A stretch of 64,000 bases of DNA. It comes from an uncultured Bacteroidales bacterium. Its GTDB lineage: Bacteria; Bacteroidota; Bacteroidia; Bacteroidales; BM520. This document shows, one piece after another, positions 1 to 64,000 of this stretch. Within the stretch, counting starts at the first letter, position 1. Every line of letters begins with the position of its first letter. The notes under the pieces are model-generated. The model did not search any database and was not told the DNA's origin. It worked only from the letters and a program-made list of their open reading frames with translations. The stretch is taken from assembly GCA_964594665.1 (NCBI GenBank), contig CAZQNY010000003.1, positions 3,225-67,224 on the forward strand. Direction: 5' to 3'. The position numbers and the translations under genes were made by a program.

Positions 1-45
1 AAGAAAGTCAATATAGTTTTCCGGTGTTATTGTGTTGATATATAT

Positions 46-93
46 GTCGATCGTAATCGCCAAATATCCGGATATTTGGCGATTATAATCGAC
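46..93. repeat. Long palindrome: perfect 30-bp core AATCGCCAAATATCC/GGATATTTGGCGATT (55-84) inside GTCGAT...ATCGAC outer arms
   Basis: Read directly from the sequence. It sits about 12 nt 3' of the stop of the minus-strand gene ending at 105. There is no flanking T or A tract, so it is not a canonical intrinsic terminator. Confidence 0.6.
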
Positions 94-104
94 AAAATTA
101 TCCT

Positions 105-890
105 TTAAAGAAATAATTCCGGTTCTTTTCGATCGCTGCAGAAATTATGGAGCTTCTCACGCGAGGCAACAAAAAACGGATTTGTAGCGGTGCGGGCATG
201 TTGAGGGCACATTTTTACGCAGGCGCAGCAATAAATGCAGGTTTTTTGATCGGTGATAACGCTGCCATTGATGTGAATTGCATTTACAGGGCATACATTG
301 GCGCATAATCCGCACCCGGAGCACTTTTCAGTGATCGTTTCCGGCATAACATCCTGAAATGCAGGGATCTCTTTGTATGGATTGTTTCCGGGAACATTCA
401 GTGAAAGCGAATAATTTTCTCTGTTTTGTAGTTTTTGCTGGATTTTTTCCCCAAATGCCTCTGCCTCGGCAAGATCCCTGGAGTCTGGCCGGTGAGGAGC
501 TATAGGATAAGCGTCGTTCGAAAAGGAGTGCTCTCCAACAAATGCTGCGGCGGCAATTACCTGAAATCCCTGCTCCTCAGCCAGAGTCTTCAGTTCCAGA
601 AGTGCATCGTCGTAGTGTCTGTTGCCAAAAACAACGATTACAATAGCAGGGTTTTCGTTGCCATGTATCTTTTGTATCCTCTCTTTTGCCACTACCGGGA
701 TTCGTCCGTAATATACCGGAGAGGCAATGATTACCGGTTCGTTATCAATGGAATACTCAATTGCATTTACAGGTTGTGTCAGGTCGTGGTGTATGGCCGT
801 ATCCGCAATGCTATTGGCTACTGCTTTGCTAATAATTGAAGTACTTTTTGTGGGAGAAAAAAAGAATGATTGGATTGTTTTGATTTTCAT
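105..890 (-). CDS. Flavodoxin-like domain fused to a 2x[4Fe-4S] ferredoxin domain (EFR1-type fusion)
   Basis: 261-aa ORF with ATG at 890. N-terminal FFSPTKSTS flavodoxin-type loop. C-terminal CSGCGLCANVCP and CIYCCACVKMCP dicluster motifs. Confidence 0.8.
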   Translation of the reverse strand: MKIKTIQSFFFSPTKSTSIISKAVANSIADTAIHHDLTQPVNAIEYSIDNEPVIIASPVYYGRIPVVAKERIQKIHGNENPAIVIVVFGNRHYDDALLELKTLAEEQGFQVIAAAAFVGEHSFSNDAYPIAPHRPDSRDLAEAEAFGEKIQQKLQNRENYSLSLNVPGNNPYKEIPAFQDVMPETITEKCSGCGLCANVCPVNAIHINGSVITDQKTCIYCCACVKMCPQHARTATNPFFVASREKLHNFCSDRKEPELFL

Positions 891-968
891 GGCGCAAAAA
901 TACCCTGAAAAAACAATTATTCCAGTTTATGGGTCATTTATCTGAATTAAAAATCAACAGAAAGAGAG

Positions 969-997
969 GACACCGGACTCAGGCAGTATCCGGTGTC
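969..997 (-). terminator. Hairpin 3' of the BlaR1-like gene (GACACCGGA-N11-TCCGGTGTC)
   Basis: 9-bp perfect stem about 19 nt after the stop at 1016. On the minus strand it is followed by the pyrimidine-rich stretch CTCTCTTTCT, a weak U-tract. Confidence 0.45.
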
Positions 998-1015
998 TTC
1001 AAAATACATTTGGTA

Positions 1016-2335
1016 TTACTTTAATTTGAATTGCAGCGGCATGTTAAACCTTACGCGAACAGCTTCTCCATTGGTCTTTCCCGGAGTCCAGGGAGGCATT
1101 AATTCTATTACCCGCATTGCTTCCTGATCAATGGATGGATGTACACCTTTCAGAATATTAATATTTGAAATATCTCCACTCTTTTCAACGATAAAGGTAA
1201 CGTATACTGTTCCTGATATGGAATCTTTTCGGGCTTCTTCGGGATATTTTAAATTTTCAACCAGGAATTTAATCCTCTCTGATTCTCCTCCGGGGAAATA
1301 GGGCTGTTCTTCAACAACCAGCCATACACCGGGTTCTTTTTTTGATTCTGTCGGTTTAACAGGCTTATTTGATCTGATAACTTCCCCGTTTTTTACTGTA
1401 TATGACGGTGGTGGAGGGGGAGGAACGTCCTGAGTGCTTGTTTTAACCTCTTTCTCTCCTGTTTTTGTTGTTTGTGCATTTACCTGGGTTGTCCCAAGGA
1501 AGAATACCAGTAATGCTGTCACAGGAATCCATGTGAAATAGTAAATCCCTGCATATTTTTTTGTCGGTTTTTGTAACATCATTTTAAGTCTCCTTTTTAA
1601 TGGTGAATAACTGAAGTGATTTGCCATGCCAATTTGTTGGGGACGAAGCGTTTCTGAGTATAAAAGCCTCAGATAGTGTGACCGGTCAGTGTGCTGCACC
1701 GTCTCCATATCAGCCTGGTATTCATGAATATTCTTTAATGATCTTTGGAATAAATATACTGCCGGATGAATCCAGAATAATAGCCGGATTATCTCCATAA
1801 GAATATTATCTAAATAGTGATGGTGATGAATATGCTGAAGCTCATGCGTAATGATAATCTGCATATCCTCTTCACTGTGGTTCTCTTTATTTATAAATAG
1901 GTATTTAAACAGTGAAAATGGCGAACTTTCCTGATTTGTATAAACCATGGTGTAATCATCATGCTTAACATATTTTGCATTTCTGTTTTTGATAAATACT
2001 GCGGCAATCTTTCCCAAATCAATTAATAATAATAGTGCTGAGATAGAGAAATAGGCCGTTAAAACGATCGAGAAAACAGAATACCCGGAGGAGTCAACGA
2101 CATTGTTGCCCGGGGTAATAATGACTTCCTGAAGCTGTAGTATGCCTTGTCCTCCTGATGCTGCGGATACATTAATGTTTATAAATGGTAAACAAACAGA
2201 TATTATTAATGACGCAACAAGTATTGCGCGGTTTGTCTTGTGAAAGGTGTTTTTTCTTCCAATAAAAATAAATGGCAGATAGAGAATTGCCAGTGCAATG
2301 GATGCTTCGTAAAGGTAATTTGTTAAAGCTGTCAT
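1016..2335 (-). CDS. M56-family (BlaR1/MecR1-like) membrane metalloprotease/sensor fused to a TonB C-terminal domain
   Basis: 439 aa. N-terminal TM helices, then HELQHIHHH (HExxH), a Pro-rich linker PPPPPPS, and a C-terminal TonB-C-like segment (YPEEARKDSISGTVYVTFIVEKSG...). Separated by 2 nt from the upstream repressor gene. Confidence 0.85.
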   Translation of the reverse strand: MTALTNYLYEASIALAILYLPFIFIGRKNTFHKTNRAILVASLIISVCLPFININVSAASGGQGILQLQEVIITPGNNVVDSSGYSVFSIVLTAYFSISALLLLIDLGKIAAVFIKNRNAKYVKHDDYTMVYTNQESSPFSLFKYLFINKENHSEEDMQIIITHELQHIHHHHYLDNILMEIIRLLFWIHPAVYLFQRSLKNIHEYQADMETVQHTDRSHYLRLLYSETLRPQQIGMANHFSYSPLKRRLKMMLQKPTKKYAGIYYFTWIPVTALLVFFLGTTQVNAQTTKTGEKEVKTSTQDVPPPPPPSYTVKNGEVIRSNKPVKPTESKKEPGVWLVVEEQPYFPGGESERIKFLVENLKYPEEARKDSISGTVYVTFIVEKSGDISNINILKGVHPSIDQEAMRVIELMPPWTPGKTNGEAVRVRFNMPLQFKLK

Positions 2336-2337
2336 AA

Positions 2338-2715
2338 CTACTCCTTTCCTTTCTCTTGAATACTTTTTTCAATGAGTTCCCGAAGCTCCTCCATCTCTTG
2401 TACACTGAGATCTTCAGATTGTGTAAATGCGGATGTCAGCTCGGCAAAAGAGCCTTTGAAATATCTCGATAAGAAACTCTTAAAGAAACGCTTAGAGTAC
2501 TCTTCCTTTTCGACGATTGGAAAGTAAATGTGTGTCCTTCCGATAGCTTTATGTGAGATAAATCCTTTTGTCTCCAAAATTCTTACAATGGTAGAGACAG
2601 TATTATAAGCTGGCTTGGGTTCGTCAATTCTGCTAATAATGTCATGTACTACACCCTCTTTAATCTCCCACATGATCTGCATGATCTGTTCTTCTGCTTT
2701 TGTTAACTCTTTCAT
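2338..2715 (-). CDS. BlaI/MecI/CopY-family winged-helix transcriptional repressor
   Basis: 125 aa. Typical N-terminus LTKAEEQIMQIMWE...YNTVSTIVRILETKGFI. Immediately precedes the M56 sensor gene. Confidence 0.9.
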   Translation of the reverse strand: MKELTKAEEQIMQIMWEIKEGVVHDIISRIDEPKPAYNTVSTIVRILETKGFISHKAIGRTHIYFPIVEKEEYSKRFFKSFLSRYFKGSFAELTSAFTQSEDLSVQEMEELRELIEKSIQEKGKE

Positions 2716-2740
2716 ATGATTATCCTGTTTTTGTTGTCTT

Positions 2741-2824
2741 TAGTTATAAAACTACAAATTTAGTTATTTATTGTAAAAAAAGAGAACAACTACCCCACAA
2801 AGATATAACTAAAATTATAGTTAT
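2741..2824. promoter_or_regulatory. Cluster of TAGTTAT/ATAACTA half-sites, candidate BlaI-type operator
   Basis: TAGTTATAAAACTA (2741-2754), TAGTTAT (2761-2767) and the 7-6-7 palindrome ATAACTA-AAATTA-TAGTTAT (2805-2824). All lie within 110 nt upstream of the repressor start at 2715 (minus strand). Confidence 0.45.
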
Positions 2825-2830
2825 GCAAGT

Positions 2831-2862
2831 AAAAAAGAGCCGGGAAACGAATAATTCCCGGC
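2831..2862 (-). terminator. Intrinsic terminator of the FKBP gene
   Basis: The minus strand reads GCCGGGAA-ttattcgt-TTCCCGGC followed by TCTTTTTT, about 11 nt after the stop at 2873. Confidence 0.75.
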
Positions 2863-2872
2863 AAAAAGATTT

Positions 2873-3457
2873 CTAACCTATGCTAATAAGTTCAATATCA
2901 AATACTAAAGGTGTGTGAGGGGGGATTGCATTTCCTGCGCCTCTTTCACCGTAAGCAAGTTCTGAAGGGATGAAAACACGCCATTTTGAACCTACAGCCA
3001 TCAGAGTCAGGGCTTCCTGCCAACCCGGGATAACACCATTTACCGGAAATGATGCGGGCTCACCGCGTTGCATGGAGCTGTCAAAAACGCTGCCGTCCAA
3101 TAAAGTACCATGATAATGTACCGTAACTTTATCTGTAGGAGCAGGTTTTTCACCTTTACCATCTGTGATTATTTCATACTGAAGACCACTTTCGGTGGTT
3201 GTTACTTGTTCTCTTTTACCATTTTTTTCGAAGAAAGCCTTTTGTCCTTCAATTTGCTCGGCAGCTTTTTTTGCCTGCAGGTCCTGGAAATAGTTGTTTA
3301 CGATTTCATTAACTTTTTCAGCAGGGATCGCCAGATCATTACCTGAAAGCACATCATTCATGGCTTGTGCAAAATCTTCCACACTATTTACTTCAAAACC
3401 CTGGTCTTTGAGATTCAGCCCCACGCTAACACCGAGACTATAGCTTAATTCATTCAT
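2873..3457 (-). CDS. FKBP-type peptidyl-prolyl cis-trans isomerase
   Basis: 194 aa. C-terminal FKBP domain VTVHYHGTLLDGSVFDSS...GVIPGWQEAL...PPHTPLVFDIELI. Confidence 0.9.
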   Translation of the reverse strand: MNELSYSLGVSVGLNLKDQGFEVNSVEDFAQAMNDVLSGNDLAIPAEKVNEIVNNYFQDLQAKKAAEQIEGQKAFFEKNGKREQVTTTESGLQYEIITDGKGEKPAPTDKVTVHYHGTLLDGSVFDSSMQRGEPASFPVNGVIPGWQEALTLMAVGSKWRVFIPSELAYGERGAGNAIPPHTPLVFDIELISIG

Positions 3458-3498
3458 TCTTATTATTTTTCAATGATTTATAAAGCGGCAAAGGTACA

Positions 3499-3506
3499 TA
3501 TTTTTG
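3499..3506 (+). promoter_or_regulatory. Candidate Bacteroidota -7 promoter box (TATTTTTG, matches TAnnTTTG)
   Basis: Exact match to the TAnnTTTG consensus upstream of the kinase-family gene. It is a single short motif only. Confidence 0.3.
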
Positions 3507-3588
3507 TAAGGTATCATCTGGTGAGATGTGATTTTTGAAAAATCCATCGTTAATCAATAGAAATAGTGTATTTTTATTTCATAAAGAA

Positions 3589-5268
3589 ATGATAAATATG
3601 GGATTACCGATTGAGATATTTTGTGAAAATTGTAAAAAACATTTTTCGTTTGATGTTGGCACATCATTGCAACAAATTGAAAAGGAATTATCAACACATC
3701 TTGAGTACCCTGCTCTTGGTGCTTTTGTGAATAATTCGTTGAAAGAGTTGACCTACCAGATTTACAAGCCCAAGCATGTGCGATTTATTGATATCCGCGA
3801 AGCAGATGGTATGCGGATGATCATTCGTTCGTTGCAGTTTGTGCTGTACAAAGCGGTTCATGATTTATTTCCCAAAATGGATTTTCATGTTGAGAATCCG
3901 GTATCAAATGGCATCTATTGTACAATCAGGAGCGGCAGGAAAGTTCTTACCCTGGAAGATATTGCGGCTATTCGTGAGCGAATGCAGGAAATTGTAGCTG
4001 CGGATATTCCTTTCCGCCGTGTGGAAATGGAAACTACTGAGGCTATTAAGGTTTTTGAATCCAATGGATTGGGAGAAAAGACACCTTTACTGAACACCCG
4101 CGGTTATTATTATACATCTGTGTACTTTCTGGAAGATACGCCGGATTATTATTACGGCTTTCTGGTGCCTTCAACAGGATATCTGAAGACATTCGACATT
4201 GTGCCGTTTTATAATGGTATCTTATTACGCTTTCCCAGCCGTCATACTCCACAGGAGTTAAAGCCCTTGATAAAGCAGGAAAAGATGCTATCTATTTTTG
4301 CTGAGTTTAACCGCTGGCAGAAAATTGTTGGCGTGAATAATATCGGAGAACTTAACGACGCTGTTGTTGACGGTTCTGTCAGTGACCTGATAAAGATTTC
4401 AGAAGCGTTACATGAGAAAAAAGTGGCGCAAATTGCCGATATGATAAGGGCAAAACGGAAAAAAATCCGTGTCGTGCTAATCTCAGGGCCTTCCTCGTCG
4501 GGGAAGACTACCTTTGCCAAGCGCCTGGGTATTCAGTTGCGCGTCGCAGGCCTTCATCCGGTGAAGATCTCCATGGATAATTATTTTGTCGACAGGGCGC
4601 TTACTCCTCTGGATGAGCATGGTGCGTATGATTTCGAATCGCTACAGGCTATTGATGTGGAGCTTTTTAATGAGCATTTGCTGGCCCTTATGGAAGGCCG
4701 TGAAGTTGAAATGCCCCGTTTTGATTTCCAGGAAGGAAAACGATACTATGCCGGTGATAATCTCAGGATAAAGAAAAAGGATATCATTATTGTGGAAGGT
4801 ATCCATGGCCTTAACCCGGGGCTTACGTCGCATATTGCCGATGAATCGAAGTTCCGGATATATGTCTCTGCCCTAACAACAATCTCTATCGACGGCCATA
4901 ACCTTATTCCCACAACCGACAATCGTCTTGCCCGACGCATTGTGCGCGATCATCTTTTCAGGGGCTACAGCGCTGCTGACACAATTTCGCGCTGGGAGAG
5001 TGTGCGCAGGGGTGAAGACAAGAATATTTTTCCTTTTCAGGAGAATGCTGATGTGATGTTTAACTCGGCATTACTTTACGAGCTTGGCGCTATTAAGCCA
5101 TTTATCACTCCCGTACTTCAGGCCATAGCGCCCAATCAGCCGGAGTATGCCGAGGCAAAACGGCTGCTGAAGTTTTTTAGTTATTTCCTGCCTGTGCCTG
5201 TAAACGAAATACCCCCCACGTCACTCATGAAAGAGTTCCTGGGGGGCAGCAGTTTTGAATATGAGTAA
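3589..5268 (+). CDS. Uridine/cytidine-kinase-family nucleoside kinase with a long N-terminal (TGS/ThrRS-like) extension
   Basis: P-loop ISGPSSSGKTTFAKRL and IIVEGIHGLNP. The ORF-track start at 3535 is TTG; the first ATG is 3589 (MINMGLP...), giving 559 aa. Confidence 0.8.
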   Translation: MINMGLPIEIFCENCKKHFSFDVGTSLQQIEKELSTHLEYPALGAFVNNSLKELTYQIYKPKHVRFIDIREADGMRMIIRSLQFVLYKAVHDLFPKMDFHVENPVSNGIYCTIRSGRKVLTLEDIAAIRERMQEIVAADIPFRRVEMETTEAIKVFESNGLGEKTPLLNTRGYYYTSVYFLEDTPDYYYGFLVPSTGYLKTFDIVPFYNGILLRFPSRHTPQELKPLIKQEKMLSIFAEFNRWQKIVGVNNIGELNDAVVDGSVSDLIKISEALHEKKVAQIADMIRAKRKKIRVVLISGPSSSGKTTFAKRLGIQLRVAGLHPVKISMDNYFVDRALTPLDEHGAYDFESLQAIDVELFNEHLLALMEGREVEMPRFDFQEGKRYYAGDNLRIKKKDIIIVEGIHGLNPGLTSHIADESKFRIYVSALTTISIDGHNLIPTTDNRLARRIVRDHLFRGYSAADTISRWESVRRGEDKNIFPFQENADVMFNSALLYELGAIKPFITPVLQAIAPNQPEYAEAKRLLKFFSYFLPVPVNEIPPTSLMKEFLGGSSFEYE

Positions 5269-5274
5269 CCTGTG

Positions 5275-6180
5275 TCAGAACATCATCCAATTTTCACTGA
5301 TTTTCTCTCCCTGGATGCCTGTCACAATTACTTTCACGGGAATTTTGCGTGTGGCCTGCGCCATGGCACGCTTAATGATCTCCATCAGTCCGCCACAACA
5401 GGGCACTTCCATAATCATGGCAGTGATGGTGTTTACTTCGGCCTCGTCGATAAGGCGCCGTATCTTGTCGGTGTAGCTGTCGAGCCCTGAATCGAGCTTC
5501 GGACAGGCTATAGCCAGTGTTTTTCCTTTGAGGTATTCGCTGTGAAACCCACCAACTGTAAAAGCTGTACAATCGGCAGCAATCAAAAGATCGGACTTTT
5601 TGAAATGTGACGACCCCGGATTGATAAGGTGCATCTGTACCGGCCAGTGCGACAGTGCCGAGGAAAGATCCCCTGTTGATGGTGTTGACTTGTTGGGGTC
5701 GATATTCATCTGTGAGAAGTCTTTTGCAGCCGATCCCGGGCATCCGCCTGTGGCGCAACTATCACCTTGTGCAGCCGGTGCTGTTGGTTTCTCTTCGTCG
5801 GCAAGGCGTTGAAGCACCTTGTCCATGTCAAAACCCAGACTGTCACGGTGTTCGTTGAGGTATTTTACGCCCTCTTTCATATAGCCAAACTCATTATGAT
5901 CTTTCATGTGTTTGAGATGCGCATAAATGGTATTCTCGCCTTTCTCAACCATTCCGGCAATAACTTCCGTTTCGTTGTAGGCTTCGGCATCACGTTCTTC
6001 AATCGAAATGGCTCCCAACGGGCAATGGCCTATACATGCTCCAAGTCCGTCGCACATCAGGTCACTAACCAAACGGGCTTTGCCATCAATGATTTGCAGT
6101 GCGCCTTCGTGGCAGTTGGGAATACAGGCTCCACAGCCATTACATAAATCTTCGTCTATCTTTATTATCTGTCTTTTCAT
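5275..6180 (-). CDS. 4Fe-4S dicluster domain protein with a C-terminal domain of unknown function
   Basis: CNGCGACIPNCH and CDGLGACIGHCP motifs. ATG at 6180; the track start at 6207 is TTG. The C-terminal part carries PCCGG. Confidence 0.75.
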   Translation of the reverse strand: MKRQIIKIDEDLCNGCGACIPNCHEGALQIIDGKARLVSDLMCDGLGACIGHCPLGAISIEERDAEAYNETEVIAGMVEKGENTIYAHLKHMKDHNEFGYMKEGVKYLNEHRDSLGFDMDKVLQRLADEEKPTAPAAQGDSCATGGCPGSAAKDFSQMNIDPNKSTPSTGDLSSALSHWPVQMHLINPGSSHFKKSDLLIAADCTAFTVGGFHSEYLKGKTLAIACPKLDSGLDSYTDKIRRLIDEAEVNTITAMIMEVPCCGGLMEIIKRAMAQATRKIPVKVIVTGIQGEKISENWMMF

Positions 6181-6291
6181 CGCTGTAACTATTTGTTTCT
6201 GCAGCAAATATATATCGCAGCGAATTGCTTTTCTGTAACGAATGTTACAACAGCTGTTTTTCTTTCTGTTTTTTTTAAGAAAAAGATTTAC

Positions 6292-6299
6292 TACATTTG
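6292..6299 (+). promoter_or_regulatory. Candidate -7 promoter box (TACATTTG)
   Basis: Matches TAnnTTTG, 19 nt upstream of the ATG at 6318. It overlaps the TTG at 6297 used by the ORF track, which argues for the ATG start. Confidence 0.35.
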
Positions 6300-6317
6300 A
6301 AAAAACTAACCGTAATT

Positions 6318-7940
6318 ATGAAAACTCCGTTTTTACTCCTTTTAATGTTGGTCTCTACCCTGTTGTTCGGGCAATGGACAACCGACACTGTAAGCAATTC
6401 ATTAATATCTTCTTATAGCAACGGGGCTGTGTCCAAGGCTGTTCCCGGGTTCAACGGATCGTGTTATATTTCGTATTACGGAAGTATGTTTGGCGGGTAT
6501 AATATGAACCTGCAGTATGTTGATTATTACGGCCAGAAACAATGGGCAGAGAATGGTATTACGGTAAGTGATCATGGTCAGGATTCGTGGATTGCTGATT
6601 ATGCTATGAATGTTGATACCAATGATGATGCCATTGTATGCTTTGCAGATATTCGCAACGGGGATCCGGATATTTTTGTTTATAAGCATAATGAAGCCGG
6701 AGAACCATTGTGGGGCGAAGATGGTATTTGTCTGTCTAACTCTGCAGAATATGAGTATTCCCCGGCGGCCTGTGTGCTTAACGATAATTCGGTGATCGTG
6801 TCGTGGGTAGTAGGAGATGCCATGAAGGTTCAGAAAATTTCCGTTGACGGAACCCTTGAATGGGGTGTTGAAGGTTTATTGATAACGGAAACGGGAAAAA
6901 GTTTTGGCTGGCCTGTGCCCTTACCCGACGATGACGGTGGTTTTTATCTTGCATATTTTAAGCAAACAGGATCGTATCCAGCACTTATAAAAATGATTTA
7001 TGTTCAGCGATTTAATGCTGATGGCACAATGGTATGGGATGAAGATGTTCAGGTGTGTGGTAATACCGGGATCTCTTCATGGTCGAAGATGTATGCCAGA
7101 AAAGACCATGAAAATGGTGTGCTGATATACTGGAGGGATGACCGCTTTGGTGATCTTATTCCCGATGTTGAAGTGCAACGTGTTAATGCTGCAGGAAATC
7201 CGGTATTTATTCCTAATGGTGTAACAGTATCTTCTGATGGACTTAATTGCTATTACCCTGCTGCTGCCTCACTGAACGATGGTACTGTAATGGTGTTTTT
7301 TACAAAAACGGATGGCTCCCAGAATTACCGTGGTATGTATGTCCAGAAGCTGGATCTTTTCGGTGAGCTTATGCTGGGCCCCAACGGGAAAGAGTTGTTC
7401 CCTCTTACAAGTGAGTTTAATTATACCATTGATATGCAGGCACATGTTGATAATGCCTTTTGTCTTTATTCAGTGTTCCCTCAAGGAATGGCTACCAATG
7501 AAAAGTTTTTTATCTATGCTTTGGACGAGGATGGAAATGATTTGTGGAATGAACCGTTGCCAATTGCTGTGGGTGAATATTCAAAAGTTCATCCCTGGCT
7601 TTCACGGGCTTTCGGCGGGCAGTTTGTAGTGACCTGGGAAAGTGGGGATAATGGTCATGTGTTTGCCCAGAACTTTACTACCTCAGGCGAAACAGGCGTA
7701 ATTTGGCAGGGGATTAACCGTACAGTGCAACAGGATGCCTTTCGTATCAGAGAAAACATCATTACCATTGAAAAGGCAGATGTGCTTTCCCTTTCTGTAT
7801 ATGATATGATGGGCAGGGCTTTTCTGAACGTTGATAAACCTGCAAAAGGGCAGGAGATAGCTGTGAATAATAAGGGTTTCCTTTTTATTACTTCTACACG
7901 CAGAGATGGCTCTCAGCATGTAACGAAAGTTTATTTTTAG
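6318..7940 (+). CDS. Secreted protein of unknown function, probable T9SS cargo
   Basis: 540 aa. Signal peptide MKTPFLLLLMLVSTLLFGQ. The C-terminal ~70 aa (LSLSVYDMMGRAFLNV...VTKVYF) resemble a T9SS sorting domain. Confidence 0.7.
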   Translation: MKTPFLLLLMLVSTLLFGQWTTDTVSNSLISSYSNGAVSKAVPGFNGSCYISYYGSMFGGYNMNLQYVDYYGQKQWAENGITVSDHGQDSWIADYAMNVDTNDDAIVCFADIRNGDPDIFVYKHNEAGEPLWGEDGICLSNSAEYEYSPAACVLNDNSVIVSWVVGDAMKVQKISVDGTLEWGVEGLLITETGKSFGWPVPLPDDDGGFYLAYFKQTGSYPALIKMIYVQRFNADGTMVWDEDVQVCGNTGISSWSKMYARKDHENGVLIYWRDDRFGDLIPDVEVQRVNAAGNPVFIPNGVTVSSDGLNCYYPAAASLNDGTVMVFFTKTDGSQNYRGMYVQKLDLFGELMLGPNGKELFPLTSEFNYTIDMQAHVDNAFCLYSVFPQGMATNEKFFIYALDEDGNDLWNEPLPIAVGEYSKVHPWLSRAFGGQFVVTWESGDNGHVFAQNFTTSGETGVIWQGINRTVQQDAFRIRENIITIEKADVLSLSVYDMMGRAFLNVDKPAKGQEIAVNNKGFLFITSTRRDGSQHVTKVYF

Positions 7941-7994
7941 TGTTTTTGAAAACATCTTTGCGCATTACAGGTTTTATTGGTAGAAGTTATTGGC

Positions 7995-8669
7995 ATGAAG
8001 TATCTTGAGGTATTGGAAAAGAGCCCGGTTTTTAAAGGGCTTGGTGGGGAAGAAATAGCTGAGGTGCTGCAAGGTGTCCGCTGGCAGGTGAAAAGTTATG
8101 CCAAAGGAAGTACCCTGATGTACCGCGGTGATGACGTGACAAACCTTATTTTGCTCGTCGAAGGTCGTGTATTTGGAGTGATGATAGATCCTGACGGGAA
8201 ATACGTGAAAATTGAGGATATTGAAGCACCAAAACCGGTCGCCACAGGGTTTATGTACGGGCAAAAGCGGTTTTTCCCGGTTGACGTTGTTGCGGACAGT
8301 GATGTAAAGGTGCTGCTGATACCCAGAGAGGATTTTAACCACCTGATGTCAGGGAATCCGGTTATTCAGGAGAATTTTTTGAATATTATCAGTAACAGGG
8401 CACAGTTTTTAACAACAAAAATACGGCTATTGTCACGAAAAACCCTTAAAGGAAAGCTGGCACAGATAATTGTAGAACAGGATCCGCATAAATCCGGGAC
8501 TGTAAACATGCCGATGAGTCAGCAAAAAGCTGCCGACCTGATTGGTGTTGCACGACCGAGCCTGGCACGAACCTTTAGCGAATTACTGGAGGAAGGTATT
8601 GTTGAGGGTGCATGGCGTGAGTTCAAAATATTGAAATACAGGGCTCTGGAGTCCTATCTTTTTGATTAA
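7995..8669 (+). CDS. Crp/Fnr-family transcriptional regulator
   Basis: 224 aa from the first ATG. cNMP-binding-like N-terminal half. C-terminal HTH SQQKAADLIGVARPSLARTFSEL. Confidence 0.85.
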   Translation: MKYLEVLEKSPVFKGLGGEEIAEVLQGVRWQVKSYAKGSTLMYRGDDVTNLILLVEGRVFGVMIDPDGKYVKIEDIEAPKPVATGFMYGQKRFFPVDVVADSDVKVLLIPREDFNHLMSGNPVIQENFLNIISNRAQFLTTKIRLLSRKTLKGKLAQIIVEQDPHKSGTVNMPMSQQKAADLIGVARPSLARTFSELLEEGIVEGAWREFKILKYRALESYLFD

Positions 8670-8770
8670 AAGCATAAGAATTAATTATATATTAATGTGA
8701 TAAATGAATAGCATATTTTTCTATATTCGCATTTATTTTTAAACCAACAGTATCATTAAATAAAACTACT

Positions 8771-9793
8771 ATGAAACAATTATTTACATTCCTCATTGCC
8801 GCGGTTTTTGTTGCTTCTGCAGCCAATGCACAATCTGTTATTACACACAACATGCATGCGCCGCAAATTGGTGATACCTACACCATTTACTATAGTGATT
8901 CTTATGATTATTTCGATCCGGGAACAGGTGGAGCAAACCAAACCTGGGATCTATCGGGATATGTTACTTCAGAAAGTGATATGGTTCATTTTGTCGATCC
9001 GGCAACAACTCCCTGGGGCGGGCAGGCAACAAATTCCAACCTGGCGACTCAGGTCGATTTTAAGGATATGGTTGTAATCTACCTGAATGTTACCTCTTCC
9101 ATGATGAAGAATACCGCTATGGGTACTTCTGCTGAAGGTATGGAGTTTTTTGGCAATTATGAAGATGAGCAGGAGCTGATGCATTTCCCTTTTGCCTATA
9201 ATGATAATTTCACGGATACCTACAGCTACACTTTCGAGTATTCTATGATGGGTATGACTATTCAGCTTGTTACCAGCGGCACCGATGTAACAACTGCTGA
9301 TGCCTGGGGAACGGTATCAACACCTTATGGCGTTTTTGAGAATGCCCTGCGTGTAAAAACTGTAACTACTGAAACACAGGAAACATGGATGAATGGTGTG
9401 CTTCAGGAATCAACAACAGATAATACAACGAATTATGAATTTTATCATAGCGATTATAAAGCTCCTTTGGCTTCGCTGTATTACGATGCAGAGTTTCCTG
9501 ATGAAACAGAGGTTACATTTACTGCCTTGGCAACAGGCATTTCTGAAATGGAAACTGCTGATGTAAATGTTTACCCAAATCCGGCTTCTGAAATGATTAG
9601 TATTGATTTCAGTGCCTTTAAATCCGGCAGTAATGTTAGCCTGATAAATGCAAAAGGTGCTGAAGTAGCTCGTTTTGTTGCAGGCAATACCGTTGAGCAG
9701 ATATCTGTATCCGAATTACCTCAGGGTATGTATATGATTATGGGTAAAGGTGCAAATAATCAGGCAATTAATACCAAGCTGGTGATTGAATAG
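8771..9793 (+). CDS. Secreted protein of unknown function with a T9SS C-terminal sorting domain
   Basis: 340 aa. Signal peptide MKQLFTFLIAAVFVASAANAQ. C-terminus VNVYPNPASEMISIDF...GMYMIMGKG...KLVIE. Confidence 0.75.
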   Translation: MKQLFTFLIAAVFVASAANAQSVITHNMHAPQIGDTYTIYYSDSYDYFDPGTGGANQTWDLSGYVTSESDMVHFVDPATTPWGGQATNSNLATQVDFKDMVVIYLNVTSSMMKNTAMGTSAEGMEFFGNYEDEQELMHFPFAYNDNFTDTYSYTFEYSMMGMTIQLVTSGTDVTTADAWGTVSTPYGVFENALRVKTVTTETQETWMNGVLQESTTDNTTNYEFYHSDYKAPLASLYYDAEFPDETEVTFTALATGISEMETADVNVYPNPASEMISIDFSAFKSGSNVSLINAKGAEVARFVAGNTVEQISVSELPQGMYMIMGKGANNQAINTKLVIE

Positions 9794-9820
9794 CGGTTGC
9801 ATTCACGAAGATATTCAGCG

Positions 9821-9852
9821 CGGCTTATCCTTTGGGTAAGCCGTTTTTTTTT
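9821..9852 (+). terminator. Intrinsic terminator
   Basis: CGGCTTA-tcctttggg-TAAGCCG followed by T9, 28 nt after the stop at 9793. Confidence 0.75.
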
Positions 9853-9900
9853 GTATTTAGTGCTGAAGAAGTATTTTCTTTGTGATACCGGGGTCGGGTT

Positions 9901-10824
9901 TTAATTCAGATTATCCGGATTGTTCTGATTCTGATACATATCAGCAAATTCTTTTGTTAACACTTCTGTTACTTCGCTTTTAAATGCAAACTCATTTCTA
10001 ATATCGTTGACATACGCTTTGACTTTAACTTTGAGCATTACTTTATGTCCGATTTTTTCCTGAAAAAATAATACTGCAATGGGTTTGTTGAGATAGATGT
10101 GTTTTGAAACCTGCGCTGTCTCCATGGCAAAATTTCTAACCCTGTTTATGTCACATGACAGCGGCAGGTAAATTTCAGTAACAACCTGGCAATTCTCTTC
10201 TCCGGAGTTGGCATTGGATACCGGCATATTCATGACGTCAGAATTTGGAACACTCACAAGATTATCATCGCTTGTTACCAGACGTGTGGAGCGTAATCCA
10301 ACACCAACTATTTCGCCGTAGTAATTCCCGATTTGTACCTTATCTCCAATCTGAAAAGGCTTGTCGAATATGATAATTATGCCACCAAAAATATTCTTTA
10401 GCAGATCCTGGGATGCAAAACCTACTGCCACACCAATCGATGCAGAAAAAGCAAGGACAGATGCCATAGGAGGCCTGAAAACTGCAACAAGAATGAATGT
10501 TAATGCACCCGTCCAGATAATTACTCTTGCCAGTGGTATCAATCCCTTGATTGTTAAACGATGCTTTGTGTTCCTCTCTGCCCACACTCCCATCATTAAA
10601 GATAAAACACGGAGAAAAATATAGGTGGAAATAATAATCAAAATGGAAAAAATGATTTTTGAGGCATTGAAATAACTGGAAATATTCCTGGTTTCCTTGT
10701 TTAGCTCACCTATGATATTGTCTCCTGAAACTGCAGTACTGTCGGCAACCTGACTGAATAGAGATACTGACGAAACTAAAATCAACAGTATTAATGGTAG
10801 GATATATTTAATGTTTTTTTTCAT
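9901..10824 (-). CDS. MscS-family mechanosensitive ion channel
   Basis: 307 aa. N-terminal signal/TM plus TM helices. Pore-helix region GVAVGFASQDLLKNIFGGIIIIFDKPFQIGD followed by a beta domain. The ATG lies 11 nt after the stop of the upstream ATPase gene. Confidence 0.9.
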   Translation of the reverse strand: MKKNIKYILPLILLILVSSVSLFSQVADSTAVSGDNIIGELNKETRNISSYFNASKIIFSILIIISTYIFLRVLSLMMGVWAERNTKHRLTIKGLIPLARVIIWTGALTFILVAVFRPPMASVLAFSASIGVAVGFASQDLLKNIFGGIIIIFDKPFQIGDKVQIGNYYGEIVGVGLRSTRLVTSDDNLVSVPNSDVMNMPVSNANSGEENCQVVTEIYLPLSCDINRVRNFAMETAQVSKHIYLNKPIAVLFFQEKIGHKVMLKVKVKAYVNDIRNEFAFKSEVTEVLTKEFADMYQNQNNPDNLN

Positions 10825-10835
10825 CTTTTCCCGGA

Positions 10836-13784
10836 TTAATGTATGAGATTTTTGCTTTTTAAAAGCTGAATTACATGTCGGTATAGTATTCCGTTTAACA
10901 TATAATTATTGCCCTTTAGGATAAGAATGGAATCTTCTTTAAGTATTGTAAGCACTTTAAGGCTTTTTCCTGTGCTTTGATTACAGACTGAGGCATGAAT
11001 GTCAACCGATATCTTTCCATGTAGTACAATTAATAAAAGCGTATAGATTTTTTCTGAAGAAAGAGTTTCCAGAAAAGTAAAGTCGGGGGTACTAAACTTT
11101 TTTATAAATAGATCTTTATCCGTAAATTTTGATATTGATTCCAGCCAGAAGTAGAGCGACAGACTTATGTTACTTCCTGAGAACCTGTTTAGCTGCATAA
11201 AGAATTCCTTTTCCAGCTGAATCTGCCGGTCTTTTGCCTTTTTATTATCCGGAGTCATATTTTGTTCATCATCATAATGAACTACATACCCACTAAGTCG
11301 GTGTCTTTTGAGAATTATATTCCGAACTTCATCCGCATCAAGGGTGTTGAGTTCAACCATATAATCGAAGTTTTCTTTAATCGATACGGTTTTATTTAGG
11401 TAATTACAGGCATGCAGTGAAACAGAACAAACCCACAAAGCCATGTTGTTGGTAGAAACAATAAATGAAAGCAATTTCTGAAGGCATTCAAACCCTCCTG
11501 GTTTTCTAATAAAAGCACGCTCAAGGCCATCCAAAATTATGATCTGATTCCCTTTCAACAACTCAAGGTGCTGTAATACATCCTTTTCCGTTTTCAGGTT
11601 TTCGTTATCAAAAAGATCCTGCATTAAGGTGTAAAAATCTTTTTCGCTGTGATAAAACCTGTGGATGGTGTAATAATAAATTTTATCGCTTCCTTTAATA
11701 GTTTTGATATAGTGCTGAAGTAGCGATGTTTTCCCGCAACCATTTTCGCCAATCACAAGAGTTGCGGCGTAATTTCCTGATTTCCAGTCTTTAAGCGCGG
11801 TTTCTATTTTTTCCAGCTCCTTCCGTCGTGATAGAAACAGATTAATTTCTTTAACGGGCGCATTTTCAAACAGATAGCGATAGATGACCGGTAGTTTATA
11901 GATTCTTGTATTGATATCAGCAAGGTAGTTGGAGATTTCTGACGACACAAAAACCGGTGCTTTGTCGAGTTTTAACTTTTTGCGTATCGAATAATAGGAG
12001 TCAATAAGCATTGTGTATTGCCTTTTTATGAATGACCCAACTGATTTTGCCACTTGTGATAAACCCCCAAAAATTTTACCCCGCTTATTTTTGGATTCTT
12101 CAATAGCTTTTAACTTTATAAGGCTGGAGTAGATGCTAAGAATGCGATCGTTGTTGTCAAGACTTTTAATATTTTCAATAAATTCAACATAAAAACCCTC
12201 CAGATCATTATCTCTCATGTGCAATATATCGTCTCCAATCAAGGTTGTGCGATCCAGAATATTTAATGACCGCTTCATGCCTTCCTTAAACATCAGAATT
12301 GTTTCTTCCTGGTTGCTTTGAGTATTGACCATTGATATGGCGGTATCAAGGGAAAAATCTATGATCTGATCAAAGTCGCTAAACTCAGCGATTATTTTCT
12401 GAAATTGTTCCTTAAAATTGTCGGAAGATAATTTAATGCTTTTAAAGAACGGAGGTATACATTTATAATTAATAAATTCACTTGGCGAGAAGAAATAGAT
12501 ATCTGATTTGTCGATCCCATTCATGTAGTCGGGTGAACGAACCACTCCCGATCGGGCAGACATTTTTTCCAGAGCTTTATTGACATCAACCTCTGTTTTC
12601 TGTAGTAATTTTTCAATTTCTAAACCTGTTTTACTGAAATTTCCAACGGCGCTTTGAGTATTTCCTTCCTTATGCAATTTGTAAAGCTCTGAGGTAAAGA
12701 AATGCTTCAACATTGCGTTATTTGTTAAATCAGGTTCCGGAACCTGTTTAATCAATTGTTCTAAGTAGGTTCTTTTTTGTGCAATTACAGGATGAATGGT
12801 TTTCTTTAATTTTTCTGTATAAAGGTTTAAAACTTCAGATCGTTGGTTTTTAATTGTTGAAATGAAAGTATATAGCTCCTCTCTGAAACGCCATCCTTCA
12901 TACAACGCGTATAAAGTTGAATCCCATTGCTTGCAGGTTTCTTCAGCTTGCGAGAAGATATTTCTTACATTTCTTTTCTTCCTGAAACGAATATAGAAAC
13001 CCGGGAATTCTGTTGTTCCCGACTTTTTTAAATGTGAAATAAATTCAGATTTATAGCCCTTAAAAAAGTCATTAATATTCTCAATATCTTCATTGATATC
13101 ATCAATCACTAAAGGGTTAACCTTTACATTTTCAGTGTTGTAGTTATCATTAATGATTTGCCCTTCCAGTTGAAAAAGGTTATGTGCCAGATGAGTAAGT
13201 TTTTTCTGAACTTCAGACACACTCTTTAGGGAAAAGAGAATATATTCATTTATTAAAAAGCCTTTTACAATATCACGGTAATAAATGTTATGACTTCTCT
13301 CTTTTAATGGTTTAGGCTGTTTCTTGCGAAATTTTGCAATACCGTTATTGATTTGGAGAGGAGCATTTTCAATATAAAAGAGAAAGTCTCCGGCTTTTCT
13401 GAGTATTTTACTTCCGAGGCTTGCTTTTTCAGTATATCCCAATCCGTTGGTATAAGAATCTGTAATTATTGAATCAAGGTTGTCGGCATCCATCATAAGT
13501 CCGGCTTTGAGCGTATTGAGAAAATCTTTTATCTCAGTTTTGGACTTTAAATTGGGGTTCAGTGATTTTAGCAGTTCCAGGTTACGGGCATGAAATGCGC
13601 ATAAATCTTTTTCGGCAGGCTTCCCGGGTTTATTTATTAATGTTTCAATATTCTCCCTGATACGTTGAAGAGTAGTTGCCTGTTCCCGAACATATTCTGA
13701 AACAATTGGCTTAATAGTATTATTCCACGCAACGACAAGCCTTTCTGATTTTTCGCTCAAGCTTTTTATGGTATCATTGTGCAT
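10836..13784 (-). CDS. Large P-loop NTPase of unknown function (Walker A in the C-terminal third, wHTH-like tail)
   Basis: 982 aa with no TM segment. About 670 aa of K/N/E/I-rich, apparently helical sequence, then Walker A VIGENGCGKTSLL, Walker B-like NQIIILDGLE, and a C-terminal segment LLLIVLHGKISVDIHASVCNQSTGKSLKVLTILKEDSILI resembling a winged helix. Confidence 0.75.
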   Translation of the reverse strand: MHNDTIKSLSEKSERLVVAWNNTIKPIVSEYVREQATTLQRIRENIETLINKPGKPAEKDLCAFHARNLELLKSLNPNLKSKTEIKDFLNTLKAGLMMDADNLDSIITDSYTNGLGYTEKASLGSKILRKAGDFLFYIENAPLQINNGIAKFRKKQPKPLKERSHNIYYRDIVKGFLINEYILFSLKSVSEVQKKLTHLAHNLFQLEGQIINDNYNTENVKVNPLVIDDINEDIENINDFFKGYKSEFISHLKKSGTTEFPGFYIRFRKKRNVRNIFSQAEETCKQWDSTLYALYEGWRFREELYTFISTIKNQRSEVLNLYTEKLKKTIHPVIAQKRTYLEQLIKQVPEPDLTNNAMLKHFFTSELYKLHKEGNTQSAVGNFSKTGLEIEKLLQKTEVDVNKALEKMSARSGVVRSPDYMNGIDKSDIYFFSPSEFINYKCIPPFFKSIKLSSDNFKEQFQKIIAEFSDFDQIIDFSLDTAISMVNTQSNQEETILMFKEGMKRSLNILDRTTLIGDDILHMRDNDLEGFYVEFIENIKSLDNNDRILSIYSSLIKLKAIEESKNKRGKIFGGLSQVAKSVGSFIKRQYTMLIDSYYSIRKKLKLDKAPVFVSSEISNYLADINTRIYKLPVIYRYLFENAPVKEINLFLSRRKELEKIETALKDWKSGNYAATLVIGENGCGKTSLLQHYIKTIKGSDKIYYYTIHRFYHSEKDFYTLMQDLFDNENLKTEKDVLQHLELLKGNQIIILDGLERAFIRKPGGFECLQKLLSFIVSTNNMALWVCSVSLHACNYLNKTVSIKENFDYMVELNTLDADEVRNIILKRHRLSGYVVHYDDEQNMTPDNKKAKDRQIQLEKEFFMQLNRFSGSNISLSLYFWLESISKFTDKDLFIKKFSTPDFTFLETLSSEKIYTLLLIVLHGKISVDIHASVCNQSTGKSLKVLTILKEDSILILKGNNYMLNGILYRHVIQLLKSKNLIH

Positions 13785-14012
13785 GTTGAGATTTTTAGTC
13801 AGTTATTTTTTTGGCAAATCACATCAATAGAGCATATCACCTGTGTCATATTATAAAAATACGATTAAAAATAATATGAAAGCATTTTTATTGCGTCAAA
13901 AAAACCAAAGGAGCATAATCAAACTATTAATTAACGAAGTGGAACACTTAAGAATTCAATTCTGTTATGATAACAACGGTTACCAAAACATGTCATACAG
14001 ACCATTTAATTA

Positions 14013-15998
14013 TTAAGGTAGTTTATGGCCATTCCGTTGTTTATTATTTGTCAGATTGATATGCCTGATATTCTTTAATATTTCGATTCGATCAACAAAG
14101 GTGTCAATAACCATATTATACAATTCGTCACCCAGAACCTCATCTTCAACGCCAAAATCTATATTGGGGTTATCATTTACTTCTATTACATAAACTTTAT
14201 TATTCACATATTTTAGGTCAACACCATACAATCCATCTCCTATCAAAGATGCGGCTTTTAAGGCTAAGCTAACAATTTCCTCTGGCACCTGGCTGATTGG
14301 GAGGGTTTCATAGTTACCTGATTTGTCCTCTTCATCGCTGTTCCAGTTATATATTTGCCAATGGTTCTGGGTCATATAATACTTGCAGGCATATATTGGC
14401 TTGTTATCAAGTATGCCTATTCTCCAGTCGAATTCTGAATAAAGAAATTCCTGACATATCACCATATCAGTTTTTTTAAACAGTAATGCTAATTGCGTTT
14501 TTGCTTCATTTTGGTCGTTTACTTTTATCACACCTAACGAAAAAGCACTGTCAGGCTGCTTTAATACTGCCGGATATTTAATGCTTTCAAGCATCTTGTC
14601 ATTGAACATGTTTTTTGTTAAAGAGAGTGTTTTAGGTGTTCTGATTTTGTTTTTTTTGAATAACTCATTTTGGTAAATCTTATTGGAACACCTGAGGATT
14701 GACCATGGATCGTCAATGACAACAAGGCCTTCAGCGAAAGCCAAACGGGAGAGTTCGTATGTGTAATGATTAACATTGGTGGTCTCACGGATGAAAAGGG
14801 CATCAAATTCATTTATTTTATTGGTGTCATGTTTGCTTATAAATTCTATATAAACTCCTTTTTTGTTGGCTGCCTTACGGAATCGCTCCAGTGCTTCTTT
14901 ATTGGAAGGCGGATTCTCTTCATAGGGATTAATCAAAATTGCAATATCGTAACTGTAGTTATTTAATTTAGGTAAATTATAACGTTTTTTATTAAAGTGC
15001 TTTTGTGCAGCGTAGTAAAAAAGTGCTTTTTGGTCGTTTTTCAGATCTTTAAATGTTAACGCCTTAATGTTTTTTATAATCCATTTTTCCGATTTAATGA
15101 AGTTAACGGTGAATATCGGGACCTCAAAAACCTGGAATAGTTTGATAGCTAAAGTTTTGTATTTGGTGTGTGGCGTTTGGCCAAAATATATATCAAGAGA
15201 TAAACTATGATTTGCTTCCTTATAAAGTATCCGGTTTACCTGATCGCCGAGTTCGTATGAAAGTGATTGGACCACGTTGGCAATTTGTACGTCTTTTATT
15301 GTCGATGTACTTGGAATCGCCCGTTGGCCTCTGGCGGAGGCTAATAATGAAACATAATAACCATAACTTTGGTATCTGTATGAACTACATAAGTTGAAGA
15401 TTCTAAAACTTGCATTGTTCTGATACAATGGATTATTAATATAATCCTTCACTGAAATAACTTTTGCTTTTATATCGGTGTTTTTCCAGGAATACGGATG
15501 GTCGATTACGATCAGGTTTTTATTCTCTTTTTCAACGCCTGTTTCTCCTGTTCTCAACCCCAGTTTAAGTGCATCTTCTTCAGGCTGGTAATAGTCTTTC
15601 AATGTTTTCAAAACAATAAAGCCTTTTGACAGATACCATTCAATTAATTTTTTATTTTTTGCCCTTGCTTCCAGTGTAATGCTTTTGTAATTGTGATTTA
15701 TCGCGTAGGTTTTGATATATTCAAGTAATGCATTTCCAATGCCACAGTTTTGATACTCGGCCAATATACCAATTGAATAAATGCGGAGCATATGCTTGTA
15801 TTTAAACAAAACGGCCGACCCTACAGGTTTTATTTCGCTTTTTGCATCTTCAACCATAATAATTTCCTGGAAAGGACTTAGGATGCTTTTTTTTAAGCTG
15901 TTTTTTGTTGTTTGTTGAAAAGCAGGGAAAGATTCTTGTTCCAGCGTTACAAGAAATTCAATGTCGTCAGTATTTGCATTCCGATAAATGAGATTCAT
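14013..15998 (-). CDS. GNAT acetyltransferase fused to a RimK-type ATP-grasp ligase (three-part amidoligase)
   Basis: 661 aa from the ATG at 15998; the track start at 16007 is TTG. N-terminal GNAT (IGILAEYQNCGIGNALLEYI). Middle segment FRIFNLCSSYRYQSYGYYVSLLASARGQRAIPS, RLAN-like from memory. C-terminal ATP-grasp (PAVLKQPDSAFSLGV, VYVIEVNDNPNIDFG). Confidence 0.8.
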   Translation of the reverse strand: MNLIYRNANTDDIEFLVTLEQESFPAFQQTTKNSLKKSILSPFQEIIMVEDAKSEIKPVGSAVLFKYKHMLRIYSIGILAEYQNCGIGNALLEYIKTYAINHNYKSITLEARAKNKKLIEWYLSKGFIVLKTLKDYYQPEEDALKLGLRTGETGVEKENKNLIVIDHPYSWKNTDIKAKVISVKDYINNPLYQNNASFRIFNLCSSYRYQSYGYYVSLLASARGQRAIPSTSTIKDVQIANVVQSLSYELGDQVNRILYKEANHSLSLDIYFGQTPHTKYKTLAIKLFQVFEVPIFTVNFIKSEKWIIKNIKALTFKDLKNDQKALFYYAAQKHFNKKRYNLPKLNNYSYDIAILINPYEENPPSNKEALERFRKAANKKGVYIEFISKHDTNKINEFDALFIRETTNVNHYTYELSRLAFAEGLVVIDDPWSILRCSNKIYQNELFKKNKIRTPKTLSLTKNMFNDKMLESIKYPAVLKQPDSAFSLGVIKVNDQNEAKTQLALLFKKTDMVICQEFLYSEFDWRIGILDNKPIYACKYYMTQNHWQIYNWNSDEEDKSGNYETLPISQVPEEIVSLALKAASLIGDGLYGVDLKYVNNKVYVIEVNDNPNIDFGVEDEVLGDELYNMVIDTFVDRIEILKNIRHINLTNNKQRNGHKLP

Positions 15999-16019
15999 TT
16001 TTTTCAATGTGTTGAAAAG

Positions 16020-17261
16020 TTAATACTCCCGTAAGCTTCTTTCAATATATTCCAGTTGCCAGATTTTGAATAGTAACAGATCGGAAGGAGGCTCAGTGGG
16101 TTCATTTTCCATGATAGTATTTATTTGCAACTGCTGTTCAGCTGTGAGTTTATTTTCAGTGAATATGGTCAGGAGCTGGCATAAATAATTTGCTCCATTT
16201 ATATTTATGGTTATATCACCGGTTGTGCCGGGCTGTAACCGGAATAACCTGATGGTTTTATAGGTTATGGCATCGCCGGAATATTCACGAATATATCCAT
16301 TCTCTGTAATTATTGCATCAGGAAAGATTTTTCGGCTGATAATCCGTCGATAACCAGCTTTTTGAAAGCGGTTTTTAAAATGAAAGGAACAGTAATTGAT
16401 TCCTGTTTCAAGTCCGCATTTTTGGGCTTCATAAATTATCTCCAGTGCTGCCAGCTCCGATTCTACTACAAGAGGCCTCTCGTCGCATAAGATATGGTAG
16501 TTTCTCTCGATTAGTTTGTTCACATTATGATGTGTCAGCCGCAGATGATGCAGATTCAGGTTGGAGACCCCTGCTTCGACCATTTTGGGAAGCATTTGAA
16601 TAATCCTGTCCTTTTCTTCAGGAACACAAGGAATCTCAATCGTAATAACCGGGATAATACCCTTAGCGATTTTTACTTTATTGAGGTTGTATTCTGTTGC
16701 ACCAATATCAAAGCGTATCTCGTTGAGGTTTTCTTTTGCCAATGCCCGTAGCTTTGATTCATCTGCCAGCAAGCCATTGGTGTACATCCATATATACAGA
16801 TTTGGATTGCATTTTTGCCTTAAAACCTTCAGGTATTCAAGGGTGCGGTCGAAATATAATAGCGGCTCGCCACCACTAAAACTAACACCTTCAAACCCAA
16901 AATGATTAATGTAGTTTGCGTAATCATATGGATTGTCAAAGTCTATTCCCTGGGTTGACGGCAGCTCATCATTCTTTTGTGGCGCAGGGCAATAAAAGCA
17001 ATTTGCATTGCACTTGTTGGTGATAAACAGGCAGCTCCATTTTCCTGATCCGCAGATTTGACAACCTTTGGAAATATGGTTTAGGTACGGTTTTGTATCT
17101 TTAAAAAGCGGAACATTTTTAAATGTTTGTAAAAGCCTTGTTCTATAATCCTCTGAATCCTTTGCCATGTGAGGATTTAACCATTGCAGTTCAGGGTATT
17201 GGGAGAATTCATTTTTCGTTTTTGTAACTAATGAGTTCATCCATAAATATTTTGCTTCCAT
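16020..17261 (-). CDS. Radical SAM enzyme, subfamily not assignable by eye
   Basis: 413 aa. CNANCFYC (CX3CX2C) preceded by CQICGSGKWSC. SFSGGEPLL glycine-rich SAM motif. No Cys-rich SPASM-type C-terminus. Confidence 0.85.
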   Translation of the reverse strand: MEAKYLWMNSLVTKTKNEFSQYPELQWLNPHMAKDSEDYRTRLLQTFKNVPLFKDTKPYLNHISKGCQICGSGKWSCLFITNKCNANCFYCPAPQKNDELPSTQGIDFDNPYDYANYINHFGFEGVSFSGGEPLLYFDRTLEYLKVLRQKCNPNLYIWMYTNGLLADESKLRALAKENLNEIRFDIGATEYNLNKVKIAKGIIPVITIEIPCVPEEKDRIIQMLPKMVEAGVSNLNLHHLRLTHHNVNKLIERNYHILCDERPLVVESELAALEIIYEAQKCGLETGINYCSFHFKNRFQKAGYRRIISRKIFPDAIITENGYIREYSGDAITYKTIRLFRLQPGTTGDITININGANYLCQLLTIFTENKLTAEQQLQINTIMENEPTEPPSDLLLFKIWQLEYIERSLREY

Positions 17262-17741
17262 TATCTGTTATTGAGAAAGAATATTCAGGCATATCAGCCG
17301 AGGCTGTATAGAAAATTAAGGGTAGAAAAAGCTGATCCGGAAGCTTTAGAGCTCAGAGAAAATATACAGGAACATTAGAAACTGTTCCAGTGATATGAAA
17401 GCCGCACATGTTTTGACTTTTATAAGCATATTTATCATTATAAGAAGGCCGGAAAGGTACTGCTTTTTTTGAATGAATAGGTGAAGGATGTATTATTCCT
17501 TTATAATTACAGGAATTAGCCAACCATCACGTAATTTTACGAAATGTGGCCCGGTGTAACTCCGGACTGAATATCCATATTATACGTTAAATGGTAACCC
17601 TTCGGCTACGGGCAATTTGCAGGGTTTGAATGGCAGGCGTAGTTTTGGCATAGACCCGAGATAACACTTACCGGACGCCAAAAAAATGCAGAAAGTGTTG
17701 CTGCAGAGGGAGACCAGCAGACGATCATCGGCTCAGTTTAT

Positions 17742-17761
17742 CCCCCCCCCCCCAAAAAAAA
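17742..17761. repeat. Homopolymer tract C12 immediately followed by A8
   Basis: Counted directly: C at 17742-17753 and A at 17754-17761. It lies in the ~890-bp divergent intergenic region. Confidence 0.95.
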
Positions 17762-18148
17762 TTCAATGAATGCACTTTTTACTACCGGGAGGTAAAGCAC
17801 AGGAAAAAGACGAGCAAGATGTAAAGCCTCACCGCCGTGTGAGGCTCCCCAAAATGCCTATTTGATCTCACCGTCATATTCCCTCTTTCTCCCTTCTTCA
17901 CAATTAGGAAATCGTTCTACTTTAACGGTGGGTCAATACTGTTAAACCAACAACGGATAAACCGCATTTTACAAAGGTTGAGGGTAACAGCTCAATCCAG
18001 TAGTATCACTCCCTGCAACTTTTTGAAACCTCCCCTGCAAACTCTTGCAGCCCTTATTGCAACGGGGATTTAAAGAGTTACTGCTACATTGCAGCACTTT
18101 GCGAATTCATCACCAAAGTGCAATTTGTTTAACCCTAAATCCTTTATT

Positions 18149-19606
18149 ATGAAAATTTCCCCAAAAATTCTGATTCTTCAACTGATCATTCTTGCGCTGT
18201 TCACCTCATGCAATGATCCTGATGATCCAAACAACCTTGATAATGAACTTGATACTTTCACGGTAACGGTAGATGAAAACCCCCATGTACCCGGAAATAT
18301 GATTTCATACAACAGCGGGGAGAATACTTCTACCTTCTGCTTCTCTCCAACAATGACAAAAGATGGCAAAGATGATGGTGTATGGATTGCCGAAACAGAA
18401 TTAACATACGCTCTCTGGAAAGAAGTTTACAACTGGGCTGTGGATGCCGGATACTCCCTGTATAAAAATGCGCAGCCAGGAAGTAATACAGATTTCCCGG
18501 ATACGCACCCCGTTACAAGGGTCGGCTGGTACGACGCTGTGGTGTGGTGTAATGCATACACTGCCTATTACAACTTCCATAATGGTGATAAACCGGATTA
18601 TGGTTTTGTGTATACCATAAACGGTGACCCCGTGAAAGATTCGGATCCGGATAATACGTCCTTTGGCTCAATGACTATCGACCACAGTAAAATGGGCTTC
18701 CGGCTTCCTACCAATGAAGAGTGGTACTACGCCGCAAAATATCCCTCTACGCCCGATGATTATGCCAGTGGTGCCACCGGGAATTGTGAAAATACCTCCG
18801 CAACAGAGAATGTAGCCTGGTACAATGCATGCAGCTCCGCAGAGACTCACCCCGTTAAGGAAAAAACAAAAAATCAACTCAACCTGTACGATATGAGCGG
18901 CAACGTGAAAGAGATTGTCCTTGATAAACTCGCTGAATACAACGGTGACTATAATAACAGGGGAGGAGCATATAATTCCGCAGCAGAAAATGTTACTATT
19001 GGTAACGGGCATCAACCTATAGAACAGCATAGCAGCTCTGTTTCGCAAGGCTTTCGTATTGCCCGTACCATCGGCGATGATAACAACGCAGGGTTTAATA
19101 TTAATACCGGCGGCGGTAGTGGTTCCTGTGAAGCAGGCCATGGAACGGGATATTTGAAAATGGGAGGTGACTCTGTAGCCATTACTAAAGCGATGGGTGG
19201 CGATTATAACACGCTCCTGCAGGGAGGCTACCTGCAGCTGGATCTCTTTACAGAGGGCCTTTCCGTTAATAAAGATGTAAACTGGGGCTTTGAAGGATCC
19301 GGAAGCCAGGTGGGATTGTGGCCTATCATGACACAAAATACCACTCTCGTAGCCGGTGAAGATTACCTTGATGACGCCCCGTTGCTGTCAGCATATATCG
19401 ACTTTGACGCTTCTATTACCCCCTGGGAAGCTGCAAATGGTTTTATCGCCAACAATATTTCAGTATTTACTGTCGAAAAGGAAGATGATATCTACACGAT
19501 TACGATAAAAGCCACAGGAACAGATAATTTCTATAATGAAAATGTCCCTCTGGAAGTTTTCTATCACGGAACGATTAATTACCTGATCGCCGGTCAGGAT
19601 TACTAA
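18149..19606 (+). CDS. Lipoprotein with an FGE-sulfatase/SUMF1-type domain and an extra C-terminal domain
   Basis: 485 aa from the ATG at 18149. Lipobox LALFTSC. SUMF1-type motifs GFRLPTNEEWYYAAK, NLYDMSGNVKEIV, RGGAYNS and GFRIARTI. About 170 further aa are unassigned. Confidence 0.8.
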   Translation: MKISPKILILQLIILALFTSCNDPDDPNNLDNELDTFTVTVDENPHVPGNMISYNSGENTSTFCFSPTMTKDGKDDGVWIAETELTYALWKEVYNWAVDAGYSLYKNAQPGSNTDFPDTHPVTRVGWYDAVVWCNAYTAYYNFHNGDKPDYGFVYTINGDPVKDSDPDNTSFGSMTIDHSKMGFRLPTNEEWYYAAKYPSTPDDYASGATGNCENTSATENVAWYNACSSAETHPVKEKTKNQLNLYDMSGNVKEIVLDKLAEYNGDYNNRGGAYNSAAENVTIGNGHQPIEQHSSSVSQGFRIARTIGDDNNAGFNINTGGGSGSCEAGHGTGYLKMGGDSVAITKAMGGDYNTLLQGGYLQLDLFTEGLSVNKDVNWGFEGSGSQVGLWPIMTQNTTLVAGEDYLDDAPLLSAYIDFDASITPWEAANGFIANNISVFTVEKEDDIYTITIKATGTDNFYNENVPLEVFYHGTINYLIAGQDY

Positions 19607-19645
19607 ATGATTTAGTGGTGGTTTAATGGGGGTAATGCAGAATCG

Positions 19646-19677
19646 CAACTAATAGTTGGAATTCCAACTATTAGTTG
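19646..19677. promoter_or_regulatory. Perfect 32-bp palindrome, candidate double MarR operator (possibly also a terminator hairpin of the upstream gene)
   Basis: CAACTAATAGTTGGAA/TTCCAACTATTAGTTG. It consists of two 13-bp sub-palindromes, CAACTA-N-TAGTTG, around GAATTC. It ends 12 nt before the marR ATG. Confidence 0.55.
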
Positions 19678-19685
19678 TATTTTTG
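19678..19685 (+). promoter_or_regulatory. Candidate -7 promoter box (TATTTTTG)
   Basis: Matches TAnnTTTG directly after the palindrome, 4 nt before the ATG at 19690. This would imply a very short or absent leader. Confidence 0.3.
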
Positions 19686-19689
19686 CTCC

Positions 19690-20208
19690 ATGGATAATCA
19701 TCATTCAAAACATCATCGCTCCGCAGGAAAGCTTATTGGGATTATTTCAAGAGCTTCACAGGTTTATTTTCACGAGAATTTCAGGCCCTATAATATTGGT
19801 CACGGCCAGATAAGAACCCTGTTGTTTATTTCAAAACATGAAGGTTTAACGCAGAATGAGGTAGCCTCACATTTTGATATGGATAAATCATCCATCACTT
19901 CACAAATAAATATTCTTGAAGAGAATGGATACGTAAAAAGGGAACGATCTGAGAAGGATGGTCGCTATTTTCAGCTGCATATTACGGATAAGACAAAAGA
20001 GATTCTAAAACCCATAAAAGAGATCCATTCCCAATGGACAACTATTCTTTTGGAAGGATTCAGCAATGAAGAGCAGGAAGAGCTTTTTAACTATCTGGAG
20101 CGAATGAAAGATAATGCCATTGGTGAAGTTTCGGATATTAAAGATCTTCGAAAACATCAGGGAGGTGGTATGTGCAAGCATAAAGAAGGAAAGGGGCAAA
20201 ATGAGTAA
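19690..20208 (+). CDS. MarR-family transcriptional regulator
   Basis: 172 aa from the first ATG. wHTH LTQNEVASHFDMDKSSITSQINILEENGYVKRER. Overlaps the MATE gene start by 8 nt. Confidence 0.9.
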   Translation: MDNHHSKHHRSAGKLIGIISRASQVYFHENFRPYNIGHGQIRTLLFISKHEGLTQNEVASHFDMDKSSITSQINILEENGYVKRERSEKDGRYFQLHITDKTKEILKPIKEIHSQWTTILLEGFSNEEQEELFNYLERMKDNAIGEVSDIKDLRKHQGGGMCKHKEGKGQNE

Positions 20209-21565
20209 TCGAGTCAAAAGAAATCTTATAGAAGGAGATATCAAAAAACACCTCCTCCATCTCACCTGGCCTATGTTAATAGGTATGATGGGGATTGTAG
20301 TATTTAACCTTGTGGACACCTTTTTCGTAGGGCGTTTGGGTGTACAGCAGCTGGCTGCAATGAGTTTTACGTTCCCGGTGGTGATGTTTATCAATAGCAT
20401 ATCTCATGGTGTTGGTATTGGTACCAGCTCCCTGATATCGAGAAATATTATTGCCACTGAGCGGGAAAAAGTAAAGGTTATGGCCGGCAGGGCTTTGCTT
20501 TTGGGTGTAACGGTTATTTTGGTATTTGTGGTTATTGGTGAACTAACTATTGAGCCTCTGTTTCGATCCCTCGGAGCGAATGAAGAGCTTTTGGGATACA
20601 TCAAAGAATATATGCACATATGGTATTTTGGGGTTCCTTTTGTTGTTATTCCACAGATTGGGAACAATATACTGCGTGGCTCCGGCGACACCTTCACGCC
20701 TGGTATGATCATGCTCAACTCTGCCGTGATGAATGTGATCCTTGACCCGCTGCTGATATTTGGATTGGGCCCTTTGCCTGCGATGGGATTAAAAGGTGCA
20801 GCCCTGGCCACTGTGATATCCCGCGGTATTAGTATGGCCATTATTCTTTATTTATTAATTAAAAAAGAGAAACTTATTACCGTTCGTTTTGGCAGGCTGA
20901 AAGAGATTTTTGGTACCTGGAAGCAGGTGGTATACATTGCAGGGCCTGCCTCTCTGGCAATGTTAATAACACCCATTTCCATAGGTTTTATCACTCGTAT
21001 TATTTCCGGTTTCGGCAAAGAGGCTGTGGCGGCTTTTGGTGTTGCTTCCCGGGTGGAAATGTTTGCTCTCATGGTTATCTCGGCACTGGGCTCCGTGCTA
21101 ATCATCTTTATGGGTCAAAATATCAGTAAATTGAAGTATGACAGAATCAACGAAGCCTTAAGGCTCTCAACACGGTTTTCATTGATTTGGGGGGTGGCAG
21201 TTTTCGTTCTTCTTTTACTTCTGGGCAGGAGTGTTGCCGGTCTGTTTACAAATGATAGTATAGTAATTGAAATGACGCGAAATTATTTTTTAATTATTGG
21301 TGCCAGTTACGGCTTTCTGGGTCTTGTAATGCTGAGCACCGCAAGCTTTAATGGTATTAACAAGCCTTATCCATCCGCATTTTTTTCTATGGTCAGAATG
21401 TTGGTTTTATATGTGCCTCTTGCCTGGTTGGGTTCAGGGATCTTTGGTATAAACGGTGTTTTTTACGCCGGTATGATTGCCAATGTTTTTGTGGGTGTCA
21501 GCGCATTTGCATATTTGAAAAAGGTGTTAACCAGGATGCGGGAGAATCATCAGGCTGCCGGTTAA
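20201..21565 (+). CDS. MATE-family efflux transporter
   Basis: 454 aa from the ATG at 20201. About 12 TM helices. N-terminus HLLHLTWPMLIGMMG is typical of NorM/DinF-like proteins. Confidence 0.9.
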   Translation: MSNRVKRNLIEGDIKKHLLHLTWPMLIGMMGIVVFNLVDTFFVGRLGVQQLAAMSFTFPVVMFINSISHGVGIGTSSLISRNIIATEREKVKVMAGRALLLGVTVILVFVVIGELTIEPLFRSLGANEELLGYIKEYMHIWYFGVPFVVIPQIGNNILRGSGDTFTPGMIMLNSAVMNVILDPLLIFGLGPLPAMGLKGAALATVISRGISMAIILYLLIKKEKLITVRFGRLKEIFGTWKQVVYIAGPASLAMLITPISIGFITRIISGFGKEAVAAFGVASRVEMFALMVISALGSVLIIFMGQNISKLKYDRINEALRLSTRFSLIWGVAVFVLLLLLGRSVAGLFTNDSIVIEMTRNYFLIIGASYGFLGLVMLSTASFNGINKPYPSAFFSMVRMLVLYVPLAWLGSGIFGINGVFYAGMIANVFVGVSAFAYLKKVLTRMRENHQAAG

Positions 21566-21570
21566 AACGT

Positions 21571-22461
21571 CTACTGTGCCTGTGGGCAGGAATCTGTGTT
21601 ACGGGGCTCCACATGGATGGTCAGAACAACATTGTAATTTAATTTCACGGCTTTTTCAATATTCGATGCCAGCGAGTGACTTTCGTCAATGGTCATACTT
21701 CCCGGAAGGCATATATGTGCAGTCATTTCCTTGTGGTGGCCGTAATCGTGCAGGTGAATATGATGAAGGTTTATTTTTCGATTACTAACATGGTCAGCCA
21801 GATTCTGGATCTCTTTTTTTAGTCTCTCGTCGGGTTTCTGCCCTAAAACCTGGTTTACGGCATCGCGGAGAATCTCCCAGGCGGCGTAGATAATTAACAG
21901 TGCTACCACAATACTCAGCACTCCATCTATCCACCAGAAATATTTTCCCAGCAAGATACCCACAAGTACAATAACCGATGATAACGCATCGGTACGGTGA
22001 TGCCAGGCATCGGCTTTTACGGCTGTATTTCCTGTTTTCCGGCCGGCATACAATGCGTATTGGGCCATGGCTTCTTTGATAAGTATTGATAATATAGTTA
22101 CTACAATTGCGATAATCCCAAATGTGGCCTCTTTTCCTCCCTGCAGTCGGTCGATGCCTTTAAGCACAAAGTCGAAGGCGATAACAGCCAGTAGCACACC
22201 AATCATAATCGCCGCCACAAGTTCTATGCGCCCATGACCGTAGGGATGATCCCTGTCGGCAGGTTTTTTTGAATAATGCGCTGCAAAAAGCACAATGCCG
22301 GAGCTTAATGAATCACTCAGCGTGTGCCAGGCATCAGCAATTAATGCCACAGAGCCACTGACTATACCGGCCCAGTATTTGAAGCCAAACAAAATGGTGT
22401 TGCCTGCAATCGACAGCCATCCCTCGGTAACTGCGTAATCACGGGGTTTTGATGTTTTCAT
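21571..22461 (-). CDS. Cation diffusion facilitator (CDF) family metal transporter
   Basis: 296 aa. HxxxD-type metal sites DAWHTLSD and DAWHHRTDA. C-terminal cytoplasmic domain. Confidence 0.9.
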   Translation of the reverse strand: MKTSKPRDYAVTEGWLSIAGNTILFGFKYWAGIVSGSVALIADAWHTLSDSLSSGIVLFAAHYSKKPADRDHPYGHGRIELVAAIMIGVLLAVIAFDFVLKGIDRLQGGKEATFGIIAIVVTILSILIKEAMAQYALYAGRKTGNTAVKADAWHHRTDALSSVIVLVGILLGKYFWWIDGVLSIVVALLIIYAAWEILRDAVNQVLGQKPDERLKKEIQNLADHVSNRKINLHHIHLHDYGHHKEMTAHICLPGSMTIDESHSLASNIEKAVKLNYNVVLTIHVEPRNTDSCPQAQ

Positions 22462-22628
22462 GTTGCAATATTGTATTTTTTATTACAAAAGGCGCGCGGC
22501 CCAGGCAGTTTCTAAATGCTTTTGTTTTCTTTCAACGCATATTAATATTAAAAGTTTATGTATTTTTAATTAAATTCTTATATGCAACTTTGCTTTATGT
22601 ATTGTGTCTTCATTAAAACAGTAAAATA

Positions 22629-24587
22629 ATGAGAAATCTAACCATTCTTTTCTTTTGCCTTCTATTTTTTTATCCTGTATTTGCTCAGCATGAAGAAGTT
22701 GCGGGTGAATTTTTAATTCAGTTAAAATCAGGAGAGAAAACCGATCCGGAGAAAATTTTTCACCGGATTGAAATGGTGGGTGCAGATGCGGATATTCGAA
22801 TAATACGTTGTATATCATCCCAGTTTAATGTTTATCTGGGTGTTTTTGATGAAACCGGGATTACCGCTACCGGAGTAAAGAGCCTGTTAAAAACCGTTCC
22901 GGGAATACGATATGTGCAGGCAAATCACAGGCTTTCGCTACGTGAGACCTTTCCTGATGATCTCTATTTCCCCGATCAATGGAATTTGAATAACACGGGT
23001 CAGACAGGAGGTGTTGAAGATGCGGATATTGATGCTCCCGAGGCCTGGGATTTCGCCAAGGGCAATCTGACTGTTTTTGGTGATACTATTGTGATGGCAA
23101 TTATCGATGATGGTTTTTATCTTAATCATGATGACTTGAATTTTTTTAAGAATTATCATGAAATTCCTGGTAATGGGATGGATGATGATGGTAATGGATT
23201 TATTGATGACTATGACGGTTGGAATGCCTATGATCATAACGGGAATATTCGCATTAGAGATCATGGAACGCATGTTTCTGGCATTGCCGGTGCTGTGGCA
23301 GATAATGAAATTGGTGTCAGTGGTGTTACCTGGGGTGGAAAAATACTTCCTGTTAGTGGTACCGAAGAGGTAGAGGCAACCCTTGTAGAGTGCTATGACT
23401 ACGTGCTCATCATGCGAAAGCTTTACGAACAGACAAATGGAGAAAAAGGCGCTTTCGTTGTTTCGACAAATCTTTCCTGGGGTGTTAATAATGGAGATCC
23501 GGATGATTTTCCCATTTGGTGTGCCATATACGACTCGCTGGGTGCGTATGGAATTCTTAGCGCAGGGGCAACAGCAAATGCCAACTACAATATCGATGAG
23601 GTACTTGATATGCCAACAGCCTGTGATTCGCCATTTTTAATTACTGTTACCAATACCACCGACGACGACGAGAAGCATGTTTCTGCTGGTTATGGTGCCA
23701 CAACCATTGATCTGGGTGCCCCCGGAACGGCAATTTATAACACACGACAAGGCAACACCTATGGTTTCAAATCAGGTACTTCCATGTCGACACCACATAT
23801 TACTGCCGCAGTGGCTGTATTGTTCTCAGCCGCTGATGAGGCGCTTATGAACAGGTATAAAAATGATCCGGCGACCATTTCGCTGTTGTTTAAGGATGCC
23901 ATACTTTCAACTACCGATACGGTGGAAACGCTGTTGGGTAGCTCAGTCTCCGGAGGCCGCCTGAACCTCGCCAATGCGGTGCAGTATATCCTTTCTCCAC
24001 CACAGCCGGCAGCAATCTCTTTTGCCTCCGACAGCCTTCTGCTAACCCTTCATCAGGGTGAGTTAGCCGATACTGCAATTGTTATTTCCAATGCGTCGGA
24101 TTTTCCGGCTCCCGTAATTGTATCAGCCTCTGATGCCACTCCCTGGATGAGGTTTTCTGATTTTTCTGATACCATTCCTGCAACTTCACAACTATCTGTT
24201 AATGTTGGGTTTAATGCCGATGGATTACCTCCCGGGGACTATTATAATACCATAGCTGTTCAGACTTCAGGATACGTTTACTCCCTTCCGCTCAGAATGC
24301 ATGTTATTGGAAACGTTGGTATCGAAGAAAAAGCTGTTTTCAAGGTAAAGGTTTATAGTAATCCTGTGTTAAGCAATATTATCTCTTTTGCTTTTGAAGG
24401 TGAACAGGGTCAGGCTTTCGCATTTGAACTCTACGATATTGATGGGTTCTGTTATGCATCTGAAAATTTAATTCCCGCCTATTCCCGCGTAGTCAGAAAG
24501 ATTACTGTGCCACATAGCGGACTGTATGTTTTACATGTTTATAGTTCTGAGGGTATTTCGGAAACAAAAAAAATCATTGTACGCTGA
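22629..24587 (+). CDS. S8-family (subtilisin-like) serine peptidase with a T9SS C-terminal sorting domain
   Basis: 652 aa. Catalytic triad contexts AIIDDG, HGTHVSGIAG and GTSMSTPHITAAVA. C-terminus KVKVYSNPVLSNIISFAF...LYVLHVYS...KIIVR. Confidence 0.9.
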   Translation: MRNLTILFFCLLFFYPVFAQHEEVAGEFLIQLKSGEKTDPEKIFHRIEMVGADADIRIIRCISSQFNVYLGVFDETGITATGVKSLLKTVPGIRYVQANHRLSLRETFPDDLYFPDQWNLNNTGQTGGVEDADIDAPEAWDFAKGNLTVFGDTIVMAIIDDGFYLNHDDLNFFKNYHEIPGNGMDDDGNGFIDDYDGWNAYDHNGNIRIRDHGTHVSGIAGAVADNEIGVSGVTWGGKILPVSGTEEVEATLVECYDYVLIMRKLYEQTNGEKGAFVVSTNLSWGVNNGDPDDFPIWCAIYDSLGAYGILSAGATANANYNIDEVLDMPTACDSPFLITVTNTTDDDEKHVSAGYGATTIDLGAPGTAIYNTRQGNTYGFKSGTSMSTPHITAAVAVLFSAADEALMNRYKNDPATISLLFKDAILSTTDTVETLLGSSVSGGRLNLANAVQYILSPPQPAAISFASDSLLLTLHQGELADTAIVISNASDFPAPVIVSASDATPWMRFSDFSDTIPATSQLSVNVGFNADGLPPGDYYNTIAVQTSGYVYSLPLRMHVIGNVGIEEKAVFKVKVYSNPVLSNIISFAFEGEQGQAFAFELYDIDGFCYASENLIPAYSRVVRKITVPHSGLYVLHVYSSEGISETKKIIVR

Positions 24588-24650
24588 TTCTTTAATATAT
24601 TATAAATCAGGTACATATATTTCATTTCTTTCACTTTTCATTAAAAATTT

Positions 24651-24695
24651 CATTTTGGGAGGGTAACGTTTTACCCTTTTTGGTATTAAGAACCA
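24651..24695 (+). promoter_or_regulatory. Conserved two-hairpin motif, copy 1 (CATTTTGGGAGGGTAACGTTTTACCCTTTTTGGTATTAAGAACCA)
   Basis: Hairpin 1 is GGGTAA-cgtt-TTACCC plus T5. Hairpin 2 is TGGT-attaaga-ACCA. A near-identical copy lies on the minus strand at 54524-54569. About 90 nt upstream of the ATG at 24782. Confidence 0.6.
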
Positions 24696-24781
24696 CAACG
24701 CCAGGGCGCCGGTGTTAAGAACCAAAAAGGAGGAGGCTGAAAATCCTGAAAAGAGTAGGCTTGATATTAAGTGTTGGAGAT

Positions 24782-25276
24782 ATGAAAAAGATTTTATCAG
24801 TTTTAATGTTAACCGTAATGGTTATTGGAAGTGCAAGTGCTGGCGTACAGCAAAACCCCTTTGAGCAGGATGAACAGATTCCCTGGCCACGTTTTCGGCT
24901 CAACTGGCATATTTCTGTTATGATTAATATGCACAGTTACCTGCTGGATTGTGAAGATGGCGAAGGGTTTTGTTTCCTGTTAGGTTTCCATCGTCGCGAT
25001 AATAGTGCCGGTGAATCCATGCCAGGCCTTATAGGACCTACAAACGATGGCCGTTTCCTGGCGGTAAAGATTGATTATGATGCTGTTGAACTATATGAAG
25101 AAGGAAAATATATCAACAGGTTTAAAAACAAGCGATCAATCTATATGCCTGAAGATGTGTACTTCCCGGATGAGGTTTGGAAAAAAATGGGCATGGAACC
25201 TATTGTCTTTAAGGCAGGTACCTATAACCTGACTAACCAGGACGGGTCGTATTATATTATGTTTCCGTTGCAATAG
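24782..25276 (+). CDS. Small secreted protein of unknown function
   Basis: 164 aa from the ATG at 24782. Signal peptide MKKILSVLMLTVMVIGSASAG. No recognisable motif. Confidence 0.6.
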   Translation: MKKILSVLMLTVMVIGSASAGVQQNPFEQDEQIPWPRFRLNWHISVMINMHSYLLDCEDGEGFCFLLGFHRRDNSAGESMPGLIGPTNDGRFLAVKIDYDAVELYEEGKYINRFKNKRSIYMPEDVYFPDEVWKKMGMEPIVFKAGTYNLTNQDGSYYIMFPLQ

Positions 25277-25340
25277 TTTGAATTCTTCATGGGTAGGGGC
25301 GTGGGCTCCTGCCCTTTATATATCTAAAAAATTATTGGCT

Positions 25341-25973
25341 ATGAAAAAAACAGCTTTTCTTTTATGCTTTGCAATGCTTTTTATTGCTACCTCCTGTAAT
25401 CAGGTTTTGTCGGTTTTTGTTTTAACAACAGGTGTTTTGAGACCTAAATACCAGACAACAGAGAAGAGTATCCAATGGCTTGAAAAGAAAACCGGTTATC
25501 ATCCGGAATTTTTTGCAATTCCAAAAGATAAAGACACCTGGGAGATGATGCATGACAATAAGATGTATCCTGTCACAAGGCAGTTTAACAGGTTTGGACA
25601 GGAAATCAGCTACGATAGTGTGAAAATCTGTATGGGTAAGGCTATGAATTTTGGCGCTCAACTGGGGAAAGAAGATTTACCTGTGGTGTACCTCCCAAAA
25701 GAAGATATTGACGATTTGCGGGGAAATTTGAAATTTGTTCCGGAGATGGTTTTTGATCCCGTGGAATTGGGTGCAGAATACGATTATGCTTTGTTTGTTT
25801 TTTTCTATAGTGGCCTCATAAAACCTCAGATACAGGATATCAGGAGAGTTATCGATTCCACTGCTGCCAATCCCTACTCGAAAGTGGCAATTATTCCGGT
25901 GTGTGTTGATGGTGATAAAAGCCTTTTCAAAAATCGAAAGGAGTTCCGGAGGTGCTTTTTTACTATAGAATAA
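25341..25973 (+). CDS. Lipoprotein of unknown function
   Basis: 210 aa from the ATG at 25341. Lipobox FIATSC. Confidence 0.6.
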   Translation: MKKTAFLLCFAMLFIATSCNQVLSVFVLTTGVLRPKYQTTEKSIQWLEKKTGYHPEFFAIPKDKDTWEMMHDNKMYPVTRQFNRFGQEISYDSVKICMGKAMNFGAQLGKEDLPVVYLPKEDIDDLRGNLKFVPEMVFDPVELGAEYDYALFVFFYSGLIKPQIQDIRRVIDSTAANPYSKVAIIPVCVDGDKSLFKNRKEFRRCFFTIE

Positions 25974-25994
25974 AATGAATAGAATGTATATTTT

Positions 25995-26969
25995 GTGTGG
26001 AGGGTTGATATGTGGTGTTGGCTGCCGGTGGGCATTATTGTTTTGTGTTTTTATTCTATTTCGGCGGTTGATTACAATATTCTACCTGTTAGGATTTGCT
26101 TCTATGCAAGCATAAACCATACACTGCTCTATCCTTTTGCTGCAGAAAGTGATGGGAAAATTGTTAGCAATGACAATTGTAGCTATGACTGGAATATTAC
26201 GGTAGGAGGAACGCATCTTGAAAACTGGAAGAGCAACCCTTCCCTCGCCAACAGTTTACTTTTATCAGGTGATCTTTATGTGACGAAAAATCACAGCTAC
26301 AGGAATGTGAAAATTTCACATAAGCTAGGATATGAAACAGGGGCAATGCTTCAAGGTAACTGGGAGGTGCAGAAAGTCAGTGATTTATTTACTTTTAATT
26401 TTTTATTAAAAACTGATGAAAACCCTTTTGCTTTATCCTTTTCTTCCGATTTTCGAACGCAGTTTTTTCCGGGTTACAGTACAACATCAATTGAGAAGCC
26501 ACAAAAAACCACAACCTTTCTATCGCCGGCGACATTGCTTTTGAGTTATGGCTATTCGCGCGACTTTGGCCCAGAGCTGAACGGTTCTATGCTTATGGGT
26601 ATTTGTAGTGGGAAAGCAGCTGTTTTTATGAATCAGACGCTTTATGACTTTACTTCAGGGAAAGCATTATTCGGTGTTGCAAAGGGGGAATATGTTTCAA
26701 CCTCTTATGGCGTGAATTTTAAGTGTGGTTTTGATAAGCAGTTTCGAAATAATCTGCGCTGGCAAAATGCTACCGTGTTTTTTATTAAAGAACCTTATGA
26801 ATACCATAGAGATATTTGGCAATACACGGATTTTGAGTTGCATAATACACTTTTTATTAATGCCGGCAAGAAAATACGAACCAAGGTTGAGAGTGTTGTT
26901 ATTTATAATCCTGTCATTGATAAATCATTACAATTCCGACATGCAGTTACTATTGGCTTTGGACACTAA
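25995..26969 (+). CDS. Hypothetical protein, possibly an outer-membrane beta-barrel
   Basis: 324-aa ORF with GTG at 25995; an alternative ATG is at 26010. Hydrophobic N-terminus. Alternating aromatic/polar pattern with many Y/F/W/G and N/S/T residues. Confidence 0.5.
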   Translation: MWRVDMWCWLPVGIIVLCFYSISAVDYNILPVRICFYASINHTLLYPFAAESDGKIVSNDNCSYDWNITVGGTHLENWKSNPSLANSLLLSGDLYVTKNHSYRNVKISHKLGYETGAMLQGNWEVQKVSDLFTFNFLLKTDENPFALSFSSDFRTQFFPGYSTTSIEKPQKTTTFLSPATLLLSYGYSRDFGPELNGSMLMGICSGKAAVFMNQTLYDFTSGKALFGVAKGEYVSTSYGVNFKCGFDKQFRNNLRWQNATVFFIKEPYEYHRDIWQYTDFELHNTLFINAGKKIRTKVESVVIYNPVIDKSLQFRHAVTIGFGH

Positions 26970-27698
26970 TTATTCTTTCTTTATTATATATCCAAAAGAT
27001 GTATTGCTGTTTGTTTTGCTTATAAATCCCTTTTCTTTTAACACTATTTCAGGATTATTTTCCAGCGTGTATTCAAGAATGTAGTTTTGTGGTCCCTGTT
27101 TGATGCGTTCAATAATGTTTTTTCGCTTTGACCTGTTTTGTGATGAAACCTGCCGCTGATATTGGTCTGAAAAGATATCATTGTCTTTAATGGGAATGCC
27201 AAGGCAACTTTCAATGGATCCACATGTTACGAGCATGTCATTTTTATGGTTATATCTCCAGTAAAGTATTTTAAGGTCTCTTAATATTTCATTAAAGAAC
27301 GTCATTTCTTTATGAAAGGTAATGAGCTCCAGTTGGGCTCTGAGTCTGTTTTTTACCTCAATAAGTTCCAGTGGTTTGGTAATATAATCTACAGCACCCA
27401 TTTCGTATCCTTTTGCCCGGTCTTCATAGTTTGATTTGCCGGTTACAAAAATCACGGGAATAGCCGCTGTGATGGGATCTTCTTTAAGATTTTGCAATAC
27501 ATCAAAGCCATCCATTCCGGGCATGGCAATATCAAGCAATATGCAATCAGGTTGTTTTTCTTTGGCAACCTTTATTGCAGTAGTGCCGTTAATAGCAACA
27601 AAGATATTGTAGTCTGCTGATAAAGAATGAAAAAGAAGGTCGATGTTGCTGTTGTTGTCATCTACGATAAGCAGGTTGTATTGTTTATTTTGTTTCAT
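26970..27698 (-). CDS. Response regulator: receiver domain plus a PAS-like C-terminal domain
   Basis: 242 aa. LIVDDNNSN...LLDIAMPGMDG...FVTGK...DYITKP. The start overlaps the 3' end of the kinase gene by 14 nt. Confidence 0.85.
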   Translation of the reverse strand: MKQNKQYNLLIVDDNNSNIDLLFHSLSADYNIFVAINGTTAIKVAKEKQPDCILLDIAMPGMDGFDVLQNLKEDPITAAIPVIFVTGKSNYEDRAKGYEMGAVDYITKPLELIEVKNRLRAQLELITFHKEMTFFNEILRDLKILYWRYNHKNDMLVTCGSIESCLGIPIKDNDIFSDQYQRQVSSQNRSKRKNIIERIKQGPQNYILEYTLENNPEIVLKEKGFISKTNSNTSFGYIIKKE

Positions 27699-30600
27699 CG
27701 TTTTGCAGGTTTTTTATTAATGCTTCACATAATTCTGAGGCCTTTCCAAAATCATAGTCATCCAGATACTGCAGCAAAGCGGGTAATTTGCCTTCAATTG
27801 CTACTGACCATGCAATATTCGCTGTTTTTACACGAATGGTTTCGATATGTGCGGGGCTATACTGATTAATTAGTTTGAGGACTTCCGAAAGTCGATTGAT
27901 TTGTTGTGACGTTGAAAATTCCTTTATATCGTCTTCATGTATATGCTTTTCATCCGGAGAAGTGATATGGTGCCAGTCTCTAAGCTCACGGATAAGATTG
28001 TTCAAGTCGGAAATAAATGTATTGAGCAGGTTCCTGTCATGTGTTGATATCGAATCAGAATGGCTTAAGGCTGTTTCGAGTGCCGATGCTTTTTGGAATA
28101 GGTCTTCAGCGCCCATATTCCCAAGTAATGACTTGATGCTATGAATATTGAGGTACAAACCGGGGAGATCATTGCTTTTTAGCTGTGCGATTATTTTTTT
28201 AGAAACCAAAGCGTATTTATGGGTAAAATTCCATAGGATTTGTAGCAGTATTTTTTCATCACCATCCACATATGCCAATGCCTTCTCCAGGTTTAATTGC
28301 TTGATGTCAGGGAGTGTCATACTTAAATTTCCTTCATGGGAACCGGAAGAATGTCGGAACACTGATTTGCCGGCAATTTTCGCCAATTGCTGAGACAAGA
28401 TTTCTTTTTTTGCAGGTTTTTGAAGAAAACCTGCTGCACCGTTGTCAAGCGCTTTTTGAACTTCCTCATTGGTACTATAACCTGAGAAAAGAAGCACTTT
28501 GACCTTATTATTTATGGATTTTAGCTGATGAAAGACTTCATAACCACTTATTCCCGGCATTATGAGGTCGAGAATTACCGCGGAAACCTCATGGGTATGA
28601 TTTTTATAGTATTCAATGCATTCAGAGCCATTGCCAAATTCAATAACATTATATCCAAGGTTTTTTATTAGCAATGCAGTTACCTCTCTAACAATATCCT
28701 CATCATCAACAAGCATTATTTTGCCTTCGCCGTAGATCATTGGTTTTTGTTCCTTCTGATCTCTCTTTGGCCTTTCGTTGCAGGCAGGCAGGAATAGGGT
28801 GAATTCACTGCCTTGACCTTGGGTGCTGTTGACTTTTATGGTTCCTTTATGTGCCTGAATGGTTCCTAAGGTAGCCGATAATCCCAGTCCCGTGCCATGG
28901 CCCTTTTCTTTCGTACTGAAAAAGGGTTCAAAGATGCGGTCAAGATGTTCTTTTTGTATCCCTTTGCCATTGTCCCTGATGGAAACACAAATATAACTTC
29001 CTTTGTCAAGGCCTTTTTTCTGACTATCCTCAGAAGAGATCAATTGATTTTTAGTAGCGATTTCTATTTTTCCGCCTCCTTTCATGGCATCTTTTGCGTT
29101 GATGGCCAGGTTAAGAATGGCATTTTGTATCGATGAGGTATCTCCCCGAAAGAAAGGGTTATTTGCTTGTGGTTTAACATCAATAGCTATTTGTTTTCCC
29201 AATCCGGGCTGAAGAAGCATAACACATTCGTTGATAATCTCATGCATATTATTAATGATAGAGATATATTTTCCTTTTCGCGAAAACGCCAGTAATTTTC
29301 CCGTAAGGTCTGTTGAATGGTCTGAAGCCCGGATAATATTATCTATATAAGATTTTAATCGGGTATCATTAATAGCGTTTCTGAGCAAATGGGCATAACC
29401 GGTAATTCCCATTAGCTGGTTGTTGAAATCGTGTGCAATTCCTCCTGCGAGTTCTCCCACGGCATTCATCTTTTCGCTGTGCCGTATCTGCTCTTCCATT
29501 TCAATTCTATTGCGGATATCCTGAAGGAAAGCAACCTTATAGGGCTCCCCGTCAATTTTTAGAAAGTTGGTTATTACTTCACAGGGTATATGTTCTCCGG
29601 CAGAAGTAATGTGCACATCATTAAGCCGGATGGTTTTGTTTTTTAACAAATTTTCCCATCGTTGTTTAAACTGATCTTTTGTTATTTGTGCCTGAATATC
29701 AAAAATATGTTTTGAAAGAATTTCCTCCTTACGGTAGCCAAGGGTTTTTATTAGTGCATCGTTAACATAGTGAAACGACCCGTCTTTTCGCAGAACATAT
29801 ACCATCATTGCTGAATGGTCCAATGCAAATTTGGTCAGTTCCAGCTCTTTTTCGGCTGCCCGCAACTGGGATATATCCCTGAATGCCGCCAAATGAACAT
29901 TTCTGCCTTTCCAGACAAAGTACGCCAATGCGACCATGGCAGTAAAGATCTGGTTGTTCCGGTTTTTGCAATTCAGGTTGTGTATTGAGGCGTTTCTGCT
30001 TTTCATATGATCGGCAAAGGTGCGAGGGTTTATTGCCAGATCATTGATTTTTATTGATTTGAATTCATTAGGTTTATAACCAAAAAGTTTTGATGCTGAG
30101 GCATTGGTTTCCAGAATTTCACCGGTATCATTATTGCATAAAAACAGTGCATCCGATTCGAGTGCAAACATATTTCTGTACTTCTCCTCACTCTCGGCCA
30201 ATGCCATTTCATTTATTCTATGTGTAGTAATGTCCTGAATCCATCCGCTGGATTTTATTTTATGCCCCAGGGCATTATATTGATGTTCGTATTGTGCGAA
30301 AAGGTATTTCACCCTTCCGTCACGCGCAATGACTCTGAATTCAACCTCTCCGTGGTGCTGAGTGCCTTCTTTTGTGCCTTGAAAAGCATGCCCCCTGAGC
30401 CTGACGATATCGTCATTATAAATGCGCTCCAGGAACGCATGATTCAGGTTTTTGCTCGCAGGGTCAATCTCCATAATGTTATACGCCTCTGCTGAAAGTT
30501 CATAACGCTGTTCCTGCCAGTCGTATTCAAAAAATGCCACCTGTGCAAGATGCTGGGTGCGCTCCAACCGTTCACGGTGGATTAATAATTTCTTATCATA

Positions 30601-31215
30601 CGCTTTTAAGGCTTCCTCTTTTTCTCTGAAACTGGTAATATCCTGAAGTGTTCCTGTTATATATTCCGGTTCACCGGTGTCTCCCAGGAAAACTCTTCCC
30701 TTCATGGTGATAATGCGTTTCTTATGGTTCTTGTTGTAAACTTCGAATTCAACAGTAAATGGTAACTTCTCAGTGATTATGGCGGTATATAATTCCTTTA
30801 CACGCTTACGGTCTTTATCGGTAACGTTGTTAAGAAATTCTTTCAGGCTCATTTTTCCTTCACGGAAAATATTCTCTCCCGATAAAGAATGATTAGCAAG
30901 AAAAGTGAATTCATGATGACGAATATCGTATTCATATCCGGAAATAAATTCAAGCAGGACTTCCGGATGATTGATTATTGTGCTTTTATCTTTCATCTCC
31001 TTATTGCGATAAGTGCTATTTTCTCTTTTAATGAGAAATAGTGATAGGCCAAATAGGACAAGAAATGCAGGCAGAAGAAAATAGTAATCTGTAAGTAATC
31101 CTTTTTCTCTGCTCTCAAGAGGGAAAAGAATTAGTACCATGGCAATACATACCAGGACTAAAATTGGTATTAGCGGTTGGTGGTCGAATTTTCTACGAGT
31201 CTTTTTCGTTTTCAT
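27685..31215 (-). CDS. Hybrid sensor histidine kinase (TM, multiple PAS, HisKA, HATPase, REC, HPt)
   Basis: About 1176 aa from the ATG at 31215; the track start at 31233 is GTG. H-box GGIAHDFNNQL. G-boxes DNGKGI and GTGLGLS. REC MLVDDEDIV...DLIMPGISG. C-terminal HPt HSIKSLLGNMGA. Confidence 0.9.
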   Translation of the reverse strand: MKTKKTRRKFDHQPLIPILVLVCIAMVLILFPLESREKGLLTDYYFLLPAFLVLFGLSLFLIKRENSTYRNKEMKDKSTIINHPEVLLEFISGYEYDIRHHEFTFLANHSLSGENIFREGKMSLKEFLNNVTDKDRKRVKELYTAIITEKLPFTVEFEVYNKNHKKRIITMKGRVFLGDTGEPEYITGTLQDITSFREKEEALKAYDKKLLIHRERLERTQHLAQVAFFEYDWQEQRYELSAEAYNIMEIDPASKNLNHAFLERIYNDDIVRLRGHAFQGTKEGTQHHGEVEFRVIARDGRVKYLFAQYEHQYNALGHKIKSSGWIQDITTHRINEMALAESEEKYRNMFALESDALFLCNNDTGEILETNASASKLFGYKPNEFKSIKINDLAINPRTFADHMKSRNASIHNLNCKNRNNQIFTAMVALAYFVWKGRNVHLAAFRDISQLRAAEKELELTKFALDHSAMMVYVLRKDGSFHYVNDALIKTLGYRKEEILSKHIFDIQAQITKDQFKQRWENLLKNKTIRLNDVHITSAGEHIPCEVITNFLKIDGEPYKVAFLQDIRNRIEMEEQIRHSEKMNAVGELAGGIAHDFNNQLMGITGYAHLLRNAINDTRLKSYIDNIIRASDHSTDLTGKLLAFSRKGKYISIINNMHEIINECVMLLQPGLGKQIAIDVKPQANNPFFRGDTSSIQNAILNLAINAKDAMKGGGKIEIATKNQLISSEDSQKKGLDKGSYICVSIRDNGKGIQKEHLDRIFEPFFSTKEKGHGTGLGLSATLGTIQAHKGTIKVNSTQGQGSEFTLFLPACNERPKRDQKEQKPMIYGEGKIMLVDDEDIVREVTALLIKNLGYNVIEFGNGSECIEYYKNHTHEVSAVILDLIMPGISGYEVFHQLKSINNKVKVLLFSGYSTNEEVQKALDNGAAGFLQKPAKKEILSQQLAKIAGKSVFRHSSGSHEGNLSMTLPDIKQLNLEKALAYVDGDEKILLQILWNFTHKYALVSKKIIAQLKSNDLPGLYLNIHSIKSLLGNMGAEDLFQKASALETALSHSDSISTHDRNLLNTFISDLNNLIRELRDWHHITSPDEKHIHEDDIKEFSTSQQINRLSEVLKLINQYSPAHIETIRVKTANIAWSVAIEGKLPALLQYLDDYDFGKASELCEALIKNLQNDETK

Positions 31216-31330
31216 CTCCGGCGATAATTGCACCTGTAAAGATACGTATATCCTTTGGAAAACTGAATGTGGATTTCATTAATCTCAAAATGATTGTGAG
31301 GTAAAAACAATAAAGGAAGAGAAAGAATGA

Positions 31331-31942
31331 TCAGGATTCTCTGAAAAACCTACGCTGAAAGATGATAAGCCCAAAAACACCAATAGTGATTGCACTGTCG
31401 GCAACATTAAAAATCGGGCGGAAGAATTCAAAGTAATTGCCTCCAACAAAAGGAACCCATTCAGGCCAGAAGCCTTTAAACATAGGAAAATAGAACATAT
31501 CTACAACTTTCCCATGCATTAATGAGGCATAGCCTCCCCCCTCAGGAAGGAATGCAGCAAGCTCGTAGGGGGTACTTTCATTGAATAAAACACCATAAAA
31601 AACGCTGTCGATAATATTGCCCAGTGCACCGGCACAAATCATGGACAGGAAAATAATAAACAGTATGTTGGGTTTTGTACGAATGATATGGCGCATATAA
31701 AATCCCAGGCCAACAACGGCGGCAAGGCGAAAAAGCGTAAGAATTATCTTTCCTGCTTCTCCGGCGAACTCCATGCCAAAGGCCATTCCATTGTTTTCAA
31801 TAAAATGTATACGACCCCATTCGCCAAAAATCTTATACTCCTGACCTATATACATGGTTGTCTTGACCAGGAATTTTGATACCTGGTCAATGACAAGAAT
31901 AATTGCTACAATCCAGAATGGTTTTTTTGCCAGATCACGCAT
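31331..31942 (-). CDS. lspA: Lipoprotein signal peptidase (signal peptidase II)
   Basis: 203 aa, 4 TM. NNGMAFGM and FNVADSAITIG motifs. Conserved ileS-dksA-lspA context. Confidence 0.9.
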   Translation of the reverse strand: MRDLAKKPFWIVAIILVIDQVSKFLVKTTMYIGQEYKIFGEWGRIHFIENNGMAFGMEFAGEAGKIILTLFRLAAVVGLGFYMRHIIRTKPNILFIIFLSMICAGALGNIIDSVFYGVLFNESTPYELAAFLPEGGGYASLMHGKVVDMFYFPMFKGFWPEWVPFVGGNYFEFFRPIFNVADSAITIGVFGLIIFQRRFFRES

Positions 31943-31950
31943 AACAGAGA

Positions 31951-32367
31951 TTATCTGTTTTTGAGCTTTTCAATTTTGTTTTGCTCCATCTTAGCGTCAA
32001 TGCTGAGCGTAGCATGGGGAACACTTTTCAGTCGTTCTTTTTGGATCAGTTTACCTGTTTCACGACAAATACCATACGTTTTATTCTGGATACGAATAAG
32101 AGCATTTTCCAGATTGGTAATAAACTTTTGTTGTCGTGCTGCCAGTCGGCTGTTTTCTTCTTTACTGAGCACAGCATTTCCCTCTTCGAGTACCTTAAAC
32201 GTAGGAGAGGTATCACTGGTTCCGTGTACATCGCTCTGCGTGTAAGCTTCCTGAAGCAACTTGAGGTCGTTTTGGGCCTTCTCAAGTTTTTTAAGGATTA
32301 TCTGGCGGAATTCCTCCAGCTCCTCATCGCTATAGCGCATCTTTTGTTTTGTTGCTTCTTTTGCCAT
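31951..32367 (-). CDS. DksA/TraR-family regulator
   Basis: 138 aa. Coiled-coil N-terminal part and a C-terminal YGICRETGKLIQKERLKSVPHATLSIDAK segment. Located between ileS and lspA, as is typical in Bacteroidota. Confidence 0.75.
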   Translation of the reverse strand: MAKEATKQKMRYSDEELEEFRQIILKKLEKAQNDLKLLQEAYTQSDVHGTSDTSPTFKVLEEGNAVLSKEENSRLAARQQKFITNLENALIRIQNKTYGICRETGKLIQKERLKSVPHATLSIDAKMEQNKIEKLKNR

Positions 32368-32405
32368 GATGTTTATATTTATTCCGGAACGTTTTCCGGG
32401 GGGGT

Positions 32406-35400
32406 TTATTGCTTTTTTTCAACCTTAATAAAAGTAATTAATCCTTCTGTTAAATCAATCTCTGTGGATTGCTCTGGTGCCAGCTCTTCCAGGAATAATA
32501 ATTCTTCAGTCAGGGTTTCAGAACAAATGTAATCAAAATTTGTTTTCACAATAGATTCTAAACCATCCTGTTTTTTCAAAGTAACAACAATTTTATCCGT
32601 TACATCAAAATTCTGATCTTTCCTGATATTTTGAATTTTATTTACCAATTCACGTGCGTGACCTTCATTCTTCAGGTCTTCTGTGAGGGTAATGTCGAGT
32701 GCTACGGTAAGTTTGCCTTCATTGGCAACCACCCAGCCCGGGATATCCTGAGTGGTAATATCCACATCAGCAAGTGTTAGCTCCACAAGTTGATCGTTAA
32801 CTGTGAGGTTGTAATTTCCATTGGCTTCCAATGCAGCGATATCATCCTGAGAGAAGTTTGCCAGCGCTGAGCTGATTTGCTTCATCATTTTGCCGTATTT
32901 TGGCCCTAACGCTTTAAAATCGGGCTTGATTTTTTTCACCAGGATGCCACTCTCTGTAAGATATTCAATCTCCTTGACATTAACTTCTGACAGGATGAGG
33001 TCTTTTACTTTATTCACCTGTTCTGTAAAACCATCGCTGATTACAGGGATCATAATTTTCCCCAGGGGCTGACGTACGCGCAGGTTAGTTTTCTTTCTTA
33101 ATGAAAGAACCATGGAGCTGATCTGCTGCGCCAGCTGCATACGTTCTTCCAGTTTTTTATCAATCATAGCCTCATTGGCAACAGGGAATTCGGTAAGATG
33201 CACTGATTCTGCTTCACACTTACCGGAAGTGCCATTGAGATCAAGGAATAGTCGTTCTGCAAAAAACGGAGCTATGGGAGCCATGAGCTTTGCCACAGTT
33301 TCCATACAGGTATAGAGCGTTTGGTAAGCCGAAATCTTGTCAGAGCTATAATCTCCTTTCCAGAATCTTCTTCTTGAAAGGCGCACAAACCAGTTGCTCA
33401 GGTGATCACAAACAAAATCGCTTATCGCACGGCCTGCCCTGGTGGGCTCATAGTCGTTGTATGCTTTGTCTACAAATTTTATCAGAGTATTAAGCTCCGA
33501 AAGGATCCACTGGTCTATTTCCGGGCGTTTTTCTATGGCGATATCCTGTTCAGCATAGCTGAATTCATCAATATTGGCATATAATGCAAAGAATGAATAG
33601 GTATTGTACAATGTGCCGAAAAATTTACGCTGAACCTCCGCAATGCCGTCGAGGTCGAACTTGAGGTTGTCCCAGGGCTGTGCATTGGTAATCATATACC
33701 AGCGTGTTGCATCAGGGCCGTATTTGGCAATTGTAGTAAATGGATCCACTGCATTACCAAGACGCTTGGACATCTTGTTGCCCTTTTTGTCGAGCACCAG
33801 GCCATTACTAACGCAGGTTTTATAGGCTACCGAATCAAAAGCCATGGTGGCAATTGCATGGAGCGTGTAGAACCAACCGCGAGTCTGGTCAACACCTTCG
33901 GCGATGAAGTCTGCAGGGAAGTAGCTGTCGAGGTTGTCCTTATTTTCAAACGGGTAGTGATACTGTGCATAGGGCATGGCACCTGAATCAAACCAAACGT
34001 CGATGAGGTCGCTTTCACGTTTCATCGGTTTGCCTGTTTCAGAAACCAGCATTACATCATCCATATACGGGCGGTGCAGATCGATTTTATCATAGTTCGC
34101 AGCACTGAAGTCCCCGGGTATGAAGTCTCCCATCGGGTTCCCTGTCATAACACCGGCTTTCACTGCTTTTTCAATCTCATTGTAAAGTTCTTCTACCGAA
34201 CCGATACAGATTTCTTCTTTACCGTCTTCCGTTCTCCAGATTGGCAGTGGTGTTCCCCAGAAGCGTGAACGGCTTAGGTTCCAGTCCTGAAGGTTCTCCA
34301 GCCAGTTGCCAAAACGACCTGTTCCGGTGGCTTCGGGCTTCCAGTTGATGGTTTTGTTAAAGGCAATCATCTTGTCTTTAACCGCTGTTGAGCGGATAAA
34401 CCATGAATCGAGCGGATAGTAAAGCACCGGCTTGTCAGTTCTCCAGCAATGGGGGTAGTTGTGTGTATGTTTTTCTACCTTGAAGGCTTTATTTTCATAT
34501 TTGAGCATCACTGCCAGATCCACATCCAGCGAGGTGTCTTTGTCGGTAAGCTCAGGATCATAATCATTTTTCACAAAACGACCGGCGTATTTACCGTAGA
34601 GTTCTGTGTCAACATATTTTTCAACAAAAGCTTCGTCAAGGTCTTCAATAGGGTAGAAGCGACCACGGAGATCCACCATTGGACGAAGGCTTTCTGCTTT
34701 GTCGATAAGTATCAGAGGCGCAATACCTGCTACCAGTGCCACACGCTTATCATCAGCACCAAAAGTAGGCGCAATATGCACGATACCGGTACCATCTTCT
34801 GTTGTTACATAGTCACCGCTGATCACGCGGAATGCGTCACCGTCTGGTTTGATGAATGGCATCAGCTGCTCGTAGCGGATGTCGATAAGATCTTTTCCGG
34901 TGAGCTCTTTCACTACCTGGAAAGGAACCTTTTTGTCGCCCTCTTTGTAATCCTCCAGTGCCAGATCAGCATTCTTAGGATTGAAATGGGCGTTCATAAG
35001 ATCTTTCGCCAGAACCACGGTCATGGGTTTGCCGGTGTACTGGTTGAAAGTCTTAACAACTACATAGTTGATCTTGTCGCCAACAGCCAATGCAGTGTTT
35101 GAAGGAAGTGTCCATGGGGTGGTGGTCCATGCAAGGAACGCCACGGTGCCATGTGCATCTTCGAAGAGGAATTCCGACTTCTCATCGCGAACAACAGTAA
35201 ACTGAGCGGTAACGGTGGTATCTTTCACATCGCGGTAACAACCGGGCTGGTTGAGCTCATGAGTGGAAAGACCGGTACCTGCTGCTGGTGAGTATGGCTG
35301 GATGGTATATCCTTTATAGAGAAGATCTTTCTTGTAAAGTTCTTTCAGGAGATACCACAGTGTTTCGATATATTTGTTTTCAAAAGTGATGTATGGATCG

Positions 35401-35837
35401 TCGAGATCTACCCAGTAACCCATTTGGGTGGTAAGCTTGTCCCATTCGTCTTTGTAGCGCATTACCTCGGTGCGACACTGTGCATTATATTCAGCAACAG
35501 TGATTGTTTTACCGATATCTTCTTTTGTGATACCGAGTTTTTTTTCCACGCCCATTTCCACAGGGAGGCCGTGGGTATCCCAACCGGCTTTACGCTTTAC
35601 GTAGTGGCCTTTCAGGGTTTTATAACGGCAAAAAATATCCTTGATAGTACGGGCCATCATATGATGGATTCCGGGCATGCCATTTGCAGAGGGCGGGCCT
35701 TCGAAAAAGATAAATGGCTCTTTGCCTGTTGTTTTTTCTAATGATTTATGGAATGTGTCATTATCATTCCAGAATTTTTGAATATCAAGACCTGTTTGCG
35801 ACAGGTTAAGTTGTTTATAATCAGGGTATTTACGCAT
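32406..35837 (-). CDS. ileS: Isoleucine--tRNA ligase
   Basis: 1143 aa. HIGH region PSANGMPGIHH. KMSKS region KMSKRLGN. Long type-2 C-terminal extension. Confidence 0.97.
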   Translation of the reverse strand: MRKYPDYKQLNLSQTGLDIQKFWNDNDTFHKSLEKTTGKEPFIFFEGPPSANGMPGIHHMMARTIKDIFCRYKTLKGHYVKRKAGWDTHGLPVEMGVEKKLGITKEDIGKTITVAEYNAQCRTEVMRYKDEWDKLTTQMGYWVDLDDPYITFENKYIETLWYLLKELYKKDLLYKGYTIQPYSPAAGTGLSTHELNQPGCYRDVKDTTVTAQFTVVRDEKSEFLFEDAHGTVAFLAWTTTPWTLPSNTALAVGDKINYVVVKTFNQYTGKPMTVVLAKDLMNAHFNPKNADLALEDYKEGDKKVPFQVVKELTGKDLIDIRYEQLMPFIKPDGDAFRVISGDYVTTEDGTGIVHIAPTFGADDKRVALVAGIAPLILIDKAESLRPMVDLRGRFYPIEDLDEAFVEKYVDTELYGKYAGRFVKNDYDPELTDKDTSLDVDLAVMLKYENKAFKVEKHTHNYPHCWRTDKPVLYYPLDSWFIRSTAVKDKMIAFNKTINWKPEATGTGRFGNWLENLQDWNLSRSRFWGTPLPIWRTEDGKEEICIGSVEELYNEIEKAVKAGVMTGNPMGDFIPGDFSAANYDKIDLHRPYMDDVMLVSETGKPMKRESDLIDVWFDSGAMPYAQYHYPFENKDNLDSYFPADFIAEGVDQTRGWFYTLHAIATMAFDSVAYKTCVSNGLVLDKKGNKMSKRLGNAVDPFTTIAKYGPDATRWYMITNAQPWDNLKFDLDGIAEVQRKFFGTLYNTYSFFALYANIDEFSYAEQDIAIEKRPEIDQWILSELNTLIKFVDKAYNDYEPTRAGRAISDFVCDHLSNWFVRLSRRRFWKGDYSSDKISAYQTLYTCMETVAKLMAPIAPFFAERLFLDLNGTSGKCEAESVHLTEFPVANEAMIDKKLEERMQLAQQISSMVLSLRKKTNLRVRQPLGKIMIPVISDGFTEQVNKVKDLILSEVNVKEIEYLTESGILVKKIKPDFKALGPKYGKMMKQISSALANFSQDDIAALEANGNYNLTVNDQLVELTLADVDITTQDIPGWVVANEGKLTVALDITLTEDLKNEGHARELVNKIQNIRKDQNFDVTDKIVVTLKKQDGLESIVKTNFDYICSETLTEELLFLEELAPEQSTEIDLTEGLITFIKVEKKQ

Positions 35838-36033
35838 CTTTAATCTTAACTTTATACACCAAATCCAAATTGAGGTGCAAAAGTATTAAAAAAGATTGAA
35901 TTTACAAGGTGTCAGATGGTGTCGGTCAGGCAGATGTGGTGGAAGTTCCGGATCAGATTTTTATTGATATTTTGGGAAAATGATGATTTTTTGATTTTGA
36001 GTAAAACTTTCACGGATGTATAAGACAATATTG

Positions 36034-36041
36034 TAGTTTTG
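36034..36041 (+). promoter_or_regulatory. Candidate -7 promoter box (TAGTTTTG)
   Basis: Matches TAnnTTTG, 46 nt upstream of the ATG at 36087. Confidence 0.3.
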
Positions 36042-36086
36042 TATATAATTAATACTGTGATGGATTTTGTGAAAGACTAAAAACGT

Positions 36087-37841
36087 ATGATTAAATCGAT
36101 AACATTTATTTTCTCCCTCTTCTATGGATCTCTATTCGCTCCGGCAGAACTCCCGGAAGCAACAACCATAAGCTCTGAACCTATAGTAGAAAAAACCTAT
36201 ATAACTCCTGAATATGCTGATCTTATTTTCAGTTTATCACAGGAGCAGATTCCTGATACCCTTACCGACGATTTGGTATTAATGCGCGACAGCCGTGTTA
36301 TGGCAATGCTCGACAGCCTGGCATACAGCAATATCTTTAGTCGTTTACCTTTGGAATATTCCGGTGATACAACAGCCCGTGAGCGCCTGTATCCTGCTAC
36401 ACCCATGCAATTTTCCGACTCCGTAATTGCTGCACGTATTGCCGCACTAAATGCTGAAACGCCCATCGACCTGGTTTATAACCGTGATGTGGCGCGTTAT
36501 ATAAAAGTATATGCAGAAAAAAAACCTGTACTTACATCGCGGCTGCTGGGGCTTGCGGATTTGTATTTTCCGTTGTTTGAAGAAATCCTCGACCGCTACA
36601 ATATGCCTTTGGAGCTAAAATATCTGGCTGTTGTGGAGAGTGCGCTCAACCCTACAGCAGGTTCCTGGGCCGGAGCAAAAGGGCTTTGGCAGTTTATGTA
36701 TGGCACCGGAAAAGTGTATGGCTTGAAAGTCACTTCGTATGTTGATGACCGTTTTGATCCTTATAAGGCAACTATTGCAGCCTGTGAACATCTCACTGAT
36801 CTTTATGATATGTATGGCAGCTGGTCGCTGGCACTTGCAGCCTATAACAGCGGTGCCGGGAATGTGAACCGTGCCATTCGTAAGGCTGGCGGCGTGCGTA
36901 ACTACTGGGTGGTGCAGCCCTTTCTGCCACGCGAAACCCGGGGGTATGTGCCTGCCTTTATTGCTGTTAACTATGTGATGACCCATGCAAAAGAGTATCA
37001 GATATACCCCGAAAAAGCCCTATGTTCTTTTGCACAGGTGGACTCGGTAAAGGTTCATGATGTACTTGCTTTTGACCAGCTGCAGGAGGTATTGGGAATC
37101 TCTGTTGAAGAGCTGAAATTTCTTAACCCTGCCTATAAGCTTAATATTATTCCTGCCACCGGAGGTAAAGAATATATCCTTCGACTGCCCGTGTCATATA
37201 TGGATGATTATTTGAATAATGAACAGGCTATTTATGATTATAAAACACAGAAAGGGCTGGAGAGAGATAAGATGCTGGCGCAGATTAAAAAGGCTCAGGA
37301 ACGTACCATTCACGTAGTTCGAAGCGGTGAAAACCTGGGTCTTATTGCAAGAAAGTACCGAACCAGTGTTTCCAGTATTAAACGATGGAATAACCTGAAA
37401 GGCACGATGATTCGTCCAGGGCAACGTCTTGTGGTGTATCCCCGTGGTGCCTATTATGCCGACGCCCCAAAGACTACCTCCTCCTCTTCTGCGAAAGCAA
37501 CAAATGGCTCTTATACTGTTCGGCGTGGTGATAACCTTGGCGCCATTGCAAAAGCCAATGGTGTGTCTGTCTCACAACTAAAACAATGGAACAACCTGCG
37601 TGGAAATACGATTCATCCGGGGCAAAAGCTTGTGGTTACAGCTCCAGGTTCGGAGAGCGCTTCTTCAGATAATAATTACACCGGTGAATACGTTTATTAT
37701 ACAGTGCGTTCAGGAGATACTTTGTGGGAAATCGCTCAAAAGTACGATGTAACGGTTAGCCAGATACGCTCCTGGAACAATATCTCCAATGCCCATCGCC
37801 TTAAGCCGGGGCAGAAAATTAAAGTTGCCAAAAAAAGCTAA
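36087..37841 (+). CDS. MltD-like lytic transglycosylase with three LysM domains
   Basis: 584 aa. SLT core VVESALNP...GLWQFMYGTG...AAYNSGAGNVNRAI. Three LysM repeats: HVVRSGENLGLIARKY, YTVRRGDNLGAIAKAN and YTVRSGDTLWEIAQKY. Confidence 0.9.
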   Translation: MIKSITFIFSLFYGSLFAPAELPEATTISSEPIVEKTYITPEYADLIFSLSQEQIPDTLTDDLVLMRDSRVMAMLDSLAYSNIFSRLPLEYSGDTTARERLYPATPMQFSDSVIAARIAALNAETPIDLVYNRDVARYIKVYAEKKPVLTSRLLGLADLYFPLFEEILDRYNMPLELKYLAVVESALNPTAGSWAGAKGLWQFMYGTGKVYGLKVTSYVDDRFDPYKATIAACEHLTDLYDMYGSWSLALAAYNSGAGNVNRAIRKAGGVRNYWVVQPFLPRETRGYVPAFIAVNYVMTHAKEYQIYPEKALCSFAQVDSVKVHDVLAFDQLQEVLGISVEELKFLNPAYKLNIIPATGGKEYILRLPVSYMDDYLNNEQAIYDYKTQKGLERDKMLAQIKKAQERTIHVVRSGENLGLIARKYRTSVSSIKRWNNLKGTMIRPGQRLVVYPRGAYYADAPKTTSSSSAKATNGSYTVRRGDNLGAIAKANGVSVSQLKQWNNLRGNTIHPGQKLVVTAPGSESASSDNNYTGEYVYYTVRSGDTLWEIAQKYDVTVSQIRSWNNISNAHRLKPGQKIKVAKKS

Positions 37842-37862
37842 TCACAGATTAAAACACCTGTT

Positions 37863-38882
37863 ATGAAAAAAATTGTTTCCTTTCTGCTCTTCATCTCTTT
37901 CGCATTGTTATTTTCCTCTTGCGGTGAGGCCGGAAAAAATGCCGGTGATAAGATGCTGGAGAAACCGGGATCCTCGGGAGCTACCTATGAAATGTTGGTG
38001 GTTAGTGGCAACAAAGTATGGGAAAGTCGTATAGGAGTAGAAATACGCAACTATTTTAGTCAGTATGATTCCACCATTAATCAAACAGAGCCCCTCTATA
38101 CAACTCCGCACATTACAGAAGCTACATTTGATAAAAATTCCATGTTTCAGAATCATCGAAATGTGTTAATGGTTCGAATCGATCCTTCAAACGAACCCAA
38201 AGTGGAGAAAATTATCAATAAACACTCTCAACCTCAACGTATATTTCGTTTTACAGTCCGTAATGAGGATGAATTCATCCGCCTTTTTGATCAGTATAAA
38301 GCAACGATTTATGAGACTTATGTTGAGGCAGAGCGCATCAGGATAAACCGGTTTTTTAATCAGCAAAGAGATAATAAAATGGCCGGATTTCTGGACAATA
38401 AATTCGGAGTAAAGTTATCCATGCCCACGGGGTTTCATGTGGCAAAAGATGCCACGGATTTTGTTTGGCTTTGGCGAAAAACACCTAAGGTGGATTACGG
38501 TATTCTGGTTTATACTGAGCAATACAGAGACACCTCCCAGCTGGATCCCCGCGCCATTATTCAGCTGCGGGATATCCTTACCTTTGAACATATCCCGGGA
38601 GACCTTCCCGAGAGTTATATGCAGGTTGTAACAGATAAATTTCCGGTTGCCTCACGCCCGGTAGTTTTTAATGGAACCTATGCCACTGAAATTCGTGGTT
38701 TATGGGAAACAATAAAGGATTTTATGGGCGGCCCGTTTGTCCATTATGCTATTGTTGATGAAGATAATAACCGTATTATCCACCTTGATGGCTTTCTTTA
38801 TGCACCGGGGCAGGATAAACGCGATGAATTATTGCAACTTGAGGCTATTCTCTATACCCTGAAGATTTCACAACCTGAATAA
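37863..38882 (+). CDS. Lipoprotein of unknown function
   Basis: 339 aa. Lipobox LLFSSC. 21 nt downstream of the transglycosylase gene. Confidence 0.65.
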   Translation: MKKIVSFLLFISFALLFSSCGEAGKNAGDKMLEKPGSSGATYEMLVVSGNKVWESRIGVEIRNYFSQYDSTINQTEPLYTTPHITEATFDKNSMFQNHRNVLMVRIDPSNEPKVEKIINKHSQPQRIFRFTVRNEDEFIRLFDQYKATIYETYVEAERIRINRFFNQQRDNKMAGFLDNKFGVKLSMPTGFHVAKDATDFVWLWRKTPKVDYGILVYTEQYRDTSQLDPRAIIQLRDILTFEHIPGDLPESYMQVVTDKFPVASRPVVFNGTYATEIRGLWETIKDFMGGPFVHYAIVDEDNNRIIHLDGFLYAPGQDKRDELLQLEAILYTLKISQPE

Positions 38883-38940
38883 ACGTAGCATTTTTTCTTC
38901 TGCATTATCGTTTTTACTACTTTTACACCTAATATTTTAC

Positions 38941-38969
38941 AGCGATGAACAATTGTTGTTTTCATCGCT
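38941..38969 (+). other. Hairpin AGCGATGAA-N11-TTCATCGCT between the lipoprotein gene and the large T9SS cargo gene
   Basis: 9-bp perfect stem with no U-tract. Function is unclear; it could be a weak terminator or a processing site. Confidence 0.35.
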
Positions 38970-39048
38970 TAAAGTATGTTCAGACATCTATTAGTTGTTT
39001 GTAGTGTCTGTTGAAATGAGAAATACAGGTTTTTTTAACACAACTACT

Positions 39049-42000
39049 ATGAAATTTAAAAGTATTACGCTATTGCTTTTTGCTGCGATGCTGATTTCTG
39101 CAACCGGAATACAGGCACAAAGCAAAAAGAAAAAAATGTATCGTCCCGATCAGGAGGTACCGGCAAAGTATCAGGTCGACGATCGAATTGACAATATGAG
39201 TTACTGGCGTCGTTTGGCCTTTGAGGGTCTTGTGCCTGTAGCTCCTGACTATGCCCCACCACAAGCCATAAAACGTACCCCGCGGATTATGTCCAAAGGG
39301 ACTTCTTTTGACGACTCTGTGGACGTCCCCGTAACAGAGGATAACAGTACGCAGACAGAAAACTCTATTTTTATTAATCCCAATAATAATGCACATATCC
39401 TGCAATCAAACAACTCTACCCAAAATCCGGTAGGGTCGTTGTATGGTGCAAATTATTTTTATTCCCTCGACAATGGTATCTCCTGGGGCGGTTCTGTCGA
39501 AGGTGCCGGTGGAGGTAATAGTGGAGACCCCACTACAGCTATAAACCTTGATGGCCGCATGTTTGTCGGGTTTATTCATTCCAACGGTGGCCAGGGTATT
39601 TCCTACAGCGATGATAATGGCCAGACATGGACGCCGGTACTGGTGGCTAACTCTGCCGGTGGATGGGGCGACCTTCTGGATAAAAACCATATGTGGATCG
39701 ATAATAGCCCTTCAAGCCCTTACGAAGGGTATCTCTATAATGCATGGACTGACTTTGGCGGTTCCAATAATCTGGATATTGAAATTTCACGTTCCACAAC
39801 TGATGGCGAAACATGGGATTCGCCAATAAATATTTCTGATGCCGTTAGTGCCGGCAGCCACAATCAGGGTGTCAACATTCAAACCGGTCCCAATGGTGAA
39901 GTTTATGCTATCTGGACTATCTACGATGACTGGCCAAGCGATGAAACTGCCATTGGTATGGCTCGCTCTTTAGATGGCGGTGCCACATGGGATACTCCCC
40001 GCAGAGTGATTACCAATATCCGTGGTATCCGAAATACAGGTACTTCAAAGAATATGCGTGTGAATTCCTTCCCCGTAATGGCAGTAGATATTTCCAACGG
40101 CCCTGCAAGTGGTAATATTTATATCTGCTGGACCAATGTGGGCGTTCCCGGTATTAATGAGGGCCCCGATAAAGACGTTTATGTGGCCACCTCAACCGAT
40201 GGTGGTGAGACCTTTGGCACTCCTGTTCGTGTGAACCAGGATGAAGCAGGACTTGGGAAAGAACACTACCTCCCTTGGATTACCTGTGACCCTGTAACCG
40301 GTGACGTGGCTGTTGTTTTTTATGATGACAGAAATGTTAATTCCAATCAGGCAGAAGCTTTCTGTGCTGCTTCTGACGATGCCTGCCAGACCTGGGAAGA
40401 CTTCCGCGTTAGTGATGTGGCTTTTACGCCTACTCCTATTCCGGGCCTCGCCGATCAGTATATGGGTGACTATCTCGGTATCGCTGCCCGTGACAGAATG
40501 GTTTACCCCGTTTGGGCTGATAACCGTCTGGGTTATATGATGACCTTTATCTCTCCCTTCGAACTCGGGCCTCCACCGGATCAACCATGGATCGTGTATC
40601 AGAATGTTGAAGTTAATGATGTGAATACCAATAATAACGGTCAGCTCGATTATGAAGAAGCTGCTACCCTCCATGTTACTATGGCAAATATTGGTGATAC
40701 TCCGGGCTATAATGTTGATGTTACCCTTTCAACAGAAAATCCTTATGTTTCTATAACTGATGCTGAAGAGAATTTTGGCGATTTGAACCCCGAAGATATC
40801 AAAACTATCGATGATGCCTTTGCTGTTGCTGTTGCAGAAAATGCCCCAAACGGTGAAAAGGTGGATTTTATTCTCACTGCTGTGGATGCCAATGATACTA
40901 CCATTGTAAGTGGTTTCTCCCTGAATATCCTGGCTCCTGAGCTGATGGCAGGGAGTATGTCGGTTAATGATGCTGCAGGAAATGGAAACGGTCGTATTGA
41001 TGCCGGTGAAACAGTGGAAATAACTTTCGAAGTTTCTAACCCCGGAGCCTACGACCTGGATGGGGTGATGGCTTCTCTAATTTGCCCAACACAGTATATT
41101 ACCCTCAATACCGATGAAGCGGAAATAGGTATGCTTGCTGTTAATGAGCCGGTTTCAGTTTCTTTCTCTGTTACTGCTGAGCAAGGAACCCCAATGGGTA
41201 CTTCGGCAGAATTCATCCTCCATCTTGAAGGTGGTGCCTATGAGGCTGAAAAATCTTATATCCATGTTATTGGTCTGATTCTCGAAGACTGGGAGTCGGG
41301 TGATTTTGCCAATTTTGACTGGCAAATGAGTGGTAATGCAGGATGGTCACTGGTTGAGAATCAGGTTTATGAGGGCCTTTATGCTGCGAAATCAGATGAA
41401 ATTGACCATAATCAAACTGCTGTAATATATCTTGACTATGAGGTTGCCCGTGATGATAAAATCTCATTCTACTATAAAGTGAGTAGTGAGGCCGGTTATG
41501 ATTACCTTAAGTTTTATGTCGATGGTGATATGCTTGATCAGTGGGCTGGTGAAGTGGACTGGACCTATGCAGAATATCCTGTTACAGAAGGCTCTCATAC
41601 CTTCAAATGGGAATACTATAAAGATGGTTATGTCTCTGAAGGTGATGATTGTGCATGGATTGATTATATTGTACTTCCTTCTATGATTACAACCACCGCT
41701 TATGCAGGTGCTGATCTTGCAACATGTGAGCTTTCTCCTGTTGTTCTGGATGCTGCCAATGCTACACTTATTGAAGAGATCCTGTGGGAAACAACCGGTA
41801 CCGGGACGTTTGATGATGCTACTGCGGTGAATCCAACATATTCACCTTCTGAAGAGGATATGAATGCGGGTATGGTTACGCTTACAATGACGGTTACCGG
41901 CCCTTCTACAACGGCTTCTGATGAGGTTATTCTTTCAATAAGCAAGGCCCCGGTGGTTAATGTACCTGAAACAGGATCTGTCTGTTCCAACGACACTTAC

Positions 42001-42975
42001 ATGGTCGAAGGCGTTGAAGCTGAAAACTATGCTGAAGTTATGTGGAGCTCAGGGGGTGATGGTATGTTTGACGATGCCACACTGCTGATGCCTGTTTATA
42101 CTCCGGGCGCAATGGATATTGAAAATGGTCAGGCGATGCTTTCTGCAACCTTCGTTGCCAATGAAGGTTGTGAAGATGTGATGTTTGAACAGGTCCTTAC
42201 AGTATTTCCAGCTCCTGCAGCATTGATTTCCGGTAGTGGGGAAATATGTGCCGGTGACAGCCTGATGATTTCTGTTGAACTTACTGGTATGGCTCCATGG
42301 ACTATCATAACCAGCGATGACCAGAATTTTGTTGCTGAAACATCTCCCTGGTCGTCCTATTTTACTCCTGCTGAAACGATGACATATTCTGTTGAATCTG
42401 TTTCTGATGCCAATGGATGTACCAATTCCGGTGAAGGTGTTGCTGAAGTTATTGTTAACCCGGTTCCTGTGGTGAATCTTGGCGATGACTTTACCATGTG
42501 TCATAATCATGTTATCACACTCGATGCCGGCAGCGACGGCGATACCTACAATTGGACAACAGGTGAAACCACACAAACTATTGAGGTGGATTCTACAGGT
42601 ATCGGCTATCAGGGTGCCAAAACCATTTCTGTGGAGGTAACGAACTCCTTTGCTTGTGTTACATTAGATCAAATTGTTATTACGATTGAGGATTGTAGTG
42701 GTCTTGAAGACCTTGCAGAGGCTATTCAGCTTTCGCTGTATCCTAATCCGTCAAAAGGCATGGTGCTGATTTATTTCAATGCTCAAAAGCGTGATTTTTA
42801 TACCCTCGAGGTTCGTGATAACAGAAATGCTTTGATAAAGGTTGTTGAACTTGGCAGTGTACAGGGTGAATTCAGCCAAAAACTCGACCTCTCATCACTT
42901 GTTGATGGTGTTTATTTTCTGAACATCAAAACTACTGATGACAGCCATCTTTCGAAGATTATTATTCAACATTAG
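39049..42975 (+). CDS. Large secreted BNR/Asp-box (sialidase-fold-like) multidomain protein with a T9SS C-terminal sorting domain
   Basis: 1308 aa from the ATG at 39049. Signal peptide. At least five SxDxGxTW-type Asp-boxes: SLDNGISW, SDDNGQTW, STTDGETW, SLDGGATW and STDGGETF. Jelly-roll-like segment EDWESGDFANFDW...CAWIDYIVLP. Ig-like repeats. C-terminus LSLYPNPSKGMVLIYF...GVYFLNIKT. Confidence 0.8.
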   Translation: MKFKSITLLLFAAMLISATGIQAQSKKKKMYRPDQEVPAKYQVDDRIDNMSYWRRLAFEGLVPVAPDYAPPQAIKRTPRIMSKGTSFDDSVDVPVTEDNSTQTENSIFINPNNNAHILQSNNSTQNPVGSLYGANYFYSLDNGISWGGSVEGAGGGNSGDPTTAINLDGRMFVGFIHSNGGQGISYSDDNGQTWTPVLVANSAGGWGDLLDKNHMWIDNSPSSPYEGYLYNAWTDFGGSNNLDIEISRSTTDGETWDSPINISDAVSAGSHNQGVNIQTGPNGEVYAIWTIYDDWPSDETAIGMARSLDGGATWDTPRRVITNIRGIRNTGTSKNMRVNSFPVMAVDISNGPASGNIYICWTNVGVPGINEGPDKDVYVATSTDGGETFGTPVRVNQDEAGLGKEHYLPWITCDPVTGDVAVVFYDDRNVNSNQAEAFCAASDDACQTWEDFRVSDVAFTPTPIPGLADQYMGDYLGIAARDRMVYPVWADNRLGYMMTFISPFELGPPPDQPWIVYQNVEVNDVNTNNNGQLDYEEAATLHVTMANIGDTPGYNVDVTLSTENPYVSITDAEENFGDLNPEDIKTIDDAFAVAVAENAPNGEKVDFILTAVDANDTTIVSGFSLNILAPELMAGSMSVNDAAGNGNGRIDAGETVEITFEVSNPGAYDLDGVMASLICPTQYITLNTDEAEIGMLAVNEPVSVSFSVTAEQGTPMGTSAEFILHLEGGAYEAEKSYIHVIGLILEDWESGDFANFDWQMSGNAGWSLVENQVYEGLYAAKSDEIDHNQTAVIYLDYEVARDDKISFYYKVSSEAGYDYLKFYVDGDMLDQWAGEVDWTYAEYPVTEGSHTFKWEYYKDGYVSEGDDCAWIDYIVLPSMITTTAYAGADLATCELSPVVLDAANATLIEEILWETTGTGTFDDATAVNPTYSPSEEDMNAGMVTLTMTVTGPSTTASDEVILSISKAPVVNVPETGSVCSNDTYMVEGVEAENYAEVMWSSGGDGMFDDATLLMPVYTPGAMDIENGQAMLSATFVANEGCEDVMFEQVLTVFPAPAALISGSGEICAGDSLMISVELTGMAPWTIITSDDQNFVAETSPWSSYFTPAETMTYSVESVSDANGCTNSGEGVAEVIVNPVPVVNLGDDFTMCHNHVITLDAGSDGDTYNWTTGETTQTIEVDSTGIGYQGAKTISVEVTNSFACVTLDQIVITIEDCSGLEDLAEAIQLSLYPNPSKGMVLIYFNAQKRDFYTLEVRDNRNALIKVVELGSVQGEFSQKLDLSSLVDGVYFLNIKTTDDSHLSKIIIQH

Positions 42976-43036
42976 CAATGTTGATTGAATAGACACCCCA
43001 AGATTCTAAAACAGACTTTCCAGGTCTGATACATAA

Positions 43037-43071
43037 CCCCGGCACTACAGTATTGTAATGCCGGGGTTTTT
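43037..43071 (+). terminator. Intrinsic terminator between convergent genes
   Basis: CCCCGGCA-N14-TGCCGGGG followed by TTTTT. Confidence 0.8.
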
Positions 43072-43101
43072 ATATTCATGGGAATTCATGGTAACTCCCT
43101 G

Positions 43102-44229
43102 TCAGGCGGTTTTACGATATCGCCAGGTGCTCACCGAGAGCATTGTAAGGGCATAAACGGCCATTACTCCCAGCTCGTATCGAATATCTGAAAAGCCGCT
43201 TCCCTTGAGCATTACCATACGTATTACGCGCATAAAATATGCAAACGGATTAATGATATTGACCTTCTGAGCCCAATAAGGCATATTCTCAACAGGAGTA
43301 AAAATGCCACTCATAAGAATAAATGTAAGCATAAAGAAAAAGGTTACAAACATTACCTGCTGTTGGGTTGTGCTGATTGTACTTACAAAAATGCCTATCC
43401 CCATTACTGCAAGCAGATAGACAGCTGTAAAAGAAAACAGGACTATCAGCGATCCCTGTACCTGCACGTTAAATATCAGACATCCTATCACCAAGCCCAG
43501 CGCAAGCTCTATCATGGCAATGATCCAAAAAGGTATTACCTTTCCAATGATAAACTGATACCTGCGTATTGGTGTTACGTTGATCTGTTCAATGGTGCCG
43601 ATTTCTTTTTCTCTGACAATATTCAGTGCACTGAGAAACATCCCTATTACCGATACCAAAATTACCAGAATGCCCGGAAGCATATATATGGGATACCTTA
43701 ACTCAGGGTTGTACCAATGACTATACGTAATGCGGATTTTTTTTAACCCTGACATCTGGGCGAGCTCCTGAGGTGTTGCCACCTGTGGAATGATGGTTTT
43801 GTTATAGGCCATAATAATGTTGTTGGTATAACTGTTTATTAAGCCCGCCGCAACGCCATTAATTGCGTTTATCTGCAGCTGTAATGTGGCCTTTTTACTT
43901 CTTAGCAAATCCTGTTCAAAGCCTTCAGGGATTACTATAACCAAATCACTGCCTCCAGTCATCAGCTGATCACATCCCACATCATCATCAAACGACGAAC
44001 CCTGAAGATCGTAGAATGAGGCCGCTTCAAAATGAGCACACAGATCACGGCTGGTAGTGCTGAGGTCTTTGTCCACAATAAAATATTTAATCTCTTTCAT
44101 TTCAAGCGTTGCAGCAGGAACCAAAATCAGCAGTTGTACCAATGGCATTACAATCAGTATGGGAAATAATACTGGATTGCGTCGTAGCTGGATAAACTCT
44201 TTTCGTATGATATAACCTATTGTTCGCAT
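43102..44229 (-). CDS. ABC-2-type transporter permease
   Basis: 375 aa. One N-terminal TM, a large extracytoplasmic loop, then 5 C-terminal TM helices. Last gene of the efflux operon. Confidence 0.85.
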   Translation of the reverse strand: MRTIGYIIRKEFIQLRRNPVLFPILIVMPLVQLLILVPAATLEMKEIKYFIVDKDLSTTSRDLCAHFEAASFYDLQGSSFDDDVGCDQLMTGGSDLVIVIPEGFEQDLLRSKKATLQLQINAINGVAAGLINSYTNNIIMAYNKTIIPQVATPQELAQMSGLKKIRITYSHWYNPELRYPIYMLPGILVILVSVIGMFLSALNIVREKEIGTIEQINVTPIRRYQFIIGKVIPFWIIAMIELALGLVIGCLIFNVQVQGSLIVLFSFTAVYLLAVMGIGIFVSTISTTQQQVMFVTFFFMLTFILMSGIFTPVENMPYWAQKVNIINPFAYFMRVIRMVMLKGSGFSDIRYELGVMAVYALTMLSVSTWRYRKTA

Positions 44230-44234
44230 AGTGC

Positions 44235-45341
44235 TTATTGTAATCTGATTTTAAATTTTTTAATACTGATAGTAAATAATACAATGGTCATTATCAGTAA
44301 AATAAGCGTCTCTTTCCATACATATGCCAGCCCGGCGCCTTTGAGCATGATGTTTTTTATAATAAATAAGAACCATCTTGGAGGAATTATCAGGCTGAAA
44401 TACTGCAAAACCGGGGGCATGTTTTCAATGGGGAATATAAAACCCGAAAGGATAAGTGTTGGCAGCAGTAATCCAAACATGGAGGCAAACATTGCGACCA
44501 TCTGGTTGGGGGATATTATGGAAAAAAGGATTCCCAGTGCCAGTGCTAATGTTATGAAGAGGATGGTTTCAAATGCCAGCAACAAAATGCTGCCATGGAT
44601 CGGGAGCCCAAATATAAAGTATCCAAGAAGTACAATGGTTATAGCATTTATAAGTGCCAGCAGCATATACGGCATTACTTTACCAAGGATTATCTGATAC
44701 GGTTTTAAGGGAGATACCAGCAAAGCTTCCATTGTGCCCATCTCTTTCTCCCGGGTGATGCTTATGGATGTCATGATAGCACTGATAAGCATCAAAATAA
44801 GGGCAATTGTTCCGGGTACAAACAGATATACGCCCTTGAGCGATTCATTGAAAAACATTCTCGACTCTGCATTTATCACCACCGGTAGCGCATTGTTGCG
44901 ATTTAATGTGTTGACATATTGCATGATAATGGCAGAAGTGTAATTCACCAGCTGGCTGGCGGTATTTGCATCCGAAGCATCGGTAATGATTTGAATGGAT
45001 GCCTCCTGATTTTTGAGCAGGTTTTCCTGAAAATGATCTTCAAAAACCACCACCTGCCGGATATTTCCTTTTTTGAATGCCGCCTCTATCTGGTCTGTAT
45101 TATCCAGAAAACCATCGTTAATAAAAAAACCTGATGCAATAATTTTATCCGTGATTTCATGCGTAACCTCGTCGTGGGAAAGATCAAGAAAAGCTATACG
45201 CATATCCTTCAGCTCATTGGTGACCACAAAGCCAAAGATCAGTATTTGAGCCACCGGGATACCAAAAAGTATCAGCATGGTGCGGGTATCTCTGAAGATG
45301 TGCAGAAATTCTTTTTTTACAAAGGCCCAAAAACTATTCAT
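44235..45341 (-). CDS. ABC-2-type transporter permease
   Basis: 368 aa. Same topology as its downstream paralogue. Confidence 0.85.
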   Translation of the reverse strand: MNSFWAFVKKEFLHIFRDTRTMLILFGIPVAQILIFGFVVTNELKDMRIAFLDLSHDEVTHEITDKIIASGFFINDGFLDNTDQIEAAFKKGNIRQVVVFEDHFQENLLKNQEASIQIITDASDANTASQLVNYTSAIIMQYVNTLNRNNALPVVINAESRMFFNESLKGVYLFVPGTIALILMLISAIMTSISITREKEMGTMEALLVSPLKPYQIILGKVMPYMLLALINAITIVLLGYFIFGLPIHGSILLLAFETILFITLALALGILFSIISPNQMVAMFASMFGLLLPTLILSGFIFPIENMPPVLQYFSLIIPPRWFLFIIKNIMLKGAGLAYVWKETLILLIMTIVLFTISIKKFKIRLQ

Positions 45342-45371
45342 ATCTTTATTATTGTATTTATTATCAATAAA

Positions 45372-46097
45372 TTATCTCGCCAGTGTCAGAAATACTTCCT
45401 CCATATTCGCGGCTTTATATTTTTGTTTTAATTGGGAAGGCGTATCCAGAGCCACAATTTTACCATCAACCATAATGCTTACTCTGTCGCAGTATTCAGC
45501 TTCATCCATATAGTGTGTTGTAACAAAAACCGTATAACCATTTCCTGCCGCCTGATAGATCATCTCCCAAAACTGCCTTCGTGTTAGTGGATCCACTCCT
45601 CCGGTGGGTTCATCAAGAAAAATGATCGATGGCTCGTGCAACATCGCAAGGGAAAAGGCCAGTTTTTGTTTCCACCCCAGTGGCAGGTCGCGGATAATCT
45701 TTTTCCTTATATCCCAAATGCCCAGCCCTGAAAGCATTTTTTTTGCCCTTACGTGTATTTCACGGTGTGGAATGCCATATATTCCACCATAGAAAACAAT
45801 ATTTTCCAGAATCGACAGATCCTCATATAACGAAAACCGCTGACTCATATATCCAATACGTTTTTTAATCTTCTCTGTTTCCCGGTATACATCACAACCG
45901 GCAACCATTGCTTCACCCTCTGATGGAGATGAAAGCCCGCAGAGAATCTTCATTGTGGTGGTTTTTCCTGCTCCGTTTGCACCCAGAAAACCAAAGATCT
46001 CTCCCCGATAAACCTTAAAAGTCAGGTTATCATTGGCGGTAAAATTTCCAAAGCGTTTATAGAGTCCATTGACTTCAATGACCGGTGTTTTGTTCAT
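45372..46097 (-). CDS. ABC transporter ATP-binding protein
   Basis: 241 aa. Walker A GANGAGKTTT. Walker B IIFLDEPTGGVD. Degenerate signature LPLGWKQKL. Confidence 0.9.
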   Translation of the reverse strand: MNKTPVIEVNGLYKRFGNFTANDNLTFKVYRGEIFGFLGANGAGKTTTMKILCGLSSPSEGEAMVAGCDVYRETEKIKKRIGYMSQRFSLYEDLSILENIVFYGGIYGIPHREIHVRAKKMLSGLGIWDIRKKIIRDLPLGWKQKLAFSLAMLHEPSIIFLDEPTGGVDPLTRRQFWEMIYQAAGNGYTVFVTTHYMDEAEYCDRVSIMVDGKIVALDTPSQLKQKYKAANMEEVFLTLAR

Positions 46098-47010
46098 GGT
46101 TATTTTTCATTAACTGGATAAAACAATCTTCGATGGTGGGTGTGGCTTTTTCGTAGTTTATAGTAAGGCTGCTTTGCTGCAATGCGAAATCCTTCAAAAA
46201 TATTTCAATCGAATCGTCGCCAAAGAGGTGTAGCTCACTACCAAACCGATGTACATTACCGCTGCCCAGTTGTTGTGCCAGCAACATCACCAACTGCTGC
46301 GGATTTTGGGTCTTTATTTTAAAAACATTCCCGTAAAAATTATTGATAATTTGGTGTGGATTTCCGGAAGAAAAAATCTCACCCTGTTGGATAAACCCAA
46401 CCCTGTCGCACATCATAGCTTCATCCATATAGGGAGTTGAAACAAGAATGGCTAGTCCTTCGCTTTTTAATCTGTGCAGCATTTCCCAGAATTCTTTTCT
46501 TGAAACAGCGTCAACACCGGTGGTAGGTTCATCGAGAAACAGCACCTCCGGTTTATGTACTAATGCGCATGATAGTGCCAGTTTTTGTTTCATCCCACCA
46601 CTGAGTTTTCCGGCACGTCGTTTTTTAAATGGCTCTATCTGGCTGTAAATATCTTTAATAAGATGGTAGTTTTCCTTTACAGTGGTTTTAAAAACCGAAG
46701 CAAAGAAGTTGAGGTTTTCCTCAACGGTAAGATCCTGGTATAGAGAGAATCTTCCGGGCATATATCCTACTTTTTTACGCACTTCACGGTAGTCCTTTAC
46801 GCAGTTGTATCCTGCTACCATTGCAGTGCCGCTGTCGGGCAGCAGCAATGTTGTAAGAATTCTGAAAAGCGTTGATTTTCCGGCTCCATCCGGACCAATG
46901 AGTCCGTAAATTTCACCTTTTCCAACATTAAGGGAGACCTTATTCAGCGCCTGCGTTGAGCCATACGCTCTGGAAATGCTGTCGACTACTATGCCGTTGT
47001 CGCTGATCAT
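46075..47010 (-). CDS. ABC transporter ATP-binding protein
   Basis: 311 aa. Walker A GPDGAGKSTL. Signature LSGGMKQKL. Walker B VLFLDEPTTGVD. Overlaps the next gene by 23 nt. Confidence 0.9.
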   Translation of the reverse strand: MISDNGIVVDSISRAYGSTQALNKVSLNVGKGEIYGLIGPDGAGKSTLFRILTTLLLPDSGTAMVAGYNCVKDYREVRKKVGYMPGRFSLYQDLTVEENLNFFASVFKTTVKENYHLIKDIYSQIEPFKKRRAGKLSGGMKQKLALSCALVHKPEVLFLDEPTTGVDAVSRKEFWEMLHRLKSEGLAILVSTPYMDEAMMCDRVGFIQQGEIFSSGNPHQIINNFYGNVFKIKTQNPQQLVMLLAQQLGSGNVHRFGSELHLFGDDSIEIFLKDFALQQSSLTINYEKATPTIEDCFIQLMKNNHEQNTGH

Positions 47011-47888
47011 TTGAAATTCACCTCTCCCGGCATACCTATTTTAAGCGTACCGTCGTTTTTAACTTTTACTTCAACAGCATAAACAAGTTTTACCCTTTCT
47101 TCGCGTGTTTGAATAATTTTGGGCGTAAACTCTGCATTTTCTGCTATTTTAACCACTGTGCCTTCCATGGTCTTTAGTTTTCCTTTCGTTCCATCTATCA
47201 GTACTTCTGCCTTTTGGCCTGGTTTGATATTCTGCAGTTGCTCGCCACTTACAAATACTTTCAGGTTGAGGTTTTTCATATCGGCAATGGCATAGAGGGG
47301 TTTTCCGAACGTTGCAGTTTCTCCATTATACATCAGCTTGGTAAGCACTGTACCTTTAACAGGATTATAAACCATGCAGTTTTTTAGGGCTTCTTTCGCA
47401 CGGTCGATTTGAATGTTAAGGTTATCAATTTCTGCCAATACAGTGTTTTTCCGGGTCTGTGTTGCCTGAATTTGTTTTTCTGTCAGTGCAATGGCACCCT
47501 GAAGGTCGTCAAGCTGTTTTTGTGTTGCAGCGCCGCCTTTTATCAGGTTTCTAACTCTTGCGAGATCAGTCAGCAGATTATCCTTTTGCTGCTGCTGTAC
47601 TTGTTCCTGCGCGTCAATCTGATTTATACGTGTTGCTGTAGCTTTAACAGTTTGTTGCAGCTGAAGAACTTGTAGTTGGTAGTCGGTGGTGTCCACAATA
47701 GCCATTAAATGATCCTGATCCACTACAGCCCCTTCCTCGATGGCGTTATATATAAGTTGCCCGTTGGCCTGCGCGCTGACCATGACTTTATCAGCACGAA
47801 AGGTTCCGTAGGCATCTGAGCGGTCCTCGTTGTGCTGACATGCCGTGAGCATCACAATTACGGCGATTAAAATTCCGGTTTTTTTCAT
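47007..47888 (-). CDS. HlyD-family membrane-fusion (periplasmic adaptor) lipoprotein
   Basis: 293 aa. Lipobox MLTAC. Coiled-coil hairpin and a beta-barrel C-terminus. 4-nt overlap with the ABC gene. Confidence 0.85.
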   Translation of the reverse strand: MKKTGILIAVIVMLTACQHNEDRSDAYGTFRADKVMVSAQANGQLIYNAIEEGAVVDQDHLMAIVDTTDYQLQVLQLQQTVKATATRINQIDAQEQVQQQQKDNLLTDLARVRNLIKGGAATQKQLDDLQGAIALTEKQIQATQTRKNTVLAEIDNLNIQIDRAKEALKNCMVYNPVKGTVLTKLMYNGETATFGKPLYAIADMKNLNLKVFVSGEQLQNIKPGQKAEVLIDGTKGKLKTMEGTVVKIAENAEFTPKIIQTREERVKLVYAVEVKVKNDGTLKIGMPGEVNFK

Positions 47889-47900
47889 GGTTATAAAGGT

Positions 47901-49217
47901 TTAGTTTTTGTCGTTATTTTGAATTTCTCCTGTGGTTTGCAAATATTCGTAACATGTGGCAATGAGCTGAATACGATGAATGCGACGGTTAAGAACAGCC
48001 TGTTTTTCACGGTTCACCTCTGAGAGATAATCGGTAGAAGTAATCGTTCCTTCGGAGAGCTGTTTTTCAGCCGCTTTTTTTACTTTTTCCCGCAGGGCGA
48101 TGATCTGGTCGTCTTTTTCAATTAACATTTTCAGGTTGTTGATTTCGGCTGATTTCTGTTCCACTGCCTGCTGAATACCCTGGAGGAAAATAGCTCTGTC
48201 GGCCTCCAGCATCTGTTTACTCCTATCGATGATTTGCCTCTGTCGCTGGTTTTTCTTCCAGTCCCAGGGTTTCCATGCCACAGTAATGCCTGCCAATGCC
48301 CAGGGTTGAAAATCGGTGTTGAACATATTTAGCCCCGGCAAGCCATAGCCCACCTGGGCAAATCCTGCAATTACAGGATTCCGCGCGCGGGCGGTGAGTT
48401 GTTTGTTTTTATCCAGCACATTGATACTGGCATTAAATCGTCGTAACTCCGGTCGTATAATTGTGCTTTTAATACTTGGAATTGAGTACTCCGGGATTTT
48501 TACAGGTGTGTCTGTTGAGAAATTATTGCCGGTAAGGATATTAATCAATTTAATAATACTTTTTTTTGCAATGGTATTTGATGCGATATTCTGCTCCAGC
48601 GCAAGTAACTCAGCTTCAAAGGCATCAGCATTGAATGCCGGCAAGGTTCCGTTGTCAATGGCTGTCAGCAGTGCTTTTTGTTGTGAAATCAGTTCTTCAC
48701 GGGTAAGTAACAGCACCTGTTCTTTTTCTCGCAGCATAAGCAAACGAAAGAATAGTGTATTTGCTGTTTCTCCGATATGGTAAACATCGTTATCGAAAGT
48801 GGCTAACGCGGCCTCCAGAGATGCCTTTTTTAGGGCTTTGGCCTCTTTTGTAGCTCCACCATCCCAGATAACCTGGCTGATTTCTGCAGTAGCCCGGTAA
48901 TTGTCGTTTCGAAGCTCCGGGAGGATAAACAGGTCGTCGGTGGAAAAAGGAAGTGCGGACGCCCCGGGACCCGGCTCCAGAGCAATGGTTGTTACATCCG
49001 ATTGCCACGAGGCTCTTGCTCCCAGCGATAATTGCGGGTAGTAATTTGTTTGTAGATTCTCCAGCTCAAGGGAGGCCTGTGAATGATAGATCTCTCCTTT
49101 GCTGATGCCTGGATAATGCTCCCTGGCGGCTTTCCGCACCCCGGCAAGGGTGAGTGTGTCCTGCGCCTGTAACGAACCGGCAACCGCCAGTGCTATAAAT
49201 ATTAGTTTTGCCTTCAT
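47901..49217 (-). CDS. TolC-family outer-membrane efflux protein
   Basis: 438 aa. Signal peptide. Two-repeat coiled-coil/beta organisation. Confidence 0.85.
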   Translation of the reverse strand: MKAKLIFIALAVAGSLQAQDTLTLAGVRKAAREHYPGISKGEIYHSQASLELENLQTNYYPQLSLGARASWQSDVTTIALEPGPGASALPFSTDDLFILPELRNDNYRATAEISQVIWDGGATKEAKALKKASLEAALATFDNDVYHIGETANTLFFRLLMLREKEQVLLLTREELISQQKALLTAIDNGTLPAFNADAFEAELLALEQNIASNTIAKKSIIKLINILTGNNFSTDTPVKIPEYSIPSIKSTIIRPELRRFNASINVLDKNKQLTARARNPVIAGFAQVGYGLPGLNMFNTDFQPWALAGITVAWKPWDWKKNQRQRQIIDRSKQMLEADRAIFLQGIQQAVEQKSAEINNLKMLIEKDDQIIALREKVKKAAEKQLSEGTITSTDYLSEVNREKQAVLNRRIHRIQLIATCYEYLQTTGEIQNNDKN

Positions 49218-49822
49218 GATGCGTTATAATTTGGTATTGTAGCACGGTATACAAATGTTTTTATCTCTTCCAGCCGATTGGTGTAAAACTCCGAGGGATC
49301 CACTCCCTGTTTTTTTAATATTACTGTCTCCAGCAAGGGTTTTGCAAGAAAGGGAAAGACACATAATGAGACTACATTCACCATCATATGCGAAGGGTGC
49401 TGACGAATAAGATTGCCGGCATCCATCTCGTTGAGCAGCAGGTTTGTTATGGCAACGGGCTTTATTCCTCCCTTATCAAGAACTTCCATAAGAATCGCCG
49501 GATCTCGACGGGCTTCACTAAGTATAAACATCGGAAGATCCGGATACGGACTCAAAAGTTGGGTGTATGCCTCCACAAATAGCCCAAGCTTATCTTTTAT
49601 GGGTATCTCCTGAGAAAAAATCTCTTCCATATTTGGGATTATTTGCCGGAAAGAATCTGTAAATACAGCAAGAAACAGTTTGTCTTTACTACGGAAATAA
49701 TAGTGTAGCAACGCTTTGTTAATGCCTGCTTCATCGGCTATTTCCTGCATCCTGGCGCCATCCATTCCTTTTGCCCTGAACACTCTTTTTGCTGCTTCAA
49801 GTATTTGTTCTTCTGTAGTCAT
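49214..49822 (-). CDS. TetR/AcrR-family transcriptional regulator
   Basis: 202 aa. N-terminal HTH RMQEIADEAGINKALLHYYFRSKDKL. 4-nt overlap with the TolC gene. Confidence 0.9.
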   Translation of the reverse strand: MTTEEQILEAAKRVFRAKGMDGARMQEIADEAGINKALLHYYFRSKDKLFLAVFTDSFRQIIPNMEEIFSQEIPIKDKLGLFVEAYTQLLSPYPDLPMFILSEARRDPAILMEVLDKGGIKPVAITNLLLNEMDAGNLIRQHPSHMMVNVVSLCVFPFLAKPLLETVILKKQGVDPSEFYTNRLEEIKTFVYRATIPNYNAS

Positions 49823-49854
49823 TTTTTGTAGTTTGTTTTATTGTAACGACAAAG

Positions 49855-49896
49855 TTAACCATTTGTTTTAACTAAACGGTTAAATTGTATGGTTAA
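49855..49896. promoter_or_regulatory. Nested inverted repeats of TTAACC/GGTTAA, candidate TetR operator
   Basis: TTAACCAT (49855-49862) pairs with ATGGTTAA (49889-49896), with an inner TTAAC-N6-GTTAA. Located 33-74 nt upstream of the tetR start. Confidence 0.35.
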
Positions 49897-49959
49897 TTGT
49901 GTTTTTTTTAATAAAAGTTTATATGAGTAGAGGAAAATGTACAACTATCCCTAAAAAAA

Positions 49960-50138
49960 GGTTATCGGTTATCGGTTATCGGGTTGGCGATGACCTGACA
50001 GGTATCATTCTCCTGTCGGGTCTGGAAAGTGAATTGTTGTCGGTTATCAGTTATCGGGTTGGTGATGACCTGACAGGTATTTTTCTCCTGTCAGGTCTTG
50101 ATGCATAAAGGGTTATCAGTTATCGATTATCGGTTGTC
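49960..50138. repeat. Tandem repeat (about 2.5 units, period ~70-75 bp), each unit starting with GGTTATC-type heptads and containing an 11-bp-stem hairpin
   Basis: GGTTATC x3 at 49960-49980. Unit A runs 49966 to ~50026, with hairpin GACCTGACAGG/CCTGTCGGGTC. Unit B runs 50041 to ~50101, with the perfect hairpin GACCTGACAGG-N10-CCTGTCAGGTC. A partial third heptad block lies at 50110-50138. Confidence 0.85.
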
Positions 50139-50145
50139 TGTAATA

Positions 50146-52311
50146 TTAAGCGAGCATAAAGTCCATTTGTTTTTTCTGAAGGTCGATACGTTTAACAACG
50201 ATCCGAACGTTGTCACCGAGGCGATACATTTTGCCGTCATGGTGACCAATAACACAATAGTTCTCTTCATCGAGGTAATAGAAGTCATTAGGGATATCTT
50301 CCATTCGCACGAGGCCTTCGCATTTATTTCCTTCAATTTCTACAAAGAGGCCCCATTTTGATACTCCGCTGATAAGTCCCGGAAACTCCTGCCCCACTTT
50401 ATCGAGCATAAATTCCGCCTGTTTGTATTTCACACTGTCGCGTTCAGCTTCCACGGCCTTTTTTTCCTGTTCACTACAATGCTTGCACATCTCTTGATAC
50501 TCTTGCTGTGGCACTGATTGGCCTTTGTTAAGGTAATGTTCGAGCAGTCTGTGAACCATCAGGTCCGGGTATCGGCGTATGGGAGAGGTAAAATGGGTAT
50601 AATAGGTAAAAGCCAGTCCATAATGCCCGATATTTTCGGTGCTGTATACGGCTTTTGCCATTGTACGGATAGCAATGGTTTCAATCATGTTCTCTTCACC
50701 TTTACCGGCGACATTCCGGAAGAGTTCATTCATTGATTTTGCGATGTTTTTTCTGTTTCCGATATTAAGTTTATAACCAAATTTCCCTACAAACTCAGCA
50801 AAGTCGGCCAGTTTATCCGGGTTTGGCGTGTCATGGATACGGTATACAAATGTATCGGGTTCCTGATCGCGGCGCTTTTTCCCGATACGCTCGGCTACTT
50901 TCCGGTTTGCCAGCAGCATAAAATCTTCTACCAGTTGGTTGGAGTCTTTTTGTTCTTTGATAAATGCTTCCAAAGGTTTACCGTTATCATCGAGTTTAAA
51001 TTTCACCTCCTGCGACTTAAAGTTAATGGATCCGGCCTTGAATCGTTTGTTTCTGAGTTTTTTTGCCAGCATATCAAGGGTCATAAGCTCTTCCTTTAGG
51101 TCACCGCTGGCTCCTTCAATCATAGCCTGCACTTCTTCATAGTTAAATCGTCTGTTGGAATTGATAACAGTTTTTCCAAACCAGTCTTTAATCACTTTCG
51201 CTTCGCTGTCGAGTTCAAATATTGCCGAAAAGCAGAGTTTATCTTCGTTGGGGCGCAGCGAGCAGAGGCCATTGGATAGTTTTTCCGGAAGCATTGGGAT
51301 TGTACGGTCCACGAGGTATACAGAGGTAGCTCTTTCAAAGGCTTCTTTATCAATTTTCGACCCGGGTTTTACATAGTAAGAGACATCGGCGATATGAATA
51401 CCAACCTCATAGTTTCCGTTTTGTAGTTGTTTCAGCGAGAGAGCATCGTCAAAGTCTTTTGCATCGTCGGGGTCGATGGTCAGGGTGGTAACACTTCTCA
51501 TATCCCTGCGTTTTTTTATTTCTTCAGAGGGGATTTCGGCAGGTATTTTTTCAGCTTCTTTTTCGGCTGCTAAGGGAAAATGCAGGGGAAAATCGTTATT
51601 GGCAAGAATGGAGAGCATTTCAACCTCGTTATCGCCGGGTTTTCCGAGTATTTCAACAATTTCGCCAAAAGGATTTTTACTGCGTGCCGGCCAGTCGGTA
51701 ATTTTCACCAACACTTTTTCTCCGTCTTTTGCGCCGCGCAGCTGTTCTTTAGTGATATAAATATCAATGGGTACATTGTTTTGGTCGGGGAGCACAAAAG
51801 CGTATTTTTCACTTGCCTGCAGTGTACCCACAAACTGCATTTTTGCTCTTTTGACAACCTTTTTAATTCTTCCTTCGGGTTTTCGTCCCTGGCGTCGGGG
51901 AAACAGTTGTACCTGAACTGTATCGCCATGAAGCGCATGCCCTGTATTACCTGCATTTATAAAAATGTCCTCGTCACATTTTTCTGTAATAACATAGGCT
52001 TTTCCGGTCTGTTTCATATCCACAGTACCTTCGATAAGCGTTTCCGATCGCATGGTTTCAGCAATCTCGGGGTTAAGTTTATATTTCCCCCTTTTAAGTT
52101 CAATAATGGCTCCTGAGGCTCTCAATTCCCGGATCATAGAGTGTACTAATTCTCTGGATTGTGGGTCGTTGACACCCAGTTTTCCGCTTATCTGGCGGAA
52201 GTTAAAACCCTGGGCAGGGTTGCCTGTAAAAACCTCCAGCACTTTACTCATAAAAGTGTTGCGGGCCAGTTTATTAATTTTATTTTTTGTGAATTTTTTC
52301 TTTCTGGGCAT
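50146..52311 (-). CDS. rnr: Ribonuclease R
   Basis: 721 aa. Cold-shock/OB N-terminus. RNB domain (TIDPDDAKDFDDALS). C-terminal S1 domain (GLISGVSKWGLFVEI). Confidence 0.93.
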   Translation of the reverse strand: MPRKKKFTKNKINKLARNTFMSKVLEVFTGNPAQGFNFRQISGKLGVNDPQSRELVHSMIRELRASGAIIELKRGKYKLNPEIAETMRSETLIEGTVDMKQTGKAYVITEKCDEDIFINAGNTGHALHGDTVQVQLFPRRQGRKPEGRIKKVVKRAKMQFVGTLQASEKYAFVLPDQNNVPIDIYITKEQLRGAKDGEKVLVKITDWPARSKNPFGEIVEILGKPGDNEVEMLSILANNDFPLHFPLAAEKEAEKIPAEIPSEEIKKRRDMRSVTTLTIDPDDAKDFDDALSLKQLQNGNYEVGIHIADVSYYVKPGSKIDKEAFERATSVYLVDRTIPMLPEKLSNGLCSLRPNEDKLCFSAIFELDSEAKVIKDWFGKTVINSNRRFNYEEVQAMIEGASGDLKEELMTLDMLAKKLRNKRFKAGSINFKSQEVKFKLDDNGKPLEAFIKEQKDSNQLVEDFMLLANRKVAERIGKKRRDQEPDTFVYRIHDTPNPDKLADFAEFVGKFGYKLNIGNRKNIAKSMNELFRNVAGKGEENMIETIAIRTMAKAVYSTENIGHYGLAFTYYTHFTSPIRRYPDLMVHRLLEHYLNKGQSVPQQEYQEMCKHCSEQEKKAVEAERDSVKYKQAEFMLDKVGQEFPGLISGVSKWGLFVEIEGNKCEGLVRMEDIPNDFYYLDEENYCVIGHHDGKMYRLGDNVRIVVKRIDLQKKQMDFMLA

Positions 52312-52356
52312 GATTTATAATTTTTAATAAAGATAAGGGAATAAAGCTCAGCATGA

Positions 52357-53460
52357 TCACTGAGTAAGAAAATAAATATTTCCATCGGCGGCGCTGATTA
52401 CAAGGGCGTTGTTAACCACTGCGGGGCTGCTGAAAACCGGTACACCAAGGTCGTATTGCATCATTACTGCGCCATTATTTTCATTTAGAAGATAAAGCTC
52501 TCCGCGCGTATTGATAAATACCACACCGTTATTTGCTATTACCGGGGAAGCATCGATTTTCATTCCTGTATTTACTTTCCAAATAACCTCACCGGATTTG
52601 CAATCAAAGCAATACGCATGTTTATCGCGTGAGCCATTGAATATAAGAGCACCATTAGTGGCAGGGCTGGCCACGAAAGCCTGCGTGTTTTTGTCATCAC
52701 GATAGGTCCAGCTGATGATATTTTTGTTGAGGTCTGCACATGTCATCCCTCCATCGTAATCGCCGGTACAGGCAAAATGGTCGAAGATAACCGGTGATCC
52801 GGCGATATAGGTGGCAACATCGAAGCGTTGCAGAGCCTTTCCTGTTATCAGATCAACAACATGCATAAATCCGTCACAGCCACCAAAAACAGCACGCTGT
52901 CCGGAAACCGCCACTGTCCCGTTGAGGTAGTTGTCAAGTTCGTATTTCCATATACTGCTACCAGTGGCTGCATCCACGCAGTGAAGGTAGTAGTCGTAAC
53001 TTCCGGCCAGCAGGCAGGTCTGCCCTTCTGCGCGATACCAGTTGGGTGCACCCATAATCTGGTTGTCGGCCTGATACACCCATTTTCTTTTGCCGGTAAA
53101 CAGATCCAGGGCATAAAGATTTCCTGACAGATTTCCCACATAAACGGTATTGTCCAATATTAACACGGGGGCCTCAATGCTGTTGTCTGTAGAGTCTTTC
53201 CATAACAGTTTGCCGTACATATCCAGGCAAAAAACGGTTCCTGCAGTATTTCCGGCAACAATGTATTCACCGGCAACAACAGGCGCTGCCTTAAACTGAT
53301 CCCCTGACTCGAAGATCCATGCTATTTCCGGCGACAGAAGACAGTCAACTCCTGACTGCCCGCGAAGCGACGGATCATAACGATGCATTCCTGTATTTGT
53401 TTGTTGTGAAAAAGTTGATATACAGCAGACCGTAAAAAGCAGGAAGAGGGAATACTTCAT
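52357..53460 (-). CDS. PQQ-like (BamB-like) beta-propeller repeat protein, secreted
   Basis: 367 aa. Signal peptide. Repeated blade pattern (G.L.A.D...G...W). Confidence 0.8.
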   Translation of the reverse strand: MKYSLFLLFTVCCISTFSQQTNTGMHRYDPSLRGQSGVDCLLSPEIAWIFESGDQFKAAPVVAGEYIVAGNTAGTVFCLDMYGKLLWKDSTDNSIEAPVLILDNTVYVGNLSGNLYALDLFTGKRKWVYQADNQIMGAPNWYRAEGQTCLLAGSYDYYLHCVDAATGSSIWKYELDNYLNGTVAVSGQRAVFGGCDGFMHVVDLITGKALQRFDVATYIAGSPVIFDHFACTGDYDGGMTCADLNKNIISWTYRDDKNTQAFVASPATNGALIFNGSRDKHAYCFDCKSGEVIWKVNTGMKIDASPVIANNGVVFINTRGELYLLNENNGAVMMQYDLGVPVFSSPAVVNNALVISAADGNIYFLTQ

Positions 53461-53714
53461 GATGATATAACGATTAAAAATTCAAAATGATATTCAACAA
53501 CTCAAAATTACAATAAAAATGTGTGGATTGCTTTTTTGCGTACCATATACCAATGGAGTATAAAAATTTCTGAATAATAAAGTAAACAAATTGATGGGTG
53601 ATACAAGTTAATAAACCTGCATGGGTTCGATGCAATTTATCAATAAACAGACTGCCTGGATTTATGAAAAGCGGACTATTGTATACTGCGCACTTTATCA
53701 GATTTGTAGAGTGC

Positions 53715-54416
53715 TTATTTTTTTACATAAAACCTGCCTGCCTGAAGATATTCGTTGGATGTTTCTGCAACCCAGTAATAGATGCCGTTATCTTCAGGGA
53801 CATTAATTTCCAGTCTGTTCATCATGGTATGGATTTCCATTAGCTGGCTGTCGTTAGCGTCAAAAAGACGTATTGTCAGGATTAATGGAGCATTTGTATG
53901 CCATGAGAACAGCAGTTTATCGTTTTTTTTGACCTCCATATTTGGGTTTGGTAGTACCGAAAATGTGATCTCATTGCGAAAAGTACTCTCTATCATCGAT
54001 TCCATGCGATGGTTCAGCGTGGTGTTATCAAAAGGATTGCTTTTATAAGTGTTGTTGCTTGCCAGCTCAGTAATTGCGTTCCTGTCAGCATGAAAATTAT
54101 TATAAATCAGCATGGAAGAAATAATTACAGCGGCAGTTATTACGGCTGCTGCGCCAATACGAAAGGCGTTGGAGTGCCAAAGCGATTGCATTCTTAATCG
54201 TCGCGATGCTTCTTTTGCATAAATGTTCTCCAATGCAGCACGAACCTTTAACGATTCCTTACTTCCCATGCGAGTTACCAATAACCGGGTTTTTTCAAAT
54301 TCCTGATACAAATCCTCATCCCATGACAAGCGTTCGAAAAATTCTTGTTCCTCTTCATGTGAAAACTCACCGGAGAAAAATCTGTCGACCAATTGAATTT
54401 GTTCTTTATTAACCAT
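53715..54416 (-). CDS. Anti-sigma-factor-like single-pass membrane protein
   Basis: 233 aa. The N-terminal helical segment LVDRFFSGEFSHEEEQEFFERLSWDEDLYQEFE is typical of Bacteroidota anti-sigma N-termini. One TM (FRIGAAAVITAAVIISSMLIY). No adjacent sigma factor gene. Confidence 0.55.
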   Translation of the reverse strand: MVNKEQIQLVDRFFSGEFSHEEEQEFFERLSWDEDLYQEFEKTRLLVTRMGSKESLKVRAALENIYAKEASRRLRMQSLWHSNAFRIGAAAVITAAVIISSMLIYNNFHADRNAITELASNNTYKSNPFDNTTLNHRMESMIESTFRNEITFSVLPNPNMEVKKNDKLLFSWHTNAPLILTIRLFDANDSQLMEIHTMMNRLEINVPEDNGIYYWVAETSNEYLQAGRFYVKK

Positions 54417-54523
54417 GTCTTCTGTTGCTTGATTTTATTGCTGCCATTATTTGCATTCCTGATGATCCTTCTGCACTGCTTCCTGCTTTTTAGGCTACAA
54501 CCAAAATGTTTATTTTTGTTTCC

Positions 54524-54569
54524 TGGTGTTTAATACCAAAAAGGGCAAAACGTTACCCTCCAAAAATGG
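54524..54569 (-). promoter_or_regulatory. Conserved two-hairpin motif, copy 2 (minus strand: CATTTTTGGAGGGTAACGTTTTGCCCTTTTTGGTATTAAACACCA)
   Basis: Near-identical to 24651-24695. The A-to-G change in hairpin 1 keeps pairing as G.U. The hairpin 2 stem TGGT/ACCA is kept while the loop differs. About 110 nt upstream of the ATG at 54416. Confidence 0.6.
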
Positions 54570-54710
54570 TTTTTTTTTCATTTATGCTGAATTTTTATCG
54601 CCATGAAGATAATATAAATTCCGGAAAGCCTTATATATGAATGTTTCACAGGGATTTTTTATTAGAAATATTTTTTTAAAAAAATGTAATTTTAACCCAA
54701 ATTAAAGTGT

Positions 54711-55934
54711 ATGGATACTGTTTTAATCATTGGGCTGGTATTATTAAGTGGATTTATATTTGGTGAGCTGGCAGTAAAATTGCATCTCCCCAAGGTTACA
54801 GGTTACCTTGTAGGTGGATTAATCTTAAACCCACAGGTTAGTGGAATCATTCCTGAGGGATTCACAGAAGGCACCACATTTATTATCGACTTATCCCTGG
54901 CGGTAATCACTTTTGCCATTGGCGGGCATCTGACCTTTAAGGAGTTCAGGACGCTGGGCAAGAGCATTTTTACCATGGCCATATTACAGGCTGAATTAAC
55001 ACTCATTGCTGTTGCGGCTGCGTTTTATGGGCTGTTTGTTGCTTTTCCGGGACTTGTGCCTTTTGATGCAATATATGTAGTTCCGTTTGTGCTTATTATG
55101 GGTGCACTTGCTCTGCCTACCGACCCTGCAGTGCTGTTGGCAATAAAAAACGAATACCACGCCCGTGGGCCGGTGACAAGCACGGTGTTTGGTATTGCTG
55201 CCATCGATGACGTACTTACTTTTGCTAATTGGGCAGTTATTATTGCTATCGTTAAAACATTACTTGAAGCCACGGCCCCCGGAGCTGGGTATGCTATACT
55301 TCATGTTGTTGTATCATTATCACTGACAGTGGTTATTGGTGTTGTCAGCGGGATGATTTTTAATTTTATCACCCGATTGCTGCCTCGTCAGGATAAGAGT
55401 TTTTTGGTAATAAGCTTGTTTGGTATGATGTTGTCCTGTTTTGGACTTTCAAAAATGGTTGGCGCTGATGAAATGCTTTCCACAATGGTAATGGGTTTTG
55501 TTGTTGTTAACTATAATTTATACAGGAACCATGTTTTTCAGCTGTTGGAACGGTATACCGAAGAGTTGATATTTGTTTTGTTCTTCACCCTTAGTAGTAT
55601 GCAAATCAATTTATTATCTCTTGATAAAGCTGCCATGTTTATTGGTTTTTTTATTGTTATGCGTTTTGTGGGTAAATGGAGTGGCTCCACAGCAGGGGCT
55701 CTGATTTCAGGGGCTTCCACGAAAGTTCGTAAGAATACGGTATGGGGACTAATACCACAGGGTGGGATAATTATTGGCCTTGCTTTGTCGTTATCGGAGA
55801 TTCCGTCGCTTCACACTCTCACAGAGCTTATCATAAGTATTGTAATAGGAGCGGTAATCATTCAGGAAATCATTTCTCCTTTAATTATCAAACGGTCACT
55901 GACGAAAGCAGGGGAGATAAAAAAAACGAAGTAA
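54711..55934 (+). CDS. Cation:proton antiporter (CPA-family Na+/H+ or K+/H+ exchanger)
   Basis: 407 aa with about 11-12 TM helices. Typical N-terminus LLSGFIFGELAVKLHLPKVTGYLVGGLIL. Confidence 0.85.
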   Translation: MDTVLIIGLVLLSGFIFGELAVKLHLPKVTGYLVGGLILNPQVSGIIPEGFTEGTTFIIDLSLAVITFAIGGHLTFKEFRTLGKSIFTMAILQAELTLIAVAAAFYGLFVAFPGLVPFDAIYVVPFVLIMGALALPTDPAVLLAIKNEYHARGPVTSTVFGIAAIDDVLTFANWAVIIAIVKTLLEATAPGAGYAILHVVVSLSLTVVIGVVSGMIFNFITRLLPRQDKSFLVISLFGMMLSCFGLSKMVGADEMLSTMVMGFVVVNYNLYRNHVFQLLERYTEELIFVLFFTLSSMQINLLSLDKAAMFIGFFIVMRFVGKWSGSTAGALISGASTKVRKNTVWGLIPQGGIIIGLALSLSEIPSLHTLTELIISIVIGAVIIQEIISPLIIKRSLTKAGEIKKTK

Positions 55935-55958
55935 ATCCATGAAAAAGCGGATTTACTT
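55929..55958. terminator. Hairpin between convergent CPA and aspS genes (AAGTAAATCC-N10-GGATTTACTT)
   Basis: 10-bp stem overlapping the CPA stop codon. Only a short TT follows on the plus strand. Confidence 0.45.
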
Positions 55959-56016
55959 CGGATAACTGCAGTAATAGTTCGCTATTACTGTGGTATATAT
56001 TGTTTCCCGGAATAGA

Positions 56017-57774
56017 CTATTTTTTATCAGGTTTTGTGATTTGGAGGAAGAGTTCTTCGAGCTGAGCATCTGCAATTCCTGCAGGGCTGTCGATCATTAC
56101 ATCGCGGCCTGCATTATTTTTTGGGAATGCAATGAAGTCACGGATAGAATCCTGACCACCAAAGAGAGCACACCAGCGGTCGAAACCAAATGCCACACCA
56201 CCATGAGGAGGAGCGCCATATTCAAAGGCGTTAAGCAGGAATCCAAACTGAGACTGTGCTTCTTCGTCGGTAAATCCGAGAGCTTTGAACATACGTTTTT
56301 GCAGTTCTTTATTGTGGATACGTATAGAGCCTCCGCCAATTTCCACACCATTAATAACCATATCGTAAGCATTGGCACGCACTTTTCCGGGATCTGAATC
56401 CAGGAGAGCTTCGTCTTCCGGTTTTGGAGAGGTAAAGGGATGGTGCATGGCGTGATACCGTTGTCCTTCTTCATCCCATTCCAGAAGAGGGAAGTCCACG
56501 ACCCACAGAGGTGCAAATTTCTCCGGGTCCCGGAGTTCCAGGAGCGAGCCCATTTCCAGGCGTAATTCACAAAGGGCCTTACGCGTTTGGTCGGTATCAC
56601 CGGCAAGGATAAGGATCAGGTCACCGGGTTTTGCTTCCATGCGTTCAGCCCAGGCATGCAGGTCTTCCTGACTGTAGAATTTATCAACGGACGATTTGAA
56701 GGTCCCATCGTCGTTACATTTCACATACACAAGTCCCTTAGCTCCGATTTGAGGTTTTTTAACGAAGTCGGTAAGTTTGTCCAGTTGTTTACGGGTATAT
56801 GCTGCGCATCCGGGAGCATTGATACCTACAACCAGCTCAGCATTATCAAACACCACAAATCCTTTATTCTGTGTGAGGTCGTTTAATTCTGTGAAAGGCA
56901 TTCCAAAACGCAGGTCGGGTTTATCGGAGCCATAATATTTCATGGCATCGGAATAAGGCATACGTTGAAAATCGCCAACCTCAACACCCTTGACAACTCT
57001 GAAAAGATGTTTTGCCAGACCCTCGAAGGTTTGCAGTACATCTTCCTGTTCCACAAACGACATTTCACAGTCAATTTGAGTGAATTCCGGCTGGCGGTCA
57101 GCGCGAAGGTCTTCATCGCGGAAGCATTTTACAATCTGGAAATAGCGGTCGTATCCGGCAACCATCAGAAGTTGCTTAAAGGTTTGTGGAGACTGTGGGA
57201 GGGCATAGAACTGATTGGGGCTCATGCGTGAAGGGACAACAAAATCGCGGGCTCCTTCAGGAGTACTTTTGATAAGCACAGGAGTTTCGATTTCCATAAA
57301 ACCCTGGTCGTTCATGTATTTCCGTGTTTCGATGCTCATGGTGTGCCTTAGCGCAAGATTGTTTCTGTTTACCTCACGACGAAGGTCAAGATAACGGTAC
57401 TTCATACGGATTTCCTCACCGCCATCAGTTTCATTTTCAATGGTAAAGGGAGGTAGTTTTGAAGTATTCAGTACAGTGAAATCTTCTACCAGAATTTCTA
57501 TTTCACCTGTGGGGATGTTTTTATTCTTGTTACTGCGCTCTGCCACCACACCTTTCACCTGAATAACATATTCACGGCCCAGTGAGCGGGCTTTTTGACA
57601 CAGGTGTGCATTGGTTTCCATATTAAAAACCAGCTGTGTAATGCCATAACGGTCGCGCAGGTCAATAAAGGTCATTCCACCAAGGTCGCGGGATTTTCTT
57701 ACCCATCCCGAAAGGGTAACAGTGTTGTTGATGTGCTCAAGACGGAGTTCTCCGCAGGTATGTGTACGTAACAT
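56017..57774 (-). CDS. aspS: Aspartate--tRNA ligase
   Basis: 585 aa. OB N-domain. Class II motif 2 [18 protein letters not shown]. Motif 3 region GGVAFGFDR. Confidence 0.97.
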
Positions 57775-57826
57775 ATTATTCAGCTTTTATTTACAGTCTG
57801 CGAAGGTAAAAAAAAGCCGTTAAAGT

Positions 57827-59971
57827 TTATTTCCCTGCAGAAGGAATTGTAAAACAAAAAACAGAACCCTTCCCGGGAGTACTTTCTACGGATATATCTC
57901 CTCCCATTGCCTTGACATATTCTTTGCACATTGCCAGTCCCAGGCCGGTACCTTTTTCTTCTTCAGTACCATCGGTATGGTAGTTGCTGTCGATATCAAA
58001 AATGTCATCAAGATGTTCCGGTTCAATTCCCACACCATTATCAATGACGCAAATTTTATAATGGTCATTATTTGTTTTGGCCTGAACAGTAATTTCACCT
58101 TCTTTTGGAGTAAATTTAACAGCATTGTTAAGCAGGTTAAGCAGTGCATTTCTGTACAGTTGGGTATCGCACCATGCAATACTGTTTTCCGGAAAATCAA
58201 AGTTGACAGCAAGTTTTTTTTCTCTGATTCGCATGCTGATTGTTTTTTCAATCCGTTTTGCTTCATCCAGAAGATCTGTTTGTTGTGGTTTGCTGCTAAT
58301 TCCGTTGCGTTGATTTTGTGCCCACTCCAGGAGATTTGCCATCAAGTGGGTTGTGTTTTCAACATTGAGTTTCAGATCACGAACCAGGTCTTTGAATTGT
58401 TCACCGGAGAAATCAAAACTATCATCTTCAAGAATAGTAAGGTAAGAATGAATGGTGCTTAAAGGACTTTTTAAGTCATGGGCGATTATGGAGAGGAGTT
58501 TATCCTTTGTGTTAATTGTTTGGCGGAGTTTTTTATTTCTCATCTCAACCAGCGATTTTTGATGATCAATCTCTGCTCTTGATTCACGAAGCTGTTGGGT
58601 TAGCTTTTGTTGTTTTTTATATAAATTAAAAATCAAAGCCAGCAAAACAATGAGCACTACCAGGCTAATGATGACTTGTATGAGTGCGATACGTTGCTTC
58701 TTGATAATGGCTTTATTAAGTTGATTTTGCTCTTTCAGGCTTTCATTTTCCTGAGCTGCTTTTTCAGTTTCATACTGAACTTTAAGTTCACTGATTTGAT
58801 TCGACTGGATTTGGCTATAAAGTGAATCTACGATTTTTTGATAGTGATTAAAATTTTCTTCAAGGATATCGGCGGAAGAGAATCGGGCATCCAGAAAGAG
58901 TTTGTATTTCATTGCGTTAACCTCGAATTCCAGAAAACCGCCTTCTTTTGCCATTTTTATTCCTTCATTGATGTAAAAGGAAGCGGATTGATAATTGCCA
59001 AGCTGATATTCAACAACACCAAGATTTATAGATACAGCAACCTTTGCCTTGAAAAAGTCGGAAATATTATCATTACGAAGTACCTGAAAATAGATATCCC
59101 GGGCTTCCTGTGGTTTTTTTTCTGCTTCATAAACATTTCCGGTATTAAGCATTGCTACCAGCCAGGAGAAAGGCATTTTTTGTTGCAGGGCTAATTCGGC
59201 TGATTTTTGATAATAATAAATTGCGCTATCCGGGTTATTCAATAACTCAAGGTACAGGCGGCCAAGGTTATTGTAAAAACGTTGATTTGAGGGCTGCCCG
59301 GGTTCATCTTCAATGGCTAAGCCTTGTAGCATGGTACTTCTTGCAGCTTCAACATATTGAATTTTAAAATATGCTATGCCAAGCAGGTTCAGTATGTTTT
59401 TTAATTCAATATTATTATTATTGGAAGAATAATACTGTTTAAGGTTTTTGAAATTTTCAATTGCCGAAGGATAATTGCCCTGTGCCATATACTGCCTTGC
59501 CTTTTCCCGAAGGGCAATTGCTATATAAGCACTATCACCGGATAATTCTGCCAGGGCATATCCTTTATCAAAAAAATAATCCATCGAATCCTTCTTTCCA
59601 AGGTTATCCATTAGCGAGCAAAATTCAATGTTTATCTTTGATTCAAATGCTGGGTTTTCTTTTTCATCGGTATATTCCAAAGCGCGGTAGAAAAAGTATT
59701 TTGCCGAATCAATACTGTTGTGATCACGATATCGCAGTGCAAGACGAAAAGACAAATCTCCGGATAGCGAGTCCAAACCATACTTTATGCTGGTATCGTA
59801 AGCCGATTTGAAGATATTAATTCTTTCATCTAAACCCATTTCCGGATTTTTCTCTGTTTTTGCTACTGTTTCAGCTACAGTTTTCTTTATGGTTTGAATA
59901 TCCTGAGCATTGCATGGGAAAGGTGCTGTGCCAATTAGAAATAAAAAGATTAAAAGGATCAATTCTTTCAT
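57827..59971 (-). CDS. TPR-repeat sensor histidine kinase
   Basis: 714 aa. Signal peptide, TPR-like repeats, one TM (IALIQVIISLVVLIVLLALIF). H-box IIAHDLKSPLS. HATPase NLLNNAVKF...GTGLGLAMC. Confidence 0.88.
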   Translation of the reverse strand: MKELILLIFLFLIGTAPFPCNAQDIQTIKKTVAETVAKTEKNPEMGLDERINIFKSAYDTSIKYGLDSLSGDLSFRLALRYRDHNSIDSAKYFFYRALEYTDEKENPAFESKINIEFCSLMDNLGKKDSMDYFFDKGYALAELSGDSAYIAIALREKARQYMAQGNYPSAIENFKNLKQYYSSNNNNIELKNILNLLGIAYFKIQYVEAARSTMLQGLAIEDEPGQPSNQRFYNNLGRLYLELLNNPDSAIYYYQKSAELALQQKMPFSWLVAMLNTGNVYEAEKKPQEARDIYFQVLRNDNISDFFKAKVAVSINLGVVEYQLGNYQSASFYINEGIKMAKEGGFLEFEVNAMKYKLFLDARFSSADILEENFNHYQKIVDSLYSQIQSNQISELKVQYETEKAAQENESLKEQNQLNKAIIKKQRIALIQVIISLVVLIVLLALIFNLYKKQQKLTQQLRESRAEIDHQKSLVEMRNKKLRQTINTKDKLLSIIAHDLKSPLSTIHSYLTILEDDSFDFSGEQFKDLVRDLKLNVENTTHLMANLLEWAQNQRNGISSKPQQTDLLDEAKRIEKTISMRIREKKLAVNFDFPENSIAWCDTQLYRNALLNLLNNAVKFTPKEGEITVQAKTNNDHYKICVIDNGVGIEPEHLDDIFDIDSNYHTDGTEEEKGTGLGLAMCKEYVKAMGGDISVESTPGKGSVFCFTIPSAGK

Positions 59972-60098
59972 GTTGTATCGTGATTAGTATGGTTATCTAC
60001 AAATATATGGAAAAAATTGTTTTTTTTCTTTTGAATCTTTTCTTTTGACAAAATTAATATTGGATGAAAAATTTTATCTTGGCCCCAATTAATCGGTT

Positions 60099-60518
60099 AT
60101 GAGAAAATCAGAATTTAGTTTGGAGAAGATTAATGAGCTGAATAAGGCGAGTATGGTCAGCCATTTAGGGATTCGTATTACCCATTGTTCAGAAGGCATT
60201 GTAGAGGCAACAATGCCTGTTGATGAGCGTACACAGCAGCCATTGGGTTTCCTGCATGGTGGTGCTTCCCTGGCATTGGCCGAAACCGTTGCCAGTATCG
60301 GTTCATTGGTAATGGCAGATACCAATGAGTACCATATTTTTGGTGTTCAGGTTTCTGCAAACCATACGAATACTGCCCGTACCGGCGATGTTTATGCGAA
60401 AGCGACCTTAATTAATAAAAGTAAAAGCACGCATGTGTGGAATTGCGATATTTCTTCTGTTACAGGAAAACTTATTTCTACAGCCCGCGTTACTATTGCA
60501 ATAGTGAAGAAGAAATAA
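60099..60518 (+). CDS. PaaI-family hotdog-fold thioesterase, candidate 1,4-dihydroxy-2-naphthoyl-CoA hydrolase by context
   Basis: 139 aa. GFLHGGASLALAETVAS motif. Its stop is 1 nt before the menF ATG. Confidence 0.75.
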   Translation: MRKSEFSLEKINELNKASMVSHLGIRITHCSEGIVEATMPVDERTQQPLGFLHGGASLALAETVASIGSLVMADTNEYHIFGVQVSANHTNTARTGDVYAKATLINKSKSTHVWNCDISSVTGKLISTARVTIAIVKKK

Positions 60519-60519
60519 C

Positions 60520-61611
60520 ATGAATTTTACTGAAGCTATCGGATATTGTGCTGAGAGAAATATTCCTTTTGCGGTCTGGAGAAATCCTGCTGAGGATGAA
60601 GCATTTTTACTGGTTCAAAAAGGTAATATCAATCAAATATCATTAACGTCAATATTATTAGATAAGACTAAGGGTTTTCTTTTTCATCCTTTTTCCTCGG
60701 GGAATGAGAAAGCTGTTTTTATTGTTGCAGATCATGTTTTTTCGGATCGGGATCATGATTTTTCCATTTTAGAGAGATATAAAAACCCCTTGACTCCTTC
60801 TCCTGATACTGAATTTTATATTGCTACAGAAACAGAATTCCGCCAACAGGTACAACAGATTGTATATGATATTGATGCCGGAAAAATAGACAAGGCTGTT
60901 TTATCACGGATTTTGGTTACAGAAAAACCTGCTGGTTTTACATTGGGAGGTTTGTTTGGAAAAATGGCAAAAGCATATCCCGATGCCTTTGTGTATGTTG
61001 TTAATACCGGGGAACAATTATGGGCCGGAGCAACGCCGGAGCCAATACTTTTGTCGCAGGAAGGCAGTTATATGACTGCTGCAGTTGCCGGAACACATGC
61101 CCTGACCGCTGCAAATATGAACTATGCCAACTGGGACAGAAAGGAGCGCAAGGAACAGGCTTTTGTAAGCGATCATGTGTTTTCATGTCTGGAACATTAT
61201 GGGATTACGGATTTTAAAGTTTTCGGTCCGGAGCCATATGCTGCCGGGAATGTATGTCATTTGAAAACAACATTTATCATTCCCGATAGCTCACTAAACG
61301 GAAGCCTTCATGATTTTCTTCTGGATCTGCATCCAACGCCTGCGGTGTGTGGTTTGCCCCAGAAATCCTCTTTTCATTACCTTCAGACACTTGAAAAGCA
61401 CGACCGTGGTTATTATTCCGGTTTTTTGGGACCGGTAAATGTTAGTTCTCCTTTATCATTGTATGTAAATCTTCGTTGTATGCGTATTGCTGAAAGGAAC
61501 GTAGCCTTATATGTTGGTGCAGGAATAACTGCAGATTCTGATCCTTTGAAAGAATGGCAGGAGACAGCTATGAAAAGTGAGACATTGCTTACTGTTTTGA
61601 ATGCGCTGTAA
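60520..61611 (+). CDS. menF: Isochorismate synthase
   Basis: 363 aa. Chorismate-binding motifs GATPEPIL, LHPTPAVCGLP and RGYYSGFLGPV. Sits in the men gene context. Confidence 0.88.
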   Translation: MNFTEAIGYCAERNIPFAVWRNPAEDEAFLLVQKGNINQISLTSILLDKTKGFLFHPFSSGNEKAVFIVADHVFSDRDHDFSILERYKNPLTPSPDTEFYIATETEFRQQVQQIVYDIDAGKIDKAVLSRILVTEKPAGFTLGGLFGKMAKAYPDAFVYVVNTGEQLWAGATPEPILLSQEGSYMTAAVAGTHALTAANMNYANWDRKERKEQAFVSDHVFSCLEHYGITDFKVFGPEPYAAGNVCHLKTTFIIPDSSLNGSLHDFLLDLHPTPAVCGLPQKSSFHYLQTLEKHDRGYYSGFLGPVNVSSPLSLYVNLRCMRIAERNVALYVGAGITADSDPLKEWQETAMKSETLLTVLNAL

Positions 61612-61636
61612 GCCGAAAATCGCTAACTTGCGCTTT

Positions 61637-63286
61637 ATGGAGCACCACCTTCAACATATATCTGATTTGGCACTTTGCTGTAAGCAATTTGGTGTTGTAC
61701 ATGTGGTAATTGCACCGGGATCCAGGAATGCTCCGCTGATACAGGCATTCACATCGATGGAATCTATAGCGTGCCACAGCATCCCTGATGAAAGGGTTGC
61801 AGGATATTTTGCCCTCGGCCTGGCCCTGGAGACTCAAAATCCTGTTGCGCTGATTTGCACCTCCGGAACGGCAACGTTAAACCTGGCACCTGCAGTAGCA
61901 GAAGCATTTTATCAGCATGTACCTCTAATAATACTTACAGCCGACCGCCCCGGCGATGTGGTGGAGACACAGCAAAATCAAACAATTCCTCAGCAGGAAA
62001 TTTTCAGTGGATTTATAAAAGGCAGTATGAGCCTGCCAAATTGTAGCTTGATTTCTGCTCTTCCCGGGCTACTGACTTTATCGACGAACCCGCATCCCGG
62101 GCCGGTGCATATAAATATTCCCACAAGAGAACCTCTTTACGAATCACTACCGTCTCCGATATATTGTGATGCTGTTTTTACCGGGCCTTCCGGGTACTCA
62201 TCAGCAGTGCCTGAGGAGCTTGAAATGTTAGTAAAGAAATCGCAACGCATTGTGGTTCTTTGTGGTCAACATGCACCCAATCAGTGGATTAGGAATGTAT
62301 TACAGGCTATTGCAGACAGTGAAAAGGCCGTTGTTGTTGCAGAGGCCATTGCCAATGTTTCGGGAGAAAGCACCTTTACCTGTACTGATACCCTGGCAGC
62401 ATGGATTGATGGTGCCCGGGAAGAAGATTTTTTGCCGGATCTGCTGATTTCCACGGGAGGACATATTGTTTCAAAACGGTGGTTACTGTGGTTGCAAAAG
62501 CATCCCGAAATGCAGCACTGGCGCATTGCTGAGGCTCCTGATCAGATCGACACCTATGGCAATCTGAAGGGAATTGTAGCAGGAAATCCCGAACTTTTAT
62601 TATCAAATTTGTTTATCCATAAGGAAAAGGCAAATCAACATTTTCTCCAGACATGGAAAAGCCTTAATGCAAATCTTTCTTCCATAACTGAGGCAACAAT
62701 CGCCATGTCGGATTTTTCGGACTTTACTGTTTTTTATACACTCTTGCATCACCTCCCTGCGAACTGCAATCTGCATCTGGGAAATGGATCAGTGGTAAGG
62801 TATGCACAGCTTTTCGACATTCATGAAAGCATTACCGTTTACAGTAACCGGGGTGTTTCCGGCATTGATGGCAGCATCTCTACAGCAGCAGGTATTAGTA
62901 AGGCCAATCCCGGGACAAAGAACATTCTCCTTATTGGTGATATGAGTTTTGTGTACGACTCCAATGCCCTATGGAACAGGAGTTTTCCTCAAAACCTTAT
63001 AATTATTGTTATCAATAACAGCGGCGGGGGAATCTTCAGGCTTATGGAGGGGCCATCAAAACACCCATGGTTTGAAGGCTATCAGGTGGCGCATCATCCG
63101 GCGAAAATTGAGAAGATTGCTGCTGCATTTGAAGTGGAATACCGTCAATGGGATTCAATAACTCAGATAAGCCATGAAATGGATGAACTTTTTTTATTCG
63201 AAAAATCTTTAATAATTGAGATTAAAACACCTGTGGGGCAGAGTGAACGAATATTTAAATCTTATTATGAAAAAATAAAAAATTAA
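61637..63286 (+). CDS. menD: 2-succinyl-5-enolpyruvyl-6-hydroxy-3-cyclohexene-1-carboxylate (SEPHCHC) synthase
   Basis: 549 aa from the ATG at 61637. [31 protein letters not shown]. ThDP motif [12 protein letters not shown]...NNSGGGIF. Confidence 0.92.
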
Positions 63287-63288
63287 AT

Positions 63289-64000
63289 ATGAGCACAAAA
63301 AGAGAATGGACAACCATAAAGGAATACGAAGAGATAAAATTCGACTTTTTTGAAGGAATAGGAAGGATAACGATTAACAGACCCCGTTACCGGAATGCAT
63401 TTACCCCTGATACAACCAAAGAGATGTGTGAGGCTATGGTTATATGCCGGGAGCGTACTGATATAAATGTGGTTGTTATTACCGGAGAGGGTGACAAGGC
63501 ATTTTGCTCGGGTGGCGATCAGAATGTGAAAAGCCATGCCGGTTATATTGGAAAAGACGGCGTTCCGAGGTTAAACATACTGGATATGCAGAAACTTATC
63601 CGCAGCATTCCCAAGCCGGTAATTGCTATGGTTAACGGCTATGCCATTGGTGGTGGCCATGTGCTGCATGTTGTCTGTGATCTCTCCATTGCCAGTGAGA
63701 ATGCCATTTTTGGTCAGACTGGCCCTAAGGTGGGCAGTTTTGATGCCGGTTTTGGTTCCAGTTATCTGGCACGTGTGGTAGGACAAAAGAAGGCCAGGGA
63801 GATATGGTTCCTGTGTCGTCAGTATTCAGCCCGGGAAGCACTTGAGATGGGATTGGTAAATACCGTTGTGCCTTTTGATGAGCTTGAAGATACGGTTGTG
63901 GAGTGGGCGCACAGGATGATGGAGCACAGTCCGTTGGCATTGCGTATGATAAAAGCGGGTCTCAATGCCGAGCTCGACGGGCAGGCAGGTATCCAGGAGC
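63289..64000 (+). CDS. menB: 1,4-dihydroxy-2-naphthoyl-CoA synthase (3' end beyond the window)
   Basis: Not in the ORF track because there is no stop in the window. My translation from the ATG at 63289 reads [40 protein letters not shown]...CSGGDQNVK...[22 protein letters not shown]...[21 protein letters not shown], a classic crotonase-fold MenB. Confidence 0.92.

Follow-up and report, generated by a model that had tools for sequence, protein, structure and literature searches.

A conserved ATPase–MscS gene pair as a proposed ATP-controlled solute valve in Bacteroidales and other bacteria

Results

The window, by which we mean the whole 64,000-nucleotide stretch of DNA analyzed here, encodes a large soluble ATPase followed by an MscS-family channel. 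By sequence comparison, the two are predicted to constitute a self-contained and anciently conserved operon, found at more than 100 bacterial loci across several phyla. The evidence favors a so far undescribed solute valve under ATP control over an anti-phage system. We propose, with a probability of roughly 0.55, that the ATPase serves a dedicated MscS channel as its nucleotide-dependent partner in the cytoplasm, either regulating the channel or helping to assemble it, and that the two function in ion and osmotic homeostasis. The pair and its flanking elements are as follows:

10836..13784 (stop codon included), minus strand: gene of the soluble ATPase, 982 aa, ATG start (ORF list)
9901..10824, minus strand: gene of the MscS-family channel, 307 aa, ATG start, dedicated partner subfamily (ORF list, PF00924)
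10825..10835, minus strand: junction between ATPase stop and MscS start, 11 nt, TCCGGGAAAAG
13785..14012, minus strand: intergenic region 5' of the ATPase gene, 228 nt, likely seat of the pair's own promoter
9820..9844, no strand assigned: GC-rich hairpin, probable terminator, in the gap from MscS (3' end) to the convergent gene 8771-9793

The ATPase and MscS genes occur and diverge together

Exactly 11 nt, read as TCCGGGAAAAG, separate the TAA stop of the ATPase gene from the ATG of the MscS gene. This spacing, the two ORFs and their domain identities agree with an earlier, sequence-only reading of this DNA, which also described the genes as translationally coupled. In related loci the gap has a median of ~9 nt and many junctions overlap by 1 or 4 nt; the short junction is thus a conserved trait, and coupling itself is what we infer from it. 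The 228-nt region upstream of the ATPase gene is long enough for a promoter and probably holds the pair's own, while its promoter-like sites do not exceed shuffled expectation and no Rfam element was found in it. At the other end, a terminator scan returned a hairpin whose stem has 11 bp, 6 of them GC, with a plus-strand T-run. Read on the minus strand, the hairpin comes 57 nt past the MscS stop codon and has an A-run in front of it; it is a probable terminator.

An MscS gene of the partner subfamily lies directly downstream of the ATPase in 91 of the 92 related loci that have at least 500 nt of downstream DNA. In the lone exception, P0017, the C-terminus of the ATPase is itself extended by the MscS C-terminal domain. 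All 13 of the closest Bacteroidales loci have the MscS gene immediately 3' of the ATPase, and no gene family other than that of the ATPase and that of the MscS channel is conserved over 103 loci. This adjacency is far beyond chance expectation, and the pairing is not by chance. The pair was found in Bacteroidales MAGs and 80 metagenome loci, in Lentimicrobium and Ignavibacteriaceae, in the Sphingomonadales Novosphingobium and Altererythrobacter (annotated in RefSeq as "AAA family ATPase" then "mechanosensitive ion channel family protein"), and in one additional lineage. The sequence-only reading had offered an autonomous two-gene module as one option, to be abandoned if homologues proved unlinked to MscS genes; linkage at 91 of 92 loci decisively contradicts such an outcome, and together with four further lineages it bears the module out.

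Pairwise identities of the two proteins covary (Spearman 0.77 over 2628 pairs); such co-divergence is what joint inheritance of the pair would produce. Median identity to the window's proteins is 21% for the ATPase and 45% for the channel. As a counterpoint, such faster evolution of the ATPase would also be expected of a sensor-effector immune pair.

The channel belongs to a dedicated MscS subfamily

MscS channels release solutes, and we know of no characterized member with a dedicated ATPase partner. The 307-aa protein matches PF00924 with 72.5 bits (cut-off 20.2) and aligns with YnaI, MscS and MscK structures, its residues 56-278 falling on E. coli MscS structures. It has three transmembrane helices, the pore helix being Gly/Ala-rich. 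These helices and the MscS beta-domain are common to E. coli MscS, YnaI, MscK and MscM, but the subfamily of the 307-aa channel differs from them in being always encoded right after an AAA+ ATPase, and the channel itself in its signal-peptide-like N-terminus. An HMM of the partner channels gives it 419 bits and separates partners (~300-460 bits) from other MscS paralogues in the loci (110-250), so that by sequence the partner MscS is a distinct clade. Two regions mark the extremes of conservation:

10750..10824, minus strand: signal-peptide-like N-terminus, residues 1-25 (hydrophobic stretch)
10207..10473, minus strand: pore-lining TM3 and beta-domain, residues 118-206 (conservation, Pfam)

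Residues 118-206 are the most conserved (mean column conservation 0.75-0.79 across 86 partners), with Pfam MS_channel_2nd covering 140-206. Residues 1-25 are the least conserved (0.30), and a similar hydrophobic N-terminus is found in the partners of L017, L103 and Novosphingobium. The hydrophobic pore positions that we take, from our own reading of the sequence, to correspond to L105 and L109 of E. coli MscS are V and F.

The ATPase combines an AAA+ winged-helix module with a large helical domain

No transmembrane segment is predicted in the 982-aa ATPase, whose parts are:

11976..13784, minus strand: N-terminal all-helical domain, residues 1-603 (AlphaFold2)
11868..11894, minus strand: pre-ATPase motif LPVIYRYLF, residues 631-639 (conservation, translation checked)
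11295..11837, minus strand: AAA+/NACHT-like P-loop core, residues ~650-830 (Pfam ATPase_2, AAA_22, AAA_16, NACHT; Foldseek)
11727..11750, minus strand: Walker A GENGCGKT, residues 679-686 (translation checked)
11520..11543, minus strand: Walker B IIILDGLE, residues 748-755, NACHT-like hhhhDGhE (translation checked)
10839..11087, minus strand: C-terminal winged helix, residues 900-982, including conserved H922 (AlphaFold2, Foldseek)

Pfam matches are confined to residues ~646-846 and comprise ATPase_2 (PF01637, 33.5 bits), AAA_22, AAA_16 and NACHT (28.3 bits). ATPase_2 and NACHT are barely over their cut-offs (26.7 bits for NACHT), and an nSTAND1 match is weaker than NACHT. The AlphaFold2 model of residues 560-982 is confident (pLDDT 85.8) and retrieves 2qen (5.5e-9) and 2qby, 1fnn and 1w5s (~1e-8) with Foldseek; the P-loop core matches 2qen, Orc1/Cdc6, ORC subunits and RuvB with E of 5e-9 to 1e-7. 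The model thus predicts a C-terminal module of ~410 aa made of AAA+ core, lid and winged helix, nearest to PABY2304, Orc1/Cdc6 and RuvB. Its tail has helix-strand-strand topology (pLDDT ~90), and its Foldseek partners are winged-helix regulators and the ORC/Cdc6 winged helix. The earlier description, a P-loop NTPase that resembles ORC/Cdc6 or STAND proteins and ends in a winged helix, is therefore upheld by both the Pfam matches and Foldseek on the model. While the ATPase shares this three-part fold (P-loop alpha/beta core, helical lid, C-terminal winged helix) with PABY2304/ATPase_2 and Orc1/Cdc6, it is only 11-16% identical to them, and its helical N-terminal domain of 600 aa is unique. Its module is associated with a membrane channel and, in distant relatives, fused to transporters, not tied to replication or DNA functions, and most of its relatives have a relocated Walker A lysine.

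The Walker motifs of the window's ATPase are canonical, the Walker A stretch VIGENGCGKTSLL beginning at residue 677. Canonical Walker A is found in 36 of 149 family members, which form the query's clade, and the remaining 113 carry a relocated lysine (GE[KR]GSGx[TS]). The two Walker motifs covary, with DG.ER in canonical and E[ND]LQ in deviant members. Lack of the canonical lysine in 113 of 149 members suggests that ATP hydrolysis may not be central to what the family does, a point against the proposed role. L631, P632, Y635 and L638 of the pre-ATPase motif are invariant among 47 diverse family members, as are H922 and N979.

Residues 1-640 have no Pfam match, and the domain formed by residues 1-603 has no Pfam, NCBIfam or PDB sequence match. 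It is modeled as long helices (pLDDT ~80-90; for example, H262-347), for which Foldseek, a check that the sequence-only reading had suggested, returned designed helical bundles only. These ~600 residues without known relative make up 60% of the ATPase. The window's ATPase founds a family of 740 representative clusters (E<1e-30), whose members are nearly all ~1000 aa long and match over their full length, and the helical domain is kept across this ~1000-aa family.

Distant relatives of the ATPase module are fused to ion transporters

The ATPase module also occurs as the C-terminal part of transporters, as a distant relative of the window's ATPase, which itself has no transporter domain. In P0018, P0019 and P0197 the N-terminal part is an AA_permease and SLC12-like protein (PF00324 and PF03522), each fusion being followed by an MscS gene of ~235-245 aa. 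In P0195 it is a Na_H_Exchanger (PF00999) of the CPA type, with an MscS-like N-terminus after it. Other versions are anchored by their own transmembrane helices, and an MscS gene follows them too. Homology is limited to query residues 573-986 (hhalign probability 99.7); the helical N-terminal domain is absent from the fusions, and the LPVIYRYLF motif is kept in the SLC12 ones. To our knowledge, none of the studied eukaryotic SLC12 proteins, which are kinase-regulated, is controlled by a fused AAA+ module. These SLC12 and Na+/H+ fusions point to ion homeostasis. Intracellular ions and cell volume are regulated by cation-chloride cotransporters (PMC8461084).

The surroundings of related loci are made up of housekeeping genes or are rich in ion transport functions; tRNA synthetases, cbb3 oxidase and nitrate reductase are among them, as are ion transporters. 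Among 143 nearest neighbors, further MscS genes are enriched (10/143), along with Na+/H+ exchangers and CorA; defense genes are not enriched, and no defense-island context was found.

Discussion

We favor a partnership at the membrane. The two proteins would be co-produced and join in a complex on the inner side of the membrane, where the ATPase may act as a nucleotide-dependent switch or scaffold that controls the opening or assembly of the channel and its timing. Contact could be made by the winged helix, by the LPxxYRxLF region, or by an oligomeric ring beneath the heptameric MscS cytoplasmic cage. Solute release would then depend on membrane tension and also on a signal from the cytoplasm, for instance its energy charge, ionic strength or crowding. 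Where the module is fused to a transporter, this switch could couple ion uptake by the cotransporter or exchanger to release through MscS, forming a cell-volume and ion-homeostasis unit, and the ~600-aa helical domain of the Bacteroidota form may be an input or scaffolding part.

Alternatively, the AAA+ protein might have no gating role and serve in biogenesis or quality control: powered by ATP, it would put together the heptameric MscS-type channel, insert it or take it apart, and in the fusion proteins do likewise for the transporter they carry. Remodeling and assembly of oligomers are common tasks of AAA+ proteins, the short junctions and strict 1:1 coupling within the operon are in keeping with a dedicated assembly factor, and co-divergence implies direct contact. 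Yet the fold is nearest to the initiator/switch clade (PABY2304, Orc1/Cdc6, ORC, RuvB), with NACHT-like motifs, and not to classic unfoldase clades; the remodeled Walker A of most family members suits a hard-working motor poorly, and other MscS channels assemble unaided. We regard this explanation as unlikely.

An anti-phage role is less probable still. A STAND-like NTPase would sense infection and open the MscS-type channel, depolarizing or draining the cell, much as the sequence-only reading had in mind with its defense-like abortive-infection module. The ATPase resembles STAND/NACHT NTPases, including Avs, in its marginal NACHT match (with nSTAND1), its hhhhDGhE Walker B (here DGLE) and a winged helix with conserved H922 after the NTPase; the would-be sensor evolves faster than the effector, and the GC content of the pair's region is below that of its flanks. 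P-loop NTPase defenses that act by ion efflux exist: Tmn, for example, likewise couples a P-loop NTPase to inner-membrane ion efflux (PMC13001434). Tmn, however, is a single transmembrane protein of another NTPase family and lacks an MscS component. Its phage trigger has been demonstrated, whereas nothing in the ATPase–MscS pair points to such a trigger. The ATPase also ends at its winged helix, lacks any TPR, WD40 or LRR sensor array beyond it, and has no recognizable death or nuclease effector domain. PADLOC gave P-loop-level matches only for the ATPase and none for the channel, two large surveys of NTPase conflict systems do not mention MscS, and we found no literature describing the pair, in line with the earlier remark that it matches no named system. 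No copies of the ATPase were found in phage records, and plasmid records held one distant copy, on a non-mobilizable 757-kb replicon, and none on mobile plasmids. Together with the lack of defense islands, the co-divergence and the transporter fusions, which are hard to square with immunity, this speaks against a defense module.

AAA+ proteins with ORC/Cdc6/RuvB-type winged helices normally bind DNA, not channels, which counts against a channel partnership. The ATPase might have no physical link to the channel and use its winged helix to regulate the channel gene's transcription; its nearest folds are indeed winged-helix transcription regulators and AAA+ winged-helix proteins that bind DNA. 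Several observations make this highly improbable: modules that are fused to 12-TM transporters, or that have transmembrane helices of their own, are kept at the membrane; one would not expect a DNA-binding regulator to co-diverge with the channel protein; P0017, in which the ATPase is joined to the cytoplasmic domain of MscS, suggests association at the protein level; and a simple repressor has no need of 982 residues.

Hardly tenable is a release valve or regulator for the product of the upstream GNAT-RLAN-ATP-grasp and radical SAM genes. In its favor, the genes are near one another on the same strand, GNAT plus ATP-grasp is the architecture of Ngg, maker of the osmolyte precursor N-acetylglutaminylglutamine (PMC8070244), and RimK-type ligases, along with a PF05618 protease, adjoin the pair in 5 other loci. 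Yet none of the 14 closest loci has the radical SAM or the ATP-grasp gene, and a RimK-type ligase is present in just 6 of 103 loci, over which the pair alone is conserved. A 228-nt gap separates the ATP-grasp and ATPase genes, the pair sits in many unrelated contexts, and the ATP-grasp protein reaches no specific NCBIfam model. Non-conservation of the upstream genes by itself largely refutes this proposal, which also came from the sequence-only reading.

For the channel partnership that we favor, there are functional analogues. TrkA and KtrA (RCK/KTN gating rings), and KefF/KefG with KefC/KefB, are soluble cytoplasmic nucleotide-binding proteins whose genes adjoin, or which are fused to, an ion channel or transporter and control its activity. 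Their likeness to the ATPase–MscS pair would be one of function only, with no sequence relationship: a Rossmann-type RCK or flavodoxin-like KefF stands where the pair has an AAA+ winged-helix ATPase, and the partner here is an MscS channel.

A channel gene directly downstream of the ATPase gene

Both open reading frames (ORFs) of the pair were recovered with the 11-nt spacing that the sequence-only reading had described.

Features of the ATPase-MscS pair (window coordinates)
10836..13784, minus strand: ATPase ORF, 982 aa, ending in TAA
11727-11750: Walker A of the ATPase, GENGCGKT, residues 679-686, canonical version
11520-11543: Walker B of the ATPase, IIILDGLE, residues 748-755, canonical version
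9901..10824, minus strand: MscS-family channel ORF, 307 aa, starting at ATG
Junction from the ATPase TAA to the MscS ATG: 11 nt, TCCGGGAAAAG

Judged by its sequence, the 307-aa protein clearly belongs to the MscS family. Pfam places the MscS beta-domain (PF00924) at residues 140-206, with 72.5 bits against a cut-off of 20.2. The N-terminus is signal-peptide-like, and hydrophobic segments at about 51-82, 93-125 and 118-137 give three predicted helices. As in the MscS layout, the TM3 pore helix, which is Gly/Ala-rich, directly precedes the beta-domain, and a C-terminal alpha/beta domain follows. Residues 56-278 align to MscS structures and residues 63-218 to YnaI; MscK and MscM structures align as well. 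Among the partner channels, the dedicated MscS subfamily encoded directly after the ATPase gene, conservation is highest in the pore helix, the beta-domain and the C-terminal domain.

The pairing is conserved across a broad family

A word-indexed search returned about 15 close homologues of the ATPase. By exhaustive profile search the family extends to 2802 representatives at E<1e-3 and 740 at E<1e-30; the best 150 representatives are nearly all ~1000 aa long and match end to end. We surveyed the gene neighbourhoods, as the sequence-only reading had proposed, in 14 genomic loci of close homologues, all from Bacteroidales MAGs, and in 80 metagenomic loci from the more distant part of the family. 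An MscS gene comes directly after the ATPase gene in 13/13 close Bacteroidales loci with downstream DNA. When linkage was counted with a partner-channel HMM in loci with at least 500 nt of downstream DNA, the MscS start fell within a few bases of the ATPase stop in 91/92 loci, showing that the linkage is conserved. The apparent gap has a median of ~9 nt, and the genes overlap by 1-14 nt in 19 loci. The pair occurs in more than 100 loci, from Bacteroidales and Lentimicrobium (Bacteroidota), Ignavibacteriaceae, Sphingomonadales (Alphaproteobacteria) and other lineages.

The lone exception is the family protein P0017 (locus L016, 6001-9321), whose gene is followed by an EamA transporter gene and has no MscS gene downstream. 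P0017 itself contains, at residues 1004-1104, a homologue of the partner channel's C-terminal cytoplasmic domain (E 1e-15), and looks as if a deletion had fused the two genes of the pair.

All-against-all clustering of ORFs across 103 loci yielded two conserved gene families only, the ATPase and MscS, and no third conserved gene. One cluster of 126-aa ORFs (11 loci) lies antisense inside the MscS gene, for instance at 3926-4255 (minus strand) within the MscS gene at 3488-4459 of locus L023, and was therefore taken as spurious. The partner channels form a clade of their own, with ~300-460 bits where the remaining MscS genes of these loci reach 110-250. Compared pairwise between loci, ATPase and channel identities rise and fall together (Spearman 0.77). 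The channel evolves about half as fast as the ATPase: relative to the window proteins, its median identity is 45%, that of the ATPase 21%.

The ATPase combines an AAA+ module with a long helical domain

The 982-aa ATPase contains both a Walker A (GxxxxGK[ST]) and a Walker B (hhhhD/E) motif, and none of its hydrophobic segments is long enough to span a membrane. Pfam matches are confined to residues ~646-846 (ATPase_2/PF01637, AAA_22, AAA_16 and NACHT), with no match in residues 1-640. Those to PF01637 (33.5 bits against a gathering threshold of 33.2) and NACHT (PF05729; 28.3 against 26.7 bits) are marginal. The nSTAND1 score, 18.7 bits, is under the cut-off of 27.1, and Orc1/Cdc6-type matches are all sub-threshold, with 15.4 bits for the NCBIfam orc1/cdc6 model TIGR02928 where 181.3 are required. 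Searched by sequence against PDB chains, the family profile gave P-loop noise only (E above 0.2).

A full-length AlphaFold2 model reached a pLDDT of 72 and a pTM of 0.49. The P-loop region was modelled poorly and residues 1-603 as very long helices (pLDDT 80-90); Foldseek found nothing below 1e-3 with this model. Residues 560-982 were remodelled with a broader alignment, giving a pLDDT of 85.8 and a pTM of 0.77, and this model matched 772 PDB chains below 1e-3. The top match was the Walker-type ATPase PABY2304 (2qen; 5.5e-9, probability 1.00), and the other best matches included the archaeal Orc1/Cdc6 proteins 2qby (1.2e-8) and 1fnn (1.3e-8), both with probability 1.00, 1w5s/t and 2v1u, eukaryotic ORC and Cdc6 subunits, and RuvB. 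All of these are AAA+ proteins with an alpha/beta core, a lid and a winged helix, three parts that the ATPase model shares. The description of the protein as an ORC/Cdc6- or STAND-like NTPase with a winged-helix tail, made from the sequence alone, was therefore right. Structure comparison placed residues 560-982 and left the N-terminal helical domain without a known relative: Foldseek returned designed helical bundles only, and neither Pfam nor the PDB-chain profile search detected a relative.

The Walker B motif (hhhhDGLE) and the marginal NACHT match give the ATPase domain a STAND flavour. However, no C-terminal repeat or sensor domain (TPR, WD40, LRR etc.) was detected after the winged helix, where the protein ends at residue 982, and because this repeat sensor is missing we do not class the ATPase as a typical STAND protein.

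Walker motifs are altered in most of the family

We further examined the Walker motifs of 149 near-full-length proteins (900-1110 aa), most of them from the best 150 representatives. The canonical GxxGxGK[ST] and hhhhDG.ER are kept in 36 of the 149, the window protein among them. The other 113 carry GE[KR]GSGx[TS]: another residue takes the place of the canonical lysine, a K or R stands four positions earlier, and Walker B changes jointly to hhhhE[ND]LQ. Because the changes in Walker A and B are correlated and the surrounding glycines and the Ser/Thr are retained, this looks like active-site remodelling and not decay; the K or R may be a relocated catalytic lysine. Such correlated remodelling, with a lysine shifted by four positions, is of interest for P-loop enzymology. 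MscS linkage is present with both the canonical and the deviant type. The metagenome pattern scan used a tight alignment of the deviant clade (A3), since the 47 sequences of alignment A2 were too diverse for it.

The N-terminal part is interchangeable

Five family proteins of ~1700 aa (P0018, P0019, P0020, P0196 and P0197), one of them from Lentimicrobium, begin with an AA_permease and an SLC12 domain and are thus cation-chloride-cotransporter-like. In hhalign, the ATPase module at their C-terminus matches residues 573-986 of the query with a probability of 99.7, and in 3/3 loci examined an MscS gene of ~235-245 aa lies within 2-20 nt or overlaps. In P0195 (1507 aa), a Na_H_Exchanger domain stands ahead of the same module, and the overlapping ORF that follows resembles the partner channel in its signal peptide and transmembrane pattern.

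Outside Bacteroidota, Novosphingobium pentaromativorans US6-1 (pLA3; locus L105, 3610-6942) encodes WP_007014233.1, an 'AAA family ATPase' of 1110 aa that runs from a signal peptide through an Ala/Glu/Gln-rich coiled-coil-like stretch and about six transmembrane helices to the ATPase module, a layout that may resemble the N-terminal part of MscK/MscM. The gene of WP_039857743.1, a 'mechanosensitive ion channel family protein', starts 2 nt after it. In Altererythrobacter atlanticus the two genes of the pair overlap and adjoin cbb3 oxidase genes, and P0205 represents the pair in a further lineage.

The N-terminal part is thus interchangeable between a soluble helical domain, an SLC12 transporter, a Na+/H+ exchanger and a membrane anchor. 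Since the ATPase-winged-helix module and MscS stay constant while the N-termini vary, these two are the invariant core. The fusions also put the ATPase module at the cytoplasmic face of the membrane.

Genomic surroundings and proposed role of the pair

Among the 143 nearest flanking genes of the related loci, the commonest family is further MscS channels (10/143), followed by PF05618 proteases, rhomboids, DUF2231 proteins and 2Fe-2S thioredoxin-like ferredoxins (4 each), Na+/H+ exchangers (3) and CorA (2); housekeeping genes such as tRNA synthetases also occur. Ten MscS neighbours are far above expectation, taking as background an estimate from the few MscS genes of a typical genome and not a computed value. 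The partner MscS gene is often followed immediately by an array of ordinary MscS paralogues (L091 8065-9863, L086 7309-10008, L034 3212-4114, L081 7281-8195 and others), which suggests clusters of solute-release channel genes.

We propose that the ATPase belongs to a specialised MscS channel as its dedicated subunit, with a nucleotide-dependent regulatory or scaffolding role in ion and osmotic homeostasis (probability roughly 0.55), because the fusions tie its module to ion and volume proteins, the neighbours show no systematic defence content and no phage copies were found. The computational case for a functional unit is unusually strong. Linkage, co-divergence, fold, fusions and genomic context are all shown, whereas the mechanism is inferred, namely that ATPase and channel form a physical complex, that gating or assembly is controlled in this way, and what the signal is. 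One speculative arrangement has a ring of the AAA+ protein sitting beneath the seven-fold cage of MscS.

There is also a substantial, though smaller, chance that the pair is the core of an undescribed, ATP-controlled bacterial machine for ion and volume homeostasis. An ORC/NACHT-like AAA+ switch would dock on the heptameric cytoplasmic cage of MscS and gate the channel, which would answer to the cytoplasmic state as well as to membrane tension; through the cotransporter and exchanger fusions, one ATPase could coordinate ion uptake and release. Cation-chloride cotransporters control intracellular ions and volume (PMC8461084). The SLC12-type and Na+/H+ fusions suggest a prokaryotic counterpart of such coordinated cell-volume regulation. 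To our knowledge, bacterial SLC12 homologues have barely been studied, and fusion to the ATPase module gives them a testable functional context.

MscS channels, whose role is solute release, are the textbook case of direct gating by membrane tension, and their known accessory controls are fused sensor domains. A separate, dedicated AAA+ protein would be a new type of partner for a regulated MscS-family channel, and its conservation across these loci would put a whole MscS subfamily under nucleotide-dependent cytoplasmic control. Database names within the family are limited to 'hypothetical protein', 'AAA family ATPase', 'AAA+ ATPase domain-containing protein' and 'amino acid permease'. A name based on context could be given to some 740 protein clusters now labelled 'hypothetical' or 'AAA family ATPase'. 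The literature searched gave no description of the ATPase-MscS pair, in keeping with the earlier impression that it is no named system, and two large surveys of NTPase conflict systems leave MscS unmentioned. The system is experimentally tractable.

A role of the ATPase as an assembly or quality-control chaperone for the channel, in place of a regulatory subunit, is unlikely. Abortive infection, the sense of the defence-like module first considered for the pair, is improbable. PADLOC found no systematic defence families among the 143 flanking genes, and PADLOC-DB 2.0 matched the ATPase only at the level of the P-loop (mad8, mad3 and PtuA, over 16-43 residues around Walker A) and the 307-aa channel not at all. 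The ATPase gene was absent from phage records, and plasmid records gave a single distant match, on a non-mobilizable 757-kb replicon. An ORC-like DNA-binding regulator is more doubtful still, because the membrane-linked fusions of the ATPase module argue against binding of DNA or origins through the winged helix.

Upstream genes and other features of the window

Two genes upstream of the pair had led the sequence-only reading to consider the channel as a release valve for their product.

Genes upstream of the pair (window coordinates)
16020-17261, minus strand: radical SAM (rSAM) protein, 413 aa
14013-16007, minus strand: GNAT + RLAN + RimK-like ATP-grasp protein, 664 aa, 12 nt downstream of the rSAM gene

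Matches of the radical SAM protein to HxsC, MoaA and viperin-like models are limited to their core. With GNAT joined to ATP-grasp, the 664-aa protein has the domain combination of Ngg, the maker of an osmolyte dipeptide precursor (PMC8070244). We rejected it as an Ngg orthologue, as the two share domain composition alone and no specific NCBIfam model was reached. RimK-type ligases also adjoin the pair in five other loci, all metagenomic, together with PF05618 'Zn_protease' genes, in three of them directly downstream on the same strand (L025 1596-3012; L033 7792-9146; L039 7786-9155; L079 7982-9357; L089 1602-3367). However, the GNAT-ATP-grasp and rSAM genes are near the pair in 0/14 of the closest loci, 6/103 loci with a RimK-type ligase beside the pair, the window included, make no dedicated partnership, and a 228-nt gap separates the ATP-grasp and ATPase genes in the window; the valve is thus the least credible reading.

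An Rfam scan of 9600-18200 found no RNA family, and so no riboswitch upstream. Sigma-70 promoter sites were not above shuffled expectation, and a repeat scan of the upstream intergenic region found short AT-rich inverted repeats only. GC content is 0.34-0.37 over the ATPase-MscS and ATP-grasp genes (10001-16000) against 0.40-0.47 in the flanks, a drop that could come from proteins rich in Lys, Asn and Ile or from a foreign origin. In a 340-aa protein (8771-9793, plus strand), PF18962 marks a C-terminal sorting domain for type IX secretion; this and the Bacteroidales origin of the closest ATPase homologues place the window in Bacteroidota. On the plus strand, a 577-aa protein (3535-5268) has a phosphoribulokinase/uridine-kinase domain at residues 314-511 only, its ~300 N-terminal residues being without a match, and a 547-aa ORF (6297-7940) has no Pfam match.

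Follow-up and report, generated by a model that had tools for sequence, protein, structure and literature searches.

Several described systems combine activities that also meet at the locus considered here. Acetyltransferase (GNAT) and ATP-grasp ligase domains share one chain in Ngg, which acts with AsnO in making N-acetylglutaminylglutamine amide; in mammals NAT8L and RIMKLA/RIMKLB, as separate proteins, lead by way of N-acetylaspartate to N-acetylaspartylglutamate (NAAG). RimK is a glutamate ligase of the S6 C terminus and a poly-alpha-glutamate synthetase, RimI is the N-acetyltransferase of S18, and LysX/ArgX are LysW-directed ligases. A small conserved open reading frame (ORF) beside a radical SAM (rSAM) gene is, by base rate, usually the substrate of the enzyme, and two-gene cassettes of peptide and rSAM that lack a protease or exporter exist, SCIFF being an example. 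Short upstream ORFs (uORFs) such as TnaC, SpeFL, and ErmCL offer a regulatory precedent.

In the window (the whole 64,000-nt stretch of DNA analyzed, from an uncultured Bacteroidales bacterium), a micro-ORF, an rSAM gene, and a gene for a GNAT–RLAN–ATP-grasp fusion follow one another in that order and direction, with gaps of 84 nt and then 21 nt. The features are as follows.

17346..17429, minus strand: micro-ORF, 27 aa plus stop, MLIKVKTCAAFISLEQFLMFLYIFSEL; an in-frame ATG at 17438 is an alternative start giving 30 aa
17262..17345, minus strand: spacer between micro-ORF and rSAM gene, pyrimidine-rich, G-poor, poorly conserved
16020..17261, minus strand: rSAM enzyme, 413 aa, non-SPASM, seven family-wide conserved Cys
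16989..17063, minus strand: Cys-rich segment of the rSAM enzyme, C67-x2-C70-x6-C77-x6-C84-x3-C88-x2-C91, with the rSAM cluster motif and three of four extra Cys
16389-16391, minus strand: C291 of the rSAM enzyme, the fourth extra conserved Cys
14013..15998, minus strand: GNAT–RLAN–RimK-type ATP-grasp fusion (Pfam), 661 aa from ATG 15998, or 664 aa from TTG 16007
~15953-15618, ~15449-15015, and ~14687-14157, minus strand: GNAT, RLAN, and ATP-grasp domains of the fusion, respectively
10836..13784, minus strand: 982-aa P-loop NTPase protein (Pfam), doubtful as a member of the module
9901..10824, minus strand: MscS-family channel (Pfam MS_channel_2nd), doubtful as a member of the module

Both enzymes are uncharacterized and belong to large families encoded mostly stand-alone. 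Re-checking the ORFs on the minus strand bore out the first-pass annotation in its coordinates, its 21-nt gap, and the motifs CQICGSGKWSC, CNANCFYC, and SFSGGEPLL in the rSAM protein. Pfam assigns that protein to Radical_SAM (54.8 bits) and Fer4_12 and finds no SPASM match, as had been claimed; RRE, SPASM, and twitch domains are all missing from the protein according to Pfam, the AlphaFold model (pLDDT 92), and Foldseek. All NCBIfam families score below their cutoffs. Foldseek returns generic rSAM cores only (viperin, MoaA, NifB, and LipA; query-normalized TM-score <=0.42), and the top PDB match by sequence, the SCIFF maturase CteB, is weak (E 2.4e-6). The family comprises 504 clusters (50% identity) at E<=1e-30 and extends to Desulfobacterota and other lineages. 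Seven Cys are kept in >=99% of 135 family representatives, the remaining Cys positions in <=7%; the N-terminal "extra" residues C67, C70, and C77, like C291, are thus not incidental. C67, C70, C77, and C291 probably form a second cluster site.

The three-part assignment of the fusion was right: in the 664-aa numbering, Pfam places GNAT at aa 19-130, RLAN at aa 187-331 (153 bits, E 4.5e-45), and a RimK-type ATP-grasp at aa 441-617. NCBIfam models stay below cutoff (rimK_fam, 81 bits against 143; rimI, 55 against 86; LysX and MptN likewise), and neither the Ngg model TIGR03103, which is in the library, nor the MvdC-type model matches (the former at E<=0.01). PDB sequence matches are RimI, archaeal and eukaryotic N-terminal acetyltransferases, Ddl, and LysX and RimK chains, with RimI and the N-terminal acetyltransferases best for the GNAT half. 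In the AlphaFold model (pLDDT 77.5), the C-terminal ~300 residues overlay complete RimK, LysX/ArgX, and Ddl structures (Foldseek, target-normalized TM-scores 0.73-0.83), LysX/ArgX and RimK giving the best superposition of the ATP-grasp half. The architecture has >7,600 homologues and is widespread in Bacteroidota. With no Ngg match, no KamA signature in the rSAM protein, and an ATP-grasp that is not of microviridin type, the locus fits none of the Ngg/AsnO, AblA/AblB, and microviridin pathways, as the first reading had also concluded.

That reading had further stated that no convincing precursor-peptide gene was present, which is wrong, since it overlooked a conserved 27-codon ORF 84 nt upstream of the rSAM gene that is its most conserved partner. 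In 70/81 loci the rSAM gene is preceded by a homologous ORF, 27 or 30 aa long, and the two constitute the conserved core of the locus. Codon statistics show that the micro-ORF is coding and that selection acts on its amino acids: Ser at -3 is present in 70/70 and written with four codons, Leu at -10 in 68/70 with six codons, and the stop is variously TAA (47), TGA (18), or TAG (5). Conservation is confined to the C-terminal ~13 residues, ending LMFLYIFSEL; the N-terminal segment varies. The core is more conserved than the rSAM protein itself (~50-70% identical across the same loci). A search of 2.55 Mb found the motif nowhere outside rSAM loci, the peptide has no entry in the protein collection searched, and Pfam and NCBIfam hold no family for it, the known precursor families, including those named for Bacteroidetes (PMC8939145), giving no match.

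In most loci the micro-ORF is separated from the rSAM gene downstream by 51-147 nt. In this spacer (median 67 nt; T 43%, C 22%, A 26%, G 10%) no stable fold was found across loci (mean z-score -0.25); Rfam has no match in 17100-18100, and no conserved RNA switch was found. Where the fusion gene comes first, the micro-ORF sits between the two cistrons, in one case (L054) overlapping the fusion stop by 4 nt. Of the 11/81 loci that fall below the score threshold, most have a full-length rSAM gene but no micro-ORF within 10 kb of it. The micro-ORF is absent where the rSAM gene, still full-length, is directly coupled to a preceding fusion (L036, L056) or MscS gene (L053), and likewise ahead of seven distant homologues, in which every conserved residue, the seven Cys included, is retained.

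Linkage of the two enzymes is non-random and recurrent but facultative. The fusion lies within 10 kb of the rSAM gene on the same strand in 20/80 species-level genomes (21/81 loci with the window included), directly adjacent in 18, and is the sole neighbor family of the rSAM gene found in >10/80 genomes. Linked genes always share a strand, occur in both orders with gaps of -4 to ~220 nt where adjacent, and are spread over at least seven clades of the rSAM tree and both major clades of the fusion tree, interspersed there with unlinked copies. Conversely, 77/80 fusion-centered metagenome loci lack the rSAM gene and have no other conserved neighbor, and seven distant rSAM loci lack the fusion. 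Because the pairing is facultative, and because Maribellus sediminis, M. mangrovi, and Draconibacterium orientale carry both genes unlinked, the dedicated two-enzyme route to an N-acylated dipeptide with radical chemistry proposed by the first-pass annotation is not the simplest reading.

Other neighbors are less constant. The MscS gene reported earlier is real, beginning 11-12 nt past the stop of the 982-aa gene, which stands between it and the fusion and is separated from the latter by 228 nt. The 982-aa protein carries a P-loop NTPase domain (ATPase_2, AAA_22, NACHT-like; STAND-like) at aa ~650-830 and has no homologue in 80 rSAM or 80 fusion loci. In 10/80 loci, from two clades, the gene immediately upstream of the rSAM gene or fusion, on the same strand, encodes an MscS paralogue; the window MscS, two genes downstream of the fusion, is a different paralogue (22-26% identical). 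Bacterioferritin-like genes also occur among the neighbors. No conserved protease or exporter appears among neighbor families of the rSAM gene in 80 genomes.

We tentatively prefer, at rather less than even confidence, a reading in which a leader-controlled rSAM enzyme and a housekeeping-type ligase serve one common target. The argument for a common target is indirect: neither enzyme needs the other, yet the two have been joined repeatedly in both orders, and they therefore most likely contribute to a single process with one widespread target rather than to a private two-step pathway. The fusion would combine a RimI/NAT-like N-alpha-acetyltransferase with a RimK/LysX-like alpha-amino-acid ligase, the latter using ATP to activate a carboxylate as an acyl phosphate and adding an amino acid, probably L-glutamate. 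For both halves, the closest characterized relatives modify the termini of proteins or peptides, and this, with the RimB–RimK adjacency described below, favors such a terminus as substrate (for example, on a component of the translation apparatus) over a free N-acetyl-dipeptide. The MscS and bacterioferritin-like neighbors fit poorly with a translation-apparatus target. The rSAM enzyme, with its probable second cluster on C67, C70, C77, and C291, would act on the shared target through 5'-deoxyadenosyl-radical chemistry in these facultative anaerobes.

Under this preferred reading, the micro-ORF would be a translated leader acting in cis (TnaC- or SpeFL-like) that sets rSAM expression. For the micro-ORF taken by itself, we put the leader role a little short of an even chance, the substrate role somewhat lower, and any other role lower still. 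Counted for a leader are the absence of the micro-ORF from the three coupled loci and the seven distant homologues, conservation in the C-terminal ~13 residues only, the C-rich, G-poor, unstructured spacer, the lack of RRE and SPASM in the rSAM protein, and the fact that a 27-30 aa peptide would fit inside the ribosomal exit tunnel. Against it stand the base rate for small ORFs beside rSAM genes, a run of ten consecutive conserved residues that exceeds most known arrest peptides, and the lack of a conserved RNA switch; its intercistronic position, with the L054 overlap, would be more typical of a plain small gene than of a 5' leader.

A close contender, only slightly less likely, is a ribosomally synthesized (RiPP- or cofactor-like) pathway with the 27-aa peptide as substrate. 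The rSAM enzyme would alter the invariant, aromatic-rich C-terminal core L-M-F-L-Y-I-F-S-E-L, perhaps installing a C-C or C-O crosslink of the kind that PqqE, MftC, and the SCIFF maturase introduce into their respective peptides. Where linked, the fusion would acetylate the N terminus and carry out ligation at the C terminus or a side chain, much as microviridins are tailored by GNAT and ATP-grasp enzymes. The strict tie of micro-ORF to rSAM gene, selection on peptide rather than RNA, a core better conserved than the enzyme, tight packing with both enzyme genes, the precedent of protease-free cassettes, and the weak CteB match all speak for this pathway. The loci and distant family members that do without the micro-ORF weigh on the other side, as do the missing RRE, SPASM, and twitch domains, protease, and exporter, and a peptide outside all known precursor families. 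Moreover, the fusion is widespread where neither peptide nor rSAM gene is found nearby and so cannot be a dedicated tailoring enzyme.

Less probable again is a widened form of the first reading, a small-molecule pathway linked to glutamate and osmotic homeostasis, for which NAT8L with RIMKLA/RIMKLB is the closest working model and Ngg another: the fusion would acetylate an amino acid and ligate L-glutamate, giving an N-acetyl-dipeptide or capped oligo-alpha-glutamate, the rSAM enzyme would modify product or precursor, and MscS-type channels would release the product on osmotic downshift. It draws on the GNAT plus RimK-clade ligase architecture and on the MscS paralogue beside the rSAM gene in 10/80 loci, which means that the osmotic hint in the first reading was not empty. 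In addition, a RimB–RimK equivalog (381 bits, cutoff 331) adjoins the fusion in six loci; RimB–RimK makes and trims poly-alpha-glutamate (PMC11957051 and its cited references), and the hypo-osmotic tolerance of Pseudomonas aeruginosa has been linked to rloABC, another RimK-like ATP-grasp operon (PMC11957051). However, TIGR03103 fails to match, cluster genes include no AsnO-type gene, KamA signatures are missing, and the GNAT half is related most closely to acetyltransferases that modify protein N termini. This pathway also assigns no chemistry to the rSAM enzyme and does not account for the micro-ORF, while the window MscS pairs with the 982-aa NTPase gene rather than the fusion, and no MscS homologue recurs in 80 fusion metagenome contexts.

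The absence of any functional link, with two stand-alone genes made adjacent by rearrangement and shared ancestry and a micro-ORF that concerns the rSAM enzyme only, would accommodate the partner missing from 60/80 rSAM and 77/80 fusion loci and the unlinked nearest relatives of the window rSAM gene (L002, L004-L007, on long enough contigs) and fusion (L081, L082, L092-L096), but is very improbable, given same-strand adjacency in both orders across clades that chance would not repeat when each gene is present once among several thousand in a genome, and that no other neighbor family approaches.

Set beside the described systems, the locus resembles each in part. AblA/AblB (lysine 2,3-aminomutase plus GNAT, for N-epsilon-acetyl-beta-lysine) also clusters rSAM and GNAT with a possible osmotic link; here the rSAM enzyme lacks KamA and LAM_C signatures and has another Cys pattern, and the GNAT is fused to a ligase. 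Microviridin-type graspetides share ATP-grasp (MdnB/C), GNAT (MdnD), and a short peptide gene (MdnA) in one operon, but the MvdC-type model and Bacteroidetes precursor families do not match, and a peptide with one Ser and one or two acidic residues has too few for the usual ester or amide rings. Ngg offers the N-terminal GNAT and C-terminal ATP-grasp in one chain, and the MscS neighbors hint at a similar osmotic context; its ligase differs from the RimK-clade, RLAN-bearing one here, and in place of an AsnO-type amidotransferase there are an rSAM enzyme and a micro-ORF. NAT8L with RIMKLA/RIMKLB likewise joins an acetyltransferase to a RimK-like alpha-L-glutamate ligase for an N-acetyl-dipeptide, although these have no RLAN and no rSAM partner, and aspartate and glutamate are not indicated for the fusion.

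For the micro-ORF, SCIFF/ScfB(CteB), PqqA/PqqE, and MftA/MftC share the layout in which a tiny ORF, its C-terminal core highly conserved, immediately precedes an rSAM gene throughout a lineage, with neither protease nor exporter. Here, however, N-terminal CxxCx6C plus C291 replaces SPASM/RRE, about 10% of loci and the distant family members lack the micro-ORF, and its peptide has no Cys, E-x3-Y, or G-V-Y motif. TnaC, SpeFL, and ErmCL differ in that the uORF here is often intercistronic, with an unusually long, hydrophobic conserved block and no conserved RNA switch; they share its length of 27-30 codons, its upstream position, and a conserved C-terminal after a variable N-terminal segment, and the C-rich, G-poor, unstructured spacer recalls Rho-dependent tna-type control. 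RimK, RimI, and LysX/ArgX, finally, lack the RLAN domain and the union of both activities in one chain, and the fusion scores below their equivalog and subfamily cutoffs, yet they are the best relatives of its two halves in both sequence and fold.

The window holds a same-strand three-gene module whose core is a micro-ORF followed by a radical SAM protein (rSAM) gene, and across related genomes a widespread ligase/acetyltransferase, the GNAT–RLAN–RimK-type ATP-grasp protein (the fusion), has repeatedly been recruited next to that core. Four co-directional genes occupy the minus strand between 9.9 and 17.4 kb of the window, and the features of the locus are placed as follows:

17429..17346, minus strand: micro-ORF encoding the peptide MLIKVKTCAAFISLEQFLMFLYIFSEL and a stop, with 84 nt between its end and the rSAM ATG
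17261..16020, minus strand: rSAM, 413 aa
15998 or 16007 to 14013, minus strand: fusion, 661 or 664 aa
13784..10836, minus strand: 982-aa protein with P-loop ATPase_2/AAA_22/NACHT-like Pfam matches, after a 228-nt gap behind the fusion
10824..9901, minus strand: MscS-family channel, starting 11 nt past the stop of the 982-aa gene

Counted from the fusion ATG, 21 nt separate the rSAM stop from the fusion start. The protein motifs that the first-pass annotation quoted from both enzymes are all present, as is the MscS-family channel that it placed downstream on the same strand. The 982-aa protein joins a long helical N-terminal region to a P-loop STAND-like NTPase domain; its gene and the channel gene look like a separate two-gene unit, and neither has a counterpart in the 160 related loci (80 rSAM loci and 80 fusion-centred metagenome loci), the MscS paralogue that does recur there being only 22-26% identical to the window's channel. 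As a check for horizontal transfer, GC content was compared: the fusion block stands at 0.35-0.39 against 0.41 for the window, and other window genes are equally low. PADLOC showed no defence system, only weak generic matches (pVip over the rSAM core, and the P-loop). A homopolymer tract (17742-17753; minus-strand T8 followed by G12) in the divergent intergenic region, some 310 nt upstream of the micro-ORF, may be phase-variable or may be an artefact of assembly; G runs of at least 10 are expected 0.06 times by chance.

Linkage of the two enzymes was assessed in one genome per species carrying rSAM (80 loci). The fusion lies within 10 kb of rSAM on the same strand at 20 of them, and when all neighbour ORFs are clustered no other family exceeds 10 loci. 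The first-pass annotation had proposed counting how often the two families adjoin: adjacency does recur, at 18 of 80 loci (fusion upstream in 13, downstream in 5), but 60 of the 80 loci lack the fusion. Linked cases occupy at least seven separate clades of the rSAM tree, with differing flanks, and both major clades of the fusion tree, where they are interspersed with unlinked copies; two single-copy genes would not come to lie side by side so repeatedly by chance. The link is nevertheless facultative. In Maribellus sediminis, M. mangrovi and Draconibacterium orientale the two genes are unlinked, either on separate contigs or far apart; rSAM appears in only 3 of the 80 fusion-centred metagenome loci, every other neighbour family there being limited to at most 5; three further fusion contexts each differ; and at seven distant rSAM loci neither the fusion nor any ATP-grasp gene is a neighbour. 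Both enzymes have stand-alone orthologues, and linked copies of the fusion mix with unlinked ones in its tree; its task is therefore probably the same whether rSAM accompanies it or not. Were that so, the linkage would point to a shared process or target and not to a closed two-step pathway.

Three other gene families recur nearby. An MscS paralogue of about 280 aa lies directly upstream of rSAM or the fusion, on the same strand, at 10 of 80 loci (L012, L014, L015, L040, L051, L053, L054, L065, L070 and L073), five of which have no fusion; at one distant rSAM locus (L089) an MscS gene lies about 2 kb away on the opposite strand. A RimB–RimK fusion protein (NF007764, 381 bits, cutoff 331) adjoins the GNAT–RLAN–ATP-grasp gene at six of 80, all in Carboxylicivirga and Marinifilum (L009, at 13547-14920, L012, L014, L015, L027 and L042), so that two RimK-clade ligases stand side by side; its RimB part is retropepsin-like, and the protein passes the S6–glutamate ligase equivalog cutoff. 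In the Mariniphaga/Prolixibacteraceae clade, a bacterioferritin/rubrerythrin-like gene (164 aa) adjoins the fusion–rSAM pair at nine of 80 loci (L003, L036, L047, L050, L055, L056, L062, L068 and L069).

The rSAM is a member of the radical SAM superfamily (PF04055, 54.8 bits, cutoff 29.5; cluster motif C84-x3-C88-x2-C91), with Radical_SAM and Fer4_12 as its only Pfam matches and a confident AlphaFold model (pLDDT 92). Foldseek against the PDB returned only generic cores (viperin, NifB, MoaA, LipA and SPASM maturases; query-normalised TM at most 0.42), and the top PDB sequence match is the SCIFF maturase CteB (E 2.4e-6). For neither the rSAM nor the fusion does any NCBIfam model score above its cutoff. 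The first-pass annotation's reading that the rSAM lacks a SPASM-type C-terminus was borne out: Pfam finds no SPASM domain, and C291 is the sole conserved cysteine after residue 91. A SPASM/twitch peptide maturase can accordingly be set aside (NCBIfam maturase models 18-45 bits against cutoffs of 260-850), as can an RRE, the N-terminal secondary structure of the model not being RRE-like. The source annotation, 'PFL activating enzyme-like', fares no better as a glycyl-radical activase (PFLA 23.8 bits, cutoff 231; NrdG 24-27 bits, cutoffs 126-131), and no glycyl-radical enzyme was seen among the recurrent neighbours. KamA/AblA would bring a KamA core, a LAM_C domain and a PLP site; Pfam gives only the two domains already named, and KamA is not among the best 25 NCBIfam families listed for rSAM.

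An alignment of 135 representatives shows seven cysteines conserved at 99% or more, namely the triad C84, C88 and C91 together with C67, C70, C77 and C291, and every other cysteine position at 7% or less. We infer that the additional four form a second metal or cluster site, which would be N-terminal as in LipA and unlike that of SPASM enzymes. Searches with the window protein gave 1,825 matches at E<=1e-5, and a profile search gave 3,055 representatives at E<=1e-3, falling to 504 (50% identity clusters) at E<=1e-30. Close named relatives belong to the Marinilabiliales (Draconibacterium, Maribellus, Carboxylicivirga, Marinifilum and Plebeiibacterium), and distant members of 440-500 aa to Desulfobacterota, Calditrichia, Geovibrio, Omnitrophica and others. 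Rare distant proteins (P0342, P0386 and P0369, in clusters of one or two members) are fused to a GlcNAc-type glycosyltransferase (PF11397), a GT8-like domain or a B12-binding rSAM; these may be gene-calling artefacts. Directly upstream of one distant rSAM, in a Desulfuromonadales-type MAG (L172:2537-2863), lies a gene for a 108-aa RF-1-domain protein that looks like an ArfB-type peptidyl-tRNA hydrolase, and DEAD-box helicase genes follow rSAM at two other distant loci (L173 and L174); a translation link is possible, as is chance.

The fusion comprises a GNAT domain (aa 19-130; PF00583, 41.7 bits, cutoff 20.7), an RLAN domain (aa 187-331; PF14401, 153.4 bits, cutoff 25, E 4.5e-45) and a RimK-type ATP-grasp domain (aa 441-617; PF08443, 42.6 bits, cutoff 21), confirming the RLAN assignment that the first-pass annotation had given to the middle segment and placing the protein among RLAN-domain RimK-like ligases. 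The RLAN domain was reportedly defined by Iyer et al. in 2009. The best NCBIfam models, all below cutoff, are rimK_fam, LysX, MptN and rimI; the protein is neither RimK proper (TIGR00768, 81 bits against 143.4, with NF007764 not among the families listed) nor RimI (TIGR01575, 55.4 bits against 86.4). The same architecture is common to more than 7,600 proteins, in Marinilabiliales and also in Flavobacteriales (Tenacibaculum, Seonamhaeicola), with a mean column identity of 68-71% within the family. Proteobacterial versions with RLAN and ATP-grasp domains and no GNAT, 41-46% identical to the fusion, seem to be encoded by isolated genes in Pseudomonas aeruginosa, Legionella and Azospirillum. The P. 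aeruginosa example (L085; NZ_CP133752.1, 38432-40021; 529 aa, 41% identical, annotated 'RimK family alpha-L-glutamate ligase') is flanked by SDR and PLP aminotransferase genes, with ggt and a glutamate/aspartate ABC transporter close by, and literature searches found no study of it. For the GNAT half, the nearest solved structures are RimI and the archaeal and eukaryotic protein N-terminal acetyltransferases, and the C-terminal residues, about 300 of them, model as a complete ATP-grasp enzyme superposing best on LysX/ArgX (target-normalised TM 0.83) and RimK. Because of these relatives of both catalytic halves, and because of the RimB–RimK neighbour, the substrate we favour for the fusion would be a protein or peptide terminus. 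The fusion does not match the MvdC/MvdD-type model TIGR04185, and no Pfam or NCBIfam precursor family matches the micro-ORF peptide at E<=10; a graspetide or microviridin cluster was rejected.

The first-pass annotation had seen no convincing precursor-peptide gene; the micro-ORF was overlooked. Clustering of small ORFs near rSAM recovers it at 57 loci and a targeted scan at 70 of 81 (the 80 species-level loci and the window), most often at 30 aa (32 loci) or 27 aa (20 loci), with a median gap of 67 nt to rSAM. Its N-terminal half is variable and its end is conserved as L-[MLI]-F-[LM]-[YF]-[IV]-F-S-[ED]-L-stop. The DNA varies as coding sequence under selection on amino acids: six codons encode the leucine at -10, retained at 68 of 70 loci, four encode the serine at -3, present at 70 of 70, and the stop is TAA in 47, TGA in 18 and TAG in 5. 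At one locus (L046:9863-9886) three extra residues follow the motif, the peptide ending in FLMFLYVFSELSST before its stop, so the invariant leucine is not always the C-terminal residue. Six-frame examination of 2.55 Mb revealed no copy of the motif outside rSAM or fusion settings, and matches beyond the rSAM set either neighbour an rSAM or sit at the end of a contig, shortly behind a fusion. Neither Pfam nor NCBIfam has a family matching the peptide at E<=10, and it was not found in a collection of 15 billion proteins; a search of 519 proteins for longer family members fused to the motif found none.

This small gene can be read in two ways, and the locus has the marks of both: a short conserved ORF beside an rSAM gene with selection on its amino acids, as in peptide-plus-rSAM cassettes, and a translated same-strand uORF just upstream with a conserved C-terminal segment, as in leader or arrest peptides. 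That it serves as a regulatory leader of rSAM seems to us quite possible, at slightly less than an even chance. About 10% of loci do without it: no micro-ORF is present where the rSAM start abuts an upstream gene (the fusion at L036 and L056, MscS at L053), nor at a few other loci with full-length rSAM. Seven distant rSAM members that keep every conserved residue have nothing comparable, with a weak resemblance in Geovibrio only. The absence of an RRE or SPASM domain from rSAM argues the same way, as do a T- and C-rich, G-poor spacer that resembles a Rho loading site and a length of 27-30 aa, which fits the ribosomal exit tunnel. Against a leader stands the lack of any conserved RNA switch: the spacer has no stable fold (mean z -0.25), and Rfam gives no match over window positions 17100-18100. 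TnaC-type control, however, needs no such switch.

Other features of the nucleotide sequence were considered. A hairpin (GGAACA/TGTTCC) inside the uORF was rejected, with at least 5 of 6 positions pairing in only 32 of 70 loci and weak covariation; it probably arises incidentally from the Glu/Lys and Phe codons. A sigma-70 promoter scan, whose consensus is unsuited to Bacteroidota, scored no more hits here than in shuffled controls. In part of the Marinilabiliaceae clade (window 17346-17360, L002, L003, L027 and L076), and not in the Prolixibacteraceae clade, the last two codons and stop of the micro-ORF (GAG CTN TAA) can base-pair with the AGCTC or AGCTT that follows, which would give a short hairpin or palindrome with the stop codon at its centre.

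That the peptide is instead the substrate of rSAM is a less probable reading, though one to be taken seriously. Small ORFs next to rSAM genes are, by base rate, usually substrates. Ten consecutive residues are conserved, and the ORF packs between cistrons: at fusion-first loci it lies between the two genes, starting -4 to +70 nt from the fusion stop. The same absences from otherwise intact rSAM loci that suit a leader weigh on this reading. Weaker still is the osmolyte role suggested by the first-pass annotation, which draws some support from the MscS and RimB–RimK neighbours but passes none of the tests for belonging to Ngg or AblA/B and explains neither rSAM nor the micro-ORF. For Ngg, TIGR03103 (cutoff 569 bits) does not match the fusion at E<=0.01, while the same model matches a RimK protein at 43 bits; no AsnO-type amidotransferase is present among the micro-ORF, rSAM, P-loop NTPase and MscS genes or recurs in the 160 loci; and a Sinorhizobium plasmid match (H14) considered as Ngg is instead a glutathione-synthetase-like gene. 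In P. aeruginosa, tolerance of hypo-osmotic conditions has been linked to an operon with a RimK-like ATP-grasp (PMC11957051).

The finding holds up and is out of the ordinary, although its parts (rSAM, GNAT, ATP-grasp, small ORF) are of known kinds. Literature searches found no published function for, and no characterised member of, either the rSAM family or the RLAN ligase fusion family, both of them large (504 clusters and more than 7,600 homologues, respectively). The recurrent operon offers a way in, joining both families to a micro-gene of 27-30 codons that is conserved more than its downstream enzyme; this is a more testable handle than an osmolyte pathway, which the evidence does not favour, and cultured carriers include Carboxylicivirga mesophila, Marinifilum fragile and Draconibacterium orientale. 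Translation initiation in Bacteroidota is unusual, and a leader would provide a candidate leader or arrest peptide in that phylum. If the peptide is a substrate, a whole order of marine facultative anaerobes would share a new chemistry of peptide modification.

The fullest form of the substrate reading is tentative and, taken whole, less likely than not: the peptide would be the actual substrate of a new non-SPASM rSAM class with a probable second cluster, modified in its invariant aromatic core LMFLYIFSEL, and in a quarter of genomes the RLAN-type ligase/acetyltransferase would cap or extend it. If that capping or extension were true, the RLAN ligase family would gain its first substrate. A modified peptide found throughout the Marinilabiliales and resembling a cofactor or signal, it would have a standing analogous to that of PQQ, mycofactocin or SCIFF.
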